DNA from: a virus
Reading direction: 5' to 3' (one strand)
DNA length: 15,092 nucleotides
UHGV virus genome: UHGV-1737584
Part shown: piece after piece, positions 1-15,092 of the stretch
Layout of the letters: each line of letters opens with the position of its first letter
Position numbering within the stretch: the stretch's first letter is position 1
Notes under the pieces: model-generated
Database searches by the model: none
What the model was told of the DNA's origin: nothing
The model's input: the letters and a program-made list of their open reading frames with translations, nothing else
Position numbers and translations under genes: made by a program

Positions 1-1412
1 GTACTCAACAGGGGGATCTTTTCACCGCTTGTGCCAAGTTCTCTTAAACCAAGGTATTGGATAACGGCCAGTGTGCTTGTTTTAGCCAGAATATCGCGAC
101 CGACTGACGTTAAATCAGTCTGAGCTACCGTATCCTTACCAGTGAAATAAGGCAGTTTGTTTGCACCAGTCGCAAGGGCAGCGAGAGCGGTTAAAGTTGC
201 ATCCAGAGGCTGTTTGCCTGCCAGCGCATTTGTCATTGTTGTCGCAAAGTTCGGGTCATTGCCAAGTGCTGCGGCAAGCTCATTCAGGGTATCAAGAGCT
301 TCTGGTGATGAACCAACCAATGCGGATATGGCAGCTCTTACATAAGCGGTCGTAGCAATCTGCGTGTTATTCGTACCCTGTGCAGCGGTAGGCGCAGTAG
401 GTATTCCCGTTAATGCAGGACTTGCTAAAGGAGCTTTAAGAGCCAGAGCATTGTTGATAGTTGTGCTGAAATTCGGGTCGTTATTGATCGCAGCAGCTAT
501 TTCTTTAAGCGTATCCAGTGTGCCAGGTGCACCGTTGATAAGTGCCGTTATAGCTGCCTTAACAAAGGCTGTATTTGCGATCTGCGTGCTATTTGTACCT
601 TGCGCTGCCGTCGGCGCGGTTGGCGTTCCTGTCAGACTCGGGCTTTCTATTGGCGCTTTGGTATCAGCCAGATCTTTTATAGACTTAACAGCTTTAGGGG
701 TAGCCGCCATTGTTTCGCTGTCGCTGTTAGTTGCGCTACTGAGCTGAACTAATCCCTTTTGCGTTGTGCTTGCATCCTGTGCCGTATACTTGCTTTTCGC
801 CAGATCGTAGGCTTTTTTAACTGCCAGCGAACTTGCAGCAACATCACTTCTGGTACTGGTTACAGAGTCTGAAATATCAATGCCGATCGAGCGGTTGATA
901 CGCTCGGATGTATCAATCATCTCCTGGGTAATGGCAGATACACTAGCAGGGATATTCACCGTACAAACAAGCAGCTCCCCATCTCCTAACTGATATGAAT
1001 CGGTATAGGTTCTGGCAACAAATTCAGCCGCATGAATATGTGACGCGGTATTCACCTGGTAGGTATCTTCTCCAAGGAGGTATCTTCCCTTCAGCACAAT
1101 TGCATATTTCTTGCCTGCACTAAGTGCAAGAGAAATATCCTTACGTTGCTGAATAGTTACCTGGTAAAATTTACCAATATCCACCGACGCCGCGCCTGCG
1201 GTTTTATCACCATCCACTGAGGTAATTAACAGGTTCATCCCACCGCCAGGCTTAGGTAAGAAACCGGCATAAAATCCCGGGTCAACAATCCCCCTGAATT
1301 TTCGGTTTAGCGCGGCTGACAGATATGGTTCGTGGTATTGCACATCGGCCACCAGAGCCAACGACTCGGATGATGGGTAAGTAACCGATGTAACAACTGT
1401 AACGTCATTCAT
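1..1412 (-). CDS. S: Tail fibre protein, N-terminal ~470 codons; gene continues beyond window start
   Basis: Minus-strand ORF, ATG at complement 1410-1412 with AAGGAT 8 nt upstream, open to position 1. My translation contains repeat modules (SPSLTGTPTAPTAAQGTNSTQIANTAFV...DTLKEIAAAINNDPNF; KGLVQLSSATNSDSETMAATPKAV; KLPYFTGKDTVAQTDLTSVGRDILAK) that I recognise as the conserved P2 H / Mu S / P1 S fibre repeats. Symbol assigned by synteny. Confidence 0.85.
   Translation of the reverse strand, partial: MNDVTVVTSVTYPSSESLALVADVQYHEPYLSAALNRKFRGIVDPGFYAGFLPKPGGGMNLLITSVDGDKTAGAASVDIGKFYQVTIQQRKDISLALSAGKKYAIVLKGRYLLGEDTYQVNTASHIHAAEFVARTYTDSYQLGDGELLVCTVNIPASVSAITQEMIDTSERINRSIGIDISDSVTSTRSDVAASSLAVKKAYDLAKSKYTAQDASTTQKGLVQLSSATNSDSETMAATPKAVKSIKDLADTKAPIESPSLTGTPTAPTAAQGTNSTQIANTAFVKAAITALINGAPGTLDTLKEIAAAINNDPNFSTTINNALALKAPLASPALTGIPTAPTAAQGTNNTQIATTAYVRAAISALVGSSPEALDTLNELAAALGNDPNFATTMTNALAGKQPLDATLTALAALATGANKLPYFTGKDTVAQTDLTSVGRDILAKTSTLAVIQYLGLRELGTSGEKIPLLS
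207..656 (-). repeat. Two diverged ~225-bp direct repeats inside the tail-fibre gene, each encoding a ~75-aa fibre repeat module
   Basis: DNA around 361-420 resembles 590-650; protein aa ~253-328 and ~329-402 are paralogous (ESPSLTGTPTAPTAAQGTN... versus ASPALTGIPTAPTAAQGTN...). Boundaries approximate. Confidence 0.7.
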
Positions 1413-1423
1413 CAAGCATATCC

Positions 1424-1858
1424 TTATGCTGTAGTCGTGTTTATGGCCATAACTGCGGTATATGTTTTGCCCACATACAGCGAGTCTTCCTGGACACAAA
1501 TAATGGCGATTGGCTTGTTCTCGTTATCCAGAACAACCAGAGTGTTGAATGGGTAGTTTTTCCCTTCCTGCAACTGGCTTTGATCAAGGTCCATTCGGAC
1601 AGTAATTATCCCGCCTGAGTAGGTTGGGACGAGGTTGATGGTGCAAAATTGACTGGTCAGTTCTGCCAGTTCGAAAGCCTTTGGCAGTTCTCCAATCTCA
1701 TAAGTGCCATCTCCTTTCTTAGTAACCAGCGAACTGGTACCGAAAACGGCCTTGCTGATTAAAAATCGAGAGCCTTTGTTAATGGACGATTCAGCGCGCC
1801 GCTGATAGTAATAGTCCAACAACTGACTCTTATAGAGGTTTGTTGAGACGTCAGACAT
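1424..1858 (-). CDS. 144-aa protein between baseplate genes and tail fibre; probable tail-fibre-associated structural protein
   Basis: Complete ORF on the tail-operon strand, ending 12 bp before the fibre start. Position matches gene R of the P1 R-S-U fibre operon as I recall it; no motif recognised. Confidence 0.55.
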   Translation of the reverse strand: MSDVSTNLYKSQLLDYYYQRRAESSINKGSRFLISKAVFGTSSLVTKKGDGTYEIGELPKAFELAELTSQFCTINLVPTYSGGIITVRMDLDQSQLQEGKNYPFNTLVVLDNENKPIAIICVQEDSLYVGKTYTAVMAINTTTA

Positions 1859-1936
1859 GATTTTCCCTAATCAATGTTGTGAAGCCTCATTGTAAGATAA
1901 GTAACTTGTCACCCCGCCCTGCGGACGGGGTGATTA

Positions 1937-2776
1937 TCAGGCATCACTATCCAGCAGCAAATCATCTGCGCGGGTGCGATCAAACGTAGGCGTTGCTTTC
2001 ACAATAGTGCCGCCCGGCGTTGCAGTGATCGGAGCGCTAATCGACGTAACTCCAGTAAGCGAAGTTGTATCCGAAGTTTCAAACCAGCAGTACGCTTTTT
2101 CGGTATCAGAAATCTCGTTCAAAGTGATCATGTCGGCGTGTTCATTTACAACAACCGACAAATAGAGCGTAAGCCCATCAAACACTATATGCAGTGGCAG
2201 TAGAGGCTTTACGAACTGATTAAACTTTCTGAGAATTTCTTCTGTAATTGCGGACTGATCTATCGTGCCAGTAATCCCCATTGTCCGGGCCAGGTCGTTT
2301 ATGAGAATACTGATCATCCCTCTGGAAGTCAGAAACATCTCGCCGAATGTGCCGCCGGTAGTCTCCAGTGTGCTTTCAGGTATTAGAACCGTGCCATAGG
2401 GATGACGCTCAAGATCCACCGGTGCATATATCGGATCCCATAAAACAGAAATACCGTTAAATTCGCGATAAATTGTCTGGTTTATAGGGCGTTCAGTCCC
2501 CTTAAAGTGAATCTCATCAAGACGCTGTTGTAACAACATCGGAACGGAAGATGAGTTCGACGTTCTGATAGTAAAGAACTGGCCAAGTTCATTTGTCCTG
2601 GTCTCCAGATCCTCCTTGCTCATGGAAAAAATAGACTTCCGGTTGGTAATTCGCTCCAACCATGGGTCAACAAAGGTATCCATCATTGACTGAACCAAAT
2701 CAGCCAATGATTTATAGAGCAATGACTTTTGCTTAGCTGATGTAAGCCGGTTATTAAACCAGGAACGCTGCATCAC
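1937..2776 (-). CDS. 279-aa putative baseplate/tail protein
   Basis: Complete ORF whose start overlaps the stop of the upstream 477-aa gene (ATGA at 2773-2776), implying translational coupling. Position corresponds to P1 gene 16 by my recollection; function inferred from context only. Confidence 0.55.
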   Translation of the reverse strand: MMQRSWFNNRLTSAKQKSLLYKSLADLVQSMMDTFVDPWLERITNRKSIFSMSKEDLETRTNELGQFFTIRTSNSSSVPMLLQQRLDEIHFKGTERPINQTIYREFNGISVLWDPIYAPVDLERHPYGTVLIPESTLETTGGTFGEMFLTSRGMISILINDLARTMGITGTIDQSAITEEILRKFNQFVKPLLPLHIVFDGLTLYLSVVVNEHADMITLNEISDTEKAYCWFETSDTTSLTGVTSISAPITATPGGTIVKATPTFDRTRADDLLLDSDA

Positions 2777-4206
2777 TCCTCCTCATACGAAATATTAAAG
2801 GTGGAGTTTTCTGTATCCAGATAAACGAAATCGTAAAAGCCGTTGGACTCATTCCACTCGACAAATTCCAGATAAAAGTCGCGGAAATAACCCAGCGTTT
2901 CGATAAATGCCCAAACGTCTTTTTTCTTAATCAGGATGTACTTGCCGACACGGTTCGGATCAAAGAAAGTTGAGTCACGCCCAAATTTTGTTTCCAGTGC
3001 CGACTTCAGCTCATCAGTCACGTTCTCAATGGTCAGGCTTGCCGATATCCGCCCGGTGATGGTGATCTTAAAGGGTAGTTTTCTGACCTCTTTATACGAG
3101 AATTTCTTGTTCAACTCATTCGGCACCTTCTTAAAGGCAGCCAGGATCATTTCTTCAAGCTCTGACTGGCTTTTATTTGGATGCCACCCTGAAATAAATA
3201 TCTTATTGATATTCCGAACATTATAAGCACCATCTAATTTCTCTTGCTGGCCTTCGCCCCATGCCTTTACCCAGGACAGTCCCGGGATGTTACGCACCAG
3301 AAAATACGTATAGTCCCCGCCCCATACGACCTGATCATCATAGGCAAGGTAATATTGTGCACGGTTACGTGTGATCTCCGTTGTTTCGGCATCGGTACCT
3401 GCGGTTATAGGTGTCATTGTCTTAACTGAAATCAAATTAGCTAAATTAGCCGCAGAATCGACAGGCGTCAGGTTTTGGCCAGCAACCAGGGTTATATCGC
3501 CGTTGGTGCACCATACCTTAAGCGTAATGATCGAGCCTTCTGGCGGTATTTGCCCAATTAGCCCATCACCGAATCGAACCCCCAACTGCTCAGATGGTTT
3601 ATAAAACTCAACGTAGACCTGGCTTTTACTACCGGCTAACCGGAACATAGTGCTGGAAGACCACTGCGTGGTCTTACCATCGGTCGTCACGAATACTTCC
3701 AGCTTATAGCAGACAGCAGTAAGAGCCTTTGATAACACGACTTCCAGAAATTCTTTAGCTGCCGTAACGGTATATGTCACCTCCTGGATTTCCAACTGCG
3801 CCACTTCTACCGTACCGGTGCCGTCAACCAACCTGCATACATCCATAGTCATGTAAGGGTACTGGTCGTCAGATATTAAAGGCATGTTTTTGGGGATTAC
3901 CGCTGGGGCATCTTCACTTGTGGCGGTGATCTCAATCATCCCCGATGACGGTGTTGGCTTGGTACCAACGTAACTATTCGTTTCTGCCGCTGCCAGGATA
4001 GAGGAACGCCGCGTCGCGGTCGATATAAAGCCTTCAGCCAGCGCCGCATCGGCATACTGAAAGCACCTGTAGACAATCTGGGTAATAAACAATGTCAGCA
4101 TCGAGACAAATTGAGAGCCGACAAACTTCGACCAGAATGAGTCTTTCTCGACAAGCTCTTCAAACTCTGCACGAATACTGTCTTTAGTCGGTGTTGTTTT
4201 ACTCAT
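2773..4206 (-). CDS. 477-aa putative baseplate protein (baseplate J-like size class)
   Basis: Complete ORF coupled by 4-bp overlaps to both neighbours (4203-4206 and 2773-2776). Size and position between a small wedge-like gene and the fibre-proximal genes fit a baseplate component (P1 bplA by position); not verified by motif. Confidence 0.6.
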   Translation of the reverse strand: MSKTTPTKDSIRAEFEELVEKDSFWSKFVGSQFVSMLTLFITQIVYRCFQYADAALAEGFISTATRRSSILAAAETNSYVGTKPTPSSGMIEITATSEDAPAVIPKNMPLISDDQYPYMTMDVCRLVDGTGTVEVAQLEIQEVTYTVTAAKEFLEVVLSKALTAVCYKLEVFVTTDGKTTQWSSSTMFRLAGSKSQVYVEFYKPSEQLGVRFGDGLIGQIPPEGSIITLKVWCTNGDITLVAGQNLTPVDSAANLANLISVKTMTPITAGTDAETTEITRNRAQYYLAYDDQVVWGGDYTYFLVRNIPGLSWVKAWGEGQQEKLDGAYNVRNINKIFISGWHPNKSQSELEEMILAAFKKVPNELNKKFSYKEVRKLPFKITITGRISASLTIENVTDELKSALETKFGRDSTFFDPNRVGKYILIKKKDVWAFIETLGYFRDFYLEFVEWNESNGFYDFVYLDTENSTFNISYEEE

Positions 4207-4562
4207 AGCACCACGTCCTGTGTGATAGTTATATCCCTGATACGAATGGATATTTTCAACTTATCAAAAGCATCTCCCTCGGCTACTGACAAGCCAGAAA
4301 TCGGTATGTCAGGTAAATCTACCGTCAGTTTTTGCAACAGCATTGCCTCAACCGCAATTTGAACATGCGACAAGTTGGTCGGTTCGTGTTTAAACTGCGG
4401 TAAAACATTGCCCCATGACGGATCTCCGTATACCTCACCCTGATAAGTGTTTAGCCACTCATATAAACGAGCGCCCCAGGCCTCCTCCTGGGACTCATAC
4501 GTTTTTACGCCGGATAACTCCAGCGTCAGCAAAGGATCAATTTCGTTATTGTTGGCCATCAA
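4203..4562 (-). CDS. 119-aa small structural protein, possibly baseplate wedge (gp25/W-like size class)
   Basis: Complete ORF; start overlaps the stop of the Sit-like gene (4559-4562) and its stop overlaps the next start. Assignment by size and synteny only (P1 pmgA by position). Confidence 0.5.
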   Translation of the reverse strand: MMANNNEIDPLLTLELSGVKTYESQEEAWGARLYEWLNTYQGEVYGDPSWGNVLPQFKHEPTNLSHVQIAVEAMLLQKLTVDLPDIPISGLSVAEGDAFDKLKISIRIRDITITQDVVL

Positions 4563-7500
4563 TCAACTCTCGCGTAGTCATTCATCAACGGATCATCAAT
4601 TGACAGTGGTACCGTGCGCATAACGCCCGGCTGAGGCGTGCTGACCTTTACGACAGTTCCCTGGCCTTTCGCCGAGTCTTTGGTGTGCTCTTCAATCCTG
4701 GCAAGCAATGAGGTCATCTGCGCAAACAGCCGCTTCGTTTCACCATCAAGTGAAACGGTATTATCAGCCAACTGCATTGTCGGCTTGGCACCGGAGCCAC
4801 CAAGGTCACTAATAACCTGTCCGTCTATCTGCATACGACCGGTTGGTTGCTGCAAATCGTTGGCGGCAGTCGTCACCTGGGACGTGGAGGCTGGTTCAGG
4901 CGCATTATTTTTCCGCATCCCCGGCGAGTTGCGGAGTTTATCGAATAGTCCATCAATCCCCATTTGTGCGCCGAGCTGGTCAAAGTAACTTGAGTTGTTG
5001 GCCACCGGACGCGCTTCTTCAACTGGCATCGGGGTATCAACATACACATTACCAGCTGCTGTTGCGGTCCCCTTCCCTCGTGCACGTTCTTCTAGCGTTC
5101 CCTGAACGACTTCCCGACGCATCCCCCGGCCATTCATGAATTTGTTGACCAGATCGTTAACGCCAACAGCATTGCCGATTTTGTCGACCAGACCGCCTTT
5201 CTCAAACGGGCTATCACCAGGGGTAAACGCCAAGCCAGGGGTAAACGCCAAGCCAGGGGTAAACGCCAAGCCAGTATACTGATCGATAACGGCGTTATCA
5301 GGCAGTGGTCCCCTCACTCCATATTGCGCCCCACCCTGTGCTCCTGCCCCAGGTGTATAGATTTCACCACCTAAATAGCGAGCACGATGAGTATTGACCT
5401 TGATCGCGTACTCACGGTTTTCCTTCGATAAGTCACCGGTGCCTTTTTTCCACTTATTAATAGTGCCAAACCCAGCGTTATATGCAGTGATGGCCTCGTT
5501 TAAGTCTCCATTGGCTTGCTTCAGATACTTGCTCATGAGAAGAGCCGCAGCTTCTGCCGATTTCACAGGATCAAACGATTCACCTTCAGCTAAGCCAGTC
5601 TCTTCACGAGCAATGCCCGTGAACTGAAACATTCCTAGAGCACCAGTTTGGGATTTTGCGTATGGATTACCACCAGATTCAGTTGCAGCAATCGCGTAAA
5701 GAGTGCCTTCAGGAAGACCATATTTATTCTCTAGTTCAGCAAAATACGGAGCTAACTTATCGAGATTTGCCTTACCTTCAGCGCCAAGGCTTCCGACTTT
5801 TACATCTAAGTTGCCATTATTGTAGGTATCAGCAGCTTTCTGAATGTCATTCCCAGTGCCGGTGGTATTACGCGACGATGATGACGAGCTATTTTGACCA
5901 ATAGCTTTATCAATTTTCTGCAACGCGCGATTGCCCGTTTCTACGGCATTTGCATTGATAATCTGATTGGCAGTTTGTTTAACTGTTTTATTGCTATCTT
6001 TCGCTGTGTCCAGTGCCGCATTTATCACGCGGGTAGCAATATTACTCTGTTTGGCATCGGATTCAGTTTTAGAATTAGACGTCTCCTGGTGGCTATTAAC
6101 CGGAGCTTTTAACTCTGGAGTGATTTCTTTCGCATTAGCCTCGCCGATCGGATTGGGTATTTTTGATACAATCATTGCCGCAGGGGTATTTTTAACGGCA
6201 TCAACCGCTGCATCTAATGCTTTACCGGGTAAATTTTTAACCCCATCCCAAATATTACCAGCCGCCTCTTTAATGTGTTTCCCTGGGTTCTTAATGAAAT
6301 CAATTGCACTATCAATTGCATCACTGAAAACCTGTTTCAGGTTATCGACAGTAAAGAAGTCTTTGATGGCATCCAGCTTTTCAAGCAGCTTATTAGATGT
6401 ATCGCTAAACCATGCTGAAACAGCATCACCAATCTTTGCTGTGTAATCATCGAACTTGGTAGAAATCGTGTCGCCAAGGTTAGAAATATATGTTTCTAAG
6501 TTGGTAATCCCACTATCAATGGCCTGGGCAATACTTTCCGTCGAAAATGATTGCAACATATTGCCGATATCCTCAAATCCAAGTGATTTGAGAACCTCAC
6601 CAATGGCGCTGCTAATACCAGATACAAGCCCCCCCATATCAAGAACATTAGCTAACGTATAAGCGGCTTTTTGCTGGAATGATGGATCTTGTCCTGATTT
6701 AAGCCCAAACGCTCGACGTTGCGCTTCTGTATCATTCCAACCGGTTACCGCATCATAAATACCTCCAGCCACTGTGCCGACCAGGGGAATTGCGCGTAAC
6801 GCCCCTTTACCAACTGCCTTTAATCCAAGTTTACCTGCTGCCCGGGCAGCCAAATCTCCGCCTTCATGGGCGAGAGTCTTCTTGCCACCACCGCGTAGCA
6901 TTCCTACAAGTTTCTTTGCCCCCAGAGCGCCAAAAGCGAGTGCTCCAGCTTTTTTCAGCATGCCACGCCCCATTAACAACGACGCGACGCCACCGGCCCC
7001 CTTCCCTAACAGGCTAAATAATTTGGACAGCAAGCCGCCCTTCTTTTTCCCGGTGTTTTTGGCTATCTGATCAAGGGCGCTGAGAATCTTGTCATTGCCC
7101 TCTTTAATTTCGCTGGTCTGCTCCTGAAGTTCCTGAACCGTCCGTTTTTGGGTGTTAACCTGAACGACATCGGCACTATTTTGCGATTTACGCCTAAAAA
7201 AACCTTTTCTACGGCTGTTATCGTCATTGCCACGAATCACATCGGCAATAGACTTTCTGGCACCATTAAGCGATCCACCAACTTCTTTTGATATCCCGCC
7301 AAGCTCCTTCCCTGCGGCCCACAATGGACCAGCAACGGCATAACCTAACGCATCGACGGCACGAGTCTCTGAAGGGTTACCTATGCCTTCAGCTACTTTT
7401 GACAGTTTTTTTAATAAACCTGATTCAGCATTTAGACGCTCATCATCCTCTTTGCGCCTGTCCTTTTCAGCACGTTCAGCACGGGCATCTTCCGCTGCGG

Positions 7501-7987
7501 CCTTACTCCCTGACTTTCCAATAAAACGACCACGCGCATCGCGTTGGTTTTGGCTTTTTTGCGCACCGTCTTTTTGACCGAACATTTCGCGAGCGTGTTC
7601 GGCTGCTTCGGTCCGTTGCGCCTTTACATCTTCTGTTATAGCCTTCTTGCGTCGTTTTTTACCCTTTCGCGTAGTTGATTTGGCCTGCGGTTCCTGTAGA
7701 GCAACATCCTCCTGAACTACACGAGAAACGTCCCCTAAATTAAGCCGTTTCATTGCCTCAACAATAGGGTCCACTGATGGCGCATTGGCCACAAAGTCTG
7801 GCTGGGAATTTTCGATTGTGCGATTTAATGCCGACACACTGCGAGAGACAGGATCAACTGTAGCAACTCGCCCCCCTTTCAAATCTTCAACGGCTTCCCG
7901 AATACCTGCAAGCTCTTCCAGCTCTTTTGCGCTGGCGGTTTCAACCGTCCTTATCACATCGTCAATGTTGGCGTTTTTTCTTTCCAT
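4559..7987 (-). CDS. sit: Structural injection transglycosylase / tape-measure-like protein, 1142 aa, with soluble lytic transglycosylase (SLT) domain
   Basis: Longest ORF in window. Contains GLPEGTLYAIAATESGGNPYAKSQTGALGMFQFTGIARE (aa ~760-800), the family-1 lytic transglycosylase motif with catalytic Glu-Ser (Glu codon at complement 5678-5680). N-terminal part is K/R/E-rich, followed by a Gly/Ala-rich hydrophobic glycine-zipper segment (aa ~300-420). P1 Sit is about 1140 aa as I recall. Confidence 0.9.
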   Translation of the reverse strand: MERKNANIDDVIRTVETASAKELEELAGIREAVEDLKGGRVATVDPVSRSVSALNRTIENSQPDFVANAPSVDPIVEAMKRLNLGDVSRVVQEDVALQEPQAKSTTRKGKKRRKKAITEDVKAQRTEAAEHAREMFGQKDGAQKSQNQRDARGRFIGKSGSKAAAEDARAERAEKDRRKEDDERLNAESGLLKKLSKVAEGIGNPSETRAVDALGYAVAGPLWAAGKELGGISKEVGGSLNGARKSIADVIRGNDDNSRRKGFFRRKSQNSADVVQVNTQKRTVQELQEQTSEIKEGNDKILSALDQIAKNTGKKKGGLLSKLFSLLGKGAGGVASLLMGRGMLKKAGALAFGALGAKKLVGMLRGGGKKTLAHEGGDLAARAAGKLGLKAVGKGALRAIPLVGTVAGGIYDAVTGWNDTEAQRRAFGLKSGQDPSFQQKAAYTLANVLDMGGLVSGISSAIGEVLKSLGFEDIGNMLQSFSTESIAQAIDSGITNLETYISNLGDTISTKFDDYTAKIGDAVSAWFSDTSNKLLEKLDAIKDFFTVDNLKQVFSDAIDSAIDFIKNPGKHIKEAAGNIWDGVKNLPGKALDAAVDAVKNTPAAMIVSKIPNPIGEANAKEITPELKAPVNSHQETSNSKTESDAKQSNIATRVINAALDTAKDSNKTVKQTANQIINANAVETGNRALQKIDKAIGQNSSSSSSRNTTGTGNDIQKAADTYNNGNLDVKVGSLGAEGKANLDKLAPYFAELENKYGLPEGTLYAIAATESGGNPYAKSQTGALGMFQFTGIAREETGLAEGESFDPVKSAEAAALLMSKYLKQANGDLNEAITAYNAGFGTINKWKKGTGDLSKENREYAIKVNTHRARYLGGEIYTPGAGAQGGAQYGVRGPLPDNAVIDQYTGLAFTPGLAFTPGLAFTPGDSPFEKGGLVDKIGNAVGVNDLVNKFMNGRGMRREVVQGTLEERARGKGTATAAGNVYVDTPMPVEEARPVANNSSYFDQLGAQMGIDGLFDKLRNSPGMRKNNAPEPASTSQVTTAANDLQQPTGRMQIDGQVISDLGGSGAKPTMQLADNTVSLDGETKRLFAQMTSLLARIEEHTKDSAKGQGTVVKVSTPQPGVMRTVPLSIDDPLMNDYARVD
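5217..5274 (-). repeat. Perfect tandem repeat, 3.2 copies of an 18-bp unit (CCAGGGGTAAACGCCAAG), encoding (LAFTPG)x3 in the Sit-like protein
   Basis: Read directly: copies at 5217-5234, 5235-5252, 5253-5270 plus a partial CCAG. In frame; translates to TGLAFTPGLAFTPGLAFTPG just C-terminal of the SLT domain. Confidence 0.95.
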
Positions 7988-8068
7988 GATCTTATCGCCT
8001 ACCGCTTCGGTTTAAGTTTTTCTTCCAGTTTCTCCAACAGGAAAAACGCATAGGATTCAGTAAGCCTT

Positions 8069-8950
8069 TCAGCGTCCTGAATCGGTATACCCCCATACAA
8101 AACCAGGTTGGACACTAAGGTCTGATAGCTTTTCAATCCCCACCTGTGGAATGAAGTCGATAGCCCGAAAGGGCACCCACAGACGGGTATACGCACCCTC
8201 TGTGGACTCCTTTTTATCCTGATTTGGGCATTTATGCGGCGGGAGACGAAGACGCATTTCGCCTTTATCGATGTAGCACGGTAAACCATGTTCGAGCTTT
8301 TCATGAGCCAGTCGGATGTGTGCCGCCAGCTTCATAAATTCAGTATCAATGGCCATCCGTTTAATCGTTTCATAACGACGCTCGGCCTGATCTTCACGAG
8401 TACCGCTAACATCGTTATAAAGCTCACACTGATAAGCGAATTCCCAAAAACGCAAATCAACGATCGCTTCTTTGAATTCCGCGTCGTCTTCAGGTGGCAA
8501 TGCTGCACGGCGCATCTCCAGCATTTCCATTGCCCAACCATCAAGCGGCACGATACGCCATTGATAAGGTACTCCCTCTACAGACACCTCAATATCGTCA
8601 ATGAAAGGTTCCACTTCCAGGACCTGGATATCTTCAGCCAGAGCATTCATATCGCAATCGTAATAATGCTCTTTACCGCAATGTTTACAGGTGTAGGTGA
8701 ATGTCTCGACCGGTGTTTCACGGGAGCCGGTAAATATCCACCATAACGCGGTAATCCGGTCCTGCGCCGTCCATGTCAGGGGATCATGTTTCGCGGGTTC
8801 AGCCAGCAAGGCTTTTAAATACGCCGTTGTCTGTTGTTCTTGTTCCTCCGGTGTTATCGAGTTGAAACGCATCGCATCAGCAATATTTGGCTGACGGAAC
8901 TGGATCAATTCAGTTGGCCGCGATGGTAGCGGGAAAAGGGGTAAAAGCAT
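8069..8950 (-). CDS. 293-aa putative morphogenetic protein with a Cys cluster (C-x2-C-x7-C)
   Basis: Complete ORF on the tail-operon strand, 81 bp upstream of sit. Contains TCKHCGKEHYYDCD (Cys 88, 91, 99) plus Cys 175, 225, 241. Function unknown (P1 pmgB by position). Confidence 0.6.
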   Translation of the reverse strand: MLLPLFPLPSRPTELIQFRQPNIADAMRFNSITPEEQEQQTTAYLKALLAEPAKHDPLTWTAQDRITALWWIFTGSRETPVETFTYTCKHCGKEHYYDCDMNALAEDIQVLEVEPFIDDIEVSVEGVPYQWRIVPLDGWAMEMLEMRRAALPPEDDAEFKEAIVDLRFWEFAYQCELYNDVSGTREDQAERRYETIKRMAIDTEFMKLAAHIRLAHEKLEHGLPCYIDKGEMRLRLPPHKCPNQDKKESTEGAYTRLWVPFRAIDFIPQVGIEKLSDLSVQPGFVWGYTDSGR

Positions 8951-8964
8951 CCTTGCTCCTTAAT

Positions 8965-9576
8965 TCAAAGAGAAAAACTAAAGCCCAGAAGGGAAGCCAA
9001 AGAACTTGAGGATTGGTTAAACGTGCTGTGCAATGCGAAGGTCATTGGGAATGACTTAAATTCCGTAACCTGATCCCGCGCATAGGTGACATCGCCGGTA
9101 GTGACCGGGAATACCGTCATCTCATTTTCCAGTTTGGTTAAACCGGAGGACAGCAACCGATAAATACGCACATTGAGCAAATATTTAGACGGTATATTCC
9201 CGGTACCGTCCGGATTGATCACCCGACTTTTTGCCGTCTTAAACCAGTCCAAAACGAGGCCATCAACGGTATCCCTGACCATCATTGTTATCTGCCCAGG
9301 CGAACGCTCCGTTGGTTGAAGGATATTCCCTCCGCCGATTTTAATCGTTTCATATTCGATGCTGTAATCGTGGTAGGTAATGTCTTTGGCAAAGAAGTCT
9401 GCCCCCTCCAGTCCATCAACTTCGACAGAGAACTGCCATCCTTGCGCGAACAGCATTTTGTTCATGATGATTGACGTCAGCTTACCAACTTCCCGCTCAC
9501 CAACGCCGGAGCCAAATAATGTCGTCGTTAATGCCGAAGATACATAAGACTTTACTGAAGCAACATTAAGCCCCAT
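8965..9576 (-). CDS. 203-aa putative tail structural protein (possible tail tube)
   Basis: Complete ORF, 14 bp upstream of the 293-aa gene. Size (~22 kDa) and position fit a tube-type protein (P1 tub by position); no motif verified. Confidence 0.5.
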   Translation of the reverse strand: MGLNVASVKSYVSSALTTTLFGSGVGEREVGKLTSIIMNKMLFAQGWQFSVEVDGLEGADFFAKDITYHDYSIEYETIKIGGGNILQPTERSPGQITMMVRDTVDGLVLDWFKTAKSRVINPDGTGNIPSKYLLNVRIYRLLSSGLTKLENEMTVFPVTTGDVTYARDQVTEFKSFPMTFALHSTFNQSSSSLASLLGFSFSL

Positions 9577-9586
9577 ATCAGCCCCC

Positions 9587-10194
<608 letters not shown>

Positions 10195-10233
10195 TTGTCA
10201 TTTGTGACAGTATGCTCGCAATCGTAGTGATTA

Positions 10234-10773
10234 CTACCACCAACTGCTAGCTTTCTTCTCTCTAGCTTTTCCTTCGCTTTGCAGTAAATCTTTACTTCCT
10301 GTAGAAATATTTCTATTTGCATCAGCCTCAGACTGAATTACATCTGTCTTAGCTGCTCTCTCCTTCAACTCCTGCTCTATAAAATCGTTTTCTCGCTGGA
10401 CACGAGCCGCTTTTGCTTGCAGTTCGAGTTTCATGCTTTCGAGTTGCAGCTTGCGAAGCTCATCCTCATAAGCTTGATCTCGCTTCTTGTCATTTGCTAG
10501 CTCGGCTTCTCGTTTCGCTCTACGTTCATTTTCTGCAGCAACACGCTGTTTTTCGCGTGCAGCAGCGGCAGATGCTGCTTTTTCTCTTCTAATACGTTCA
10601 GCTTGTGCTTGTTGGCGAATAAGTTCTTTTCTGGCATCCTCAGCTTGCTGCTCTTTAGCTCGCCCTTCATTTTCCGCTTGAGCAATAGCAGCAATTTGAC
10701 TTTGCAACGAGTTAGCCAAGGCAGTGCCTACACTAAACGTAGAAAAGATTAGAAATAAAATAATTTTATTCAT
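10234..10773 (-). CDS. Exported (signal-peptide) coiled-coil protein, 179 aa, TolA-like charged helical repeats
   Basis: N-terminus MNKIILFLIFSTFSVGTALA is a classic Sec signal peptide. The mature part is a highly charged Ala/Glu/Arg/Lys/Gln-rich predicted coiled coil ending in SSWW. Lies in the P1 sim-locus position. Confidence 0.75.
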   Translation of the reverse strand: MNKIILFLIFSTFSVGTALANSLQSQIAAIAQAENEGRAKEQQAEDARKELIRQQAQAERIRREKAASAAAAREKQRVAAENERRAKREAELANDKKRDQAYEDELRKLQLESMKLELQAKAARVQRENDFIEQELKERAAKTDVIQSEADANRNISTGSKDLLQSEGKAREKKASSWW

Positions 10774-10776
10774 AAA

Positions 10777-11298
10777 TTATTTCTTTTCTGGACAAGTAGC
10801 ATTTGGCTGAATTCGAGTTTCATTATCTTTAGTTGAAATAAGCACAGCAAGCCCCGTTGTAAACTGGCATGCTTTACCAACTTGAGTTGAAGTGAACACC
10901 TTAGTTCCTTCTTTATAAGTCAGTGAAACACCTTCAACAATTGTTTTATCACTAACCAAAGAACCAGCCGCTGCACCAAGAGCCGCACCACCAGTACCGC
11001 CAGCTACAGCACCCAGTGTCGATGTGCCTTTAACATTATAACCGGCAACGCCCCCAGCAACAGCTCCCAGTACCGCACCAAATGTCTGTGCCGCTTCTTT
11101 ATTAGCTTTATTATCAACTTTCACTTTAGCTGGAAGCACAGAGATAATATTGACTGTCTTTGTTTCCTGCTTCGAATTCAATTGAGCGGTATCATAAACA
11201 TCGGCAGCATAATCAGCACCGCTAGATTGACACCCAGAAAGAAGAATTGCAGATACAACAAGAGCGCATAAAGTATACTTTTTAGACATAAGAATCAT
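10777..11298 (-). CDS. Lipoprotein with glycine-zipper segment, 173 aa (or 170 aa from the second ATG at complement 11287-11289)
   Basis: Lipobox LLSGC after a KK-containing hydrophobic leader (MSKKYTLCALVVSAILLSGC). Central GAVLGAVAGGVAGY...GAVAGGTGGAALGAAAGS glycine zipper, typical of SlyB/PCP-like outer-membrane lipoproteins. Two C-terminal Cys. Only 3 bp separate it from the downstream gene. Confidence 0.8.
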   Translation of the reverse strand: MILMSKKYTLCALVVSAILLSGCQSSGADYAADVYDTAQLNSKQETKTVNIISVLPAKVKVDNKANKEAAQTFGAVLGAVAGGVAGYNVKGTSTLGAVAGGTGGAALGAAAGSLVSDKTIVEGVSLTYKEGTKVFTSTQVGKACQFTTGLAVLISTKDNETRIQPNATCPEKK

Positions 11299-11565
11299 CC
11301 CGGAAAAACAAAAACCGGCGAGAAGTTACCACGAGAACGGAAAGTAAACAAGAATACTCCCATTGACTTATATCAATTAATCAACTTTTTATAAGCTATC
11401 ACTAACTTATTGTGTATAGCTGAAAAGTCAGAGACAAGTTCACCATCTGCATTATTTCTTAAGTTAATAGTTTATTGCTAACTTAATTCATGTATCGACT
11501 ATTGATAGCCATCTTAAAGTTACAATATCCCTCTGCATTATTTTTCATCACAAATAATATATCTA

Positions 11566-11596
11566 TTGCACGACACTCATCTGCTCTAATAAATTT
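11566..11596 (+). promoter_or_regulatory. Sigma70-like promoter (TTGCAC-17-ATAAAT) overlapped by a C1-operator-like site (ATCTGCTCTAATAAATTT)
   Basis: -35 at 11566-11571, -10 at 11589-11594. The 15-mer TGCTCTAATAAATTT at 11582-11596 matches the P1 C1 operator consensus ATTGCTCTAATAAATTT as I remember it (15/17) and recurs at 13253-13267. Confidence 0.6.
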
Positions 11597-11634
11597 GTAT
11601 TTTTAAGTCGCGAATGCTATCTTTTCGCATCATA

Positions 11635-11663
11635 TTGACCTTTTAATCGTTCAGGCTTATAGT
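11635..11663 (+). promoter_or_regulatory. Near-consensus sigma70 promoter TTGACC-17 nt-TATAGT, candidate constitutive promoter for the c4-icd-ant transcript
   Basis: -35 at 11635-11640, 17-nt spacer, -10 at 11658-11663. Lies ~120 nt upstream of the structured RNA and has no operator-like sequence over it. Confidence 0.6.
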
Positions 11664-11783
11664 TTCGCCGTCGTAGCAAATTCTGCGACCGGGTTTAGCA
11701 GCCTGAATGATTGTGCGGACAGCCGCAGATATCCGATATTGCGGTATTTTTGTGTCCGTAAAACCGCGTTACGCCCAAATTAT

Positions 11784-11860
11784 GGTGGGGCGTGATGGGG
11801 AGGCTTCGGCCTGCTGGTTTCACAATCGCCAGTCTGCTAACCCCGTCACGTCCTGCCACC
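11784..11860 (+). ncRNA. c4: c4-like antisense repressor RNA, ~77 nt, structured
   Basis: Nested stems read from sequence: GGUGG (11784-11788) with CCACC (11856-11860); GUGAUGGGG (11792-11800) with CCCCGUCAC (11841-11849, one G-U); internal GGC-UUCG-GCC tetraloop hairpin (11802-11811). Single-stranded segments are complementary to downstream sites at the icd RBS. The 77-nt span matches the reported length of P1 c4, but I chose the ends knowing that length. Confidence 0.55.
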
Positions 11861-11910
11861 TGTTTAGCAGCGGGTAGCAGGTTGTTAAACCTGATTGTGA
11901 GGCCGTAACT

Positions 11911-12132
11911 ATGGTTAATGCCAATCCTTGCGCACGCCAAGAATTCATCTGGCGTTTCTATTCCTGTAAAAAACACCACTATCACTTCGTCATCGCAGCA
12001 ACAGAAGACGAAGCACGCTCTCAATTGCCTGATGGTCCCTGCATTTTTACTGCCCGTTTTTCAACTAACTCGCGCAATTCACTTAGTTACTGGAACCTCC
12101 CCTTCTCTGCCGACGTTCAGGGGGATTTATGA
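11911..12132 (+). CDS. icd: Small 73-aa protein, translationally coupled to the antirepressor gene (Icd-like)
   Basis: ORF with GAGG 8 nt upstream of its ATG; its TGA overlaps the ant start (ATGA at 12129-12132). The RBS region is complementary to the upstream RNA. The 73-aa length and position match P1 icd as I recall. Confidence 0.6.
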   Translation: MVNANPCARQEFIWRFYSCKKHHYHFVIAATEDEARSQLPDGPCIFTARFSTNSRNSLSYWNLPFSADVQGDL

Positions 12133-13172
12133 AAAAACCTCTCGTCACCCGTAATGAAATAGCCGAAGCGATCGCCCTGCATACAACCTGTATGCCGACA
12201 CGGGAGATCCCCGGCGCAATTGCCAACTATTTCATGATAACCAGACGTTTTTATACCCGAACAGATAAGGCTGTGATCAACAAGCTACTGATAGCCGAGA
12301 TCAGGGATTATTTGATTGAACAAGGACGTCTACGTTACGCAACAGTGGCAGCAGAAATGAGAAAGGAGGCACATAGAATGACCGGTAATAATTTGAATGT
12401 TGAAAAACCAGCACCTGTTGCTTCAGCTACGCCATCACCAGCTGTGAATGTTATCTCCAACACTGGAGACACAATCGACAGCCAGACACTGTTAAAGATG
12501 GTCAATGAAGCTCGTAAGTTATGTGGGGAACCAGAGGTTCGGAACAACAAATTCATCGAAAAAATACTCGACGAATTAGAAGGTGAGGACGGTTACACAA
12601 AAAGTGCAACCGTGCCGCCAGGTGGCGGTACGCCTATGGTTGTCATAACCATGACCTACAAACAAGCCCTGCGAGTCGCCGCGCGCGAGTCAAAAGCGGT
12701 CCGCCGTTCGCTGATCGACAAACTGGAAGAATTACAGCAGGCAAACTCCCCTACCCCATCGATCCCCCAGACATTACCAGAAGCCCTACGCCTGGCTGCC
12801 GAGTTAGCAGAACAGAAAATGCAGTTGGAACAACAGCTGGTGGCCGCAGCCCCTAAAGTCGATTTTGCCGACCGGGTATCAGTGGCCAATGGAATCCTGA
12901 TCGGGAACTTTGCAAAGGTCGTTGGACTTAAGCAAAACGCCCTTTTCTCATGGTTGCGCCAGAATGGCATTCTCATGGCTTTTGGAGCGCGCAAAAACGT
13001 ACCGCGCCAACAGTACATCAACGCGGGGTATTTCACGGTGAAAGAAGTGGTGCTGGATGATGAAAATGGCTACCAGATACGGCTGACGCCCCAATTAACG
13101 GGTAAAGGCCAGCAGTGGTTAACTCGCAAGCTACTTGATGCTGGTTTGTTAAAACCAGTAGCAATAGGTTAA
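12129..13172 (+). CDS. ant1: Antirepressor Ant1, 347 aa, with C-terminal ANT/KilA-C type domain
   Basis: Strong SD AGGGGG upstream of the ATG. C-terminal ~130 aa (LPEALRLAAELAEQ...GKGQQWL...LLDAG) is the phage antirepressor C-terminal domain and is paralogous to the KilA C-terminus in this window. Confidence 0.85.
   Translation: MKKPLVTRNEIAEAIALHTTCMPTREIPGAIANYFMITRRFYTRTDKAVINKLLIAEIRDYLIEQGRLRYATVAAEMRKEAHRMTGNNLNVEKPAPVASATPSPAVNVISNTGDTIDSQTLLKMVNEARKLCGEPEVRNNKFIEKILDELEGEDGYTKSATVPPGGGTPMVVITMTYKQALRVAARESKAVRRSLIDKLEELQQANSPTPSIPQTLPEALRLAAELAEQKMQLEQQLVAAAPKVDFADRVSVANGILIGNFAKVVGLKQNALFSWLRQNGILMAFGARKNVPRQQYINAGYFTVKEVVLDDENGYQIRLTPQLTGKGQQWLTRKLLDAGLLKPVAIG
12378..13172 (+). CDS. 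ant2: Nested in-frame antirepressor Ant2 (264 aa) from an internal start
   Basis: Internal in-frame ATG at 12378-12380 preceded by a consensus SD AAGGAGG at 12364-12370. P1 is known to make Ant1 and Ant2 from in-frame overlapping starts. Confidence 0.6.
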   Translation: MTGNNLNVEKPAPVASATPSPAVNVISNTGDTIDSQTLLKMVNEARKLCGEPEVRNNKFIEKILDELEGEDGYTKSATVPPGGGTPMVVITMTYKQALRVAARESKAVRRSLIDKLEELQQANSPTPSIPQTLPEALRLAAELAEQKMQLEQQLVAAAPKVDFADRVSVANGILIGNFAKVVGLKQNALFSWLRQNGILMAFGARKNVPRQQYINAGYFTVKEVVLDDENGYQIRLTPQLTGKGQQWLTRKLLDAGLLKPVAIG

Positions 13173-13184
13173 CAAAAGAAAAAA

Positions 13185-13210
13185 ACCTGCCAGCAAACTG
13201 GCAGGTTTCT
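13185..13210 (+). terminator. Hairpin terminator after ant (9-bp perfect stem ACCTGCCAG / CTGGCAGGT, loop CAAA, then TTCT)
   Basis: Read directly from sequence, 13 nt after the ant stop. The 3' U-tract is short, so termination may be partial. A-rich 5' flank could also let it act on the opposite strand. Confidence 0.55.
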
Positions 13211-13249
13211 GAGCAGATCATCCAACCCGATCTGGATCGAGTTAGAAAA

Positions 13250-13267
13250 ATTTGCTCTAATAAATTT
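13250..13267 (+). promoter_or_regulatory. Second C1-operator-like site (ATTTGCTCTAATAAATTT) in the kilA-repL promoter region
   Basis: Same 15-mer TGCTCTAATAAATTT as at 11582-11596, located 70 nt upstream of kilA. A possible -35 TTGCTC (13252-13257) and weak -10 TAAGTG (13275-13280) overlap it. Confidence 0.6.
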
Positions 13268-13336
13268 CGTTTTCTAAGTGCAAAGAATCACCATTTCGAG
13301 CTGGTGATTGAAGGTTGATGCAAATTTGGAGAAAAA

Positions 13337-14137
13337 ATGCAACAAACATTCAATGCGGATATGAATATATCAAACCTTCATCAAAATGTCGATCCTTCAA
13401 CCACTCTGCCCGTTATTTGTGGTGTTGAAATTACGACCGACCGCGCTGGCCGTTACAACCTTAATGCTCTACACAGAGCGAGCGGACTCGGTGCCCATAA
13501 AGCGCCAGCTCAATGGCTAAGAACGCTGTCAGCCAAACAGCTCATCGAAGAGCTTGAAAAAGAAACTATGCAGAATTGCATAGTTTCGTTCGAAGGCCGT
13601 GGCGGCGGCACTTTTGCCCATGAATTGCTCGCAGTGGAGTACGCAGGCTGGATTTCTCCCGCGTTTCGGCTGAAGGTAAACCAGACATTTATCGACTATC
13701 GAGCCGGAAGATTACAACCTGCTATTCCGAAGAGCCTCCCAGAAGCTCTCCGTTTGGCTGCTGACCTGGCAGAGCAAAAGCAACGGCTGGAGCAAAAAAT
13801 GCTGATGGATGCACCTAAAGTCGAATTCGCCGAACGCGTTGCTACCGCCAGCGGGGTTCTAATCGGCAACTATGCCAAAGTGCTCGGCCTGGGCCAAAAC
13901 TATCTCTTCACCTGGTTGCGTGATAACGGAATTCTGATCGCAACCGGTGAACGCAGGAACGTCCCCAAACAAGAATACATATCCCGTGGGTATTTCACCC
14001 TTAAAGAAACCGTGATCGATACAAGCAATGGAAGCAGGATTTCTTTCACGACTCGTATAACCGGCAAAGGTCAGCAGTGGCTGATGAAGCGATTGCTTGA
14101 TGCTGGTGTGCTGGTACCTGTCGCGGCAACGCGCTAA
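13337..14137 (+). CDS. kilA: KilA protein, 266 aa: N-terminal KilA-N domain plus C-terminal ANT-type domain
   Basis: SD GGAG 7 nt upstream. N-terminal region (ICGVEITTDRAGRYNLNALHRASG...) has the KilA-N DNA-binding-domain character. C-terminal ~130 aa are paralogous to Ant. The 266-aa length matches P1 KilA as I recall. Confidence 0.8.
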   Translation: MQQTFNADMNISNLHQNVDPSTTLPVICGVEITTDRAGRYNLNALHRASGLGAHKAPAQWLRTLSAKQLIEELEKETMQNCIVSFEGRGGGTFAHELLAVEYAGWISPAFRLKVNQTFIDYRAGRLQPAIPKSLPEALRLAADLAEQKQRLEQKMLMDAPKVEFAERVATASGVLIGNYAKVLGLGQNYLFTWLRDNGILIATGERRNVPKQEYISRGYFTLKETVIDTSNGSRISFTTRITGKGQQWLMKRLLDAGVLVPVAATR

Positions 14138-14166
14138 CAGACGTAGTAAGAACCACCAGCATTGTA

Positions 14167-15012
14167 ATGCTGGCTAAAGTCACTTTCCTGAGCTGTATAA
14201 CGATGAGCGATTTTACTTTTTCTGGCTATGAATTGGCCTGCTTTGTAACACACTCCGGTCTATCCCGTAGCGCCGGGCATATCCTGTCGCAATGTGCAAA
14301 TCTAGCGGCAACAACCAGTGAATACTTCATTCACAAGCCTCACCGCCTGATCGCGGCAGAAACTGGTTATAGCCAATCAACCGTCGTTCGTGCATTCCGT
14401 GAAGCTGTAAACAAAGGAATTCTGTCTGTAGAGATTGTTATCGGCGATCACCGTGAACGTCGCGCTAACCTGTACCGGTTTACACCATCCTTTTTGGCCT
14501 TTGCTCAACAAGCCAAAAATGCGCTAATTGAAAGCAAATTAAAGATCTCTTCAGCCGCAACCAAGGTTAAAGCAGTTCTCGCTAAGACATTGGCTTTATT
14601 TGATTTTTTATCCACACCCCCATGTCAAAATGATACCCCCTCCCCCTGTCAGGATGACGTGGCAATAAAGAATAAGAAGTCACAAATTAAAAAAACAAAA
14701 AGATCAGTTTCCGGCGGTGCCGAAACGACCAGCCTCAAAAAACTGACTTCATGGATCGCCGAGGCAAAAGCAAAGGCTGACAATCTGCGGTTATCCAAAA
14801 AACGCGCTCAAAAACATGAGTTCAAGCAGAAAGTAGAGGCGGCAGCGCGGAAATATGCTTACCTGAAGAACAAGCGTTCTCCTGATATTGGCGGGGTATC
14901 AAACTTCGATAATTTGCCGCATTGCATGACGGTAAACGAAGCTCTTAATGCGGTTTTAGCCAAAAATAAAGATAACGAACAATGGGGTATACCGGCAGGA
15001 TTCAGAGGGTGA
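14167..15012 (+). CDS. repL: Lytic replicon protein RepL-like, 281 aa, with HTH-like segment
   Basis: ORF immediately after kilA. Segment LIAAETGYSQSTVVRAFREAVNKGIL looks like a helix-turn-helix. Contains an internal short direct repeat and an A-rich tract. The 281-aa length matches P1 RepL as I recall. No clear SD at 14167; an in-frame alternative ATG lies at 14203. Confidence 0.7.
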   Translation: MLAKVTFLSCITMSDFTFSGYELACFVTHSGLSRSAGHILSQCANLAATTSEYFIHKPHRLIAAETGYSQSTVVRAFREAVNKGILSVEIVIGDHRERRANLYRFTPSFLAFAQQAKNALIESKLKISSAATKVKAVLAKTLALFDFLSTPPCQNDTPSPCQDDVAIKNKKSQIKKTKRSVSGGAETTSLKKLTSWIAEAKAKADNLRLSKKRAQKHEFKQKVEAAARKYAYLKNKRSPDIGGVSNFDNLPHCMTVNEALNAVLAKNKDNEQWGIPAGFRG

Positions 15013-15092
15013 TAGATTGCTCTAATCTGGAGTCACCTGGCGTTTTCAGTTTGAGGTCGGAGATGCAATCTGATTTTTTACAGTTAGCGATC

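What the first reader, a model, noticed from the sequence alone, without database searches (positions are those of the whole stretch)
4559..7987. Giant virion protein combining a charged N-terminus, glycine-zipper membrane-like segment and central SLT domain
The domain order fits a protein that spans the envelope during injection and cuts peptidoglycan locally, comparable to tape-measure or ejection proteins carrying muralytic domains. The catalytic Glu-Ser motif is intact (Glu codon at complement 5678-5680).
Basis: partly seen in the sequence, partly recalled or inferred. Interest (0 to 1): 0.4.

Follow-up and report, generated by a model that had tools for sequence, protein, structure and literature searches.

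The report
Phage P1-type tape measure protein Sit
This ORF is the already-described sit gene of a P1/P7-type E. coli phage-plasmid, the tail tape measure protein with a built-in cell-wall-cutting (SLT) domain, so the finding is real but ordinary.

Summary
The ORF at 4559-7987 (minus strand, 1142 aa) is real. It is the sit gene of a P1/P7-like Punavirus phage-plasmid: 95.7-98.3% nucleotide identity to P1, P7 and relatives, in the same tail/baseplate operon. P1 Sit is annotated "structural injection transglycosylase; tail ruler". Published work detects it in virions, finds it essential and treats it as the tape measure protein. The SLT domain (Pfam E=5.6e-27, aa 748-857; confident model for aa 730-870) and Glu770 (GAA, complement 5678-5680) are confirmed, and Glu-Ser is invariant in 92/92 distant homologues. 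The N-terminus is highly charged and aa 313-400 are Gly/Leu/Ala/Lys-rich, but no segment qualifies as a transmembrane helix and the model shows low-confidence coil there. The conserved part is a polar ~95-residue core (aa 395-490) shared by a wide family of long proteins; more than half lack SLT. Minor new points: a GLAFTP triplication found only here, and marked Sit length polymorphism (1130-1307 aa). Side-lead: an unannotated, conserved reading frame between pmgB and sit, overlapping the end of pmgB in its +1 frame.

The parts
4559..7987 (-). sit CDS: 1142-aa tape measure protein / structural injection transglycosylase, P7-type allele
   Evidence: ORF list and translation. 95.7-98.3% nt identity to sit of P1, P7, RCS47 and Ro157c2YLVW. 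97% aa identity to P1 Sit and 98% to P7 Sit.
7088..7987 (-). aa 1-300: highly charged, largely helical N-terminal region. Many relatives carry a ~99-aa tandem duplication here, inserted after aa 39.
   Evidence: 35.7% charged residues. Helices in the AF2 model, at low confidence. The duplication is seen in the 1224-1307 aa relatives.
Net basic, with no transmembrane-grade hydrophobic run.
   Evidence: Composition, KD scan and uncharged-run analysis. pLDDT <50 and coil. Sequence not conserved in distant relatives.
6518..6805 (-). aa 395-490: conserved core module of the wider Sit-like family (ALRAIP..GT...AG.DA..G..D.E.Q..AFGLK.GQ...QK..Y..ANVLDMGGLVSG...)
   Evidence: 61 representatives of at least 500 aa share it, 26 with SLT and 35 without. 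Near-invariant P401, G404, D412, A413, G416, D419, Q423, F427, Q439, K440, G452, G453, G470, A487. pLDDT 73-92 for aa 410-445.
6092..6142 (-). aa 616-632: single copy of the 17-aa unit (EANAKEIT-PELKAPVNS) that is tandemly repeated, with up to 5 extra copies, in other Sit alleles
   Evidence: Alignment of length variants.
5363..5800 (-). aa 730-875: SLT (family-1 lytic transglycosylase, goose-lysozyme-like) domain. Lacks the 10-aa insertion that P1 Sit has between the ES and GMFQ motifs.
   Evidence: Pfam PF01464 E=5.6e-27. PDB sequence alignment to MltC and MltD. AF2 pLDDT 93-98. Foldseek hits to MltD/Slt/Slt70/MltC/MltE/MltF. The P1-specific insertion is shown.
5678..5680 (-). GAA codon for Glu770, the predicted catalytic acid/base of the ES motif
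   Evidence: Aligned to the Glu of the MltC ES motif. Invariant 92/92.
5217..5274 (-). Perfect 18-bp tandem repeat x3.2 encoding (GLAFTP)x3. P1, P7 and every other relative examined have one copy.
   Evidence: TRF. Protein alignments. No exact match in IMG/VR. In the listed best plasmid matches (438 records matched) the matched stretch spans 95 nt where the query spans 131 nt, 36 nt shorter, consistent with one copy. The exact protein is not in the 15-billion-sequence collection.
4562..4870 (-). aa ~1040-1142: C-terminal region conserved in several distant full-length relatives. Inferred to be the baseplate-hub-proximal end.
   Evidence: Separate conserved stretch at query ~1015-1140 in P0122, P0125-P0129, P0132, P0135 and P0137. 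The hub location is inferred from the low-resolution density in the baseplate centre reported for P1.
10185..10203 (-). Late promoter LPsit (-22 box AAATGACAA, -10 TAGAAT) driving pmgC-tub-pmgB-sit-pmgA-bplA-16
   Evidence: Annotated in P1 and P7. The sequence is conserved in the window.
8069..8950 (-). pmgB (tubC in P7), essential tail morphogenesis gene immediately upstream of sit. Proposed tape-measure chaperone.
   Evidence: PHROG 1854 E=3.7e-154. Annotation. Knockout phenotype and chaperone proposal in PMC9024508.
7999..8170 (-). Unannotated conserved reading frame 'X', +1 relative to pmgB. It is open from the conserved TTT_C (8170-8167) through the pmgB stop (8071-8069) to TAG 8001-7999, 11 nt before the sit ATG. 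The conserved peptide is ..YQTLVSNLVLYGGIPIQDAERLTESYAFFLLEKLEEKLKPKR.
   Evidence: Homologous peptide in 7 lineages, down to 34% PmgB identity. 8/8 polymorphic sites at X-frame codon position 3, 7 of them synonymous. Only sporadically called as a hypothetical protein.

Best explanation
The ORF is the orthologue of phage P1/P7 Sit, the tail tape measure protein (TMP) of a P1-like myovirus that is maintained as a plasmid prophage. Shown here: orthology, operon context, an intact family-1 lytic transglycosylase domain with catalytic Glu770, and a modular architecture. The modules are a charged helical N-terminus, a Gly/Lys-rich linker, a conserved polar core (aa 395-490), a helical region, SLT (aa 730-875) and a conserved C-terminus. 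Taken from the literature on P1: Sit is in the virion, is essential, gives only weak density in the baseplate centre, and is gone from contracted particles. Inferred mechanism: during late gene expression from LPsit, Sit assembles on the baseplate hub with its C-terminal end and the tube polymerises around it, so that Sit sets tail length. On adsorption and sheath contraction, Sit is expelled ahead of the DNA. In the periplasm the SLT domain uses Glu770 as the single acid/base to cleave MurNAc-beta-1,4-GlcNAc bonds, forming 1,6-anhydroMurNAc ends, and so opens the peptidoglycan locally at the tube tip. P1's spike gp5 lacks the lysozyme domain that T4 gp5 has, so Sit would supply that activity. 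The remaining, largely non-globular parts may then help form or line the conduit to the inner membrane, but nothing here or in the literature demonstrates that step.
For: Orthology: megablast 95.7-98.3% identity over the full length to sit of P1, P7, RCS47, JL22 and Ro157c2YLVW, and 97-98% aa identity to P1/P7 Sit. Synteny pmgC-tub-pmgB-sit-pmgA-bplA-16-R-S, with LPsit conserved. SLT: Pfam E=5.6e-27. The ES, G-M-F-Q and A-Y-N-A-G motifs align to MltC and MltD. E770/S771 are invariant 92/92, G785 92/92, Q788 91/92, Y836 91/92, N837 89/92. AF2 pLDDT is 93-98 and the fold matches MltD/Slt70/MltC/MltE/MltF. TMP role, from the literature: LC-MS/MS detection with 23 peptides, gp5 lacking lysozyme, and the TMP assignment (PMC9024508); CRISPRi EOP <2.9e-5 (PMC10695390); low-resolution density in the baseplate centre and TMP ejected in contracted particles (PMC12810830). 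Modularity: the SLT slot is empty in phage D6 Sit and in 35 of 61 family representatives, and is occupied by a VgrG3-like peptidoglycan hydrolase domain in P0170. That pattern fits a scaffold (ruler) carrying an exchangeable wall-cutting cargo.
Against: No curated tape-measure family (Pfam or NCBIfam) matches Sit, so the TMP role is not supported by sequence-family membership. The ruler arithmetic is imperfect. 1142 aa at 1.5 A per residue gives 171 nm, whereas the P1 tube is 53 rings x 40 A, about 212 nm, within a tail of 245 nm (PMC10304247). That requires about 1.86 A per residue, meaning substantial extended, non-helical stretches. Sit has never been resolved structurally. I found no direct enzymatic assay of Sit or of P1 virions in the searchable literature. 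CRISPRi essentiality may include polar effects on downstream baseplate genes.
Confidence: 0.88

Rival explanations
1. Sit is an internal head (core) ejection protein like T7 gp16, stored in the capsid and ejected to build a trans-envelope tunnel, and is not a tail tape measure.
For: Some P1-like GenBank records label it 'protein inside capsid D' or 'internal (core) protein'. Foldseek matches a chain of the 'core proteins of mature T7' entry 9jyy_I (rank 43, 157 columns, 28% identity) and the T7 ejectosome entry 7k5c_B. PHROG 342 'internal virion protein with endolysin domain' hits at E=8.7e-20.
Against: The PHROG 342 match is confined to the SLT domain (aa 748-866) and the 9jyy_I match covers only 157 alignment columns. 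The gene lies in the tail/baseplate late operon, between the tube-initiator and pmgB genes and the baseplate wedge genes. The P1 cryo-EM work places the TMP in the tail and baseplate centre and lists other proteins, DarA and Hdf, as head-internal. The pmgB and pmgA neighbours give tail-less phenotypes.
Confidence: 0.03
2. Sit spans the host envelope through genuine transmembrane glycine-zipper helices in aa ~313-470 and forms the DNA channel itself. On this view the SLT domain is accessory.
For: aa 313-400 are 25% Gly with repeated small-xxx-small spacing. The adjacent core (aa 395-490) is the most widely conserved part of the family and contains moderately hydrophobic stretches: AIPLVGTVAGGIY (KD 1.54) and MGGLVSGISSAIG (KD 1.28). 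From my own knowledge, other TMPs (T5 Pb2, lambda gpH) have been reported to interact with membranes. SLT is dispensable in many family members.
Against: The highest 19-residue KD mean is 1.35, below the usual ~1.6, and every top window contains at least 2 charged residues. The longest uncharged runs in the region are 11-13 residues. Family-averaged hydropathy peaks at only 1.19. The invariant residues of the core are polar or charged (D412, D419, Q423, Q439, K440), which is unlike a lipid-facing zipper. No Pfam glycine-zipper hit. AF2 shows coil at pLDDT <50 for aa 328-410. A monomer-based prediction cannot exclude an oligomeric membrane-inserted state.
Confidence: 0.12
3. Sit is a lysis enzyme (endolysin) acting from within at the end of the cycle, or a lytic tail fibre.
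For: PHROG 669 is labelled 'endolysin' (E=5.4e-133). PHROGs 28504 and 21143, and the RefSeq P7 record, use 'lytic tail fiber protein'.
Against: These labels derive from the shared SLT domain. P1 has a separate, well-studied SAR endolysin, Lyz (references in PMC6116005). Sit is a 120-kDa virion component. The tail fibre genes are S, R and U downstream.
Confidence: 0.01

Closest known systems
Sit of bacteriophage P1 (AAQ14011) and P7 (AAQ07509), 'structural injection transglycosylase / tail ruler'
   Same: Orthologue: 97% (P1) and 98% (P7) amino-acid identity, with the same operon, promoter and domain order.
   Different: Has (GLAFTP)x3 where both have x1. Like P7, it lacks P1's 10-aa insertion between the ES and GMFQ motifs. 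1142 aa versus 1140 (P1) and 1130 (P7). Many natural alleles are longer, at 1224-1307 aa.
Phage T5 Pb2 and mycobacteriophage TM4 Tmp (tape measure proteins carrying muralytic motifs)
   Same: The same concept: a ruler protein inside the tail tube that carries a peptidoglycan-degrading domain and is ejected at infection (cited as the analogy in PMC9024508, and in the review PMC6116005).
   Different: Those are siphovirus TMPs with different catalytic domains (from my own knowledge: a peptidase-type domain in Pb2, Rpf-like motifs in TM4). There was no detectable sequence relationship here, as neither appeared in any search. Sit sits in a contractile tail and has its SLT domain about two-thirds of the way along the chain.
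Phage T7 gp16 (internal core / ejectosome protein with an N-terminal SLT domain)
   Same: A virion-borne family-1 lytic transglycosylase domain used at entry. There is a structural match over the SLT domain.
   Different: gp16 is stored in the capsid of a podovirus and builds the ejectosome. The similarity does not extend beyond SLT. The genomic context also differs.
Bacterial family-1 lytic transglycosylases (Slt70, MltC, MltD, MltE; Pfam PF01464, GH23)
   Same: The catalytic fold and the ES / G-x-x-Q / A-Y-N-x-G motifs.
   Different: Here the domain is embedded in a 1142-aa non-globular phage structural protein, with no signal peptide or lipobox and none of the accessory domains of the bacterial enzymes.
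Phage T4 gp5 (spike lysozyme) together with gp29 (tape measure)
   Same: Functional analogy: a contractile-tail phage needs a ruler and a local wall-cutting activity at the tube tip.
   Different: T4 splits the two jobs between two proteins. In P1 the spike gp5 lacks a lysozyme domain and the muralytic domain is in the ruler (PMC9024508).

Membership tests
Punavirus (P1/P7) Sit orthologue group | Full-length high identity to P1/P7 sit | tested here: met
   95.7% (P1), 97.7% (P7) and 98.3% (Ro157c2YLVW) nt identity over 99-100% of the ORF. 97-98% aa identity.
Punavirus (P1/P7) Sit orthologue group | Position in the LPsit late operon: pmgC-tub-pmgB-sit-pmgA-bplA-16, followed by R and S | tested here: met
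   The neighbouring window ORFs match the corresponding PHROGs and P1/P7 annotations. The LPsit sequence is present at 10203-10185.
Family-1 lytic transglycosylase (SLT, PF01464 / GH23) | Profile match above the curated threshold | tested here: met
   94.1 bits against a gathering cut-off of 21.3, E=5.6e-27, profile positions 2-115 of 117.
Family-1 lytic transglycosylase (SLT, PF01464 / GH23) | Catalytic Glu in the E-S motif, plus the G-[LM]-x-Q and A-Y-N-x-G motifs | tested here: met
   E770-S771, G785-M-F-Q788 and A835-Y-N-A-G839. These align to MltC and MltD and are invariant or near-invariant in 92 homologues.
Family-1 lytic transglycosylase (SLT, PF01464 / GH23) | Goose-lysozyme-like alpha-helical fold | tested here: met
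   AF2 pLDDT 93-98 for aa 730-870. The 29 Foldseek hits with E<=0.001 are lytic transglycosylases (MltD, Slt, Slt70, MltC, MltE, MltF and others), apart from one T7 ejectosome entry.
Family-1 lytic transglycosylase (SLT, PF01464 / GH23) | Non-hydrolytic cleavage of the MurNAc-GlcNAc bond giving 1,6-anhydroMurNAc | not testable with these tools
   Needs an enzyme assay and muropeptide LC-MS. No published assay for Sit was found.
Phage tail tape measure protein (functional class) | Gene lies between the tail tube/chaperone genes and the baseplate/hub genes | tested here: met
   tub and pmgB lie upstream; pmgA (gp25-like), bplA (gp6-like wedge) and 16 lie downstream.
Phage tail tape measure protein (functional class) | Length proportional to tail length (about 1.5 A per residue) | tested here: inconclusive
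   1142 aa x 1.5 A = 171 nm, versus a tube of 53 x 40 A = 212 nm and a tail of 245 nm. That needs 1.86 A per residue. It is reachable only if the ~514 non-helical residues outside SLT are partly extended.
Phage tail tape measure protein (functional class) | Largely alpha-helical, non-globular chain | tested here: inconclusive
   The AF2 monomer model is 55% helix in aa 1-729 but at low confidence (mean pLDDT 56). [quoted passage not shown]
Phage tail tape measure protein (functional class) | Membership of a curated TMP sequence family (Pfam or NCBIfam/TIGRFAM tape-measure models) | tested here: not met
   No tape-measure model hit at E<=0.1 in Pfam or E<=1 in NCBIfam. Sit belongs to its own un-named family (PHROG 2533).
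Phage tail tape measure protein (functional class) | Preceded by a tail assembly chaperone gene with a programmed frameshift extension (gpG/gpGT type) | tested here: inconclusive
   A conserved +1-frame extension ('X') overlaps the end of pmgB and ends just before sit in 7 lineages. TTT_C occurs at a conserved Phe codon in 7/7. Whether X is made by frameshifting or as a separate small protein is unresolved.
Phage tail tape measure protein (functional class) | Present in the virion tail lumen, ejected on infection; indels change tail length | not testable with these tools
   Literature for P1: LC-MS/MS detection, density in the baseplate centre and TMP absent from contracted particles. No tail-length genetics for sit was found.
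Glycine-zipper transmembrane segment | Match to a glycine-zipper family, or a hydrophobic uncharged stretch of about 18-20 residues or more | tested here: not met
   No Pfam glycine-zipper hit for Sit. Maximum KD-19 of 1.35 with at least 2 charges per window. Longest uncharged runs in aa 300-470 are 11-13 residues. AF2 shows coil at pLDDT <50.
T7 gp16-type internal core protein | Homology beyond the SLT domain, and a head/core gene context | tested here: not met
   The PHROG 342 match covers SLT only and the 9jyy_I match covers 157 alignment columns. The gene is in the tail/baseplate operon.

The most novel reading that the evidence does not exclude
The defining, ancient part of Sit may not be the SLT domain. 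It may instead be the polar ~95-residue core (aa 395-490) that follows a disordered Gly/Lys-rich linker. That core would mark a large, un-named family of tape-measure-like proteins in which the wall-cutting domain is a swappable or dispensable cargo: absent from D6 Sit and from more than half of the representatives, and replaced by a VgrG3-like hydrolase in one. The core would then carry the conserved post-ejection function, for example docking to an inner-membrane or periplasmic host factor, or oligomerising into the DNA conduit. In addition, the natural length alleles (1130-1307 aa, from a 99-aa duplication and a 17-aa repeat) would give P1-like phages tails differing by up to ~30 nm. The unannotated X frame between pmgB and sit would be the missing gpGT-like chaperone extension, made by a +1 shift at UUU_C.
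Probability: 0.25. Interest if true: 0.45.

Novelty: already known. Interest (0 to 1): 0.12.

Why it matters
For the finding itself, very little. It re-discovers the sit gene of phage P1/P7, whose architecture and presumed role were proposed in 1998-2004 and re-examined in 2022-2026. Its value is as a positive control, since a reader working from raw sequence inferred the published function. Three by-products could interest P1 and phage-tail specialists. First, Sit is strongly length-polymorphic in natural P1-like plasmids, which is a ready-made test of the ruler hypothesis for a 245-nm contractile tail whose TMP looks too short under the 1.5 A/residue rule. Second, the SLT domain is an optional insert in a much wider family defined by a different conserved core. 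Third, a conserved but unannotated coding frame sits between pmgB and sit in a phage that has been a genetics workhorse for 70 years.

Tried and rejected
1. Transmembrane reading of the Gly-rich segment. I tested it by Kyte-Doolittle scan, uncharged-run search, hydrophobic moment, family-averaged hydropathy, the Pfam glycine-zipper families and AF2. It is not supported. No dedicated TM predictor was available.

2. Solved structure of Sit. The PDB sequence search found only bacterial lytic transglycosylases. The P1 cryo-EM papers did not resolve Sit.

3. Curated TMP families in Pfam and NCBIfam: no hit.

4. Full-length AF2 model. Only the SLT domain and a short part of the core are confident (mean pLDDT 56, pTM 0.36), so nothing can be said about the overall shape. 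The Foldseek hits therefore reflect SLT only.

5. Search for the (GLAFTP)x3 allele elsewhere. There was no exact match in IMG/VR. In the listed best plasmid matches the matched stretch is 36 nt shorter than the query, consistent with one copy. The exact protein is not in the protein collection. I cannot exclude an assembly or slippage artefact in the source sequence.

6. IMG/VR scan for divergent pmgB-sit junctions. It returned only relatives at 98% identity or more, which served for the polymorphism test but not for deep conservation. The genome-contig scan supplied the divergent lineages.

7. Looking for an in-frame PmgB-X fusion protein in the databases: none found. P0271 joins the two frames at CCC_TTT_C, but that may be a homopolymer error.

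8. Literature search for a described pmgB frameshift, or for a muralytic assay of Sit: nothing found.

9. Endolysin, tail-fibre and capsid-internal labels in some records: rejected, because they are propagated from the SLT domain alone.

Full report
**1. Observation.** The window contains an ORF on the minus strand from 7987 (ATG) to 4559 (stop included) encoding 1142 aa.

- The codon at complement 5678-5680 is GAA, in frame, and encodes Glu770 within AIAATESGGNPYA.
- Pfam finds one significant domain, SLT (PF01464), at aa 748-857 with E=5.6e-27, 94 bits against a cut-off of 21.3.
- Residues 1-300 are 35.7% charged, against 25.3% for the whole protein.
- Residues 313-400 are 25% Gly, 19% Leu, 17% Ala and 16% Lys, with several small-xxx-small-xxx-small motifs.

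**2. Identity.**
- The ORF is 95.7% identical at the DNA level to sit of phage P1 (AF234172), 97.7% to sit of P7 and 98.3% to that of phage vB_EcoM-Ro157c2YLVW, over its full length.
- The whole 15-kb window is 98.4% identical to E. coli plasmids, and 800 plasmid records match it.
- Gene order around it is that of the P1/P7 late operon: LPsit promoter, pmgC, tub, pmgB, sit, pmgA, bplA, 16, R, S on one strand. On the other strand lie the c4 antisense RNA, icd, ant1/2, kilA and repL.
- The window carries the P7-type lipoprotein genes (upf50.5/upf50.0) where P1 has simABC.
- At the protein level it is 98% identical to P7 Sit and 97% to P1 Sit.

**3. What is known about Sit.**
- The curated P1 record calls it [quoted passage not shown]. 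An older P1 fragment record calls it "structural lytic transglycosylase".
- Gonzales et al. 2022 (PMC9024508) detected Sit in purified virions by LC-MS/MS (23 peptides). They argued that it, not gp6, is the tape measure protein. They noted the SLT domain at ~750-900 and pointed out that the P1 spike gp5 lacks the lysozyme domain of T4 gp5, so Sit probably supplies the wall-cutting activity.
- A genome-wide CRISPRi study scored sit as essential.
- Cryo-EM of P1 (PMC12810830) could not resolve Sit. It saw low-resolution density in the baseplate centre and reported that the TMP is gone from contracted particles.
- I found no direct enzymatic assay of Sit.

**4. Tests of the catalytic domain.**
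- The PDB sequence search aligns aa 743-843 to MltC and MltD. Glu770-Ser771 lies on the ES motif, GMFQ on GLMQ and AYNAG on AYNGG.
- Among 1.84 billion cluster representatives, 7081 proteins match at E<=0.001.
- In 92 sequences whose SLT stretch aligns (the window plus representatives; 21-57% identical to the window in this domain), Glu770 and Ser771 are invariant. G785, Q788, Y836, N837 and G839 are conserved in 89-92 of the 92.
- AlphaFold2 models aa 730-870 at pLDDT 93-98.
- Foldseek against the PDB returns family-1 lytic transglycosylases (MltD, Slt, Slt70, MltC, MltE, MltF) plus T7 core/ejectosome entries, matched through the SLT part.

**5. Test of the "membrane-like glycine zipper".**
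- The best 19-residue Kyte-Doolittle window scores 1.35, and all top windows contain at least two charged residues.
- The longest uncharged runs in aa 300-470 are 11-13 residues.
- Pfam reports no glycine-zipper family for Sit. A weak, sub-threshold hit to such a family occurs instead in the neighbouring lipoprotein Upf50.5.
- AF2 gives pLDDT <50 and no secondary structure for aa 328-410.
- In an alignment of 61 distant relatives the Gly/Lys-rich stretch is not conserved in sequence. The segment that follows it, aa 395-490, is strongly conserved, with polar or charged near-invariant positions: D412, D419, Q423, Q439, K440 and G452-G453.

This looks like a low-complexity linker followed by a folded or interaction module, not a lipid-embedded zipper. 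An oligomeric membrane-active state cannot be excluded by these monomer-based criteria.

**6. Architecture in the wider family.**
- Among representatives of at least 500 aa, 61 share the aa 395-490 core. Of these, 26 also have SLT and 35 do not.
- Wherever these parts occur together their order is the same: N-terminal region, core, SLT, then a conserved ~100-residue C-terminus.
- Phage D6's Sit homologue has no detectable SLT despite its annotation.
- One representative has a VgrG3-like C-terminal peptidoglycan-hydrolase domain at about that position.

The SLT domain is thus an exchangeable cargo on a conserved scaffold, which fits the tape-measure-plus-lysin model. No curated tape-measure family in Pfam or NCBIfam matches Sit. 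The TMP assignment therefore rests on context, size, proteomics, genetics and cryo-EM, not on family membership.

**7. Ruler arithmetic.**
- The P1 tail is 2450 A long, with 53 tube rings at a 40 A rise, about 2120 A (PMC10304247).
- The "120 nm" used in the 2022 ruler argument is therefore too small.
- At 1.5 A per residue, 1142 aa span 1713 A. Spanning the tube needs ~1.86 A per residue.
- In the low-confidence AF2 model, 482 residues outside SLT are helical and 514 are not. The length is reachable if the non-helical parts are partly extended.

This is a mild inconsistency with the simple rule, not a refutation.

**8. What is particular to this allele.**
- A perfect 18-bp tandem repeat (5217-5274) encodes GLAFTP three times. 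P1, P7 and all nine other length variants aligned have one copy.
- The exact 54-nt triplet is absent from IMG/VR.
- In the listed best plasmid matches (438 records matched) the matched stretch is 36 nt shorter than the query, consistent with one copy.
- The exact protein is absent from the 15-billion-sequence collection.
- Like P7, the allele lacks P1's 10-aa insertion between the ES and GMFQ motifs.
- Sit is length-polymorphic across natural P1-like elements, at 1130-1307 aa. The causes are a ~99-aa tandem duplication after aa 39 and one to five additional copies of a 17-aa unit after aa 623.

**9. Side-lead outside the finding.**
- The 81-nt "spacer" between the pmgB stop and the sit start is open in the frame +1 to pmgB. 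It encodes ..LYGGIPIQDAERLTESYAFFLLEKLEEKLKPKR*, ending 11 nt before the sit ATG.
- A homologous peptide in the same frame and position exists in Cronobacter phage JK004, phage D6, and prophage-like loci of Pantoea, Serratia, Rosenbergiella and Shewanella, with PmgB identity down to 34%. The PmgB-frame C-termini differ in length and sequence.
- Among 86 close relatives (11 haplotypes), all 8 variable sites fall at codon position 3 of this frame and 7 are synonymous in it. The three sites inside the overlap are non-synonymous in PmgB.
- Canonical start codons precede the conserved part in some lineages, but not in D6.
- All seven lineages have TTT_C at a conserved Phe codon upstream (window 8170-8167, TTT CGG in four of them). 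The frame is open from there to its stop.
- The peptide is not annotated in the P1 or P7 reference records. It appears only sporadically as a 29-73 aa hypothetical protein.
- I found no paper describing it.

It may be a small overlapping gene. Alternatively it may be a +1 frameshift extension of PmgB, analogous to the gpG/gpGT chaperone pair that typically precedes tape measure genes. That cannot be decided here.

**10. Verdict.** The feature is already known, so interest is low. The by-products in sections 6-9 are modest leads for specialists.

Noticed in passing
window 7999-8170 (-), overlapping the 3' end of pmgB (8069-8950) and ending 11 nt before the sit ATG (7987): Unannotated reading frame, +1 relative to pmgB, encoding a peptide (..YQTLVSNLVLYGGIPIQDAERLTESYAFFLLEKLEEKLKPKR*). 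It is conserved in 7 lineages down to 34% PmgB identity. All 8 polymorphic sites among 86 close relatives fall at its third codon positions, and 7 are synonymous. TTT_C at a conserved Phe codon (8170-8167) is present in 7/7 lineages. It is either a small overlapping gene or a +1 frameshift extension of the putative tape-measure chaperone PmgB. It is not annotated in the P1/P7 reference records.
   Followed up: partly
window 5217-5274 (-), Sit aa 906-923: A perfect 18-bp tandem triplication encodes (GLAFTP)x3, C-terminal to the SLT domain. Every other Sit allele examined has one copy. It is absent from IMG/VR, and the best plasmid matches are 36 nt shorter at this site, consistent with one copy. 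It could be recent slipped-strand expansion or an assembly artefact.
   Followed up: yes
Sit relatives P0001-P0120, relative to window aa 39/40 and aa 623/624: Natural Sit alleles range from 1130 to 1307 aa. The causes are a ~99-aa tandem duplication near the N-terminus and 1-5 extra copies of a 17-aa repeat (PELKAPVNSEANAKEIT). If Sit is the ruler, P1-like phages should differ in tail length by several tube rings.
   Followed up: partly
literature versus Sit length (whole ORF 4559-7987): The P1 tail is 2450 A, with a tube of 53 rings x 40 A (PMC10304247). The 2022 ruler argument used 120 nm. At 1.5 A per residue Sit spans only ~171 nm, so about 1.86 A per residue is needed. The simple ruler rule does not fit well.
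   Followed up: partly
L004 (phage D6) 4480-8262: D6 'putative tail injection transglycosylase' has no detectable SLT domain (Pfam E<=0.01). Its annotated start probably lies too far upstream, since it reads through the region that encodes the conserved X peptide in another frame.
   Followed up: partly
window 10234-11298 (-): P7-type upf50.0 (DUF5384, E=3e-43) and upf50.5 occupy the place of P1's simABC superimmunity genes. upf50.5 is a lipoprotein with weak, sub-threshold TraT-like and glycine-zipper-2TM hits. These mark the element as P7-like rather than P1-like in this module.
   Followed up: no
window 11657-11863 (+): Rfam finds the C4 antisense RNA (RF01695, 69.6 bits) and its a1/b1 target element (RF03163, 54.6 bits) of the P1 immunity region immI. 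They are followed by icd, ant1/ant2 (12129-13172), kilA (13337-14137) and repL (14167-15012).
   Followed up: no
window ~10193-10159 (-): An 11-bp perfect inverted repeat (CTCGTAGAATC ... GATTCTACGAG) includes the -10 hexamer of the late promoter LPsit and would form a hairpin at the 5' end of the operon transcript. The same arms are present in P1, with a different loop.
   Followed up: no
window 8069-8950 (-), PmgB: PmgB has a weak, sub-threshold Pfam hit to 'T4 bacteriophage base plate protein' (PF12322, E=0.0042, aa 15-122) and conserved Cys/His positions (C88, H90, C91, H95 across P1, JK004 and D6). It is labelled 'head morphogenesis' in PHROGs, yet its knockouts lack tails.
   Followed up: no

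Follow-up and report, generated by a model that had tools for sequence, protein, structure and literature searches.

The sit gene of a P1-like phage carries three perfect tandem copies of an 18-nt unit, encoding (LAFTPG)3, at a site where every relative surveyed has a single copy. We think it likely that this array is a genuine and very recent in-frame tandem amplification, private to one lineage, which took the unit from one copy to three by slippage or template switching and which is neutral or slightly deleterious. The DNA analyzed here, called the window throughout, is a 15,092-nt stretch taken as a whole. It is one entire short-read scaffold from a gut-type metagenome (ENA ERZ28570791, BRIT16-1_SAMN02333919_METAG-scaffold_2122), the only contig on record that encodes the exact three-copy Sit protein. 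The features discussed below are located in Table 1.

Table 1. Window coordinates of sit, of the parts of its product, and of the repeat array
Feature	Position	Strand	Description or basis
sit	4559..7987	minus	1142 aa; P1 structural injection transglycosylase, putative tail tape measure protein
SLT lytic transglycosylase domain, aa 748-857	5417..5746	minus	PF01464, E=5.6e-27
Variable G/P-rich linker, SLT to C-terminal module, aa ~875-895	5303..5365	minus	Alignment with relatives
Conserved C-terminal module, aa ~896-1142	4562..5302	minus	Alignment with relatives
18-nt unit array, 3 perfect tandem copies	5217..5270	minus	TRF and direct reading
Upstream CTGG tetramer, partial copy	5271-5274	minus	TRF's extra 0.2 copy

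Genomic setting of sit

By its sequence, the window is assigned to a P1-like phage of the genus Punavirus. It is ~98% identical to P1, P7, and RCS47 (98.0% for RCS47), its ORFs are collinear with the RCS47 annotation and with the genes called on the source contig, and it covers the P1 tail/baseplate and immI/repL regions in the order S', R, 16, bplA, pmgA, sit, pmgB, tub, pmgC, followed by c4-icd-ant, kilA, and repL. Within the tail/baseplate operon, sit is 95.6 to 98.3% identical in nucleotide sequence, over 99 to 100% of the gene, to its counterparts in P1, P7, RCS47, JL22, and Ro157c2YLVW. At the amino acid level, the product is 96.5 to 98.6% identical over its full length to Sit of P1, P7, and RCS47, and the PHROG Sit family phrog_2533 matches it at 2416 bits. 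Full-length similarity, the position between pmgB and pmgA, and the SLT domain all mark it as a P1-type Sit. It shares with Sit of P1, P7, and RCS47 the gene order pmgB-sit-pmgA-bplA-16-R-S, the SLT domain, and the C-terminal module, and differs from all three in having LAFTPG three times rather than once (+12 aa).

A second length difference, this one within the SLT domain, distinguishes the window from P1 and RCS47. A 30-nt indel (window ~5645-5651) encodes the 10-aa segment TLTRSPNGKL, which P1, RCS47, and MH422554 have and which the window, P7, JL22, Ro157c2YLVW, and SJ46 lack, indicating that the SLT enzyme domain exists in two length forms.

Several further features of the window were recorded. 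Its left scaffold end (window 1-~50) lies inside the constant part of the tail-fiber gene S and adjoins the cixR crossover site of the invertible C segment, as placed from the features under the M81956 match; this end is probably an assembly break caused by heterogeneity in C-segment inversion. Rfam models locate the C4 antisense RNA at 11778-11863 (+; 69.6 bits) and the C4 a1/b1 target element at 11657-11709 (+; 54.6 bits), in the known P1 immI region upstream of icd-ant. At 12591-12609, ant1 shows an in-frame 9-nt length difference from RCS47 (5+4 nt in the alignment), and its ORF is 347 aa in the window versus 344 aa in RCS47. TRF also found a perfect 9-nt x2 repeat at 7466-7483, within sit, and a 15-nt x2.4 repeat with 85% matches at 10423-10456, in a DUF5384 gene.

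The repeat array

TRF describes the array, at 5217-5274, with a period of 18, 3.2 copies, 100% matches, 0 indels, and a score of 116. On the coding (minus) strand, the unit is CTTGGCGTTTACCCCTGG, repeated three times over window 5217-5270, and the context reads ACTGG-(CTTGGCGTTTACCCCTGG)x3-TGATAG; the CTGG at 5271-5274 repeats the unit's final 4 nt. No difference separates the three copies, and each is of the GGC-TTG form. They are in frame in sit, with the codon register offset by 1 nt from the 18-nt unit, and are translated as ...DQYTG-LAFTPG-LAFTPG-LAFTPG-DSPFEKGG..., with G(LAFTPG)x3 at Sit aa 906-924 and (LAFTPG)x3 at aa 907-924, the first Leu being aa 907. Forty consecutive bases match the base 18 nt upstream, which by our own arithmetic has a probability of ~4^-40 per position and period, and the array is therefore not explicable by chance: the expectation in a 15-kb window is negligible, below 1e-17.

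A perfect 18-bp x3 repeat in sit encoding (LAFTPG)3 had been reported in the first-pass annotation, and TRF, direct reading, and ORF translation agree with it. The repeat and its location stand as described there; what that account left unstated is that gene and peptide are read from the minus strand. In the window's ORF list, the only long ORF spanning the array is the minus-strand 4559..7987, and no plus-strand ORF of >=60 aa crosses it; coding of the array on the opposite strand was set aside on this ground.

Copy number among relatives

One copy of the unit was found in every relative, comprising 21 phage, 441 plasmid, and 455 E. coli genome records and 81 IMG/VR contigs. P1, P7, RCS47, JL22, Ro157c2YLVW, MH422554, and phi456 each have exactly one, and SJ46, whose Sit is 88% identical, has a single GLAFTPG. 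The plasmid and E. coli records were obtained with a 191-nt query centered on the array (441 plasmid records; 455 records in 453 complete E. coli genomes), for which all top-ranked matches, in both collections, were 155 nt long, that is, 191 minus 36, or one copy. With a query restricted to the array and 4 nt of flank per side, a two-copy allele would match 44 nt and rank first; at most 26 nt, one unit plus flanks, was matched in plasmids and E. coli.

Searches for the junction between copies gave a similar picture. The copy-to-copy junction, with known variant positions allowed, had no match in IMG/VR, GTDB (one genome per species), or JGI metagenomes; the 81 IMG/VR contigs carry the single-copy allele. 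A codon-degenerate FTPG-LAFTPG junction, accepting any synonymous codons, likewise had no match in IMG/VR. Outside IMG/VR it had five, none of them Sit-related, in Caldilineaceae, Limnochordales, and Akkermansia MAGs and two metagenome contigs; these were ruled out as Sit relatives, since they are GC-rich, low-complexity DNA that resembles Sit nowhere else. Judged from these comparisons, the three-copy state appears to be private to one contig, a singleton among about a thousand sit genes, where a thousand is an upper figure for independent genomes given that the plasmid and E. coli collections overlap.

The first-pass annotation had proposed comparing copy number across related phage genomes, and had reasoned that three synonymously diverged copies in all relatives would indicate a conserved structural motif. 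We find the opposite, with one copy in all relatives and three in the window only. The same result speaks against its suggestion that this is a locus of variable copy number.

A related explanation is that the array is a programmed, hypervariable repeat of the contingency type, by which the properties of Sit would switch often within a population. Such loci work through perfect tandem repeats, and slippage should be frequent once three copies exist. However, the 18-nt unit is 6 codons and never shifts the frame, leaving no on/off switch of frame or expression; copy number does not differ between related genomes among the phages, plasmids, E. coli genomes, and IMG/VR contigs; and the single copy of the ancestral state is not prone to slippage. 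We consider this explanation exceedingly improbable. Given the lack of both a frame switch and polymorphism among relatives, the array locus is, on present comparisons, best regarded as neither a contingency nor a VNTR locus.

Two kinds of annotation irregularity were seen among the relatives. In 813R1 (ON470617.2) and 673R5 (ON470615.2), the unit is 17 nt, with C5 shortened to C4 (ACCCCTGG to ACCCTGG), and the annotation breaks sit into several pieces, probably because of homopolymer errors in sequencing and not because the genes are real pseudogenes. In phi456 (OR339795.1), sit is annotated as ~3.7 kb (20592..24287), with a 5' end longer than in other punaviruses, and its match to the window starts only at query position 103. 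This could reflect an alternative N terminus or a difference in annotation.

Because the three-copy protein comes from one contig, a short-read metagenome scaffold, and no second sequence in five collections has even two copies, an artifact of assembly or sequencing has to be weighed. The phage in the sample might have one, two, or more than three copies, with the assembler having misjudged the number of repeat cycles; assembler k-mers shorter than the array cannot fix that number. Yet a single-copy template has a self-similarity of 4 nt (CTGG) and would make no k-mer cycle, so that at least two copies should be real, while the exact number could be miscounted. The 58-nt array is also shorter than typical Illumina reads, and spanning reads can settle the number. 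In addition, the rest of the contig has no frameshifts and no other tandem duplications relative to RCS47, with few small indels besides the 30-nt SLT indel, and all P1 genes are intact. Altogether, we regard an artifact or miscount as unlikely, and proceed with a genuine amplification as the preferred reading.

Origin of the amplification

Single-copy relatives read ACTGG-(18 nt ending CTGG)-TGATAG; in all of them, the unit ends in CTGG, and CTGG also stands directly before it. This 4-nt microhomology falls exactly at the duplication boundaries. Microhomology at duplication boundaries is the usual signature of tandem duplication by slippage or template switching, and it is from this feature that we infer slippage as the most likely mechanism. 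Replication slippage or template switching between the two bracketing CTGG tetramers would yield two copies, and a further slippage, now between perfect direct repeats of 18-22 nt, would yield three. Alternatively, a single multi-step template switch may have carried the locus from one copy to three. The amplification adds 36 nt and 12 aa relative to the single-copy relatives.

Perfect direct repeats are prone to slippage, and those of 18-22 nt should gain or lose copies much more easily than a sequence with the ancestral 4-nt microhomology. Hairpin-assisted slippage was considered and rejected: the repeat DNA has no hairpin potential, the region folding worse than shuffled controls (z = +1.88).

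The array has what is expected of a recent duplication by slippage or microhomology, namely, perfect copies, an ancestral single copy bracketed by CTGG, and absence from relatives. It resembles in this the microhomology-mediated tandem duplications and slipped-strand mispairing of bacteria and phages, with a short direct repeat (CTGG) bracketing the ancestral segment and with perfect copies. Compared to ordinary slippage duplications, nothing about it is distinctive; going from one copy to three needs two steps or a multi-step template switch.

The variants of the unit give some indication of when and where this happened. Among the 81 IMG/VR contigs, the form is GGC-CTG in 59, GGT-CTG in 11, and GGC-TTG in 10; rarer changes are GCG to GCA (2 contigs) and Leu to Met (one). 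Since variation in the single-copy unit is mostly synonymous (GGC/GGT, CTG/TTG, GCG/GCA), the LAFTPG peptide is under purifying selection across the P1 family. The GGC-TTG form of the window copies is also found in RCS47. Identical copies, all of this form, point to an amplification within an RCS47-type lineage, too recent for substitutions to have accumulated. The idea that perfect identity reflects recent amplification, already put forward in the first-pass annotation, is supported by the single-copy relatives, the identity of the three copies, and their sharing of one lineage's synonymous variant.

A substitution adjoining the array, Ser904Tyr (window 5277), seemed private in comparison with eight phages and was considered as a mutation made together with the duplication. 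The A variant is present in 4 of the 81 single-copy IMG/VR contigs, and the substitution is therefore unrelated to the duplication.

Position of the repeat within Sit

The repeat (aa 907-924) follows the SLT domain, ~10 residues into the C-terminal module and beside the variable linker. In the window, the SLT domain contains the catalytic-motif region ATESGG...GALGMFQF. The G/P-rich linker that follows differs in both length and sequence among relatives and adjoins a mosaic junction; SJ46, for example, has 5 additional aa between the SLT domain and the motif. The GLAFTPG-DSPFEKGGLVDKIG block then forms the N-terminal edge of the C-terminal module. In relatives down to ~52% identity, this block is conserved as GL(A/T)F(T/A)PG-(D/E)(S/N)PF(E/K)KGGL(V/I)DK(I/L)G...GVNDL...KF and is single-copy, and the stretch preceding it is variable in length. 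The conserved block starting GLAFTPGDSPFEKGG is intact in the window Sit, and the extreme C terminus of Sit is almost invariant among the aligned relatives. A search for homologues of the post-SLT region gave 16 cluster representatives, mostly partial, in which conservation of the motif is visible and which are too few for a deep alignment. Against the PHROG Sit profile, which is 1130 positions long, the window protein aligns with a break at aa 912.

Two homologues, P0007 (from E. coli) and P0011, have a mosaic Sit; compared with window aa 740-1142, they are 39-44% identical in the SLT domain and 11-12% in the linker, and they have a P1-like C-terminal module. In P0007, identity is 39% in the SLT domain and 12.5% in the linker, and then 90-100% from PDNAVIDQST onward. 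This jump places a module boundary ~10 residues upstream of the LAFTPG motif, and the mosaic implies that SLT modules have been exchanged at this junction.

AlphaFold models were made of the segments from the SLT domain to the C terminus, aa 740-1142 of the window protein (three copies) and the corresponding part of P0003 (one copy). Over aa 740-874, which contains the SLT domain, pLDDT is 80-94, and both models are confident; from ~aa 875 onward it is <50 in the three-copy and one-copy models alike, with 10 aligned sequences only. The models weakly suggest that the post-SLT region is flexible and may act as a "flexible tether."

Probable consequences for the protein

Sit is treated as the P1 tape measure protein (TMP) and is found in virions; its size, the position of its gene, predicted helices, and virion proteomics underlie the assignment (PMC9024508). 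A helical structure is predicted for the N-terminal ~750 residues, which have been proposed to be the ruler, and the SLT domain, at ~750-900, is thought to replace the T4 gp5-type lysozyme (PMC9024508). Sit is not resolved in the P1 cryo-EM structure, which has 53 sheath rings (PMC12810830). In our searches of the Pfam, NCBIfam, and PHROGs libraries, no TMP-family model covering Sit was matched.

It had been suggested at the outset that repeat number might alter the length or the flexibility of a tape-measure-like protein. An effect through length finds little support: the repeat is C-terminal of the SLT domain, outside the proposed ruler of ~750 residues, and 12 additional residues would span ~1.8 nm if helical, by estimate less than half a tube ring. 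For these reasons, an effect of the additional 12 aa on the number of tail rings seems unlikely. A change in flexibility or tether length is possible.

Because the duplication is in tandem, the motif still meets its native upstream neighbor through one copy and its native downstream neighbor through another. The net effect would be a tether ~12 residues longer between the muralytic SLT domain and the presumed baseplate-anchoring C-terminal module. Given that native context is kept on both sides and that the insertion is at an indel-tolerant edge, it is probably tolerated, and the three-copy Sit is probably still functional.

One can also envision a selected variant, in which the extra 12 aa give the SLT domain a longer or looser tether to the baseplate-anchored C terminus, or add about one tube ring to the ruler if the segment is extended, and so alter, for a particular host, how the envelope is penetrated or how long the tail is. 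Changes in TMP length shift tail length in other phages (PMC5099701, PMC3271669), the insertion adjoins a linker that tolerates indels, as in SJ46, and 12 residues that are fully extended and taut would reach ~4 nm, close to one ring by our own estimate. Still, the allele occurs once among the sit genes surveyed and has neither recurred nor spread there; its copies are undiverged, so it has not been long-lived; and the site is outside the predicted helical ruler (PMC9024508). Selection of this kind seems to us quite unlikely. The three-copy allele, as far as its distribution and sequence indicate, is most likely neutral or slightly deleterious and transient.

Relation to other tape measure repeats and significance

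Duplications and deletions are a recognized mode of TMP evolution (PMC5099701, PMC3271669, PMC13585406). The TMP repeats of siphophages (TP901-1 TMP, mycobacteriophage TMP units) are like that of the window in being in-frame duplications of a short unit in a TMP gene. Those repeats belong to the helical ruler, have diverged, and are common to lineages, whereas the repeat in the window Sit is a 6-aa unit placed after the muralytic domain, perfect, and private to one genome.

In our assessment, the triplication is a new allele of a well-known gene, real but ordinary, and beyond the record of one private in-frame expansion in a well-known phage gene, it matters little. If reads showed heterogeneity in copy number, it would serve, on a small scale, to illustrate how slippage plays out naturally in a phage-plasmid. 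That the triplication is adaptive or actively unstable, with a longer tether or about one ring of extended chain changing envelope penetration or tail length, we hold to be very unlikely; if true, it would offer a naturally occurring way to study the arrangement, within the tail, of the P1 tape measure and the lysin fused to it.

The survey also shows that the LAFTPG site is otherwise strictly single-copy across the P1 family. The motif stands where the conserved C-terminal module of Sit starts, behind a variable linker and an SLT domain that can be exchanged, and the site would be a reasonable spot for tags or for changes in linker length that probe the tape measure-lysin organization of P1.

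Follow-up and report, generated by a model that had tools for sequence, protein, structure and literature searches.

A diverged yfgH-yfgI gene pair in the sim slot of P7-type phage-plasmids: a candidate module for remodelling the outer membrane of the lysogen

The window, i.e., the whole stretch of 15,092 nucleotides that was analysed, belongs to a P1-like phage-plasmid of the P7 type. Its region 10100-11500 shows 99.3-99.8% DNA identity to P7, SJ46, RCS47, and other records, and is 100% identical to an E. coli plasmid. Two minus-strand open reading frames (ORFs), encoding proteins of 173 and 179 amino acids, lie here one after the other with a gap of 3 nucleotides (Table 1), as had been noticed in an earlier inspection made from the letters and their translations (hereafter, the sequence-only reading). 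In the P7 record, the corresponding genes are upf50.5, described as “outer membrane lipoprotein of unknown function,” and upf50.0, described as “membrane protein of unknown function,” both noted as similar to E. coli proteins. Two other names attached to the pair in databases, “DNA methyltransferase” (RefSeq/PHROG 1277) and “tail protein” (phi456 record), were rejected as mislabels.

Table 1. Features at the locus, with coordinates in the window and the evidence for each.
Feature	Position	Strand	Evidence
yfgH-like outer-membrane lipoprotein gene (predicted), P7 upf50.5, SlyB family	10777..11298	-	homology and P7 annotation
yfgI-like exported long-helix protein gene (predicted), P7 upf50.0, Pfam DUF5384	10234..10773	-	PF17358 match, YfgI identity, AlphaFold2
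Lipoprotein signal peptide and lipobox LLSG-C	11230..11298	-	sequence reading, regular-expression match
Glycine-zipper two-helix hairpin, residues 74-114	10957..11079	-	sub-threshold Pfam, AlphaFold2 helices, entropy profile
Sec signal peptide of the YfgI-like protein	10714..10773	-	sequence reading; same as the sig_peptide feature of the P7 record
Replaceable accessory cassette, P7 type, in the P1 sim slot (1376 bp)	10206..11581	-	blastn against P1 AF234172
Late promoter LPsit, left-hand cassette boundary	10185..10204	-	P7 and P1 annotations mapped to the window
C1 operator Op(c4), right-hand cassette boundary	11580..11596	+	consensus match, P7 annotation
AT-rich cassette leader	11299..11581	-	about 32-34% G+C

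The product of the first gene, the Upf50.5-like protein, has a lipobox whose cysteine, Cys23, is invariant among 34 homologues and is followed by Gln at position +2. Since the homologues are 170-172 amino acids long, translation may actually start at Met4, which would give a protein of 170 residues. Residues 74-114 form an alanine/glycine-rich GxxxG/A zipper that is matched, below threshold, by Pfam PF05433 and PF13488, and the AlphaFold2 (AF2) model places helices at residues 64-88 and 94-113. The turn of this hairpin (residues 91-100) is the most variable segment of the mature lipoprotein according to the entropy profile, and two other family-invariant cysteines, C144 and C169, are located in the C-terminal beta-rich domain. 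The AF2 monomer of this protein is poor (pLDDT 55) and was used only jointly with the sequence-profile result described below.

The Upf50.0-like protein starts with a signal peptide ending in ALA-N, with predicted cleavage after A20. Its mature part, of about 159 residues, is rich in A, E, R, Q, and K, with 41% of charged residues, and was modelled by AF2 as a single continuous helix covering residues 3-178 (pLDDT 87.6); a straight helix of this length would measure about 24 nm. No PDB match was found for this protein by sequence or by fold. The description of this product as TolA-like in the sequence-only reading holds for its composition but not for its family, as no TolA match was obtained in Pfam or NCBIfam at E <= 1. 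The other elements of that description, namely a lipoprotein with a SlyB-like glycine zipper next to a signal-peptide protein with a long charged helix, agree with the present data; likewise, the lipobox and Sec signals, together with the homology to host proteins, suggest that both products are targeted to the envelope and are not part of the virion.

The limits of the cassette were set by comparison with P1. Homology to the P1 genome ends at position 10205, just past the -22 box of LPsit, and restarts at position 11582, inside the C1 operator of c4. Between the same endpoints, P1 carries simC-simB-simA (1513 bp), and the earlier proposal that the pair occupies the place where P1-type phages carry sim is therefore correct. 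Op(c4) shows 2 mismatches to the C1 operator consensus, and none of 200 shuffles gave 2 matches. As had also been proposed, the cassette sits between the immunity region immI (c4 RNA at 11778-11863, icd, and ant) and the sit/tub tail operon, according to P7 annotation and Rfam, which also places the a1/b1 targets of the c4 RNA at 11657-11709. The DNA ahead of the pair is AT-rich, with 34% G+C in 11299-11700 vs 47% for the window. The cassette leader could not be aligned with the leader of K-12 yfgH, and the search for leader homology in other contexts detected none except in another P1-like element. Promoter and terminator calls at the cassette were not above chance; this includes a weak sigma-70-like -35/-10 pair at 11565..11537, located 15 bp from Op(c4), whose site count did not exceed chance either.

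The proximity to the tail operon raises the question of a role in the lytic cycle, in which the pair would be co-transcribed into the sit/tub late operon and would, for instance, hold the outer membrane until timed lysis or assist tail or virion release. The two genes have the same orientation as LPsit and the tail operon, which lie only 30 bp downstream, and no canonical terminator was found separating the cassette from LPsit and pmgC, just an 18-nt inverted repeat without a T-run (10154-10171 / 10183-10200) that overlaps LPsit; moreover, one record labels the pair as tail proteins. However, the cassette lies upstream, not downstream, of the late promoter, the content of the slot is dispensable and interchangeable, a CRISPRi screen having classed sim as non-essential for the lytic growth of P1 (PMC10695390), and other P1-like elements are found without the pair. 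In addition, the lipobox, the Sec signals, and the host homology argue against virion proteins. A lytic-cycle function is the least probable of the explanations considered here.

In P1-like elements, the sim region has been described as a variable hot spot, low in G+C, where DNA was recently acquired (PMC6906374, PMC9603915). Indeed, the slot was found to be polymorphic, with at least 5 alternative cassettes in P1-like plasmids: P1 sim, a ~1.27-kb type, a ~2.46-kb type, a DUF559 type, and the yfgHI type. Of the two signal-peptide proteins encoded by the ~1.27-kb type, one corresponds to the 52-aa SimA of P1 in its full-length form. A second yfgHI allele (L096), 83% identical to the one in the window, shares the same slot with DUF559. 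Of five other variants of the slot that were inspected, four encode signal-peptide proteins (P1 sim, L004, L005, and the yfgHI allele L096), and only the DUF559 type (L006) has no exported product. The yfgHI type is the commonest full-length occupant of the sim slot of P1-like phage-plasmids in complete E. coli genomes: at a coverage of at least 80%, 182 of these genomes contain the cassette and 127 the P1 sim segment, and the cassette is also present in 161 PLSDB records.

This arrangement suggests a second explanation, namely that the pair is a superinfection- or surface-exclusion module that functionally replaces Sim and shields the resident element from related phages or plasmids. A ring-forming lipoprotein with a rod-like partner would hide outer-membrane receptors or keep them sequestered, or else close the envelope to the passage of tail tubes and DNA or to mating-pair formation. 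The cassette substitutes for sim from boundary to boundary, most of the alternative occupants of the slot also encode signal-peptide proteins, and Sim itself is an exported protein that blocks the entry of P1 DNA (Kliem & Dreiseikelmann 1989, as cited in PMC8546580). Compared with P1 Sim, the pair occupies the same slot (from LPsit/pmgC to the c4 operator), on the same strand and with the same boundaries, is predicted to give exported products, and consists of low-G+C accessory DNA, but it differs in the number and type of proteins, and the exclusion phenotype is known for Sim only. Orthology to Sim, which the sequence-only reading had considered, was ruled out by the alignments to SimA, SimB, and SimC, which revealed no similarity (best BLASTP E-value of 0.3 and pairwise value of 0.044, for short segments only). 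The proteins of three other slot variants also gave no similarity to the pair by BLASTP, and none of the PADLOC defence-system models matched either gene. Finally, P1 uses the lipopolysaccharide core as its receptor, and not an outer-membrane protein. On balance, an exclusion module in place of Sim is a possible but distinctly less probable function for the pair than the reinforcement of the envelope discussed below.

Comparison with bacterial proteins points in another direction. The pair is, with near-certainty, paralogous to yfgH-yfgI of the E. coli chromosome (srgI-srgL in Salmonella Typhi). The YfgH-like protein shows 67% amino acid identity to YfgH of the K-12 lineage (E-value of 6e-73) and the YfgI-like protein 47% to YfgI (E-value of 9e-46); the latter is also matched by PF17358 (DUF5384) over residues 39-179, with 147.8 bits against a cut-off of 25. 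At the DNA level, the chromosomal genes, which are located between yfgG and guaA and were found in 5420 of 5426 complete E. coli genomes, are about 69% identical to the cassette pair. Both pairs have the same gene order, a short intergenic gap, and products of similar size (173 vs 172 and 179 vs 179 amino acids), and the phage pair keeps every residue that is invariant in the family. In contrast, it lies in the sim slot of a phage-plasmid behind an unrelated leader, its G+C content is 42-44% as opposed to 47-49% in the chromosomal pair, and it has reached saturation at synonymous sites in comparison with the core locus. The relation to this host core operon had been missed in the sequence-only reading.

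The lipoprotein is also related to SlyB, a PhoPQ-regulated outer-membrane lipoprotein that forms rings around outer-membrane proteins (OMPs) and lipid nanodomains (PDB 7OJF/7OJG). The profile of the lipoprotein family aligns with SlyB 7OJF over its full length (residues 9-162, E-value of 2.5e-9), and 7ojf was the top Foldseek match of the AF2 model (E-value of 5.9e-6, probability of 1.00), even though this model is weak. A lipobox, a beta domain, and a glycine-zipper hairpin are common to SlyB and the YfgH-like lipoprotein. Nevertheless, identity is only about 24%, and proteins of the YfgH type have a conserved cysteine pair and an obligate DUF5384 partner gene. Genetic suppressors are reported to differ between yfgH and slyB (YfgH preprint, bioRxiv 10.64898/2025.12.22.696046).

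Among lipoproteins with a role in exclusion, the sequence-only reading had singled out Cor and Llp for comparison along with SlyB. The kinship to SlyB was confirmed, whereas for Cor- and Llp-type exclusion lipoproteins no homology was detected beyond the signal peptide. The PHROG match to Cor (E-value of 0.022) covers residues 10-54 and is confined to the signal-peptide region, for which reason identity with Cor was rejected; it also weakens the exclusion reading. Lambda Bor/Iss, Cor, and T5 Llp are small phage-encoded outer-membrane lipoproteins, products of accessory genes that change the host surface. They resemble the phage pair in lifestyle only, being single genes that act on defined receptors or serum resistance and have no homology to it.

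A remote and partial link is possible with TraT, the surface-exclusion and complement-resistance lipoprotein of F-like plasmids, which forms a decameric ring (PDB 9FS5/9FSM/9E2V). Pfam TraT (PF05818) matched the lipoprotein with an E-value of 7e-5 and 23.1 bits, below the cut-off of 31. Using a TraT sequence 100% identical to annotated traT products, hhalign gave a probability of 86%, an E-value of 4.8e-6, and 33% identity, over 73 columns only, comprising the hairpin and a strand with the pattern K-[VI]-x-T-S-T-[QE]-x-G. In the Foldseek search made with the low-confidence lipoprotein model, TraT took ranks 2, 4, and 5, but its E-values (0.15-0.27) were not significant, and TraT chains were not retrieved by the YfgH profile search at E <= 10. 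Like TraT, the phage lipoprotein would be an outer-membrane lipoprotein of a mobile element with an alpha-helical membrane hairpin and, as predicted, a ring-shaped oligomer; however, TraT has 243 amino acids and a large extracellular domain, and lacks a DUF5384 partner. TraT is thought to have been co-opted by plasmids from chromosomal genes (PMC11733297). The possible link and this origin of TraT add some weight to exclusion, as does the variability of the hairpin turn.

Pairing of the two genes is nearly strict. In a survey of 80 loci identified with the DUF5384 profile in contigs from one genome per species, which covered Enterobacterales, Pseudomonas, Pasteurellaceae, Aeromonadales, Vibrionaceae, and a few other groups, a yfgH-like gene was found immediately upstream of the DUF5384 gene, on the same strand, in 79, and the only exception was a contig of 336 bp. 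Diverged pairs, with lipoprotein identities of 62-86%, were also found in four other settings: (i) in a Salmonella phage-plasmid of ~102 kb, adjoining its rep gene, with matches to tail-fibre, endolysin, exonuclease, and RepB proteins; (ii) at the end of a Salmonella prophage, between an ORF6N gene and tail-fibre genes; (iii) at the end of an E. coli prophage beside torT, a copy that is missing from nearly all complete genomes; and (iv) in an IS-rich island. Copies in other temperate elements adjoin tail-fibre, antirepressor, or rep genes, which are typical positions of “moron” genes and fit an exclusion function. The L009 element gave no megablast match in phage or plasmid collections and is phage-like by its PHROG matches. 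Phage TL-2011b was discarded as an independent carrier, as the relevant part of its record is host chromosome, 99.2% identical to K-12-lineage DNA.

Both genes are under strong purifying selection: against their nearest alleles, dN/dS was 0.04-0.10 with dS >1, even between two alleles of the P1 slot. Given these values, the cassette is old and under constraint, and was not captured recently from the core locus of E. coli; the search for a chromosomal donor with more than 90% identity found none. These data bear on the idea that the pair is a passenger with no selected function, a chromosome fragment recombined into the hot spot. Packaging of host DNA by phage P1 and the status of the sim region as a low-G+C site of recent acquisitions, mentioned above, would make such an event conceivable. 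In contrast, both ORFs are intact and at least 99% identical in 165 E. coli records, selection is purifying, synonymous sites are saturated with respect to all other alleles, that of the E. coli core locus included, a close chromosomal donor was not found, and the two genes recur alone in several unrelated elements, never with their chromosomal neighbours. Passenger status is, therefore, very improbable. The same selection data speak against exclusion, as the homologous envelope genes are a housekeeping pair of the core genome whose residues are conserved, and a receptor-masking factor would be expected to show diversifying instead of purifying selection.

The interpretation that we favour, with roughly an even chance of being correct, is that the pair constitutes a diverged, phage-plasmid-borne yfgH-yfgI module, an accessory (“moron”) cassette that serves to strengthen or remodel the lysogen's outer membrane. 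In this scheme, the YfgH-like product would receive its lipid anchor at Cys23 and be directed to the outer membrane, where its glycine-zipper hairpin would insert and oligomers would form SlyB-like rings around patches of lipid or outer-membrane proteins. The YfgI-like product, secreted by the Sec pathway, would form a periplasmic rod of up to about 24 nm and act as the obligate partner of the lipoprotein. The pair is assumed to be expressed in the lysogen, probably from its own promoter within the AT-rich leader. The lysogen would in this way gain an extra, allelically distinct dose of a function that stabilises or remodels the outer membrane, and the likely payoff for the element would be a host envelope more resistant to detergents or bile, chelators, serum, or envelope stress. 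In addition or alternatively, the element could profit from a block to incoming phage or conjugative DNA.

Information on the chromosomal lipoprotein is in line with envelope reinforcement. YfgH fractionates with the outer membrane, cells lacking it become sensitive to SDS/EDTA and to the depletion of factors for outer-membrane biogenesis, and its overexpression rescues these defects; it has also been modelled as SlyB-like rings (bioRxiv 10.64898/2025.12.22.696046; PMC3219608). Stabilisation of the outer membrane under stress is the sole role reported for the lipoprotein of the yfgHI operon in these studies, and for this reason a contribution of the phage pair to envelope robustness is at least as likely as exclusion. 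On the other hand, the hosts already carry yfgHI, and the presence of a second pair, with 67% and 47% identity to the first, could indicate a specialised role, such as exclusion, and not an effect of dosage. A stronger version of that idea is that the yfgHI-type cassette is a genuine exclusion system that mobile elements, as in the parallel case of TraT, have repeatedly recruited from an envelope module of the chromosome, and whose SlyB-like ring and periplasm-spanning rod would stop phage tails and DNA or conjugative mating; we consider it rather unlikely, somewhat more so than the simple replacement of Sim. No published link between the YfgH or DUF5384 families and exclusion was found in a literature search.

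P1-like phage-plasmids, which often bear resistance genes, are common in E. coli and Salmonella. If the cassette strengthens the outer membrane, these elements would alter the tolerance of their hosts to detergents, bile, serum, and some antibiotics. Should phages or plasmids be excluded by it, the cassette would represent a new exclusion mechanism and would hint at an anti-invasion role of chromosomal yfgHI. DUF5384 would thereby be assigned a function, and a second role would be suggested for the core yfgHI operon. Annotation of the genes in P7 dates back two decades, and the variability of the sim region was already published (PMC9603915, PMC6906374). New here are the explicit assignment of the pair to yfgH-yfgI, the strict association of yfgH-like genes with DUF5384, the finding of the pair in several temperate elements, the frequency of the cassette relative to sim, and the possible remote link to TraT.

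The literature on the second gene is scarce, and no published mention of DUF5384 was found in the search. Mentions of the genes in Dub-seq and INSeq studies are irrelevant to phage, and in the S144 paper yfgHI is one of many zero-coverage regions of a resistant mutant, which makes it uninformative. For YfgI, the only reported functional clue is a sensitivity of mutants to DNA damage and nalidixic acid (cited in PMC11619404). SdiA induces srgIL, the orthologous pair of Salmonella Typhi (PMC11619404).

The slot between the late promoter LPsit and the C1 operator Op(c4) was found to hold at least five alternative cassettes among P1-like plasmids, including the variants L004, L005, L006 and L096, the last of which carries an 83% identical allele of the yfgHI pair (a lipoprotein gene plus a DUF5384 gene) together with a DUF559 gene. 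In P1 itself, where the sim genes occupy this position, the 52-aa SimA (P1 locus L002, 5890-6048) shows 90-92% identity to the N-terminus of a longer signal-peptide protein, which is intact in other P1-like plasmids (215 aa, or 172 aa; L004 2035-2682 and L005 3370-3888). P1 simA therefore looks like a truncated remnant.

Control sites flank the cassette on both sides (see table). An inverted repeat, conserved with P1, overlaps the -10 and -22 elements of LPsit, and its end coincides with the start codon of pmgC/tubA; late-promoter architecture and a 5'-UTR hairpin are candidate roles for it. At the opposite side, the cassette edge falls two bases inside the C1 operator of the c4 control region. 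Rfam matches to the c4 antisense RNA and to the a1/b1 element that it targets confirm that the immI region adjoins the cassette. A 109-aa ORF overlaps these RNA elements and is probably spurious.

Features in and around the cassette (window positions)
Feature	Position	Remarks
18-nt inverted repeat	10154-10171 and 10183-10200	89% complementary, 11-nt loop
LPsit-Op(c4) slot	10206-11581	
Upf50.0 C-terminus, aromatic end	10234-10245	
YfgH-like lipoprotein gene (Upf50.5)	10777-11298	
Upf50.5 hairpin region compared with TraT	10957-11079	
C1 operator match	11580-11596	2 mismatches; c4 control region
c4 antisense RNA and a1/b1 target element	11778-11863 (c4) and 11657-11709 (a1/b1)	Rfam matches
109-aa ORF	11695..12024 (-)	
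C1 operator match	13251-13267	1 mismatch; kilA/repL control region

Profile comparison with hhalign aligned residues 74-148 of the YfgH-like lipoprotein Upf50.5 with residues 119-211 of F-plasmid TraT (86%, E 4.8e-6), which suggests remote homology between TraT and the YfgH/SlyB-type hairpin plus its adjoining strand; SlyB goes unmentioned in two papers on the TraT structure. As for the partner protein, Upf50.0 and its DUF5384 homologues close with a conserved aromatic pair (SWW, SWF(N/K) or FFK), preceded by an invariant G-x(8)-G region. One possibility is that this aromatic end acts as a docking motif, either for the lipoprotein or for some other partner in the envelope.

Four RefSeq records (NC_050152, NC_031129, NC_042128 and NC_019445) name the lipoprotein 'DNA methyltransferase', which is also how PHROG 1277 is labelled, and the phi456 record (OR339795) labels the pair 'minor tail protein' and 'tail tip protein'. 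The lipobox and the 67% identity to YfgH contradict these labels. The PHROG families of these proteins were probably seeded by the phage TL-2011b record, whose final ~3.5 kb (JQ011317.1 41251-44784) matches the K-12-lineage chromosome at 99.2% identity and contains the end of guaA, yfgI, yfgH, yfgG and pdeF. Its supposedly phage-borne yfgHI genes are flanking host DNA.

A further yfgHI pair was located on a phage-plasmid-like Salmonella element of ~102 kb (L009, a contig of GCA_022215705.1). In the plasmid collection megablast found nothing beyond a short repB match (72.5% identity), and in the phage collection nothing at all, so this element may represent an undescribed phage-plasmid type. 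It encodes a tail fibre, an endolysin-like protein, exonuclease VIII and RepB, and its yfgHI pair adjoins the rep gene.

Follow-up and report, generated by a model that had tools for sequence, protein, structure and literature searches.

The C1 repressor of phage P1 acts on about 22 operators that share a 17-bp asymmetric consensus (PMC8546580). Op51 and Op53 are among the C1 sites characterised in the late 1980s by Eliason and Sternberg (1987) and Velleman et al. (1987), according to the passage of PMC9948254 that cites them. Op53 overlaps the promoter P53, and bound C1 blocks kilA/repL (PMC9948254). Transcription of the c4-icd-ant operon is also repressed by C1, and the C4 RNA is needed too (PMC8198154). 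As C1 operators, Op51 and Op53 are already known and belong to the textbook picture; they are annotated in both reference genomes, as Oc4/Op51 and OrepL/Op53 in P1 (AF234172) and as Op(c4) and Op(rep) in P7 (AF503408).

The window, which is the whole stretch of 15,092 nucleotides analysed here, comes from a P1/P7-like phage-plasmid with 98% identity to Punavirus MH422554, its closest complete genome, and contains tail genes, the immI operon (c4-icd-ant1/2) and the lytic replicon (kilA-repL). Its top matches in phage and plasmid collections reach 98.0-98.4% identity, and no 100% identical record was found in those collections. Between 11000 and 15092 the DNA is 96-98% identical to P1, P7 and many P1-like phages. 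The genes downstream of both operators (c4, icd, ant1/2 and kilA, repL) are the same as in P1, with 94-99% protein identity (326/347 residues for Ant1), and the hairpin that divides the two operons is conserved there (Table 1). Upstream of Op51 P1 carries simABC, whereas the window has P7-type membrane and lipoprotein genes. The Op(c4) sequence, the left flank and the c4 RNA of P7 are all identical to those of the window, and the c4 RNA shows 0 mismatches to P7 c4 vs 5 to P1 c4; thus, judged by sequence, the immI region is of the P7 type, with P7 specificity.

Table 1. Regulatory sites and genes of the two operons, in window coordinates.
Feature	Position	Strand	Sequence details and basis
C1 operator Op51/Oc4, P7 allele	11580..11596	+	TCTGCTCTAATAAATTT; aligns to P1 protein_bind Oc4, identical to P7 Op(c4)
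Predicted promoter P51a (P2c4), C1-controlled	11595..11623	+	-35 TTGTAT 11595-11600, -10 TATCTT 11618-11623; coordinates from P1 annotation
Predicted promoter P51b (P1c4)	11635..11663	+	TTGACC-17-TATAGT; P1 annotation and consensus promoter scan, 10/12 matches
a1/b1 target sites of C4 antisense RNA, leader	11657..11709	+	Rfam RF03163, 54.6 bits
c4 antisense RNA gene, P7 specificity	11784..11860	+	Rfam RF01695, 69.6 bits, at 11778-11863
icd (cell-division inhibitor)	11911..12132	+	ORF list; 72/73 identical to P7 Icd, 70/73 to P1 Icd
ant1, antirepressor inactivating C1; ant2 in frame from 12378	12129..13172	+	ORF list and P1 annotation
G+C-rich hairpin, terminator-like, between ant and kilA	13181..13210		terminator scan, 13 pairs, called on - strand only
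Predicted promoter P53 (PkilA)	13233..13261	+	-35 TGGATC 13233-13238, -10 TCTAAT 13256-13261; from P1 annotation
C1 operator Op53/OrepL	13251..13267	+	TTTGCTCTAATAAATTT; identical to P1 OrepL and P7 Op(rep); covers P53 -10
kilA	13337..14137	+	264/266 identical to P1 KilA
Predicted antisense promoter P53as (PaskilA)	13364..13392	-	TCGACA-17-TATATT; P1 annotation and promoter scan, 10/12 matches
repL with internal oriL, lytic replication initiator	14167..15012	+	P1 annotation; 275/281 identical to P1 RepL
Op55/Orlf homologue	15016..15032	+	11-nt core ATTGCTCTAAT at 15016-15026; aligned to P1 Orlf

We found the 15-mer TGCTCTAATAAATTT in two exact copies, both on the + strand, at 11582-11596 and 13253-13267, where the original prediction had placed them; the end of the second lies 69-70 nt from the kilA ATG at 13337, in agreement with the 70 nt given there. 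No further copies occur in the window, even at <=3 mismatches. An exact 15-mer repeat alone is weak evidence, since at least one such direct-repeat pair appeared in 11% of 500 dinucleotide shuffles of the window, and a second exact pair, unrelated to TGCTCTAATAAATTT, is present at 8360/9340. Both sites are nevertheless well beyond chance through their match to the consensus and an independent matrix score. Compared with the 17-bp consensus ATTGCTCTAATAAATTT, Op53 has one mismatch (16/17) and Op51 two (15/17), with 0.07 sites at <=3 mismatches expected in the window. The GenBank record of P1 supplied 17 annotated operators other than Op51 and Op53, and these were used to train a weight matrix. 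It gives 18.76 bits to Op51 and 21.75 bits to Op53, both above all of 200 shuffles scored in the same way, whose per-shuffle maximum averages 12.0 bits and peaks at 17.97. An additional candidate inside the sit gene (7094-7110) was rejected, as its 10.45 bits fall below the mean shuffle maximum. The window carries no operators beyond those listed, and the same holds for the corresponding part of P1.

Both sites align base for base with annotated C1 operators, which bears out the proposed match to the asymmetric C1 operator of P1. It is thus very probable that the 15-mers are the invariant part (positions 3-17) of Op51 and Op53, two 17-bp asymmetric C1 operators of P1/P7-type phage-plasmids. 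In this sense, the 15-mer that had been taken for the operator itself stands as its constant portion, while the full operator has 17 bp. At Op51 the two remaining positions differ from P1, with TC in the window and AA in the P1 allele (AATGCTCTAATAAATTT), and positions 3-17 are identical. Among related loci, positions 3-17 of Op51 are invariant in 64/65, with variation at positions 1-2 and in the upstream flank; Op53 is unchanged in 80 of 82 related sequences. The allele of Op51 found here scores 18.8 bits vs 24.8 for that of P1, 6 bits lower and barely over the best shuffle, and its affinity for C1 could be below that of the P1 allele.

Many dispersed copies, as in P1 (about 20), were also found in MH422554: a genome-wide motif scan, the check proposed with the prediction, returned 18 sites at <=3 mismatches vs 0.36 expected. 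The motif is therefore about 50-fold over-represented in that genome rather than present at random frequency. The C1 protein of MH422554 is identical to P1 C1.100 at 282 of 283 residues, and in relatives c1 lies about 50 kb off, outside the window. From these relatives, the cognate repressor of the operators in the window would be C1. An asymmetric operator heads each operon, and control of both by one C1-type repressor, as had been proposed, is supported by the alignment to annotated P1/P7 operators and by the literature. Phage D6, only a remote relative at the DNA level, also has c4-icd. No P1-type operator was found near its c4-icd or repL, which suggests that the operator accompanies C1-type immunity; D6 thus adds no phylogenetic footprint of greater depth.

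The two operators sit on different elements of their promoters, Op51 overlapping a -35 (P51a) and Op53 covering a -10 (P53). In the window these promoters are predictions, and their hexamers agree exactly with the P1 annotation. The original prediction set the upstream 15-mer over the -10 of the c4-icd-ant promoter; according to the P1 annotation, the element that Op51 overlaps is the -35 of P51a (TTGTAT), and the operator lying over a -10 (TCTAAT) is Op53. In agreement, the consensus scan gave no + strand promoter candidate with its -10 inside Op51. A hand-found TTGCAC-N17-ATAAAT, whose -10 would fall in Op51 with 3/6 matches to the -10 consensus, was rejected for the annotated P51a geometry. 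Both P51a and P53 fit the sigma-70 consensus poorly. A simple promoter scan missed them, and they are assigned from the P1 annotation. The P51a stretch is identical in sequence to P1, as are the hexamers of P51b, which sits outside Op51. The -35 of P53 contains GATC, with more GATC sites at 13216 and 13229; P1 has the same hexamers, operator and Dam sites at P53 and differs at two positions of the spacer.

C1 binding, steric exclusion of RNA polymerase, the effect of Lxc and the constitutive activity of P51b come from published P1 work or general knowledge. What the present analysis contributes is sequence identity and positional homology to annotated P1/P7 features, the matrix score, genome-wide enrichment, conservation and a near-identical C1 in MH422554. 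On this basis, C1 made in the prophage state from its gene about 50 kb away, outside the window, would occupy each operator with the assistance of the corepressor Lxc. On Op51 it would abut and overlap the -35 of P51a, which would leave c4-icd-ant1/2 with one transcription input instead of two. P51b would be unaffected by C1, so C4 antisense RNA would still be made and would block the translation of icd and ant. On Op53, C1 would cover the -10 of P53 and turn kilA-repL off, with no lytic replication from oriL. Once C1 was inactivated by Coi or Ant, both P51a and P53 would fire and, since Ant antagonises C1, Op51 would close a double-negative loop. The arrangement resembles that of lambda, where CI acting at OR and OL is likewise a single prophage repressor that silences lytic promoters through steric overlap of the -35/-10. 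However, lambda operators are palindromic, clustered and cooperative, whereas C1 operators are asymmetric single sites, about 20 around the genome. Unlike CI, C1 is opposed by the antirepressors Coi and Ant and aided by Lxc. For annotation, these findings describe the window as part of a P1-like phage-plasmid under C1-type (immC) control, with P7-type immI and an intact switch over the antirepressor and the lytic replicon. They also bear on the inducibility of P1-like plasmids, a frequent vehicle for resistance genes in E. coli and Salmonella.

Another possible explanation is that the 15-mers are relics of an old duplication of the regulatory region together with an antirepressor module, being alike by descent and not because one protein binds them. 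The genes ant and kilA are paralogues, as the C-terminal domains of Ant1 and KilA are 49% identical; a diverged DNA repeat (D3) joins their 3' ends, and the likeness around the 15-mers reaches about 30 nt at 83% (D2). However, the portion of D2 located 3' of the operator is not significant alone (p ~0.16), and a similarity extending beyond the operator was rejected on that ground. The coding paralogy has decayed to 49% protein identity and yet the 15-mer is 100% identical, which requires selection on the site; moreover, the motif occurs at about 18 other places of the genome, before unrelated genes, which contradicts a duplication by descent only. We consider likeness by descent alone very improbable, although descent by duplication and operator function are not mutually exclusive and can both hold.

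There is similarly little likelihood that Op51 regulates mainly, or also, the divergent leftward lipoprotein and membrane-protein genes (10777-11298 and 10234-10773; sim in P1). A promoter-like TAGATA-17-AATAAT on the - strand (11565-11537) starts 15 nt left of Op51, and in P1 the -35 of a predicted PsimA lies 5 nt left of it, but these leftward promoters are predictions only (9/12 match) and the literature assigns Op51 to c4-icd-ant. Furthermore, the left flank has been replaced across lineages with no change in the operator or in the rightward promoters, a pattern that links the operator to the rightward unit. Finally, that the 15-mers are chance A+T-rich repeats or plain promoter elements (-10 or UP-like) with no dedicated repressor is hardly credible, despite the repeat pairs in shuffled windows, the unrelated pair at 8360/9340 and the -10-like TCTAAT within the motif, as both sites score above every shuffle on a matrix that was built without them, are homologous in position to experimentally named operators and, unlike a pure promoter element, place the 15-mer on a -35 at one site and on a -10 at the other.

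Besides the two C1 operators Op51 and Op53, a partial match after repL had been pointed out. We found it as the core ATTGCTCTAAT, which begins 4 nt past the repL stop codon. The site is present and is a homologue of P1 Op55, while its motif score is at background: it agrees with ATTGCTCTAATAAATTT at 11/17 positions, too few for a match to the consensus, and its 6.03 bits, matched by 13 other positions of the window, are no better than shuffles. Its reality as an Op55 homologue rests on homology to P1 Op55 and not on the motif score. In P1, Op55 (Orlf, ATTGCTCTAATTATAAC) occupies the same place, 4 nt after the repL stop, has the same core and scores 15.48 bits. The six 3' bases, TATAAC in P1, are replaced by CTGGAG in the window, where only the 11-nt core is left, and different genes follow downstream. 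The counterpart in P7 (AF503408) is Op(rap), with a right flank of the P1 type (Op55/Op(rap), then rapA/rapB). Homology between the window and P7 stops after operator position 11 at Op55, and the lineage of the window then has a small ORF and hok/sok. Most likely, 15016-15032 is a remnant of Op55 to which C1 binding would be weak or absent. The core is identical in 80/81 related loci, over 5 different right flanks, and most loci in the sample (about 65 of the 81) have the form seen in the window.

The homology borders of the module with P1 fall inside Op51 and Op55. This position of both borders within operators, together with the Op55 half-site being the majority allele in the sample, is the only part of our observations that goes beyond the textbook. 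As near-identical cores are scattered around P1-like genomes, we speculate, with considerable doubt, that operator cores may serve as short-homology joints among P1-like phage-plasmids and that the cassette from Op51 to the Op55 core (immI plus the lytic replicon) is an exchangeable module. If so, the half-operator after repL, now the majority allele, would be a scar of recombination and not a working operator.

The exact 15-mer TGCTCTAATAAATTT occurs twice in the window, at 11582-11596 and 13253-13267, both on the + strand, which confirms the two copies that the original prediction had assigned to two promoters; no third copy was found in the window even when up to 3 mismatches were allowed. 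An exact 15-mer repeat is by itself weak evidence. When the window was dinucleotide-shuffled 500 times, 11% of the shuffled sequences contained one or more exact 15-mer direct-repeat pairs. The window itself has a further, unrelated pair, TTTAATCGTTTCATA, at 8360-8374 and 9340-9354 within the homologues of pmgB and tub, which does not score like an operator and probably arose by chance. For these two reasons, other evidence must carry the operator case. The window also contains three identical overlapping 22-nt copies with 18-nt spacing (18-nt period, CCAGGGGTAAACGCCAAG) at 5217-5274, inside the large - strand ORF 4559-7987, a homologue of the Sit tape-measure/transglycosylase.

Three window sites align with protein_bind features that the P1 record AF234172 assigns to 'phage repressor C1': Op51 ahead of c4-icd-ant, Op53 ahead of kilA-repL and Op55 3' of repL. 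Op53, TTTGCTCTAATAAATTT, is the same as in P1 over all 17 bp; Op51 reads TCTGCTCTAATAAATTT in the window versus AATGCTCTAATAAATTT in P1, and the P7 record (AF503408) annotates the window's Op51 sequence exactly, as Op(c4). The C1 operator consensus is an asymmetric 17-mer, ATTGCTCTAATAAATTT, with ~22 operators in P1 (PMC8546580), and the 15-mer corresponds to its positions 3-17. In agreement, the 15-mer aligns with the annotated Op51 and Op53 of P1 and P7, so its proposed identity as the asymmetric C1 operator of P1 is borne out and the interpretation was essentially right. Op51 and Op53 are thus a long-known feature, already annotated in both phages.

Coordinates of the operators, promoters and neighbouring features (window positions unless another record is named)
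Feature	Position	Strand	Basis or remark
Tail and baseplate genes	left 11.3 kb	-	as in MH422554 and P1
immI operon (c4-icd-ant) and lytic replicon	right part of window
Oc4 (former Op51)	11580-11596		aligned to AF234172 feature
P51a/P2c4	-35 TTGTAT 11595-11600; -10 TATCTT 11618-11623		P1 annotation
P51b/P1c4	TTGACC-17-TATAGT, 11635-11663		P1 annotation and consensus scan
a1/b1 targets of C4 RNA	11657-11709		Rfam
C4 antisense RNA	11778-11863		Rfam, 69.6 bits; c4 entry given as 11784-11860
G+C-rich hairpin between the two operons	13181-13210
P53/PkilA	-35 TGGATC 13233-13238; -10 TCTAAT 13256-13261		P1 annotation
OrepL (former Op53)	13251-13267		aligned to AF234172 feature
Antisense promoter P53as	13392-13364	-	P1 annotation and promoter scan
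Orlf (former Op55)	15016-15032		aligned to AF234172 feature
Small predicted membrane-protein ORF	ATG at 15063; seen 15063-15092		GGAG before the ATG
hok/sok toxin-antitoxin module, after the small ORF	MH422554; region after repL continues at L003 45851-46433		Rfam sok, 114.9 bits; 51-aa Hok-like ORF

A weight matrix was built from 17 P1 operators, out of the 20 annotated monovalent ones, with the homologues of the tested sites excluded. Op53 scored 21.75 bits and Op51 18.76 bits, while the maxima of 200 shuffles had a mean of 12.0 and a top value of 17.97 bits. The matrix revealed no further operator in the window, the next best site (7094, inside sit) reaching 10.45 bits, below the mean shuffle maximum. 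The genome-wide scan proposed together with the original prediction showed that the motif does not occur at random frequency: MH422554, the closest complete genome, contains 18 consensus matches at <=3 mismatches against 0.36 expected, mostly intergenic and 5' of genes that are C1-controlled in P1 (such as ref, ssb, ban, lpa and c1/coi). The C1 encoded by MH422554 is identical to P1 C1.100 at 282/283 residues, and c1 lies ~50 kb from immI, hence outside the window. In P1, a T-run at positions 21-25 and a G at position 28 come after many of the operators. These columns hold 0.5-0.8 bits of information, several exceeding the random-column 99.9th percentile of 0.70, a hint of extended operator context or of a common promoter geometry. 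The pattern is present after both window operators (11597-11608, 13268-13279).

The geometry of P51a, P51b and P53 was obtained by transferring the P1 promoter annotation onto the identical window sequence. The overlap of operator and -10 is at kilA, where the P53 hexamer falls within Op53; the description of the first copy as covering the -10 of the c4-icd-ant promoter found no support. Of the two promoters that the P1 annotation places there, P51a has its -35 hexamer at this copy, overlapping Op51 by two bases, and P51b is clear of the operator. The consensus promoter scan yielded no candidate whose -10 would lie inside Op51. The P53 -35 hexamer holds one of three GATC sites.

Op51 and Op53 would most likely operate as in the published P1 scheme for C1, C4 RNA, Ant and RepL/oriL (PMC9948254, PMC8198154, PMC8546580). 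By analogy, C1, helped by its corepressor Lxc, would bind each asymmetric site and keep RNA polymerase off P51a and P53, and P51b would keep supplying C4 RNA, blocking icd/ant translation. Loss of C1 activity would open both operons, leading to Ant, KilA and RepL-driven replication from oriL, and the Ant made on opening would act as a C1 antagonist.

Positions 11000-15092 share 96-98% identity with P1, P7 and ~20 further P1-like phages, and the entire window has matches in 800 plasmid records, most of them E. coli plasmids, at a top identity of 98.4%. Both sets of matches indicate that the window is part of a P1-like phage-plasmid. Identity to the corresponding P1 proteins is 94-99% for Icd, Ant1, KilA and RepL. 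The c4 RNA shows 0 differences from P7 c4 and 5 from P1 c4, and the left flank (10234-11298) is P7-like, with upf50.0/upf50.5 (membrane protein, lipoprotein) where P1 has simABC. With the identical c4 RNA and this flank, immI is of P7 specificity, combined in the window with a non-P7 right flank. Ant1 and KilA have a common C-terminal (KilAC-type) domain, with 49% identity over a 202-residue alignment (12738-13172 and 13700-14137), so Op51 and Op53 both precede paralogous genes; a diverged DNA repeat is still detectable at the ant1 and kilA 3' ends (13134-13162 and 14096-14124).

The partial match expected after repL, ATTGCTCTAAT, was found at 15016-15026, 4 nt 3' of the stop codon. In the window's ATTGCTCTAATCTGGAG, the 11-nt core that it shares with P1 Op55, ATTGCTCTAATTATAAC, is retained, whereas none of the final six bases fits the consensus; the score is 6.03 bits, equal to background, versus 15.48 for P1 Orlf. 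The core is identical in 80/81 loci, and the window-type allele is the commoner (~65/81). The half-site is more likely a relic than a C1 binding site. P1's rlfA/rlfB, downstream of repL, have given way in the window's lineage to the small predicted membrane-protein ORF and the hok/sok module.

Conservation was followed in 80 IMG/VR loci encoding RepL relatives. Positions 3-17 of Op51 are invariant in 64/65 loci, in contrast to the variable upstream flank and positions 1-2 (AA, TC, CC, AG, TT). At Op53, 80/82 sequences show no change, and the P53 spacer directly upstream is polymorphic. In sim-type relatives (e.g. L008, L010) the 8-10 nt directly upstream of Op51 are hypervariable between otherwise near-identical flanks, in sharp contrast with the invariant operator. 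In phage D6, which carries both c4-icd and a repL, no P1-type operator was found at either (best score 9.2 bits), which suggests that the operator goes with C1-type immunity and not with the c4-icd module. Several A+T-rich ATTGCT-containing sequences precede repL and c4-icd in D6 (2700-2730 and 3930-3990; e.g. ATTGCTGAAATTTTTAG, AATTGCTAACATAG), and could be operators of its own C1-like repressor.

Homology to reference P1 runs from 11582, at position 3 of Op51, to 15026, at position 11 of Op55. Among relatives the left flanks are of three types. The right flanks fall mainly into a P1-type and the CTGGAG-type seen in the window, and 23 nt further on the CTGGAG-type diverges into three subtypes. 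The junctions lie at the same operator positions throughout, and every combination of left and right type is represented. This pattern fits recombination at operator cores or close to them, or selection that preserved the operators during exchange of their neighbours, and is suggestive only. In a whole-genome comparison of P1 with MH422554, only 2/32 block borders come within 10 nt of an operator (0.23 expected, P ~0.02), exactly the pair flanking the Op51-to-Op55 module.

Follow-up and report, generated by a model that had tools for sequence, protein, structure and literature searches.

Which promoters feed the operon that carries the C4 antisense RNA, and which of them does the repressor control? 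The question arises at positions 11566-11663 of the window, the 15,092-nucleotide stretch of UHGV virus genome UHGV-1737584 analysed here, for which an earlier note had proposed that two promoters in tandem feed the c4 operon, the upstream one controlled by the operator and the downstream one free of it. This tandem architecture is supported, and it is documented in the GenBank record of phage P1. The interval belongs to a P7-type punavirus of the P1 family and constitutes the control region of its immI operon (c4 RNA, icd and ant1/2). We consider it about 80% probable that the region holds a single 17-bp C1 operator together with two sigma-70 promoters in tandem, which lie 40 bp apart and point in the same direction.

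The identity of the locus follows from its similarity to P7 and P1, from Rfam matches to C4 and to the c4-a1b1 motif, and from the presence of icd and ant1 downstream. The stretch of about 1 kb around the interval is 98.3% identical to P7 and 98.8% identical to phage phi456, and identity to P7 stays at 98.3-98.8% over the whole region, the DNA upstream of the operator included. Identity to P1 is about 95% and is found solely from window position 11582 rightward. The operator, c4, icd and ant are all annotated in the records of P7 (AF503408) and P1.

Downstream of the control region, the a1/b1 leader, the C4 antisense RNA, the a2/b2 targets, icd and ant1/2 are met in this order on the plus strand. 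The c4-a1b1 leader RNA motif spans 11657..11709 (Rfam RF03163, 54.6 bits) and includes the leader 5' stem-loop (11670-11689); a1 (TTAGCAG, 11695-11701) and b1 (GATTGTGC, 11709-11716) were transferred from the P1 annotation. The C4 antisense RNA, of P7 specificity, lies at 11778..11863 (Rfam RF01695, 69.6 bits; a misc_RNA in the P7 annotation), with the mature 77-nt RNA transferred from P7 to approximately 11784-11860. Its targets a2 (TTAGCAG, 11863-11869) and b2 (GATTGTGA, 11893-11900) were read from the sequence and aligned to the annotated P1 sites, and the stretch that they delimit (11863..11900) spans the icd ribosome-binding site. The C4 and target specificity of the window is P7-type (a = TTAGCAG, b = GATTGTG) and differs from that of P1 (TTGACAG and GTTAGTG). 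The icd open reading frame (11911..12132) encodes a cell-division inhibitor of 73 aa, named from the annotation of 95-98% identical P7 and P1 DNA, and a Pfam search of its product returned no family. The 347-aa antirepressor encoded by ant1 (12129..13172), annotated as such in P7, carries a Pfam ANT/KilAC domain (E = 1.2e-30), and ant2 has an in-frame start at 12378 inside ant1, with AAGGAGG ahead of its ATG (12363-12380). A 56-aa open reading frame at 11707-11877 (plus strand) is called a hypothetical protein in the phi456 and JL22 annotations, and X15639, an old record, lists it as a c4 CDS; since the frame overlaps with the C4 RNA and the flanks of that RNA, it is probably an over-annotation.

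To place the control elements in a wider context, we scanned IMG/VR with the leader 5' stem-loop and obtained 120 loci, which reduce to 103 distinct upstream regions. We distinguish four locus types. Type A is P7-like, includes this window and has a single operator; type B is P1-like, with sim genes upstream and likewise a single operator; type C is D6-like, with repL directly upstream and no operator; and type D is a second immI-like module, located elsewhere in some punaviruses, with an inverted operator pair. The D6-type loci (phage D6, L003 1047-1270, and IMG/VR loci such as L019 and L031) keep a promoter TTGATC-17-TATATT equivalent to P51b and are devoid of both a C1 operator and P51a; as repL immediately precedes them in the same orientation, regulated input, if any, would need to arrive by read-through. 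The second immI-like c4-icd module was seen in L024, L029, L055, L016, L022, L041, L085, L100, L104, L117 and L134 (MH160767 1-1027), and its bivalent C1 operator is made of two inverted, overlapping sites (ATTGCTCTAATAAATTTGATTTATTAGAGCAAAT).

The C1 operator of the window (Op51, Oc4 or Op(c4); TCTGCTCTAATAAATTT) occupies 11580..11596 on the plus strand and matches 15 of the 17 positions of the asymmetric C1 operator consensus ATTGCTCTAATAAATTT. The same bases are annotated as Op(c4) in P7 and as Oc4 (former Op51) in P1. The window contains two sites with at most three mismatches, where chance would give 0.07. Of the 103 distinct related upstream regions, 48 have a C1 operator, and in each of them it precedes the 5' stem-loop by 90-93 nt. 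The first two operator bases vary among relatives (TC, CC, AC, AA, AG or TT) and positions 3-17 are almost invariant; the homology between P1-type and P7-type genomes breaks exactly at the left edge of the operator (window 11580-11582). A second C1 operator, Op53 (TTTGCTCTAATAAATTT, 13251-13267), overlaps the -10 element (TGcTCTAAT) of PkilA. An operator-like ATTGCCCTCTTTAATTT with four mismatches to the C1 consensus, found at 7094-7110 (plus strand) inside a minus-strand open reading frame (4559-7987), may be due to chance. To the left of Op51, two diverged direct repeats of about 85 bp (11380-11463 and 11456-11549) lie in P7-specific intergenic DNA, each ending in C(A/C)TCTGCATTATTT; Tandem Repeats Finder, run on the intergenic region, found nothing and did not detect them.

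The downstream promoter, P51b (P1c4), maps to 11635..11663 on the plus strand, where the hexamers TTGACC (11635-11640) and TATAGT (11658-11663) are separated by a 17-nt spacer and together match 10 of the 12 consensus positions. It ranks first of 150,570 sigma-70 candidates on both strands of the window in a rough position-weight scan, which uses sigma-70 hexamer frequencies and serves for ranking only. The second-best match is a leftward TCGACA-17-TGnTATATT (13364-13392, minus strand), which corresponds to the P1 antisense promoter PaskilA (P53as). P51b is identical to its P1 counterpart (L002 1554-1582), and the P1 record AF234172 describes the same bases as 'sigma 70 promoter P1c4; corresponds to former P51b'. 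A search for operator-like sequence over P51b found none, the best match there having 7 mismatches in 17 positions, which is the background level. The operator-free TTGACC-17-TATAGT promoter that had been proposed from the letters is thus exactly P51b, the best sigma-70 match of the window, with no operator over it.

An equivalent of P51b, of the form TTGnnn-17/18-TAnnnT and ending 6-7 nt before the stem-loop, is present in 100 of the 103 distinct relatives, and it is found even in GC-rich distant relatives that share no other upstream similarity. With this recurrence at a constant position, P51b is a conserved feature of the whole C4 family, kept at a fixed distance from the leader stem-loop. 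Its RNA would start near 11670, at about the first base of the 5' stem-loop.

Where, then, does the repressor-controlled promoter lie? The earlier note had placed it at TTGCAC (11566-11571), a 17-nt spacer and ATAAAT (11589-11594), that is at 11566..11594 on the plus strand, overlapping the operator and with about 70 bp between the two promoters. Every quoted string is present, the -35 starts of the two pairs are 69 bp apart, and the C1 operator at 11580-11596 is real and does overlap ATAAAT. This pair is not supported as a sigma-70 promoter: it matches the consensus at 3 of 6 and 4 of 6 positions, has T instead of A at -11, scores 1.8 bits and ranks 2681st. Hexamer pairs with at least 7 of 12 matches number 1406 in the window versus 1431 +/- 38 in shuffles, and those with at least 10 of 12 number 2 versus 4.4 +/- 2.2; since these counts are at or below the shuffle expectation, consensus matching alone proves nothing here, and we dropped hexamer counts as support for either promoter. 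The upstream pair is indistinguishable from chance. Its register scores at most 2.4 bits in every locus type, with no conserved -35 element, and it sits 29 bp to the left of P51a, its -35 hexamer falling in P7-specific DNA that is absent from P1.

The proposed assignment could nonetheless be right for one group of phages. In P7-type phages, the C1-controlled promoter might combine the TTGCAC -35 element with a -10 element inside the operator, either ATAAAT or, better, TAAATT (11590-11595, 18-nt spacer), and either replace or accompany P51a; C1 would then cover the -10 element, as at Op53/PkilA, where the operator does so. The hexamers exist in the sequence, TTGCAC is found in 13 of 13 distinct P7-type upstream regions, and the shifted register TTGCAC-18-TAAATT (to 11595), a marginal sigma-70 match of 7.5 bits, ranks 61st, on a par with the established PkilA promoter of the same window. 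As PkilA itself ranks only 65th, the scan cannot exclude weak real promoters and its ranks cannot settle their status. We nevertheless consider this arrangement improbable, because (i) the original register lacks the A at -11 and has the low score and rank given above, (ii) the -35 hexamer lies in DNA that P1 lacks, type D has no comparable -35 element and type B offers only AT-rich weak matches, (iii) in 813R1 and 673R5 TTGCAC sits 4 bp nearer to the operator, which breaks the spacing, and (iv) the P1 record places P51a elsewhere. That the shifted pair acts as a weak extra promoter has, in our estimate, a low probability.

The operator-controlled upstream promoter probably lies at a different location: the P1 record and the comparison of locus types point to TTGTAT-17-TATCTT and not to TTGCAC-17-ATAAAT. 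This promoter, P51a (P2c4), spans 11595..11623 on the plus strand, with the -35 element TTGTAT at 11595-11600, an extended -10 TG at 11615-11616 and the -10 element TATCTT at 11618-11623. Its coordinates come from AF234172, which lists a 'sigma 70 promoter P2c4; corresponds to former P51a', and the window is base-for-base identical to P1 across both P51a (L002 1514-1542) and P51b, so the P1 promoter coordinates transfer directly. The TTG of the P51a -35 element consists of the last two T's of the operator and a G, and the operator therefore overlaps the -35 element and not the -10 element, as it does in the pair that had been proposed; similarly, the annotated offset between P51a and P51b is 40 bp instead of 70 bp. 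P51a matches 7 of 12 consensus positions in addition to the TG and ranks 9th of the 150,570 candidates in the same rough scan. Its RNA would start near 11630.

The comparison of locus types provides a further view of P51a. In types A, B and D alike, the -35 TTG of the best promoter beside the operator combines the final two operator T's with a G; in types A and B this promoter reads TTGTAT-17-TGcTATCTT. P51a is identical in 37 of 37 distinct P1- and P7-type regions, an invariance that is weakly informative since the whole block is at least 95% identical. In type D loci, the P51a register is kept as TTGATT-17-TACCAT or TACTAT within non-homologous DNA, which lends support by analogy. A putative promoter with its -35 element at the right end of the operator is thus retained in types A, B and D, three settings whose upstream or spacer DNA is unrelated. 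These data support the position annotated for the regulated promoter as well as the tandem arrangement itself. A hexamer search by itself picks the wrong upstream promoter, and it is the comparison of locus types that places the regulated promoter at the right edge of the operator.

The experimental standing of P51a depends on how the P1 GenBank entry is worded and on the P1 literature. In AF234172, P2c4 and P1c4 are listed without the word 'predicted', which neighbouring promoters in that record carry. The P7 record annotates the operator and no promoters, as do most related records, and the older GenBank records X15639 and X17512 contain no promoter features. One paper reports that P1vir carries a substitution in the P2c4 region, without giving coordinates (PMC8198154); our comparison of OP279344 with AF234172 revealed no P1vir-type differences, the two being identical across the immI control region.

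One may also ask whether P51a contributes at all. If its activity were negligible, P51b would be the sole working promoter, and the operator, 39 bp upstream of the P51b -35 element, would serve a divergent leftward promoter or C1-mediated looping. The modest consensus match of P51a (7 of 12) is compatible with such a scheme, as are the P1 literature, in which the operon is described as constitutively transcribed from the single promoter P51b, and the D6-type loci, which work without an operator or P51a. A leftward promoter-like TAGATA-17-AATAAT (from 11565 to 11537) ranks 35th, and P1 has a predicted promoter, PsimA, 6 bp from the operator. However, the leftward candidates lie in AT-rich DNA and match no better than chance, and P2c4/P51a is entered in the P1 record as a sigma-70 promoter without being called predicted. 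The operator-promoter geometry, with TTG at the right end of the operator and TAnnnT 17 bp further on, recurs in the non-homologous type D loci, which would be difficult to account for if no promoter were present. We regard a silent P51a as very improbable and retain the tandem arrangement of P51a and P51b.

In this tandem arrangement, the geometry predicts how C1 would act. Bound to 11580-11596, C1 would cover the P51a -35 element and the adjacent upstream DNA and should block polymerase at P51a. P51b, whose -35 element lies 39 bp beyond the operator, should escape. With a start at about 11630, only 5 bp before the P51b -35 element, P51a would share a single polymerase footprint with P51b, and for this reason the two promoters probably cannot be occupied simultaneously.

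In the regulatory scheme of P1, P51b transcribes c4-icd-ant constitutively. In a lysogen, only P51b fires and yields a steady supply of precursor, from which the C4 RNA is cut. C4 pairs with a2/b2 at the icd ribosome-binding site and blocks icd translation, and this block makes transcription terminate prematurely before ant. When C1 is inactive, P51a contributes further transcripts of this operon. This immI scheme was reportedly established in P1 by Heisig in 1989, Citron and Schuster in 1990, Biere in 1992, Heinrich in 1994 and 1995, and Lobocka in 2004. The earlier note had combined constitutive synthesis of the antisense RNA with extra, regulated read-through into icd-ant. Its first half agrees with the P1 literature, in which C4 is made constitutively. 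Its second half requires a correction: both promoters lie upstream of c4, so P51a adds C4 as well as its target, and there is no separate route into icd-ant.

The leader holds a long-range complementarity that the two promoters would include to different extents. Its 5' arm (11644..11657, plus strand) lies within the P51b spacer and forms an inverted repeat (13 nt, 92% complementary, extending over 13-14 bp) with 11700-11713, a segment that runs from the end of a1 into b1. The core of the 5' arm, TTCAGGCT (11650-11657), corresponds to the last 8 nt of the P51b spacer and is the exact complement of AGCCTGAA (11700-11707, between a1 and b1). It is invariant in 36 of 36 distinct sequences of types A-D, which differ among themselves both in the initial 9 nt of the spacer and in the 6-nt discriminator. 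Spacer sequence is normally free to vary, yet this core is unchanged across four otherwise divergent types. The 5' arm is contained only in RNAs that start upstream of P51b. For a transcript from 11630, the prediction (-34.7 kcal/mol, z = -4.6) is a 14-bp helix that would replace the a1 hairpin and cover part of b1; for a transcript from 11670, the predicted fold is that of the Rfam model.

We searched for covariation in the helix between 11644-11657 and 11700-11713 and found none: within the P1/D6 group, the core shows no variation, and the outer parts of the two arms occur in free recombination. Among 42 distant relatives, a complement in the same register occurs only in L076 (TTCCGGGA/TCCCGGAA) and L082 (TCGGGCT/AGCCCGA), and the mean complement score of 5.06 is barely higher than the 4.49 of a control arm. 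Given the lack of covariation and a score barely over the control, the helix is not established, and we treat the complementarity as a lead, not a finding. It is conceivable, though rather unlikely in our view, that the two promoters yield RNAs with different 5' structures, such that C1 status would alter the accessibility of a1 and b1 besides the amount of transcript. If this were true, refolding of the leader could shift the balance between C4 and its target.

Among the closest known systems, the P7 immI region (AF503408) has the operator at the same bases and shows a few point differences (for example 11574 C/A, 11607 G/A and 11665 T/C). P1 immI is collinear from 11582 onward, comprising the operator core, the promoters and their spacing, the leader, c4, icd and ant, and its promoters are identical to those described here. 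It differs in the first two operator bases (AA, versus TC here) and in the DNA to the left of the operator, which is unrelated: this window has an upf50.5-like lipoprotein gene where P1 has the sim genes. The type D module (for example MH160767 1-1027; L024, L029 and L055) resembles the present locus in its C1 operator, which precedes the shared 5' stem-loop by about 93 nt, and in its promoters: TTGATT-17-TACCAT begins at the operator's right end, and a P51b-like TTGATC-17-TATAGT comes about 43 bp further on. It departs from it by its bivalent operator, the non-homologous DNA between operator and P51b, and its place in the genome.

A more distant parallel is the immI region of phage P22, which comprises Pant, the Mnt and Arc repressors and the sar antisense RNA, whose gene lies inside the ant leader on the opposite strand. 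The two loci share the principle of an antirepressor held down by an operator-bound protein repressor together with a small antisense RNA, and they are not known to be related in sequence. Unlike sar, C4 is released from the transcript that also contains its targets, and it works in trans on two short loops.

The Op51-P51a-P51b arrangement is already known: it was elucidated in P1 decades ago, and the GenBank entry of that phage records it. The P7-type copy adds nothing new to it, and the P1 promoter coordinates transfer exactly to P7-type records. For prophages of the P1 family, the tandem promoters would mean a steady production of the C4 antisense RNA, with extra transcription of immI tied to the loss of C1.

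Follow-up and report, generated by a model that had tools for sequence, protein, structure and literature searches.

c4 antisense RNA of the P7 specificity type in the immI operon of a P1-like phage-plasmid genome

Introduction

Regulation by an antisense RNA that is excised from its own target transcript has been textbook knowledge since 1990. Until then the c4 repressor had been assumed to be a protein. According to the papers cited in this section, c4 of phages P1 and P7 is a processed RNA of ~77 nt, with RNase P cleaving at the 5' end of its outer (P1) stem (PMC5320573), and the c4 precursor is a tRNA-like substrate of RNase P (PMC3858429). The ~77-nt RNA and its RNase P cleavage are credited to Citron & Schuster 1990/1992 (as cited in PMC5320573, PMC3858429 and PMC12197685), and Hartmann et al. 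1995 supplied the experimental proof of processing, for a P7 sequence identical to the one described here (via PMC5320573 and PMC3858429). The literature also describes how the b' box occludes the ribosome-binding site while the a' box adds specificity (PMC5320573), and how c4 of P1 and P7 blocks synthesis of the anti-repressor Ant in trans (PMC8546580; PMC8198154; PMC12197685). Differences in the boxes are stated to underlie the heteroimmunity of P1 and P7 (PMC12197685; PMC6906374).

Here we describe the c4 locus in a stretch of 15,092 nt from the virus genome UHGV-1737584 (the window). We assign a probability of about 0.96 to the reading that positions 11784-11860 encode a c4 antisense RNA of P7 specificity, which belongs to the immI immunity operon of a phage-plasmid in the P1/P7 family and acts by the mechanism proposed below. 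The value of the assignment lies mainly in annotation; the mechanism is already established and nothing is added to it here.

Identity and fold of the c4 RNA

The Rfam family C4 (RF01695) was matched at 11778-11863 over its full length (model positions 1-87), with 69.6 bits against a gathering score of 45 and E = 4e-12. The covariance model of this family scores sequence and structure jointly. The RNA is identical in 77 of 77 nt to the c4 of P7 and to that of RCS47, and the coordinates of the P7 misc_RNA c4 map exactly onto 11784-11860. In the GenBank text of P7 this RNA is an 'antisense RNA acting on targets icd and ant transcribed from the same promoter'. Judged by its bases, which are those of phage P7 c4, the element is one that is already known. 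No tRNA or tmRNA gene was found by ARAGORN within 11600-12000, and a tRNA/tmRNA reading of c4 was rejected on this ground; only the acceptor-like stem and the CCA-like end recall a tRNA.

The minimum free energy (MFE) of c4 was -44.9 kcal/mol, and the MFE and centroid structures agreed. None of 200 dinucleotide shuffles folded as well (z = -5.73). In the predicted fold a 17-bp, acceptor-like outer stem with a 3' ACC overhang encloses hairpin I (AGGC / UUCG / GCCU) and hairpin II, which has a 6-bp stem and a 9-nt loop, UUCACAAUC. Hairpin II and the outer stem are joined by a single-stranded junction of 7 nt, CUGCUAA. The two recognition boxes b' and a' lie in this loop and in this junction, respectively (Table 1), and opening either of them costs ~0.1 kcal/mol.

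The architecture was found again in an RNAalifold consensus of 26 diverse C4 RNAs. These were collected by scanning IMG/VR with the conserved 5' junction pattern TTATGGTGGGGCGTH while excluding the P1-type continuation. Nine of the 26 consensus pairs carry compensatory double changes, all five hairpin I pairs among them. Within this set there is hardly any variation in the 5' GGUGGGGCGU or in the 3' end, CC-A/G-CC, and the sequence signals for RNase P, namely the acceptor-like stem, the 3' CCACC and the 5' junction UUAU/GG (the slash marks the expected cleavage site), are kept across the 26 members.

A first-pass annotation of the region, made from the letters of the DNA, had proposed a 77-nt structured RNA here and had called it a c4-type antisense RNA on icd-ant. 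The fold energy, its z-score and the match to the annotated P7 c4 bear out the structured RNA, and its assignment to c4 is backed by the Rfam score, the complete identity to P7 c4 and the immI gene order. Folding and covariance comparison with c4 of P1 and P7, which the same annotation had suggested, gave concordant results, as the fold, the Rfam match and the P7 identity all agree.

Organization of the immI operon

The features of the locus are collected in Table 1. Their order is that of the immI operon of P1 and P7: operator, promoter, a1/b1, c4, a2/b2, icd, ant1/ant2, kilA and repL. The upstream promoter P2c4 was absent from the consensus scan and was placed by homology with P1 alone. No terminator-like site was detected by scanning between c4 and its targets. 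The ATG of ant1 overlaps the stop codon of icd (ATGA, 12129-12132), which allows translational coupling. Further upstream, the two minus-strand genes at 10234-11298 occupy the position of the superimmunity genes simABC of P1, as do upf50.0/upf50.5 in P7. This position hints at an alternative exclusion function.

Table 1 Features of the c4 locus and its surroundings in the window
Feature	Position	Strand	Evidence or remark
DUF5384 membrane protein gene	10234-10773	-	upstream of c4; one of two genes at the upf50.0/upf50.5 position
Weakly TraT-like lipoprotein gene	10777-11298	-	23.1 bits vs a Pfam cutoff of 31
C1 repressor operator Op(c4), formerly Op51, TCTGCTCTAATAAATTT	11580-11596	+	P7 protein_bind and P1 Oc4 annotations
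Upstream promoter P2c4 (P51a), -10 TATCTT at 11618-11623	11594-11623	+	P1 annotation via alignment
Main promoter P1c4 (P51b), TTGACC-17 nt-TATAGT	11635-11663	+	consensus scan 10/12; P1 annotation coincides
c4-a1b1 leader motif	11657-11709	+	Rfam RF03163, 54.6 bits vs 46.7, E = 1.2e-11
a1 box TTAGCAG	11695-11701	+	complement of a'; homologous P1 site annotated 'putative a1 target'
b1 box GATTGTG	11709-11715	+	complement of 7/8 nt of b' (CACAATC); homologous P1 site annotated b1
c4 antisense RNA, mature, 77 nt, P7 specificity type, GGUGGGGCGUGAUGGGGAGGCUUCGGCCUGCUGGUUUCACAAUCGCCAGUCUGCUAACCCCGUCACGUCCUGCCACC	11784-11860	+	RF01695, P7 identity, fold, compensatory pairs
b' recognition box UCACAAUC	11820-11827	+	hairpin II loop; mean P(unpaired) 0.96
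a' recognition box CUGCUAA	11834-11840	+	hairpin II/outer-stem junction; mean P(unpaired) 0.94
a2 target box TTAGCAG	11864-11870	+	perfect 7-nt complement of a'
b2 target box GATTGTGA	11893-11900	+	perfect 8-nt complement of b'
icd, 73 aa, cell-division inhibitor	11911-12132	+	ORF; 98.6% aa identity to P7 Icd; annotated in P7, P1 and RCS47
ant1, 347 aa, anti-repressor	12129-13172	+	ORF; Pfam ANT/KilAC domain, 1.2e-30
ant2, in-frame internal start of ant1, preceded by AGGAGG	12378-13172	+	P7 and P1 annotations; ATG and Shine-Dalgarno read
kilA	13337-14137		downstream of ant1/2
repL-sized ORF	14167-15012		after kilA

Target boxes and their pairing with c4

Two sets of boxes complementary to c4 flank the RNA. 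Upstream, a1 and b1 sit within or beside the c4-a1b1 motif, which folds into a pair of small hairpins, the second of which carries a1 in its loop. Downstream, b2 stands 11 nt before the icd ATG (11911), and its final two bases also begin the icd Shine-Dalgarno (SD) sequence GAGG (11899-11902). In the P1 record a2 and b2 are annotated as sites of 'repression of icd ant translation'.

The first-pass annotation had proposed three contacts between c4 and the leader downstream of it. Two of these, CTGCTAA (11834-11840) with TTAGCAG (11864-11870) and TCACAATC (11820-11827) with GATTGTGA (11893-11900), proved to be exactly placed and perfectly complementary, over 7 nt in the former case, while the latter covers the start of the icd GAGG. 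The third contact joins CGGCCT and AGGCCG and is weighed below; five of the six strings lie where they had been placed and CGGCCT is one base off. The upstream pair a1/b1 had not been noticed. An exhaustive search of c4 against its flanks for perfect complements of >=6 nt recovered these three pairs and added the a1 and b1 pairs. Another a-like box, TAGCAG (11875-11880), lies between a2 and b2 and is complementary to 6 nt of a'. UAGCAG is unchanged in P1-type relatives although their a' reads CUGUCAA and mismatches it; this box was rejected as an extra target, and its match to a' is probably coincidental.

Of 5000 dinucleotide shuffles of c4, 56 matched the 55-nt leader downstream at two distinct places with complements of >=7 nt, and 2 had a further two such complements upstream as well. 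The chance estimate from shuffles alone is modest evidence; covariation and the identity to P7 are decisive. Among nine annotated relatives six combinations of a' and b' occur, and in each both target copies are complementary. A larger sample was obtained by searching IMG/VR for exact matches to the unvarying core of hairpin I, which yielded at least 120 loci; together with the earlier loci and the window these gave 123 scorable copies. In 120 of the 123, a1, b1, a2 and b2 are all perfect complements of the copy's own a' and b'. The scorable loci hold two a' and at least seven b' alleles, and the commonest combination among the matches listed (32 loci) is the P7 type, that of the window. Such three-way covariation of the boxes is strong evidence, on the side of sequence comparison, for a function by base pairing.

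Within P1-like elements the two boxes seem to reassort independently. In the IMG/VR loci at least 12 combinations were seen, built from the a' alleles CUGCUAA and CUGUCAA and from at least seven b' alleles (UCACAAUC, UCGUAAGU, UCACUAAC, UCAUUCGU, UCAUGUAC, UCACAAGU and UCUUGAAC); a1, b1, a2 and b2 are perfectly matched in nearly all combinations. This reassortment implies that immI specificity is split into many classes beyond the classical P1 and P7.

In distant members of the C4 family b2 always adjoins or overlaps the SD sequence, 8-14 nt before the ATG. Automatic parsing of a' and b' from MFE folds mis-assigned the junction in about one third of the distant loci (junctions of 0-3 nt), and the low a2/b2 lengths recorded for such loci stem from this parsing artefact, not from missing targets.

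Alternative readings of the region

The 56-aa ORF at 11707-11877 (+) might be taken to encode a protein that is the c4 repressor. It starts with an ATG and spans the region, c4 appears as a CDS in the old record X15639, and the homologous ORF is listed as 'hypothetical protein' in JL22 (gp42) and phi456. However, relatives vary mainly in two short boxes, in which 2-6 of 8 bases are changed, and these changes are mirrored at two separate sites outside the RNA, a pattern that coding constraint cannot explain. The stem pairs show compensatory changes, a covariance model that scores structure gives a match well above its threshold, and c4 is annotated as misc_RNA in both the P7 and the P1 record. 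Citron and Schuster reportedly found in 1990 that frameshift or stop mutations in the ORF of P1/P7 leave immunity intact when the RNA fold and the boxes are preserved. A protein-coding c4 was rejected on the covariation of boxes and targets, and its probability is negligible; the ORF is almost certainly a non-coding artefact, which should not be annotated as a protein. It is also very improbable that the c4 structure works in cis only, with the icd-ant mRNA using it as a leader or attenuator element and no separate trans-acting RNA being released. c4 and its targets do share a transcript with nothing terminator-like between them, and the MFE fold of the whole leader leaves the c4 domain intact. 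Yet the outer stem, the 3' CCACC and the UUAU/GG junction are invariant across a diverse family, as expected of a substrate of RNase P, and the leader folds predicted for relatives are inconsistent with each other. Moreover, the literature documents the identical P7 sequence as processed, trans-acting and the basis of P1/P7 heteroimmunity (PMC5320573; PMC12197685; PMC8546580). In the MFE fold of the putative primary transcript, the a1 region GGUUUAGCAGCCUG (11692-11705) pairs with CAGGUUGUUAAACC (11878-11891), between a2 and b2. This predicted helix of 14 bp, including 2 G-U pairs, encloses c4 and would tolerate both a alleles by a U-U opposite the variable AG/GA. It was set aside since the folds of 17 distinct P1-like leaders disagree and leaders of the SJ46/D6 type have no complementary segment; the helix may be an artefact.

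A different question is whether a trans-acting c4 makes a third contact, with CGGCCU (11807-11812) pairing to AGGCCG (11900-11905) besides a'/a2 and b'/b2 and so covering the rest of the SD sequence. The first-pass annotation had proposed this contact and had described CGGCCT as a loop segment at 11806-11811. Those bases read TCGGCC, and the hexamer occupies 11807-11812; AGGCCG was correctly placed. The complementarity is real, amounting to 6 nt and -9.9 kcal/mol as an isolated duplex, its polarity fits an extension of the b'/b2 helix, and neither partner varies in any of the P1-like loci examined, which also makes the P1-like group uninformative on the pairing. The loop status did not hold, nor did comparison with relatives lend support. 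Hairpin I takes up four of the six bases in its 3' arm; P(unpaired) within CGGCCU falls as low as 0.012, and opening this stretch would cost 3.05 kcal/mol. The pairs of hairpin I co-vary with each other, which indicates selection on the stem itself. A set of 39 distinct, more distant loci carries 13 other hairpin I sequences, one natural variant being GAGCC-GAAA-GGCUC, which keeps the stem but has lost the complementarity to AGGCCG. In these loci the longest stretch of hairpin I able to pair within the 11 nt that follow b2 measured 2-4 nt, and several of them keep AGGCC behind b2 while having an unrelated hairpin I, a wastewater phage contig (L009) being a detailed case. That no equivalent pairing was seen in the sequences of the 39 distant members argues against a third contact as a family-wide feature, and the three-site arrangement is considered unlikely. 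The same low standing applies to a version for the P1/P7 subgroup, in which hairpin I would melt after nucleation at b'/b2 and the CGGCCU-AGGCCG pairing would sequester the whole icd SD sequence. Hairpin I is best read as conserved for its stem, and its match to the SD flank in P1/P7 as a coincidence that arises from the resemblance of its 5' arm GAGGC to the SD region GAGGCC.

Proposed mode of action

The antisense reading, with the two contacts a'/a2 and b'/b2, would entail the following course of events. The promoter region controlled by C1 would give rise to one precursor, which carries the leader with a1/b1, c4, a2/b2, icd and ant1/2. The first base of the acceptor-like stem, G11784, would become the 5' end of c4 when RNase P cuts this precursor after U11783, and processing on the 3' side would leave 77 nt with a terminal CCACC. 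In this mature form c4 would offer a' and b' as two single-stranded boxes for pairing with a2/b2, either in trans or on transcripts of the same operon. Through the overlap of b2 with the icd SD sequence ribosomes would be unable to load on icd and, with ant1 depending on icd translation, no Ant anti-repressor would be made. Without Ant, C1 would stay active, and both lysogeny and superinfection immunity would hold. Biere, Citron and Schuster reportedly found in 1992 that loss of icd translation also lowers transcription of ant, by Rho-dependent polarity.

For the locus itself, family membership, identity to P7, the fold, the accessibility of the boxes and the three-way covariation of c4 were all directly observed. 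Since RNA and targets are 100% identical to those of P7, we infer that this c4 represses icd/ant in trans. The sequences of a' and b' would set the specificity of immunity, and this c4 should repress P7-type rather than P1-type targets, the latter having two mismatches in each box. An immI module of P7 specificity predicts immunity, at the level of immI, to superinfection by P7-type but not by P1-type phages.

Comparison with known systems and relatives

The whole 15-kb window matches ~800 plasmid records in PLSDB, mostly from E. coli, with a best identity of ~98.4%. Together with the P1/P7 context, these matches identify the source as a P1-like phage-plasmid. A search for Icd in genome contigs returned only three close relatives and one doubtful match, and tblastn of Icd against phages returned P1-like records and D6 only. 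One contig of 2.9 kb (JAFAFU010000019.1), binned in a MAG labelled 'Bacillota bacterium', encodes an Icd 97% identical to that of the window and is probably a mis-binned fragment of an E. coli P1-like element. A Phycisphaerae MAG holds a weak and partial Icd match, with 46% identity over 38 residues.

Over the 276 bp at 11640-11915 the window shares 100% identity with RCS47 and phi456, 99.6% with P7 and 92.8% with P1. In P7 (AF503408, misc_RNA 51057-51133) all 77 nt of c4 as well as a1, b1, a2 and b2 are the same as here, and so are the order of the operon and its neighbours, upf50.0/upf50.5 upstream and icd, ant1/2, kilA and repL downstream. Within 11560-11930 only three substitutions separate P7 from the window, all of them outside c4 and the boxes. 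P7 differs in that the ant1 region of the window aligns to it in two pieces covering 93% of the query, which indicates that the replicon is a mosaic P1-like plasmid and not P7 itself. The immI region as a whole (11500-13300) looks mosaic: its c4 module is that of P7/RCS47, and its ant1 region aligns in two pieces (93%) to P7, RCS47 and SJ46. Records of 'P1' of the MH422554 type cover 100% of the ant1 region at 96.4% identity, yet carry a different b' allele. These alignments suggest recombination between c4 and ant.

c4 of P1 (NC_005856, 48343-48419) is identical in 72 of 77 nt and has the same length, fold, processing signals, operon and mechanism. Four of the five differences lie in a' and b', and the remaining one turns an outer-stem G-C pair into G-U. 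The a' box is CUGUCAA in P1 versus CUGCUAA in the window, the b' box UCACUAAC versus UCACAAUC, and in both cases the targets are changed to match. The genes upstream also differ, with simABC in P1 and genes of the P7 type upf50.0/50.5 in the window.

C4 RNAs of lambdoid and other prophages, among them the isrK-adjacent RNA of L009 and loci from IMG/VR, share with the window the outer stem, the junction UUAU/GGUGGGGCGU, the 3' CCACC and the two hairpins. Their a' and b' are likewise complementary to boxes that precede the SD sequence, with b2 adjoining it. They differ in the sequences of hairpin I, the hairpin II loop and the junction, and the genes downstream are other genes of the anti-repressor type, not icd-ant. 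In L009 (514-709) an RNA of the isrK family (RF01394, 53.8 bits) stands directly upstream of the C4 RNA (80.7 bits), at the position of the c4-a1b1 leader, and holds an a1-like box, TTGACAG. This arrangement suggests that leaders of the isrK type and those of the c4-a1b1 type are counterparts.

What the first reader, a model, noticed from the sequence alone, without database searches (positions are those of the whole stretch)
11911..12132. Small icd ORF translationally coupled to ant through an ATGA overlap
The 73-aa ORF stops inside the ant start codon context. Translation of ant therefore depends on ribosomes completing icd, so the antisense RNA can silence both genes by blocking a single RBS. 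P1 Icd is reported to interfere with cell division.
Basis: partly seen in the sequence, partly recalled or inferred. Interest (0 to 1): 0.4.

Follow-up and report, generated by a model that had tools for sequence, protein, structure and literature searches.

The report
Phage P7-type icd–ant overlap, known
The small ORF is the well-studied icd gene of a P1/P7-family plasmid-prophage, sitting between the C4 antisense RNA and the antirepressor gene exactly as in the textbook immI operon, so the finding is correct but ordinary.

Summary
A 73-codon ORF (11911-12132, +) ends in TGA inside ATGA, whose ATG (12129) starts a 347-aa KilAC/ANT antirepressor.

The locus is the immI operon of a P1/P7-like phage-plasmid. 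Icd is 99% identical to P7 Icd and 96% to P1 Icd. Rfam finds C4 RNA (11778-11863) and its a1/b1 element upstream. The C4 loops are perfectly complementary to a2 (11864-11870) and b2 (11893-11900), and b2 overlaps the icd Shine-Dalgarno. All alleles are P7-type.

- C4/target complementarity holds in 81/81 related loci across 7 allele combinations.
- The icd stop overlaps the next gene's start in 81/84 close loci and 75/78 distant Icd-like loci.
- Both reading frames at the junction are under purifying selection.

One refinement: ant2 has its own strong SD (12363-12369) and icd RNA is C-rich and G-poor. Silencing of the whole ant region therefore probably also needs Rho-dependent polarity in untranslated icd, which I recall was reported for P1/P7.

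Nothing here departs from the known system. The locus occurs in about 10% of complete E. coli genomes and PGAP annotates it routinely. Novelty: already known. Interest is low.

The parts
11580..11596 (+). C1 repressor operator Op(c4)/Op51 (TCTGCTCTAATAAATTT)
   Evidence: Equivalent to the annotated P7 feature at L001 1581-1597. The window and P7 align without gaps here.
11635..11663 (+). Sigma-70 promoter of the immI operon (TTGACC, 17 nt spacer, TATAGT), equivalent to P1 P1c4/P51b
   Evidence: The promoter scan gives 10/12 matches. The site is identical in position to the annotated P1 promoter P1c4.
11657..11709 (+). c4-a1b1 element. The upstream target copies are a1 (11695-11701, TTAGCAG) and b1 (11709-11715, GATTGTG).
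   Evidence: Rfam RF03163, 54.6 bits against a gathering score of 46.7. Exact complementarity to the C4 loops.
11778..11863 (+). C4 antisense RNA (mature 77-nt RNA about 11784-11860 by P7 annotation). Loop b' is 11820-11827 (UCACAAUC) and loop a' is 11834-11840 (CUGCUAA), both P7-type alleles.
   Evidence: Rfam RF01695, 69.6 bits against a gathering score of 45, E=4e-12. P7 misc_RNA c4 annotation. Allele typing.
11864..11870 (+). a2 target site (UUAGCAG) for C4 loop a'
   Evidence: Exact 7-nt complement of 11834-11840. Annotated as a2 in P1. Complementarity is kept in 81/81 loci.
11893..11900 (+). b2 target site (GAUUGUGA) for C4 loop b'. It overlaps the icd Shine-Dalgarno GAGG (11899-11902), which lies 8 nt before the ATG.
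   Evidence: Exact 8-nt complement of 11820-11827. P1 annotation reads 'target site b2 ... repression of icd ant translation'. Four b'/b2 allele pairs all covary.
11911..12132 (+). icd, 73 aa, host cell-division inhibitor and gateway ORF for ant
   Evidence: ORF. It is 99% identical to P7 Icd and 96% to P1 Icd. NCBIfam NF033153 and phrog_1426 at 3e-47. dN/dS 0.10 against the paralog.
12119..12124 (+). Putative ant1 Shine-Dalgarno (AGGGGG), inside icd codons 70-72. The following base, 12125, is polymorphic G/A/T among relatives; the window has A, giving Icd G72D.
   Evidence: Read from the sequence. Polymorphism counts.
12129..12132 (+). ATGA: the ant1 start codon overlaps the icd stop codon
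   Evidence: Conserved in 81/84 close loci and 60/78 distant loci, with 15 further distant loci showing an 8-nt overlap.
12129..13172 (+). ant1, 347-aa antirepressor with a KilAC/ANT domain at residues 234-336
   Evidence: Pfam PF03374 at 1.2e-30. phrog_63 'anti-repressor Ant' at 3.5e-105. It is 91% identical to P7 Ant1 and 94% to P1 Ant1. The N-terminal codons are under purifying selection in this frame.
12363..13172 (+). ant2: in-frame internal start at ATG 12378 (codon 84 of ant1) with its own SD AAGGAGG at 12363-12369
   Evidence: Read from the sequence. Equivalent to the annotated P7 ant2 at L001 2379-3176.
13181..13210 (.). 13-bp GC-rich hairpin just after the ant stop, terminator-like and flanked by an A-run and a T-run
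   Evidence: The terminator scan called it on the minus strand. Sequence read.

Best explanation
This is the icd gene of a P7-immunity-type immI operon (Op51/P51b - a1b1 - c4 - a2 - b2/SD - icd - ant1/ant2) carried by a P1-like plasmid-prophage of E. coli.

The operon is transcribed from one promoter, and C4 RNA is cut out of the leader. C4 then pairs through its loops a' and b' with a2 and b2 on the same kind of transcript. Because b2 overlaps the icd Shine-Dalgarno, C4 blocks icd translation.

When icd is translated:
(i) Icd protein is made. It is a conserved roughly 40-residue beta-beta-alpha-beta core reported to block host cell division reversibly.
(ii) Ribosomes reach the UGA inside AUGA and re-initiate at ant1.
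(iii) The C-rich icd RNA stays covered, so transcription continues into ant1/ant2.

When icd is not translated, ant1 loses its feeding ribosomes. Most probably Rho then terminates within or after icd, so ant2, which has its own strong SD, is also silenced.

Shown here: the anatomy, the homology, the complementarity and its covariation, conservation of the overlap, and purifying selection on both proteins. Inferred from published P1/P7 work and not testable here: the cell-division phenotype, the dependence of ant on icd translation, and Rho-dependent polarity.
For: - Near-identity to P7 and P1 immI at DNA level (97.9% and 94.9%) and protein level, with every annotated feature in register.
- Rfam C4 and c4-a1b1 hits above gathering score.
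- Exact a'/a2 and b'/b2 complementarity, with b2 over the SD.
- Complementarity kept in 81/81 loci, where 2 a-alleles and 4 b-alleles occur in 7 combinations.
- Stop/start overlap conserved in 81/84 close loci and 75/78 distant loci, even when the downstream gene is unrelated: an HK97 Roi-like antirepressor in D6 and small unknown proteins in short (about 13-17 kb) contigs that look like P4-type satellites.
- C4 RNA also sits about 50 nt upstream of distant icd-like genes.
- icd dN/dS is 0.10 overall and 0.02 in the core. The ant1 N-terminus is coding from ATG 12129.
- icd is C 29% and G 18%, with C/G up to 2.7 per 60 nt, against C roughly equal to G in ant1. This is rut-like.
- GenBank annotation reads 'apparently required for expression of ant', and PMC8201110 says the same.
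- In the related IsrK-orf45-anrP system, an AUGA overlap was shown experimentally to mediate coupling (PMC4825925).
Against: - No experiment was done on this sequence.
- ATGA overlaps are common in this genome (4 of 12 junctions), so overlap alone does not prove coupling.
- ant1 has its own SD-like AGGGGG. The predicted hairpin that would hide it (CCUCCCC at 12097-12103 pairing with the G-run, -9.3 kcal/mol) is no better than shuffled controls.
- The primary papers on coupling and Rho polarity could not be read in the held library, so those steps rest on annotation, secondary citations and my own recollection.
Confidence: 0.9

Rival explanations
1. Polarity-only model. The ATGA overlap is incidental operon compaction. 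ant is silenced purely because untranslated icd RNA lets Rho terminate transcription before ant, and ant1 initiates independently at its own SD whenever the mRNA exists.
For: icd RNA is C-rich and G-poor. ant1 has an SD-like AGGGGG and ant2 a consensus AAGGAGG. Stop/start overlaps are common in the window. SD sequestration is not better than chance. I recall that Biere et al. 1992 showed Rho-dependent termination in the upstream ORF.
Against: The overlap is kept in more than 150 loci, including ones where the C-terminal half of Icd and the downstream gene are replaced. AUGA coupling was demonstrated in the related IsrK-orf45-anrP system. The two mechanisms are not mutually exclusive.
Confidence: 0.25
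2. Leader-peptide model. icd matters only as a translated spacer that gates ant, and its protein product has no function of its own.
For: orf45 in the IsrK system has conserved nucleotides but variable amino acids (PMC4825925). The C-terminal third of Icd (residues 52-73) is variable across the family. P1 icd is non-essential for lytic growth in a CRISPRi screen (PMC10695390).
Against: Purifying selection on the protein is strong. dN/dS is 0.02 in codons 11-51 with saturated synonymous sites. Nine positions are invariant and 12 more are at least 90% conserved in 45 family members at 36-96% identity. AlphaFold gives a confident compact core with pLDDT 80-86. The literature reports a filamentation phenotype.
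Confidence: 0.05
3. The ORF is a chance reading frame in the ant leader and is not expressed.
For: There is no Pfam hit. Two other ORFs overlap the same DNA: 11918-12154 on the plus strand and 11695-12024 on the minus strand.
Against: The ORF hits NCBIfam and PHROG families. Variable sites are biased to the third codon position, 13 of 24. dN/dS is well below 1. A canonical GAGG SD lies 8 nt upstream. The ORF is 99% identical to the characterised P7/P1 gene.
Confidence: 0.01

Closest known systems
Bacteriophage P7 immI operon (c4-icd-ant1/ant2), GenBank AF503408
   Same: The gene order, spacing, C1 operator, promoter, C4 RNA and P7-type a'/a2 and b'/b2 alleles are the same. Icd has the same 73-aa length, the ATGA junction is kept, and the ant2 internal start is present. 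The P7-type upf50.0/upf50.5 genes lie upstream in place of the P1 sim genes.
   Different: There is one Icd residue difference (G72D, nt 12125 G to A, between the ant1 SD and the ATG). Ant1 is 91% identical, with a divergent patch at residues about 133-172 and one residue fewer.
Bacteriophage P1 immI operon (Riedel, Heinrich & Schuster 1993; Heinrich et al. 1994; annotated in AF234172)
   Same: The architecture and ATGA overlap are the same. Icd is 96% identical. The annotated roles are inhibitor of cell division, required for ant expression, and C4 b2 site repressing icd/ant translation.
   Different: P1 carries the other immunity alleles (a' CUGUCAA, b' UCACUAAC) with matching targets, hence heteroimmunity. 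The sim genes lie upstream instead of upf50.0/50.5.
IsrK-orf45-anrP of Salmonella Gifsy-1 (PMC4825925)
   Same: A C4-like small RNA is made from the 5' end of the same transcript. A small ORF follows, whose stop overlaps the antirepressor start as AUGA. Translation of the small ORF is required for antirepressor translation, as shown by mutagenesis. isrK-like RNAs also sit next to C4 at the second icd-ant locus of P1-like elements.
   Different: IsrK acts in trans as an activator that opens the orf45 RBS, whereas C4 is a repressor that covers the icd RBS. [quoted passage not shown]
Satellite phage P4 CI RNA immunity (premature transcription termination); compared from my own knowledge and from the mention in PMC4825925
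   Same: A processed, C4-like RNA from the leader of the operon it controls pairs with downstream target sequences and prevents expression of downstream genes.
   Different: In P4 the outcome is described as transcription termination of untranslated RNA, not RBS occlusion of an icd-like ORF. In five short contigs that look like P4-type satellites (about 13-16 kb; my inference from size) and carry Icd-like genes, no C4 hit reached the Rfam gathering score.
Generic translationally coupled overlapping genes (termination-reinitiation at AUGA/UGAUG)
   Same: There is a 4-nt stop/start overlap, and the downstream SD is embedded in the upstream coding sequence.
   Different: Nothing distinguishes this junction from other such junctions. 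Predicted occlusion of the downstream SD is not above chance.

Membership tests
P1/P7 immI operon (c4-icd-ant) | Small protein homologous to P1/P7 Icd | tested here: met
   99% identity to P7 Icd and 96% to P1 Icd over all 73 residues. NCBIfam NF033153 scores 52.7 bits against a 25-bit cut-off.
P1/P7 immI operon (c4-icd-ant) | C4 antisense RNA encoded immediately upstream on the same strand | tested here: met
   Rfam RF01695 at 11778-11863, 69.6 bits against a gathering score of 45. The c4-a1b1 element (RF03163) scores 54.6 bits.
P1/P7 immI operon (c4-icd-ant) | C4 loops a' and b' complementary to a2 and b2 in the icd leader, with b2 at the icd ribosome-binding site | tested here: met
   Exact 7-nt and 8-nt complements. 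b2 (11893-11900) overlaps SD GAGG at 11899-11902. Covariation holds in 81/81 loci.
P1/P7 immI operon (c4-icd-ant) | The icd stop overlaps the start of ant1 (KilAC antirepressor), with an in-frame ant2 internal start | tested here: met
   ATGA at 12129-12132. Pfam ANT at 1.2e-30. ant2 ATG at 12378 with SD AAGGAGG.
P1/P7 immI operon (c4-icd-ant) | C1 operator and constitutive sigma-70 promoter upstream of c4 | tested here: met
   Operator at 11580-11596 and promoter at 11635-11663, in register with the annotated P7 and P1 features.
P1/P7 immI operon (c4-icd-ant) | Icd expression reversibly inhibits cell division (filamentation) | not testable with these tools
P1/P7 immI operon (c4-icd-ant) | ant expression depends on icd translation | not testable with these tools
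   Annotated as 'apparently required for expression of ant'. Comparative support comes from the conserved overlap.
P1/P7 immI operon (c4-icd-ant) | Rho-dependent termination in untranslated icd | tested here: inconclusive
   Only composition could be tested. C/G is 1.4-2.7 across icd against about 1.0 in ant1, and there is no intrinsic terminator on the plus strand between c4 and ant.
Translationally coupled gene pair (termination-reinitiation) | Stop and start codons overlap or abut, with the downstream SD inside the upstream ORF | tested here: met
   ATGA, with AGGGGG at 12119-12124 inside icd codons 70-72.
Translationally coupled gene pair (termination-reinitiation) | Downstream RBS masked by structure that upstream translation opens | tested here: inconclusive
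   The hairpin between CCUCCCC (12097-12103) and the SD G-run is -9.3 kcal/mol here and -13.3 in P1. P(SD paired) is 0.91, but the upstream-shuffled mean is 0.86. z-scores are not significant.

The most novel reading that the evidence does not exclude
Icd-like ORFs may be a portable 'gated entry cassette' rather than just one P1 gene. Across P1-like and D6-like elements and short (about 13-17 kb) contigs that look like P4-type satellites, the Icd-like stop codon overlaps the start of whatever gene follows: a KilAC antirepressor, an HK97 Roi-like antirepressor, or unrelated 62-151-aa proteins. The overlap is 4, 8 or 1 nt, and a C4/IsrK-type RNA usually sits upstream. This would mean that one RNA-controlled RBS licenses diverse downstream effectors. 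The tri-allelic base between the ant1 SD and the AUG (12125, G/A/T, giving Icd G72/D72/V72) could tune the strength of that coupling.
Probability: 0.3. Interest if true: 0.3.

Novelty: already known. Interest (0 to 1): 0.08.

Why it matters
It matters little beyond correct annotation. The locus tells us that the window comes from a P7-immunity-type P1-like plasmid-prophage with an apparently intact secondary immunity switch. Such elements are common vehicles of resistance genes in E. coli. The comparative survey does give a compact sequence-only confirmation of the 1990s genetic model: perfect C4/target covariation through seven allele combinations, and family-wide conservation of the stop/start overlap. 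This adds support to an established mechanism rather than revealing a new one.

Tried and rejected
- Primary papers: Riedel 1993 (PMC204598), Heinrich 1994 (PMC196329), Citron & Schuster 1992 (PMC312442) and Lobocka 2004 (PMC523184) are not held. Details of coupling and Rho polarity therefore rest on GenBank annotation, secondary citations and my own recollection. One literature search returned only noise, because 'icd' also means isocitrate dehydrogenase or a clinical abbreviation.
- RNA structure hiding the ant1 RBS: a plausible hairpin exists, but its energy z-scores (+0.7 to -0.6) and the SD-pairing probability are not better than shuffled controls. I do not claim it.
- Pfam has no model for Icd. 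The weak PHROG hit to a 'transcriptional repressor' family (1.7e-5) was not pursued.
- A pattern scan of species-representative genomes found only 6 loci. The first alignment-based viral scan returned the same close relatives again and had to be repeated with distant sequences listed first.
- Long 'proteins' of 100-470 aa with a C-terminal Icd-like domain in the representative library look like over-extended ORF calls that read through c4, isrK or ash, not real fusions.

Full report
**Observation.** The window contains an ORF at 11911-12132 on the plus strand. It runs from ATG through 73 sense codons to TGA. The next ORF starts at ATG 12129, so the sequence ATGA at 12129-12132 holds the downstream start and the upstream stop. 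That downstream ORF (12129-13172, 347 aa) carries a Pfam ANT/KilAC domain (1.2e-30) and matches PHROG 63 'anti-repressor Ant' (3.5e-105).

**Is the overlap more than chance?** The overlap by itself is not. Among 12 same-strand neighbouring gene pairs in this window, four have 1-4 nt stop/start overlaps, including another exact ATGA at 4203-4206 on the minus strand.

What makes it meaningful is that both frames are truly coding and that the junction is conserved.
- Against a paralogous icd that is only 71% identical in DNA, synonymous sites are saturated (dS about 2) while dN is 0.20. The ratio is 0.10 overall and 0.02 in codons 11-51.
- Among 35 distinct close alleles, 13 of 24 variable sites fall at third codon positions.
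- The first 21 codons of ant1, counted from ATG 12129, give dS 1.76 and dN 0.31 (ratio about 0.18) in the ant frame, but dN exceeds dS in the other two frames. The ATG in ATGA is therefore the real start region of ant1.

**What the locus is.** The 1-kb region around the finding is 97.9% identical to phage P7 and 94.9% to phage P1, and 98.3% to phage phi456. The whole 15-kb window is 98% identical to P1-like phages and to hundreds of E. coli plasmids. The locus is present in 569 of 5426 complete E. coli genomes, almost always on plasmids, and PGAP annotates it as 'host cell division inhibitor Icd-like protein' followed by 'phage antirepressor KilAC domain-containing protein'.

The Icd protein differs from P7 Icd at one residue (G72D) and from P1 Icd at three. 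It passes the NCBIfam NF033153 cut-off. Rfam places C4 antisense RNA at 11778-11863 (69.6 bits) and the c4-a1b1 element at 11657-11709 (54.6 bits).

Every annotated feature of the P7 and P1 records maps in register onto the window:
- C1 operator, 11580-11596
- promoter TTGACC-17-TATAGT, 11635-11663
- c4
- a2 and b2
- icd
- ant1
- ant2, ATG at 12378
- the kilA operator
- kilA, 13337-14137
- repL, 14167-15012

**The antisense link.** C4 loop b' (11820-11827, UCACAAUC) is the exact complement of b2 (11893-11900, GAUUGUGA). Loop a' (11834-11840, CUGCUAA) is the exact complement of a2 (11864-11870). b2 overlaps the icd Shine-Dalgarno GAGG (11899-11902), which lies 8 nt before the ATG. All four alleles are the P7 type, not the P1 type.

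Two a-alleles and four b-alleles occur in seven combinations, and every locus keeps perfect a'/a2 and b'/b2 complementarity. That is strong comparative evidence that C4 really pairs at the icd ribosome-binding site, as the P1 annotation states ('repression of icd ant translation').

**Conservation of the junction.**
- In 84 parsed P1-type icd ORFs, 81 are 73 codons long and end in ATGA.
- The three exceptions are a truncated paralog, a G-run frameshift (L070, 80-aa product ending inside ant1) and a nonsense allele (L074, 20 aa).
- In 78 more distant Icd-like loci, the stop overlaps the next start by 4 nt in 60 and by 8 nt in 15.
- In phage D6 the junction is TGATG, and the downstream gene is a different, HK97 Roi-like antirepressor.
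- In short (about 13-17 kb) contigs that look like P4-type satellites (my inference from contig size), the downstream genes are unrelated proteins of 62-151 aa.
- A C4 RNA sits about 50 nt upstream of the distant icd-like genes in the P1-like second locus and in L185 and L190. Five of the satellite-like contigs gave no hit at gathering score.

**Mechanism.** The best-supported reading is the published immI model. C4, processed from the operon's own leader, occludes the icd RBS. Translation of icd is needed for ant expression. Icd itself inhibits cell division. The GenBank annotation says icd is 'apparently required for expression of ant', and PMC8201110 and PMC8198154 repeat this, citing Riedel et al. 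1993. An experimentally dissected relative, IsrK-orf45-anrP of Gifsy-1, has the same AUGA overlap, and start-codon and stop-codon mutants there showed translational coupling (PMC4825925).

- ant2 has its own consensus SD (AAGGAGG, 12363-12369; ATG 12378), so coupling at ATGA cannot by itself silence Ant2.
- icd RNA is C-rich and G-poor (C 29%, G 18%; C/G up to 2.7 per 60 nt), whereas ant1 has C roughly equal to G. No intrinsic terminator lies between c4 and ant.

Both fit Rho-dependent polarity in untranslated icd, which I recall Biere, Citron and Schuster reported in 1992. I could not read that paper here. Coupling and polarity are most likely both at work.

**What could not be shown.** A hairpin pairing CCUCCCC (12097-12103) with the ant1 SD G-run is predicted, at -9.3 kcal/mol here and -13.3 in P1, where base 12125 is G. 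A similar pairing appears in the paralog and in L190. However, the energies and the SD-pairing probability (0.91 against a shuffled mean of 0.86) are not better than controls. SD masking therefore remains unproven.

**Verdict.** The finding is accurate and its interpretation is essentially the textbook one. This is a known gene in a known operon, of the P7 immunity type, in a very common E. coli plasmid-prophage. The only local peculiarity is the A at 12125 (Icd D72). It lies at a tri-allelic site between the ant1 SD and the AUG, and at least eight other public contigs share it. Novelty: already known. Interest is low.

Noticed in passing
window 11820-11840, 11864-11900; loci L001-L089: C4 loop and target alleles come in 2 a-types and 4 b-types (P7 UCACAAUC, P1 UCACUAAC, D6-type UCGUAAGU, and UCACAAGU), forming 7 combinations in 81 loci. 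All 81 loci are perfectly self-complementary. This suggests more immI immunity specificities than the classical P1/P7 pair, and reassortment between the a and b sites.
   Followed up: partly
window 12125: The base between the ant1 SD G-run and the ATG (second position of icd codon 72) is tri-allelic among close relatives. By regex count it is G in 56 loci, T in 20 and A in 8, giving Icd Gly, Val or Asp. The window has the rarer A. A weakens the predicted SD hairpin from -13.3 to -9.3 kcal/mol.
   Followed up: partly
L070 2501-2743; L074 2501-2563: Natural icd-defective alleles occur in otherwise P1-like contigs. One is a G-run frameshift that extends Icd to 80 aa and moves its stop 20 nt into ant1. 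Several 80-aa protein clusters also appear. The other is a K21 to TAA nonsense allele. Under the coupling and polarity model these prophages should be Ant-down.
   Followed up: no
L086 2227-3807; L087, L088, L187-L249: Many P1-like contigs carry a second icd-ant module about 50 kb from immI. It has an isrK-like RNA, then a C4 RNA, then a 73-aa Icd paralog (79% identity), then ATGA, then an Ant of about 370 aa. Its own loop/target pairs each include a G-U wobble. This probably corresponds to the 'RD-1' icd-ant homologs noted in PMC6906374.
   Followed up: partly
L170-L186: In short (about 13-17 kb) contigs that look like P4-type satellites, and one 52.9-kb contig (L185), Icd-like genes of 57-65 aa overlap the next gene by 8 nt (ATGnnTGA or ATGnnTAA). 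That next gene is a small, highly variable protein of 62-151 aa with unknown function. Five of these loci scanned with Rfam gave no C4 hit at gathering score; L185 did give C4 and isrK hits.
   Followed up: partly
window 12525-12645 (Ant1 residues about 133-172): Ant1 has a divergent patch relative to both P1 and P7. Against P1 the stretch KSATVPPGGGTPMVV versus KSAKSHGTRAGRSFEV looks like a compensated double frameshift, or an error in the older P1 sequence. The rest of Ant1 is nearly identical.
   Followed up: no
window 10234-11298 (minus strand): Upstream of immI the window carries the P7-type upf50.0 (179 aa, signal peptide, Glu/Ala/Lys-rich) and upf50.5 (173-aa lipoprotein) genes. The P1 simABC superimmunity genes are absent from this position.
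   Followed up: no
proteins P0046, P0054, P0064 and others: Public protein sets hold many 100-470-aa 'proteins' whose only real match is an Icd-like domain at the extreme C-terminus. Their N-termini are translations of c4, isrK or ash DNA, or low-complexity read-through. They look like over-extended gene calls rather than fusions.
   Followed up: partly
window 13181-13210: A 13-bp GC-rich palindrome with flanking A-run and T-run sits directly after the ant stop and before the kilA operator and promoter. It looks like a bidirectional terminator separating immI from the lytic replicon.
   Followed up: no

Follow-up and report, generated by a model that had tools for sequence, protein, structure and literature searches.

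Correspondence of an internal start codon in the antirepressor gene of a P7-like phage-plasmid with the ant2 start of P1 and P7

Does the antirepressor gene of virus genome UHGV-1737584 encode one protein or two? Inside its open reading frame, ant1, a consensus Shine-Dalgarno (SD) sequence stands ahead of an in-frame ATG from which a shorter protein, Ant2, could be initiated. We analysed the whole stretch of 15,092 nucleotides, here called the window. With high probability the internal start is the long-known ant2 start of the immI ant1/ant2 pair in a P7-like phage-plasmid of the P1 family, with two starts used on one mRNA.

Nested in-frame pairs are known from Tn5 (Tnp/Inh), phiX174 (A/A*), T7 (gp4A/4B) and lambda (S107/S105), where the short form modulates or partners the long one. 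The proteins of these pairs belong to families unrelated to Ant. In several of the pairs the short protein works against the full-length one; Ant1 and Ant2, in contrast, reportedly cooperate.

The immI operon of the window

Judged by its sequence, the window comes from a P7-like phage-plasmid of the P1 group and carries the immI operon (Table 1). Megablast of the whole 15 kb against P1/P7-type phages gave 97.8-98.2% identity. The ant region matched 26 phage and 782 plasmid records, the best plasmid being E. coli NZ_CP101271 with 99.6%. The genes are arranged as in P7, in the order S (partial), R, 16, bplA, bplB, sit, tubC/B/A, upf50.0, upf50.5, Op(c4), c4, icd, ant1/ant2, Op(rep), kilA and repL. 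KilA of the window combines KilA-N and ANT domains (PF03374 match, 2e-32).

Table 1. Features of the c4-icd-ant region in the window
Feature	Position	Strand	Remarks
C1 repressor operator Op(c4)/Op51 of the c4-icd-ant operon, TCTGCTCTAATAAATTT	11580..11596	+	P7 protein_bind feature (L093, 11544-11560), shifted by 36 nt; P1 Oc4
Sigma-70 promoter-like sequence, TTGACC-17-TATAGT, equivalent of P1c4/P51b	11635..11663	+	10/12 matches; P1c4 at the aligned position
a1/b1 target sites for C4 antisense RNA	11657..11709	+	Rfam RF03163, 54.6 bits vs gathering cut-off 46.7
c4 antisense RNA gene, P7 specificity type	11778..11863	+	Rfam RF01695, 69.6 bits vs gathering cut-off 45
icd, 73 aa	11911..12132	+	NCBIfam phage_ICD_like, 52.7 bits; annotated as icd in P1 and P7
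ant1, antirepressor long form, 347 aa	12129..13172	+	ORF; 94% aa identity to P1 Ant1, 90% to P7 Ant1
Shine-Dalgarno sequence of ant2, AAGGAGG	12363..12369	+	Same position as the ribosome_binding_site of X15639; invariant in 93/93
ant2 initiation codon ATG, ant1 codon 84	12378..12380	+	86 ATG / 7 GTG among 93 P1-like sequences
ant2, nested in-frame short form, 264 aa	12378..13172	+	249-nt offset from the ant1 start, as in the ant2 CDS of P1/P7
GC-rich hairpin with flanking T and A runs directly past the ant stop, terminator-like	13181..13210	.	13 pairs; reported on the - strand

The stop codon TGA of icd overlaps the start codon of ant1 as ATGA (12129-12132), which is a signature of translational coupling, and P1 has the same overlap (icd end at 2032 and ant1 start at 2029 in the P1 locus, L001). 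On the + strand, an A run lies ahead of the hairpin that follows ant.

The recognition bases of the c4 region (11657-11905) are of the P7 type, with the targets TTTAGCA and GATTGTG and the C4 loops CACAATCG...CTGCTAA. In P1, by contrast, both the c4 RNA and its targets are of the P1 type, the targets being TTTGACA and GTTAGTG and the loops CACTAACG...CTGTCAA. Compared with P7 the region is near-identical; a single base differs, which lies outside the recognition bases, and the latter are the same. The changes in target and antisense sequences are compensatory, as known for P1 versus P7. Given its recognition bases, the window should therefore have P7 immI specificity and be heteroimmune to P1.

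Several further genes of the window follow the P7 pattern or depart from it in small ways. The tape-measure-like gene sit (4559-7987, - strand) encodes 1142 aa compared with 1130 aa in P7, with an SLT transglycosylase domain at residues 747-856; because it is 36 nt (12 codons) longer than its P7 counterpart, all downstream coordinates are shifted relative to P7. For gene 16 (1937-2776, - strand) the open reading frame begins with a GTG at 2776, while the real start is the ATG at 2773, which is served by GAGGAGG (-12.3 kcal/mol) and agrees with the P7 annotation. At 10234-11298 (- strand), where P1 has simA/B/C, the P7-type genes upf50.0 (DUF5384, 3e-43) and upf50.5 are found. The product of upf50.5 is annotated as a lipoprotein in P7 and has a weak, sub-threshold TraT-like match (23 bits vs a cut-off of 31); it may be a TraT-like surface-exclusion or serum-resistance lipoprotein encoded at the superimmunity locus.

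The internal start and its counterparts in P1 and P7

Direct reading and a script-based re-check placed AAGGAGG within ant1 codons 79-81 (K-E-A). The original prediction of this sequence ahead of an in-frame ATG was borne out; its position 12364 denotes the AGGAGG core, one base inside the heptamer. Between the heptamer and the ATG lies the 8-nt spacer CACATAGA (12370-12377), so that the predicted distance of 8 nt between a perfect SD sequence and the ATG at 12378 was likewise found by reading and script, and the surrounding stretch, 12355-12385, reads AAATGAGAAAGGAGGCACATAGAATGACCGG. The ATG is in frame with ant1 (12378-12129 = 249 nt). A 264-aa Ant2 nested in a 347-aa Ant1, as had been proposed, agrees exactly with the curated annotation of P1 and P7, and all figures given earlier for the internal start proved correct. 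We rejected another in-frame ATG, at 12357 (codon 77), as a possible alternative start; it is without an SD sequence (-1.8 kcal/mol) and reads ATA in the P1 reference.

In the P1 genome (AF234172), ant1 extends from 48688 to 49731 and ant2 from 48937 to 49731, which gives the same offset of 249 nt and the same product lengths of 347 and 264 aa. P1 and the window also have in common the operon layout, the start at codon 84 and an identical SD sequence, spacer and ATG. Over 40 nt around the site they differ in one base, which makes codon 77 ATG (Met) here and ATA (Ile) in P1. The Ant1 proteins of P1 and the window are 94% identical and diverge over a short part of the middle domain (about residues 153-173). 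Ant1 of P7 has 348 aa, is 90% identical to that of the window and carries another variant of the middle segment. The P7 record (AF503408) describes ant2 as 'contained within ant1 and translated in the same frame', again with an offset of 249 nt. The title of X15639, a P1 record from 1989, names ant1/ant2 as antirepressor proteins 1 and 2, alias repressor bypass proteins A and B (rebA/rebB). Its annotated ribosome_binding_site begins 15 nt before the ant2 CDS, which is the distance from 12363 to 12378 in the window. The P1 annotators also predicted an IHF site 8 nt past the ant2 ATG (2286-2298 in L001); the corresponding sequence of the window, TAATAATTTGAAT at 12386-12398, is identical.

Is the start signal stronger than expected by chance? 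The bare heptamer AAGGAGG is not enriched in the window, where three copies were found vs 1.66 expected and 48 of 200 shuffled sequences reached three. For this reason our argument is placed on the combination of an SD sequence with a start codon and on the conservation of this combination. The duplex between SD and anti-SD at 12378 was calculated at -11.6 kcal/mol and is thus stronger than that of ant1's own start (-9.4 kcal/mol), while every other internal in-frame start codon of ant1, all of which were scored, had -6.3 kcal/mol or weaker. A value of -11.6 kcal/mol was reached by 3 of the 454 ATGs on both strands of the window. Extending the comparison to the 77 internal in-frame ATGs of 16 candidate genes revealed two strong signals, the third best having -6.1 kcal/mol. 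The second of the two is codon 2 of a GTG-extended open reading frame and represents the real start of that gene; the ATG at 12378 is the sole true outlier among the 77. RNA around the ribosome binding site folded no better than shuffled sequences (z +1.47; 187 of 200 shuffles folded at least as well), which is consistent with an open ribosome loading site.

A short product might also arise from a separate transcript, driven by a promoter inside ant1, instead of from internal initiation on the operon mRNA. The IHF site predicted just past the ant2 start means that this region has been suspected of binding factors at the DNA level. However, a consensus scan of the + strand between 12129 and 12378 detected no sigma-70-like promoter, and none is annotated there in P1 or P7. 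Furthermore, the conserved element consists of an SD sequence and a start codon at ideal spacing, which would be needed in either case. Taken together, we regard a separate transcript as very unlikely.

Conservation of the start signal and of the upstream codons

For a comparison of the start signal we assembled 93 P1-like sequences, namely the window and 92 loci from P1, P7, plasmids and genome and viral contigs. The loci were retrieved with two patterns, one of which, [AV]IANYFM, does not depend on the start site. AAGGAGG, an 8-nt spacer and an initiation codon were present in 93 of 93 sequences, although the weight of this invariance is limited because most of the sequences are closely related. 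The spacer (CAT to CAC or CGC, AGA to ATA) and the flanks do carry substitutions. The equivalent of codon 84 was ATG or GTG and never a non-initiator (see Table 1). GTG was found in the seven P1-like contigs L030, L043, L055, L074, L082, L083 and L085, with SD sequence and spacing unchanged; with these alleles, less Ant2 per Ant1 is to be expected. The Ant1 homologues listed were all >93% identical. In one partial variant (P0124, 135 aa), a deletion joins ...RKEAR to KLCSEK, and the internal Met and the linker are gone.

In a divergent allele group, which includes pLH50-c-C (NZ_CP100503), p95NR1A (NZ_CP021340) and others, the N-terminal domain has 55-59% aa identity to that of the window. In both of the named plasmids icd is followed by ant, and their Ant proteins share with the window the RKEAHRM junction, with AAGGAGGCACACAGAATG, and the KilAC C-terminus. 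They differ in length (354 aa in pLH50-c-C and 370 aa in p95NR1A) and in the linker; the middle domain of p95NR1A is unrelated, and the records are without an ant2 annotation. The 21-nt block comprising the SD sequence and the ATG is identical to the divergent alleles at 18 of 21 positions, a value exceeded by no other block; the other blocks had 9-16 of 21 in comparison with pLH50-c-C (L003), and one block tied at 18 of 21 in comparison with p95NR1A (L004). Directly past the ant2 ATG, nucleotide similarity to these alleles collapses. The number of codons in this analysis is small, with 4 of 6 identical at the start-signal site compared with a background of 16-19 of 42. Coming from few independent lineages and few codons, the comparative statistics are supportive and, taken by themselves, not decisive.

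One could argue that a peptide motif, R-K-E-A-H-R-M, brings the SD-like heptamer and the Met along as by-products, that Ant1 is the only protein made and that a short form results from proteolysis in the linker. SD-like sequences do arise inside genes, and RKEAHRM is itself conserved, so that part of the nucleotide conservation is explained by protein constraint. Yet AAG, GAG and GCA show no change at their synonymous third positions although pS is about 0.7 elsewhere, and codon 84 changes solely to GTG, which is another start codon. Moreover, RKEAHRM is the last conserved stretch ahead of a hypervariable linker, an odd place for a structural motif, and ant2 is annotated as a separate product in the P1 and P7 records. 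A by-product of the peptide motif is thus a highly improbable explanation of the signal.

The codons upstream of the internal start bear on the opposite question, whether Ant1 itself is real. Between the window and the divergent alleles these 83 codons have a pN of 0.23-0.24 and a pS of 0.69-0.76, that is, saturated synonymous sites. A pN far below saturated pS indicates real coding sequence under purifying selection and, hence, two nested genes instead of a wrongly called start. That the true gene start is 12378, with the 83 codons untranslated or a mis-annotated extension, can hardly be entertained: the internal SD sequence is indeed stronger than that before 12129 (-11.6 vs -9.4), but the 83 codons are under strong purifying selection (pN 0.24 vs saturated pS) and match the N-terminus of phrog_63 (E = 3.7e-26), the ATG at 12129 overlaps the icd stop as ATGA, and every curated record has the longer Ant1.

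Proposed function of the pair and architecture of Ant1

For the nested pair ant1/ant2 we propose the following course of events, based on the window and on what is recorded for P1 and P7. A single mRNA with c4, icd and ant would be transcribed from the C1-repressed promoter. Ribosomes would reach the ant1 ATG by coupling to icd via the ATGA overlap, and other ribosomes would load independently at the strong, unstructured AAGGAGG and start at the ATG of ant2. The resulting Ant1 (347 aa) and Ant2 (264 aa) would have the C-terminal 264 residues in common, Ant2 being without the 83-residue N-terminal domain. Following the P1/P7 records and the literature, an Ant1/Ant2 complex would then bind the C1 repressor and lytic genes would be derepressed. 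In a lysogen, translation of icd is blocked by C4 RNA, which base-pairs with the a2/b2 sites in front of that gene, and this block silences ant both translationally and by premature termination of transcription. The C4-mediated block of icd would explain why the strong, independent ribosome binding site of ant2 is silent in lysogens.

The primary biochemistry of Ant is reportedly the work of Heisig et al. in 1989 and of Hansen in 1989, both in J Mol Biol, and of Riedel et al. in 1993 in FEBS Lett. The P1 record AF234172 notes that the 'product antagonizes C1 repression by formation of Ant1/Ant2/C1 complex', and the P7 record AF503408 has a like statement. Passages in two papers speak of an Ant1-Ant2 dimer or heterodimer that acts on C1 (PMC8546580, PMC8198154). 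According to these records and papers, Ant1 and Ant2 would act together as a C1-binding complex. That the two forms might bind different partners, as the original prediction suggested, is conceivable. The GenBank annotations and secondary citations point to two polypeptides of about 42 and 32 kDa that would inactivate C1 as a complex. By analogy with P1 and P7, both proteins are probably made from the window as well, and would form a heteromer and bind C1 as described in the literature. In a CRISPRi essentiality study, ant1 and ant2 are listed separately as non-essential P1 genes (PMC10695390).

As the nested ant1/ant2 arrangement has been on record for P1 since 1989 and is part of the curated P1 and P7 reference genomes, it carries little weight as a discovery. 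Its practical value lies in annotation: the ant2 start signal is conserved in all sequences examined and yet omitted by automated calls. In automated (PGAP) records the long open reading frame alone is called, under the name 'phage antirepressor KilAC domain-containing protein', and Ant2 is consequently missing from hundreds of records of P1-like plasmids.

What distinguishes the two proteins is the N-terminal domain of Ant1. Ant1 consists of this domain (residues 1-83), a variable linker (about 85-113), a middle domain and a C-terminal KilAC/ANT domain at residues 234-336, for which PF03374 gave 106.5 bits vs a gathering cut-off of 25.3 (1.2e-30). Over residues 1-345, Ant1 matches phrog_63, 'anti-repressor Ant', with 3.5e-105, and the 83-residue N-terminus matches the start of this family. 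Proteins with PF03374 ANT/KilAC correspond to Ant1 in its C-terminal 100 residues, whereas the N-terminal domain lies outside that family. The ant2 start lies where the conserved N-terminal domain passes into the hypervariable linker, which is rich in P, A, S and T. Mosaic alleles (370 or 467 aa) whose middle domain is unrelated or duplicated have this start as well. The middle region of Ant is mosaic in that P0121 (467 aa) and L004/P0127 (370 aa) swap or add an unrelated middle module. Some database proteins of 418-420 aa, named 'Icd-like' (P0001-P0003, P0005, P0063), span 100% of Ant1 and resemble fusions of icd with ant1, produced at the ATGA overlap either by a frameshift or by faulty gene calling.

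For the domain found in Ant1 only, Pfam contains no model, and for Ant1 there is neither an NCBIfam model nor a sequence relative in the PDB. An exhaustive phmmer search of 1.84 billion proteins gave 16 cluster representatives with this domain, all of them P1-like, and a scan of genome contigs gave six loci, all in Escherichia-type sequence. Single-sequence AlphaFold2 modelling of Ant1 was too poor for fold searches (mean pLDDT 40.6, pTM 0.26), and its outline gives a weak hint of helices at residues 8-85 and of absent secondary structure at 86-114. By these results the 83 residues form an orphan, putatively helical domain that is peculiar to P1-like phage-plasmids. It is a tentative idea, which we consider rather doubtful, that they give Ant1 an activity absent from Ant2. 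If true, the domain would be a candidate for an Ant1-specific activity, e.g. C1 recognition or control of the stoichiometry of the complex. The lysis-lysogeny switch would then be tuned by how much Ant1 is made through coupling to icd relative to Ant2 made by independent initiation, and the ATG-to-GTG alleles (7 of 93) would be natural variants of the Ant1:Ant2 ratio.

Follow-up and report, generated by a model that had tools for sequence, protein, structure and literature searches.

Ant and KilA share a C-terminal KilAC module in the immI and lytic replicon region of a P1/P7-like phage-plasmid

Two neighbouring genes in the stretch of viral DNA analysed here (15,092 nt at its full length, referred to below as the window) encode proteins, Ant and KilA, that resemble each other in their C-terminal portions. 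A preliminary description made from the sequence interpreted these portions as a paralogous domain placed by domain shuffling on unrelated N-termini, and also saw in them a possible substrate for recombination. The locus raises the questions of what the shared portion is, where its two copies come from, whether they recombine, and what they might do.

Identity and layout of the locus

The window as a whole comprises the immI region together with the lytic replicon of a P1/P7-like punavirus, with the gene order Op51, c4, icd, ant1/ant2, hairpin, Op53, kilA, repL. Because its DNA is 96–98% identical to P1, P7 and RCS47 with the gene order unchanged, and because the C4 RNA and its targets are recognized by Rfam and C1 operators are present, we assign a probability of about 0.93 to the reading that an immI operon (c4-icd-ant1/ant2) and a lytic replicon operon (kilA-repL) from a P1/P7-type phage-plasmid are represented, with Ant and KilA each ending in a KilAC domain. 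The features of the two operons are the following.

11580..11596, + strand: C1 operator of the Op51 / Oc4 type, governing c4-icd-ant (2 mismatches to ATTGCTCTAATAAATTT)
11657..11709, + strand: a1/b1 target sites for the C4 antisense RNA (Rfam RF03163, 54.6 bits; gathering score 46.7)
11778..11863, + strand: C4 antisense RNA gene (Rfam RF01695, 69.6 bits; gathering score 45)
11911..12132, + strand: icd, cell-division inhibitor (73-aa ORF; NCBIfam NF033153 phage_ICD_like, E = 3e-14)
12129..13172, + strand: ant1, ORF of 347 aa (the ant1/ant2 annotation of P7 and P1 maps here)
13181..13210, no strand assigned: GC-rich hairpin between ant and kilA (13-pair stem; A-run 5', T-rich tail 3')
13251..13267, + strand: C1 operator Op53 (OrepL); overlaps the promoter of kilA-repL (differs from the operator consensus by 1 mismatch)
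13337..14137, + strand: kilA, ORF of 266 aa (kilA is annotated here in P1 and P7)
13364..13392, − strand: antisense promoter-like site in the 5' end of kilA, counterpart of P53as / PaskilA of P1 (10/12 matches, extended TG)
14167..15012, + strand: repL, lytic replication initiator with oriL inside (281-aa ORF; annotated in P1 and P7)

The operator at 11580..11596 coincides with the operator annotated in P7 and P1, and the chance expectation for Op51-type matches to ATTGCTCTAATAAATTT is 0.07. The stop codon of icd, a gene annotated in both P1 and P7, overlaps the start codon of ant1 (ATGA), and ant2 begins at an in-frame internal start at 12378 with AGGAGG just 5' of it. The C1 operator, the C4 RNA with its targets, the icd/ant1 overlap and the in-frame Ant2 start together constitute an immI layout of the P1 type. 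Similarly, the Op53-controlled promoter is followed by kilA and repL in the layout annotated in P1 and P7; Op53 itself matches the position annotated in both, and PaskilA is annotated by P1 at the place equivalent to the antisense promoter-like site. The hairpin received a terminator-like score on the − strand in a scan, and TTTCT lies 3' of it on the + strand. The two genes had been placed in adjacent operons, which is indeed the case: Op51-c4-icd-ant and Op53-kilA-repL adjoin each other and both are C1-controlled.

Genes, gene order, operators and C4 RNA are all common to the window and P1/P7, where the differences are merely allelic. On the 5' side of immI the window follows the P7/RCS47 type in having upf50.x lipoprotein genes, whereas P1 has the sim genes. 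None of Ant, KilA and RepL has a model in NCBIfam.

The shared module and the domains in front of it

The domains of the two proteins are arranged as follows.

12129..12413, + strand: Ant1-specific N-terminal module (aa 1-95), helical, missing from Ant2
12447..12755, + strand: Ant middle domain (aa 107-209), without a Pfam or NCBIfam model
12759..13163, + strand: KilAC module of Ant with its linker helix (aa 211-345; PF03374, 106.5 bits, cutoff 25.3)
12828-13136, + strand: Pfam ANT core in Ant (aa 234-336)
13415..13705, + strand: KilA-N domain of KilA (aa 27-123; PF04383, 75.4 bits, cutoff 23.8)
13721..14125, + strand: KilAC module of KilA with its linker helix (aa 129-263; PF03374, 112.2 bits, cutoff 25.3)
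13790-14098, + strand: Pfam ANT core in KilA (aa 152-254)

Comparison of the whole proteins by BLASTP yielded E = 2e-65. Residues 213-345 of Ant align with residues 131-263 of KilA without gaps at an offset of 82 residues, and 86 of the 133 positions (64.7%) are identical. In the corresponding DNA the identity is 62.7% over 399 nt (69, 80 and 39% at codon positions 1, 2 and 3), and blastn detects the similarity of the modules (66%, E = 3e-14), so that the pairwise alignment is significant for protein and DNA alike. The ranges originally proposed for the shared domain are in register with the reading frames (12765-13157 covers codons 213-343 of Ant, and 13727-14122 covers codons 131-262 of KilA). 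Similarity over these ranges had been recognized correctly, but its extent was underestimated at roughly half identical residues, as the actual ungapped figure is 84 of 131 (64.1%), or about two thirds. Most of the motifs quoted at the time (LPEALRLAA-LAEQK, APKV-FA-RV, GKGQQWL, LLDAG) are as given; the exception is GNYAKV, which in Ant reads GNFAKV.

Both segments span positions 1-106 of the 108 positions of PF03374, and their scores exceed the gathering threshold more than fourfold. Based on the BLASTP result, the ungapped identity and the PF03374 scores, we conclude that the Ant and KilA modules are, as judged by sequence comparison, homologous. The synonymous sites are saturated (dN = 0.29 between the modules), which indicates that they diverged long ago, and both are maintained by purifying selection. 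That the shared module is the known KilAC domain (Pfam ANT, PF03374) is near certain. In both proteins it is C-terminal and follows a variable, predicted DNA-binding N-terminal domain, and the partners seen in this position are KilA-N (KilA), a winged-helix-like domain (Ant), ORF6N (an alternative Ant) and a Rha-like domain (Roi). The similarity begins abruptly at ...IP(Q/K)(T/S)LPEAL. Compared with PF03374, the shared segment reaches about 21-25 residues further upstream than the Pfam ANT start (Ant 234, KilA 152), and the module consists of PF03374 plus a conserved leading helix of about 25 residues (IPxxLPEALRLAAxLAEQK...). The helix LPEALRLAAxLAEQK is also present in Roi and in gp62 of an Edwardsiella phage (Edno5). 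Over its C-terminal 141 aa, KilA is 99-100% identical to P1-family KilA.

In front of the module the two proteins differ, in agreement with the earlier proposal of one C-terminal module behind different N-terminal parts. The HMM searches that had been suggested (KilA-N, ANT) find ANT in both proteins and PF04383 in KilA alone, and a Pfam search of Ant residues 1-212 returned zero models, even at E ≤ 10. The AF2 model of Ant has helices within residues 8-85 and a disordered stretch at 88-111, and the representative-library matches P0134-P0136 and P0140 span only Ant residues 1 to about 95 or 116. The middle domain is modelled as a beta-alpha-alpha-beta-beta-alpha-alpha, winged-helix-like fold. 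A Foldseek search against the PDB gave nothing at E ≤ 0.001, and phmmer against PDB sequences gave no match for KilA and chance-level matches only for Ant. Phage_pRha (PF09669) does not match Ant; weak matches to it occur in only 3 of 86 homologues (best E = 0.0039).

We also considered the Ant middle domain as a relative of KilA-N and rejected it as a candidate. The N-terminal part of Ant has no KilA-N HMM match, and its profile-profile comparison with a KilA-N profile of 77 sequences was not significant (probability 0.4%). Three weak leads had pointed to such a relationship: the BLASTP alignment continues faintly between Ant 144-203 and KilA 67-121, phrog_63 places both regions on the same profile positions, and the secondary-structure elements have a similar order.

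The finding is real but ordinary. KilAC is a mobile domain that has already been named and was defined from P1 KilA itself, Ant1/Ant2 of P1/P7 have been named as its carriers (PMC9043618), and annotation pipelines label both genes "antirepressor KilAC domain-containing protein". Domain shuffling involving KilAC was described in 2002 (Iyer, Koonin and Aravind, as cited in PMC5944126, PMC6145125 and bioRxiv 10.1101/2024.01.05.574328), and is the generally accepted account of such architectures; the present case adds nothing new to it.

Exchange, origin and recombination of the two copies

Such an exchange is seen in the Ant of pIso00270_01, in which the residues are 100% identical from IPQTLPEAL onward and ORF6N (E = 8e-17) replaces the middle domain. 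The DNA mosaic boundary between the Ant alleles is at window position 12762, the start of the KilAC module. Both alleles are frequent among plasmid records, of which 484 have the window-type Ant and 248 the ORF6N type. The alternative Ant pairs ORF6N with an identical KilAC, joined at 12762, which makes the module start a genuine site of exchange in P1-like plasmids.

The relationship between the copies in Ant and KilA was assessed against further relatives, the diversity of Ant relatives being taken from a representative-library search and from tblastn against phages. One scenario is a tandem duplication in the P1 lineage that made both modules, with the differing N-terminal domains joined later. 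It would fit the fact that ant and kilA are adjacent in the same orientation with modules gap-free in one register, and a neighbour-joining distance tree of 22 sequences sets KilA-C beside the Ant clade. However, the bootstrap support for this grouping is only 46.5%, and the identity of Roi of HK97/HK022 and of Edno5 gp62 to each copy (62-68%) is on a par with that between the two copies (63-65%). Moreover, P0131, an Ant2-like protein of 249 aa, shares 70% identity with Ant-C, more than KilA-C does, and with dS saturated any duplication would be older than the spread of the subfamily among lambdoid and Edwardsiella phages. As the 22-sequence distance tree has only modest branch support, such a duplication may have taken place, but on balance we consider it doubtful. 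The term "paralogous" in the preliminary description needs qualifying: homology is supported, but duplication within P1 is not, given the equally close Roi and gp62 and the low bootstrap value.

The modules of Ant, KilA and Roi fall into one enterobacterial KilAC subfamily, whose internal branching order is not settled by the tree. The KilAC of Roi (HK022 / HK97, Stx phages) likewise opens with the IPKTLPEALRLAA motif. Unlike Ant and KilA, Roi has a Rha-like N-terminal domain (PF09669, below cutoff), and its gene belongs to the lambdoid nin region, not to an immunity operon. The architecture of Edno5 gp62 is a weak Phage_pRha followed by ANT.

The similarity of the two modules had also been thought to permit recombination that removes the terminator and operator between them. 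Such an event would fuse the N-terminal part of Ant to the C-terminal module of KilA, with loss of the hairpin, Op53 and KilA-N, and would bring repL under immI control. The two copies form direct, in-frame repeats at a distance of 962 bp, and an intact hybrid ORF would result from a crossover. However, at 62.7% DNA identity the longest identical runs are only 12, 11 and 11 nt, and the minimal processing segment for RecA-dependent recombination in E. coli is about 23-27 bp. We searched for natural recombinants with a junction probe made of ant 12400-12764 joined to repL 14138-14500, the two halves being counted as one place if at most 865 bp apart (about 400 bp in the deletion, about 1.37 kb in the wild type). 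The ant::kilA deletion was absent from all 512 matching plasmid records and all 514 complete E. coli genomes, a count that covers only hybrids with the Ant middle domain of the window. This part of the preliminary description lacks support, and we regard a role of the repeat as a substrate for homologous recombination as extremely improbable.

Possible roles of the module

In P1, a complex of Ant1 and Ant2 binds and inactivates the C1 repressor (Riedel et al. 1993, as cited in PMC5944126 and PMC9043618), and the annotation notes of P1/P7 also have Ant1/Ant2 act via a complex with C1. We assume that Ant of the window does the same, as it is 94-98% identical to P1-family Ant proteins among the matches listed for full-length Ant. 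KilAC domains of other phages affect host processes: the KilAC of Listeria AriS inhibits the SOS response (PMC9043618), the KilA-C domain of S. aureus phi11 Gp07 leads to filamentation (PMC5944126), and Acinetobacter CreP, a toxin consisting of KilAC alone, stops cell division (bioRxiv 10.1101/2024.01.05.574328). The domain in front of KilAC varies among these proteins (AntA/B, Bro-N or pRha, all interchangeable) or is missing, and the isolated KilAC is the active part; in sequence and host (Gram-positive or Acinetobacter) they are far from the P1 modules.

Since isolated KilAC of other phages blocks cell division or the SOS response, KilAC is by analogy the most likely source of KilA lethality and probably part of the Ant interaction surface. 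The name "effector module", which the preliminary description had given to the domain, is plausible for P1 KilAC when transferred from these proteins. Under a tentative mechanistic reading, to which we give somewhat less than even odds, the variable N-terminal domains would supply targeting, to DNA or to a partner, and KilAC would act as the output module common to both, engaging a conserved target that is either protein or DNA.

Alternatively, KilAC could be specifically the surface that binds the C1 repressor. In that case KilA, whose own expression C1 represses at Op53, would serve as a second antirepressor that locks the lytic decision as repression begins to fail. The action of Ant1/Ant2 through a complex with C1 is in line with this notion, as is the retention of an identical KilAC, in the same operon, by Ant alleles with differing middle domains, and KilA is reported to have been considered another antirepressor (PMC8201110). 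However, Roi of lambdoid phages, which are without a C1-type repressor, has an equally similar module, and KilAC domains elsewhere target host processes (PMC9043618, PMC5944126). We consider this alternative unlikely. If C1 were the target, KilA would make the switch into lytic growth self-reinforcing.

Purifying selection maintains both KilAC copies in two C1-controlled operons, and the Ant alleles vary the domain ahead of a constant KilAC. P1 is in this respect a handy system for asking whether KilAC kills or antirepresses. Returning to the targeting-and-output reading, we may speculate that KilAC together with its leading helix is a unit of regulator exchange among temperate enterobacterial phages that gives Ant and KilA of P1 a common target, an extension that we hold to be improbable. 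If it were true, the boundary at 12762 and the ORF6N swap would reflect selection for a new targeting domain with the output module kept.

C-terminal module of Ant and KilA

Positions 11500–15092 are 96–98% identical to P1, P7, RCS47, JL22, SJ46 and other punaviruses at 93–100% query coverage (megablast against phage records). Features follow one another as in the annotated P7 and P1 records: C1 operator, c4, icd, ant1/ant2, C1 operator, kilA and repL. The corresponding features of the window are:

11580–11596 and 13251–13267: matches to the C1 operator consensus (chance expectation 0.07 matches)
11657–11709: a1/b1 targets of C4 RNA (Rfam, above gathering score)
11778–11863: C4 antisense RNA (Rfam, above gathering score)
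11911–12132: icd
12129–13172, + strand: ant1; ant2 is an internal in-frame start at 12378 with AGGAGG in front
13337–14137, + strand: kilA
14167–15012: repL

The preliminary description was thus right to name Ant and KilA and to place them in adjacent operons, as the punavirus identity, the P1/P7 feature order, the operators and the Rfam matches agree.

The C-terminal domain it had proposed for both proteins is confirmed. The whole proteins match with E = 2e-65 by BLASTP, and residues 213–345 of Ant align with residues 131–263 of KilA in an ungapped register with 86 of 133 identical (64.7%), the DNA of the module segments being 62.7% identical. In the range originally delimited (12765–13157 and 13727–14122), the ends of which fall exactly on codon boundaries, 84 of 131 residues are identical; the similarity therefore stands, while its extent is about two thirds instead of roughly half. 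The domain HMM search that had been proposed as a check places PF03374 ("ANT: phage antirepressor protein KilAC domain") in both segments, with 106.5 and 112.2 bits against a cutoff of 25.3, and KilA-N (PF04383) in KilA at residues 27–123. The similarity begins about 21–25 residues ahead of the Pfam model, at IP(Q/K)(T/S)LPEALRLAA(E/D)LAEQK, and AlphaFold models this stretch of Ant as the start of a long helix (216–252) that runs into a compact core (253–337).

The common KilAC module is real but already known. Ant1 and Ant2 of P1 and P7 have been named as KilAC carriers, and the N-terminal partner in KilAC proteins alternates among AntA/B, Bro-N and pRha (PMC9043618). An architecture of interchangeable N-terminal domains and a conserved C-terminal module is established, and domain shuffling, offered earlier as the explanation, is both supported and published. 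In Listeria AriS the KilAC domain alone inhibits the SOS response (PMC9043618), in phi11 Gp07 the growth-inhibiting, filament-inducing activity sits in the KilA-C domain (PMC5944126), and cell division in Acinetobacter is blocked by a protein that consists of KilAC alone (bioRxiv 10.1101/2024.01.05.574328). By analogy with these three proteins, which point the same way, KilAC may have a comparable function in the P1 proteins.

Relationship between the two copies

The two modules had been described as paralogous. Each was searched by tblastn in 50,697 phage records. For Ant-C, identity is 65% with P1 KilA-C and 66.7–68.1% with Roi (HK97, HK022, Stx phages) and gp62 (phages Edno5 and GF-2 of Edwardsiella); for KilA-C it is 65% with Ant-C and 66–68.5% with these Roi and gp62 proteins. 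In Roi and Edno5 gp62, ANT is preceded by a weak Rha-like domain at the N-terminus. When 22 modules are aligned, identity is 63% for Ant/KilA, 64% for Ant/Roi and 62% for KilA/Roi. Neighbour-joining of these modules recovers the Ant, KilA and Roi groups as one subfamily with 63.5% bootstrap, and joins Ant and KilA with only 46.5%. Given the equal closeness to Roi and this support, Ant-C and KilA-C cannot be shown to be the nearest relatives of one another. Non-synonymous divergence between them is 0.29, synonymous sites are saturated, and identity at codon positions 1, 2 and 3 is 69%, 80% and 39%, which indicates that the copies are old and that both are under purifying selection. The modules are homologous, duplication within the P1 genome is unproven, and independent uptake from a common pool of modules is no less likely than duplication inside P1.

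Recombination between the copies, deleting the sequence in between, had also been suggested. Efficient RecA-dependent exchange in E. coli needs roughly 23–27 bp of identity, and the longest identical runs between ant and kilA, of 12, 11 and 11 nt, are well below this requirement. A deletion probe joined ant 12400–12764 to repL 14138–14500, the halves of which would fall within about 400 bp of each other, and so count as one place, in a deletion product, but lie about 1.37 kb apart in the wild type; it covers only elements with the window's Ant middle domain. Both halves occurred in one place in 0 of 512 matching plasmid records and in none of the 517 records that represent 514 complete E. coli genomes. 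The suggestion is accordingly unsupported.

N-terminal parts of Ant and the mosaic joint

For Ant residues 1–212 neither NCBIfam nor, with the threshold relaxed to E ≤ 10, Pfam gives a match. A complete HMMER search of 1.84 billion representatives divides them into two independent modules and yields 301 representative clusters at E ≤ 0.001; most of the 150 matches listed concern residues 107–209. Residues 1 to ~95 form a part that Ant1 has and Ant2 lacks, modelled as all-helical with low to moderate pLDDT. Further proteins, such as the database entries P0134–P0136 and P0140, contain this segment (12129–12413) by itself or linked to different sequence, and it looks like a third independent module. 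Residues ~107–209 are found N-terminally in many proteins of ~230–250 residues. This middle domain (12447–12755) represents a well-populated family without a Pfam or NCBIfam model. R129, E149, R186 and R192 are invariant. In an alignment of Ant with 85 homologues of the middle domain, only about a third of the sequences (30/86) carry KilAC at the C-terminal end, and only 3 of 86 touch Phage_pRha, weakly. The fold is confidently predicted as beta-alpha-alpha-beta-beta-alpha-alpha. With no Pfam match in Ant 1–212 and KilA-N in KilA, the N-termini are unrelated, as proposed, at the level of sequence; they may share an ancient fold.

In some P1-like IncY plasmid replicons the match to the query begins only at position 634, that is, window 12762. 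The Ant of pIso00270_01 agrees with that of the window at every residue from IPQTLPEAL to the C-terminus, its N-terminal module is ~65% identical, and ORF6N (PF10543, E = 8e-17) replaces the middle domain. In nucleotides, identity with the window is 98.7% over 12762–15026 and 69% across icd and the Ant N-module, with no match across the middle domain. P1-like plasmids carry two Ant alleles that differ in the entire middle domain (compared at window 12408–12762 and at 1820–2911 of plasmid locus L005, NZ_CP095126.1): an unnamed winged-helix-like domain or ORF6N, matched by 484 and 248 plasmid records, respectively. Both have an identical KilAC module and a sharp DNA boundary at 12762. Since identity shifts at this point and both alleles are common, the KilAC module begins at a natural mosaic boundary, and the evidence for shuffling at this joint is direct. 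In a large, non-P1 plasmid (the 172-kb IncHI1B plasmid NZ_CP063488.1, locus L006) an icd-ant block with ORF6N and KilAC adjoins a phage C1 repressor gene and IS elements at 1506–3723. The PLSDB table gives only a 333-bp remnant CDS for its antirepressor; the translated ORF (1724–2836, 371 aa) is intact.

Other features of the locus

Window 1–11500 consists of P7/RCS47-type tail and baseplate DNA. Upstream of immI, the P7-type membrane/lipoprotein gene pair upf50.0/upf50.5 (10234–11298, − strand) stands where P1 has the sim genes, which makes the element P7/RCS47-like on this side. RepL matches no Pfam or NCBIfam model, and its RefSeq names vary between "helix-turn-helix domain-containing protein" and "MarR family transcriptional regulator".

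Between ant and kilA lies a hairpin (13181–13210) that is preceded by an A-run and followed, on the + strand, by no more than a short TTTCT. In a simple scan it scores as a terminator solely on the − strand, and it may be bidirectional or work chiefly against antisense transcription from kilA. A strong leftward promoter-like site lies inside the 5' end of kilA (13364–13392, − strand; 10/12 matches, extended TG), at the position of P53as/PaskilA as annotated in P1.

The icd stop and the ant1 start overlap at 12129–12132 (ATGA). "Icd-like" database entries of 419–420 aa (P0001–P0003, P0005 and P0063) span all of Ant; as 73 + 347 = 420, icd and ant1 are read as a single ORF in these records, which could be a genuine frameshift fusion or an artefact of sequencing or annotation.

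Follow-up and report, generated by a model that had tools for sequence, protein, structure and literature searches.

The window analysed here, a stretch of 15,092 nucleotides, belongs to a P1-type phage (Punavirus), and its region 13300-15092 shares 98-99% DNA identity with P1, P7 and many P1-like phage-plasmids. This region harbours kilA and, downstream of it, repL, in an operon context as in P1; the features discussed below are collected in Table 1. At the nucleotide level, repL differs from its P1 counterpart at 22 of 846 positions (98% DNA identity), and downstream of about 15026 the sequence departs from reference P1. The lytic origin of P1, named oriL, has since 1989 been assigned to an unspecified place within repL. 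In the curated P1 record (AF234172), the whole repL CDS is annotated as a rep_origin, "region containing origin of lytic replication oriL", and this annotation is not resolved further within the gene. RepL homologs are assigned by precomputed annotation to the Pfam family PF26868 (Phage_P1_RepL); a local scan of RepL returned no Pfam family at E <= 0.001, and an Rfam scan of 13300-15092 gave no match at E <= 1.

Table 1. Coordinates of the genes, sequence elements and published fragments in and around repL (window numbering).
Feature	Position	Strand	Remarks
kilA	13337-14137		KilA-N and ANT domains
repL, lytic replication initiator gene, contains oriL	14167-15012	+	281 codons; from the ORF list, translation and P1/P7 identity
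AT1 / predicted IHF site (P1 literature)	14581-14604	.	repL nt 415-438, mapped onto the window
DnaA box 1	14608-14616	+	perfect, TTATCCACA; directly adjoins repeat copy 1
repL codons 149-188, predicted disordered linker	14611-14730	+	pLDDT below 50, no secondary structure (AlphaFold2)
Direct repeat copy 1	14617-14633	+	CCCCCATGTCAAAATGA (C-run and TGTCA core); candidate initiator-recognition element
Direct repeat copy 2	14642-14657	+	CCCCCTGTCAGGATGA; candidate initiator-recognition element; retained in minimal fragment T5
A-rich tract (AT2)	14664-14706	.	81% A+T, 67% A; probable DNA-unwinding element of oriL
13-mer-like motif	14693-14705	-	GATCTTTTTGTTT; 3' end of AT2; includes the Dam site GATC at 14702-14705
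DnaA box 2	14791-14799	+	TTATCCAAA; outside T2, T4 and T5
T1	~14170-14473		reconstructed
T2	~14472-14742		reconstructed
T3	14743-end		reconstructed
T4	14581-14742		reconstructed
T5 nc-repL, published minimal trans-active fragment, 87 bp	~14637-14723	.	reconstructed from primers

Two imperfect direct repeats lie within the repL gene. The repeat unit, of about 16-17 bp, consists of a C-run followed by TGTCA(A/G)(A/G)ATGA, and the two TGTCA cores are separated by 24 nt and stand in the same codon phase of the window repL. Copy 2 is preceded by a C5-T-C5 tract starting at 14636, and the A-rich tract begins 7 nt past it, with six bases between. No other 43-nt segment of the window, on either strand, is as rich in A as this tract, and in duplex stability it ranks lowest within repL and fourth lowest across the window (z = 3.0). 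A first-pass annotation of this DNA had pointed to imperfect direct repeats at about 14616-14657 and to an A-rich stretch at 14680-14710, all within the repL ORF; both elements are indeed present inside the gene, and the A-rich stretch is longer than it had stated. By itself, the repeat pair is not beyond chance: when the repL ORF is shuffled, 23% of the codon shuffles and 20% of the mononucleotide shuffles reach its banded self-alignment score of 12, and about 20 other loci in the window score equal to or above it. The repeats gain significance only through their conservation. Single-stranded folding of 14600-14730 was not better than that of shuffled sequences on either strand (z = -0.9 and -0.3).

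The lytic origin of P1 has been mapped experimentally by Huan, Brown and Wang (2023, Front Microbiol; PMC9948254), in an assay combining overexpressed RepL with reporter plasmids, not phage DNA. These authors define AT2 as a 43-bp A/T-rich region at repL nt 498-540, in which they name the motif listed in Table 1, and they place AT1/IHF at the repL positions given there (their Supplementary Fig. 1), DnaA box 1 at nt 441-450, corresponding to 14607-14616 in the window, and DnaA box 2 at nt 625-633. Eleven synonymous changes in AT2 lowered RepL-driven amplification 6.8-10.7-fold in cis and abolished it in trans, and mutating AT1/IHF or either DnaA box had no significant effect in the plasmid assay (PMC9948254). 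Fragments T2, T4 and T5, supplied in trans, reached the level of full-length non-coding repL (~43-fold amplification), whereas T1 and T3, both devoid of AT2, were ~22-fold lower; T5 was active as a promoterless non-coding insert (PMC9948254). The repL-AT2 allele, carrying the 11 synonymous changes with the repeats unaltered, still supplied active RepL in trans (PMC9948254). The authors also remarked on the C/G-rich sequence preceding AT2, could not tell RepL binding to AT2 from binding to the preceding sequence, and raised H-NS and Fis as possibilities (PMC9948254). As far as older P1 work is related in the same paper, repL transcription is essential for lytic replication.

The fragment boundaries were reconstructed from the primers in Supplementary Table 3 of PMC9948254 (nc-repL T5-r and T5-f in the case of T5), and those of T5 rest on machine-read primer text with errors. 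At its 5' edge, T5 reads gaattc followed directly by cccctccccctgtcagg, and its 3' edge ends in aagatcagtttccggcggtgccgg. It holds repeat copy 2, with the core TGTCAGGATGA, the C5TC5 run and AT2, and it lacks copy 1 and the DnaA box, so the repeat pair is not required in the trans plasmid assay. The origin present in the window is the same element as P1 oriL, with an orthologous repL, AT2 with its motif and a T5 equivalent, but in the form of a natural variant. No difference from P1 occurs in the repeat block 14608-14663, and in AT2 42 of 43 nt agree, the sole difference being at 14686, where the G of P1 is an A here; this change replaces Val by Ile and makes AT2 slightly more A-rich. Over 14637-14723, 85 of 87 positions agree with P1 T5, the other difference, at 14723, being also G-to-A. 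The comparison with the mapped P1 oriL, which the first-pass annotation had advised, thus identifies its A-rich stretch as AT2, and its statement that the P1 lytic origin is reported to lie inside repL agrees with both the P1 record and the experimental mapping. Its proposal that 14611-14710 is the cis-acting site is supported: this interval overlaps the functional core almost completely and AT2 is required. As qualifications, copy 1 lies outside T5 and the pair is not required in the plasmid assay, and the functional fragment reaches about 14723, past the end of the interval. The repeats and their conservation were not analysed in PMC9948254, and no later paper mapping a RepL site or discussing them was found among those searched.

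With regard to conservation, RepL relatives at 45-50% protein identity were found in a large protein database, and the DNA of five such lineages and of one Vibrio plasmid copy was examined in a codon alignment. The peptide stretch PPCQN(D/E)xPSPCQ(N/D)D...KNK(K/R) is among the best conserved outside the N-terminal domain, and P1 and the 47-50% identical clade hardly differ in its PPCQN(D/E)xPSPCQ(N/D)D part. The third codon positions of this segment are frozen as well, following the pattern CCC CC(A/C) TGT CAA A(A/G)T GA. ... CCC TCC CC(C/T) (T/A)GT CA(G/A) (G/A)AT GAC ... AAG AAT AAG ... ACA AAA. The same codon is used at 76-84% of identical amino acids within aa 150-179, compared with 30-43% elsewhere (Fisher p 1e-5 to 0.02 per pair), and among the amino acid-invariant degenerate columns of six lineages, 10 of 14 are codon-invariant inside the segment against 13 of 90 outside (p = 2.5e-5). 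A location-agnostic scan over P1 and the divergent clade peaks at aa 149, with only p = 0.07. CCC, the Pro codon that is frozen here, is used less than any other Pro codon in the genes of the window (12%), hence codon bias is not the cause. DnaA box 1 is absent from the divergent clade owing to a 5-codon gap, AT1/IHF is partly deleted there, and in one lineage (P0013/L007) exactly one repeat copy, copy 1, is naturally deleted. The AGATCA at the end of AT2 is conserved in P1, D6, a Shigella D6-like gene and lineages L003 and L004; GATC is kept as AGATCT in L006 and L008, and L005, L007 and L009 lack it.

Scans of viral contigs yielded almost only P1 relatives of more than 93% identity, which were used for a polymorphism map. 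Among 58 unique P1-type repL sequences, no polymorphism was present in 14647-14676, and the variation within copy 2 is confined to position 14642, a 1-nt deletion in one sequence. The polymorphism dip in the P1 population is modest, the N-terminal half of the gene being similarly quiet. Genome-contig and metagenome-contig scans returned two loci each and no new lineage (L095 and L176 represent the same lineage as L003), and a tblastn search of plasmids with a divergent protein added only Enterobacter and Vibrio records.

More distant RepL proteins carry a comparable arrangement. Phage D6 RepL shares 25% protein identity with P1-type RepL, and at the co-linear position its gene reads AACCCCCTGTTCAAATTGAAC AAGT CCCCCCATGTTCAAAATGAAC AGC CAATAGAAAATAAGAGTCAC...AAAGAAGAGAAAGATCA. 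In D6 the spacing between the cores, which are of the TGTTCA type, is 25 nt; one is in codon phase 2 and encodes PLFKLN, the other in phase 3 and encodes PHVQNE. When whole repL genes were aligned with no prior motif, the best local DNA alignment joined window positions 14616-14706 to D6 ORF positions 473-567, with z = 4.0, a value reached in 2 of 300 codon shuffles. Between D6 and the Shigella D6-like gene (65% identical), the same codon is used at 20 of 20 identical residues in this segment versus 86 of 161 elsewhere (p = 1.3e-5).

A third clade, hereafter Pantoea-type, emerged from a profile search; its members share ~30% identity with P1 RepL and 50-89% with one another. Seven lineages share the invariant DNA ACC CCC CGA TCA ... 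CC. GAT CA. ... GAT CGA CAA ... TTA GTA T.T TTT GA..AT AAG AA. TCA AAA, in which a C-run followed by GATCA occurs twice, 23 nt apart and in codon phases 2 and 1 (PRS versus PDQ); the segment comprises two to three GATC sites and then an A/T-rich block. Within aa 155-192 of these lineages, 13 of 16 amino acid-invariant degenerate columns are codon-invariant, compared with 4 of 87 outside (p = 1e-10), and the location-agnostic scan statistic was reached in 0 of 2000 trials. Elsewhere in Pantoea-type genes, 8% of Arg codons are CGA, the one that is invariant here. A local DNA alignment of P1-type with Pantoea-type repL is not significant, because the Pantoea-type core is GATCA and not TGTCA.

Taken across the three RepL clades (P1 with its 47-50% identical relatives, D6 and Pantoea-type), two repeats made of a C-run and TGTCA, TGTTCA or GATCA are found 23-25 nt apart, with the A-rich block downstream. 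In two of these clades (D6 and Pantoea-type), the copies occupy different reading frames and encode different peptides, which identifies a DNA repeat and not a peptide repeat. The codon and alignment comparisons show purifying selection at the DNA level on both the repeats and the A-rich block in all three clades; non-conservation among RepL genes, named in the first-pass annotation as a reason for giving up its origin proposal, is thus not what was found. A motif regular expression matches inside repL in every lineage, and it finds nothing across P1 nt 1-50000 or outside repL in the window (0.005 matches expected); it was written post hoc from these same sequences, and weight is placed instead on the unbiased alignment and the scan statistic.

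As for the protein encoded by this segment, an AlphaFold2 model of RepL was built on an 11-sequence alignment. It comprises a winged-helix-containing N-terminal domain, with pLDDT ~80-88 for residues 20-90 and 100-140 and a dip to <50 at residues 93-98, extending through residue ~149, and a long helix at residues 188-234. Between this domain and the C-terminal helix the model predicts a disordered linker, and it is the codons of this linker that host the origin; they cover the interval of the first-pass annotation as well as T5. In Foldseek comparisons, the N-domain is nearest to MarR-type winged-helix regulators, albeit weakly (E ~ 6e-4, TM ~0.4). Proteins of this type generally act as dimers on palindromic sites and not on direct repeats, and this habit counts against direct-repeat recognition by RepL.

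Several explanations of the conserved segment have to be weighed. The repeats could be a chance resemblance without function, as an equally good nearby direct repeat in 20-23% of shuffled ORFs would allow, but their position, spacing and sequence are kept in three clades, even where protein identity falls to 25%, which leaves this reading virtually untenable. They could also be the by-product of a peptide repeat (PPCQND / SPCQDD) needed by the RepL protein, with no role as DNA; the near invariance of the peptide between P1 and the 47-50% identical clade, and the common frame of both copies in these two, would fit such a constraint. Against it, synonymous positions are frozen on rare codons, the D6 and Pantoea-type genes keep the DNA repeat with other peptides in other frames, L003 has Ser in place of the second Cys and D6 lacks Cys in this segment altogether, the segment is predicted to be disordered, and RepL made from the recoded repL-AT2 allele, with its A-tract changed and its repeats intact, is still active (PMC9948254). 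This peptide explanation appears largely refuted, and we hold it to be very improbable. An element acting in the repL mRNA, be it a structure, a Pro-Pro ribosome pause or an autoregulatory site, deserves mention since synonymous constraint alone cannot separate DNA from RNA function, and the need for repL transcription, in so far as PMC9948254 relates the older work, is in line with it. However, there is no Rfam match in the region scanned and neither strand of the segment folds significantly, T5 works in trans although promoterless and non-coding (PMC9948254), and the clades differ in reading frame, which rules out a Pro-Pro pause, so that an RNA-level role seems extremely improbable.

A further alternative is that the A-rich tract alone is the cis element, the C-rich repeats being conserved for a host factor or a structural role and not for recognition by RepL. 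In its variants, the repeats would act as a GC "clamp" confining melting to AT2, as a site of the DnaA, IHF, Fis or H-NS type, or as a transcription-linked priming or pause signal. Mutations in AT2 alone abolish activity, and the authors of PMC9948254, who left RepL on AT2 and RepL on the preceding sequence undistinguished, themselves thought of H-NS and Fis. A perfect DnaA box adjoins copy 1, the steep step from C-rich to A-rich composition is conserved, and the GATC sites in the Pantoea-type repeats suggest an involvement of Dam/SeqA. Yet the core varies by clade (TGTCA, TGTTCA or GATCA) together with the initiator, though all hosts are enterobacteria, and the DnaA and IHF sites are dispensable (PMC9948254). 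A GC clamp alone would need neither the conserved TGTCA(A/G)(A/G)ATGA positions nor the fixed 23-25-nt spacing. Overall, we regard this alternative as unlikely. The joint change of core and initiator, seen in three or four clades only, would favour an element-specific reader over a host factor shared by all of them.

The explanation that we consider probable as a whole is that 14608-14723 constitutes the core of a P1-type oriL, made of the repeats and AT2, embedded in the linker codons and opened under the action of RepL. RepL would recognise one or both repeats via its N-terminal winged-helix domain, a single copy being enough when the protein is abundant, and would promote the opening of the adjacent A-rich tract, at which a host or phage replisome would be loaded and theta replication would start. 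RepL binding to the repeats, melting at AT2 and helicase loading at this site are steps that we infer, and AT2 is probably the DNA-unwinding element of oriL. The presence of two copies may serve cooperativity at natural RepL levels and not be essential, because overexpressed RepL can do without copy 1 and L007 is naturally single-copy. We go further with a proposal that stands evenly poised between acceptance and doubt, namely, that the C-run and TGTCA-type repeats are the RepL recognition sites, that two initiator sites and an A-rich block placed on linker codons represent a PF26868-wide design, convergent with lambda O and ori-lambda, and that the clade-specific cores define mutually orthogonal pairs.

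The element itself is already known as P1 oriL and is no new kind of origin; what is new here is the conservation of the repeats as DNA across clades and their overlap with a disordered linker. Comparison with other systems helps to situate it. The lambda origin lies inside gene O, where four ~19-bp iterons and an A/T-rich region occupy the part encoding the O interdomain linker. By analogy, both origins are located within the gene of their own initiator, with direct repeats beside an A/T-rich region, and the element would in both cases lie in the gene between the parts for an N-terminal DNA-binding domain and a C-terminal one. However, lambda has four ~19-bp iterons compared with two ~16-17-bp repeats here, and lambda O has no detectable sequence relationship to RepL (no Pfam hit, E <= 0.001). 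The resemblance is one of function and architecture and not of membership, with the lambda origin as the closest architectural analogue.

Iteron-type theta origins (P1 oriR/RepA, F/RepE, pSC101, R6K; Rep_3) likewise have direct repeats ~2.2-2.4 helical turns apart, a neighbouring A/T-rich DNA-unwinding element with GATC and a 13-mer-like motif, and a nearby DnaA box. In contrast to their arrays of three or more repeats, two copies are found in every clade, and one in L007; the initiator is a PF26868 protein with a single predicted winged helix and a long helix, as opposed to the two winged helices of Rep_3; the DnaA box is dispensable here and absent in the sister clade; and oriL is inside the gene, whereas iteron origins are beside it. 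With two repeats only and a non-Rep_3 initiator, the element lacks the defining features of iteron origins. Some likeness also exists to the unwinding element of E. coli oriC (13-mers, GATCTnTTnTTTT), since the 3' end of AT2 carries GATCTTTTTGTTT on the minus strand and no duplex in repL is less stable than that of AT2, but there is one 13-mer-like copy here against three in oriC, and activity is DnaA-independent in the plasmid assay.

Other candidates were examined and set aside. A Zn/Cys motif (PPC...SPC) was rejected as the Cys residues are not conserved, and a rolling-circle or hairpin-type origin because neither strand folds better than shuffles. Membership of the Firmicute plasmid RepL family (Rep_L, pSN2 type) found no support in the Pfam scan. 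With regard to a G-quadruplex or an R-loop on the C-rich strand, G5 runs on the minus strand number just three, a C-rich RNA would be unfavourable for R-loops, and T5 works although promoterless.

The comparative data point to specific nucleotides, the C-run/TGTCA repeats beside the required AT2, as targets of DNA-level selection, and they provide a testable model of how RepL finds its origin. In practical terms, for RepL-based copy-number amplifiers, P1 phagemids and PAC vectors, any recoding of repL must spare, or deliberately target, about 14617-14723. Initiator/origin pairs of the D6 or Pantoea type may be orthogonal, and should the repeats truly be recognition sites, portable and inducible amplification modules of about 90 bp could be derived. 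Finally, the cumulative GC skew, computed locally, reaches its minimum at ~14650-14800; for earlier work on GC skew and DnaA/IHF sites (Lobocka et al. 2004), we follow what is related in PMC9948254.

With regard to the A-rich tract inside repL, the probable DNA-unwinding element of the lytic origin oriL (AT2, 14664-14706), the window carries within it, at 14686, an A vs G in P1, with Ile vs Val as the corresponding residue, and thereby gains slightly in A-richness. This A is unique to the window among 58 unique P1-type repL sequences (its own included), the others having G or T. Across the whole window, the lowest duplex stability and the highest A/T content are found at 10740-11570 (z up to 4.4), a region placed by co-linearity with P1 in the vicinity of the sim / c4 immunity region. 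Since this DNA is far less stable than AT2, low duplex stability by itself is no marker of an origin.

The two direct repeats preceding AT2 (C-run + TGTCA) are subject to natural variation, as the repL of a Logan contig (L007, SRR27489453; 1776-2603) lacks exactly one of the two copies, namely, eight codons. Such a loss is what slippage or recombination between direct repeats would be expected to give. Furthermore, in an 89,859-bp contig found in IMG/VR and JGI (L095 / L176), an intact repL is followed by a second, partial repL, which looks like a recombination scar, and this appearance hints at an exchange of repL 3' halves between lineages.

Coordinates of an open reading frame of the window and of a repL fragment in a relative
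Feature	Location	Strand	Remark
sit homolog ORF	window 4559-7987	minus	1142 codons
Partial repL C-terminal fragment, MTNQERHQQRDGIERQARKYAYLTHRRDNDLPG...	L095 / L176 ~2300-2490, just past repL stop		different lineage from intact repL

Directly 3' of repL, the alignment to the window stops at about 15026 for reference P1, P7, and several relatives, and reaches the window end (15092) for MH422554, MH445380, and others. As judged from sequence comparison, the window's phage has a variant segment at ~15027-15092, where P1 carries the Op55 / rlf promoter region. The record of Salmonella phage SJ46 (L012) harbours a second CDS 3' of repL (1739-2254), labelled 'replication protein RepL'; it matches by position the rlfA region of P1, and its label is probably an annotation carry-over.

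In the more distant Pantoea-type loci (L180-L184), a ProQ/FinO-family gene lies downstream of repL, and upstream of repL lies a small ORF whose Pfam match to Acb2/Tad1-hairpin (anti-CBASS/Thoeris sponge) is weak. The clade with 47-50% identity possesses an Icd-like gene and a small ORF upstream of repL, in place of kilA. A Rep_3 plasmid initiator is also located close by on several contigs.

At 5217-5274, the sit homolog contains CCAGGGGTAAACGCCAAG x 3.2, an 18-nt unit repeated perfectly in tandem, which probably encodes a repeated six-residue unit of the Sit tape-measure/transglycosylase protein. Around it (~5156-5524), banded self-alignment reveals a fainter periodic self-similarity, with scores of at most 40.
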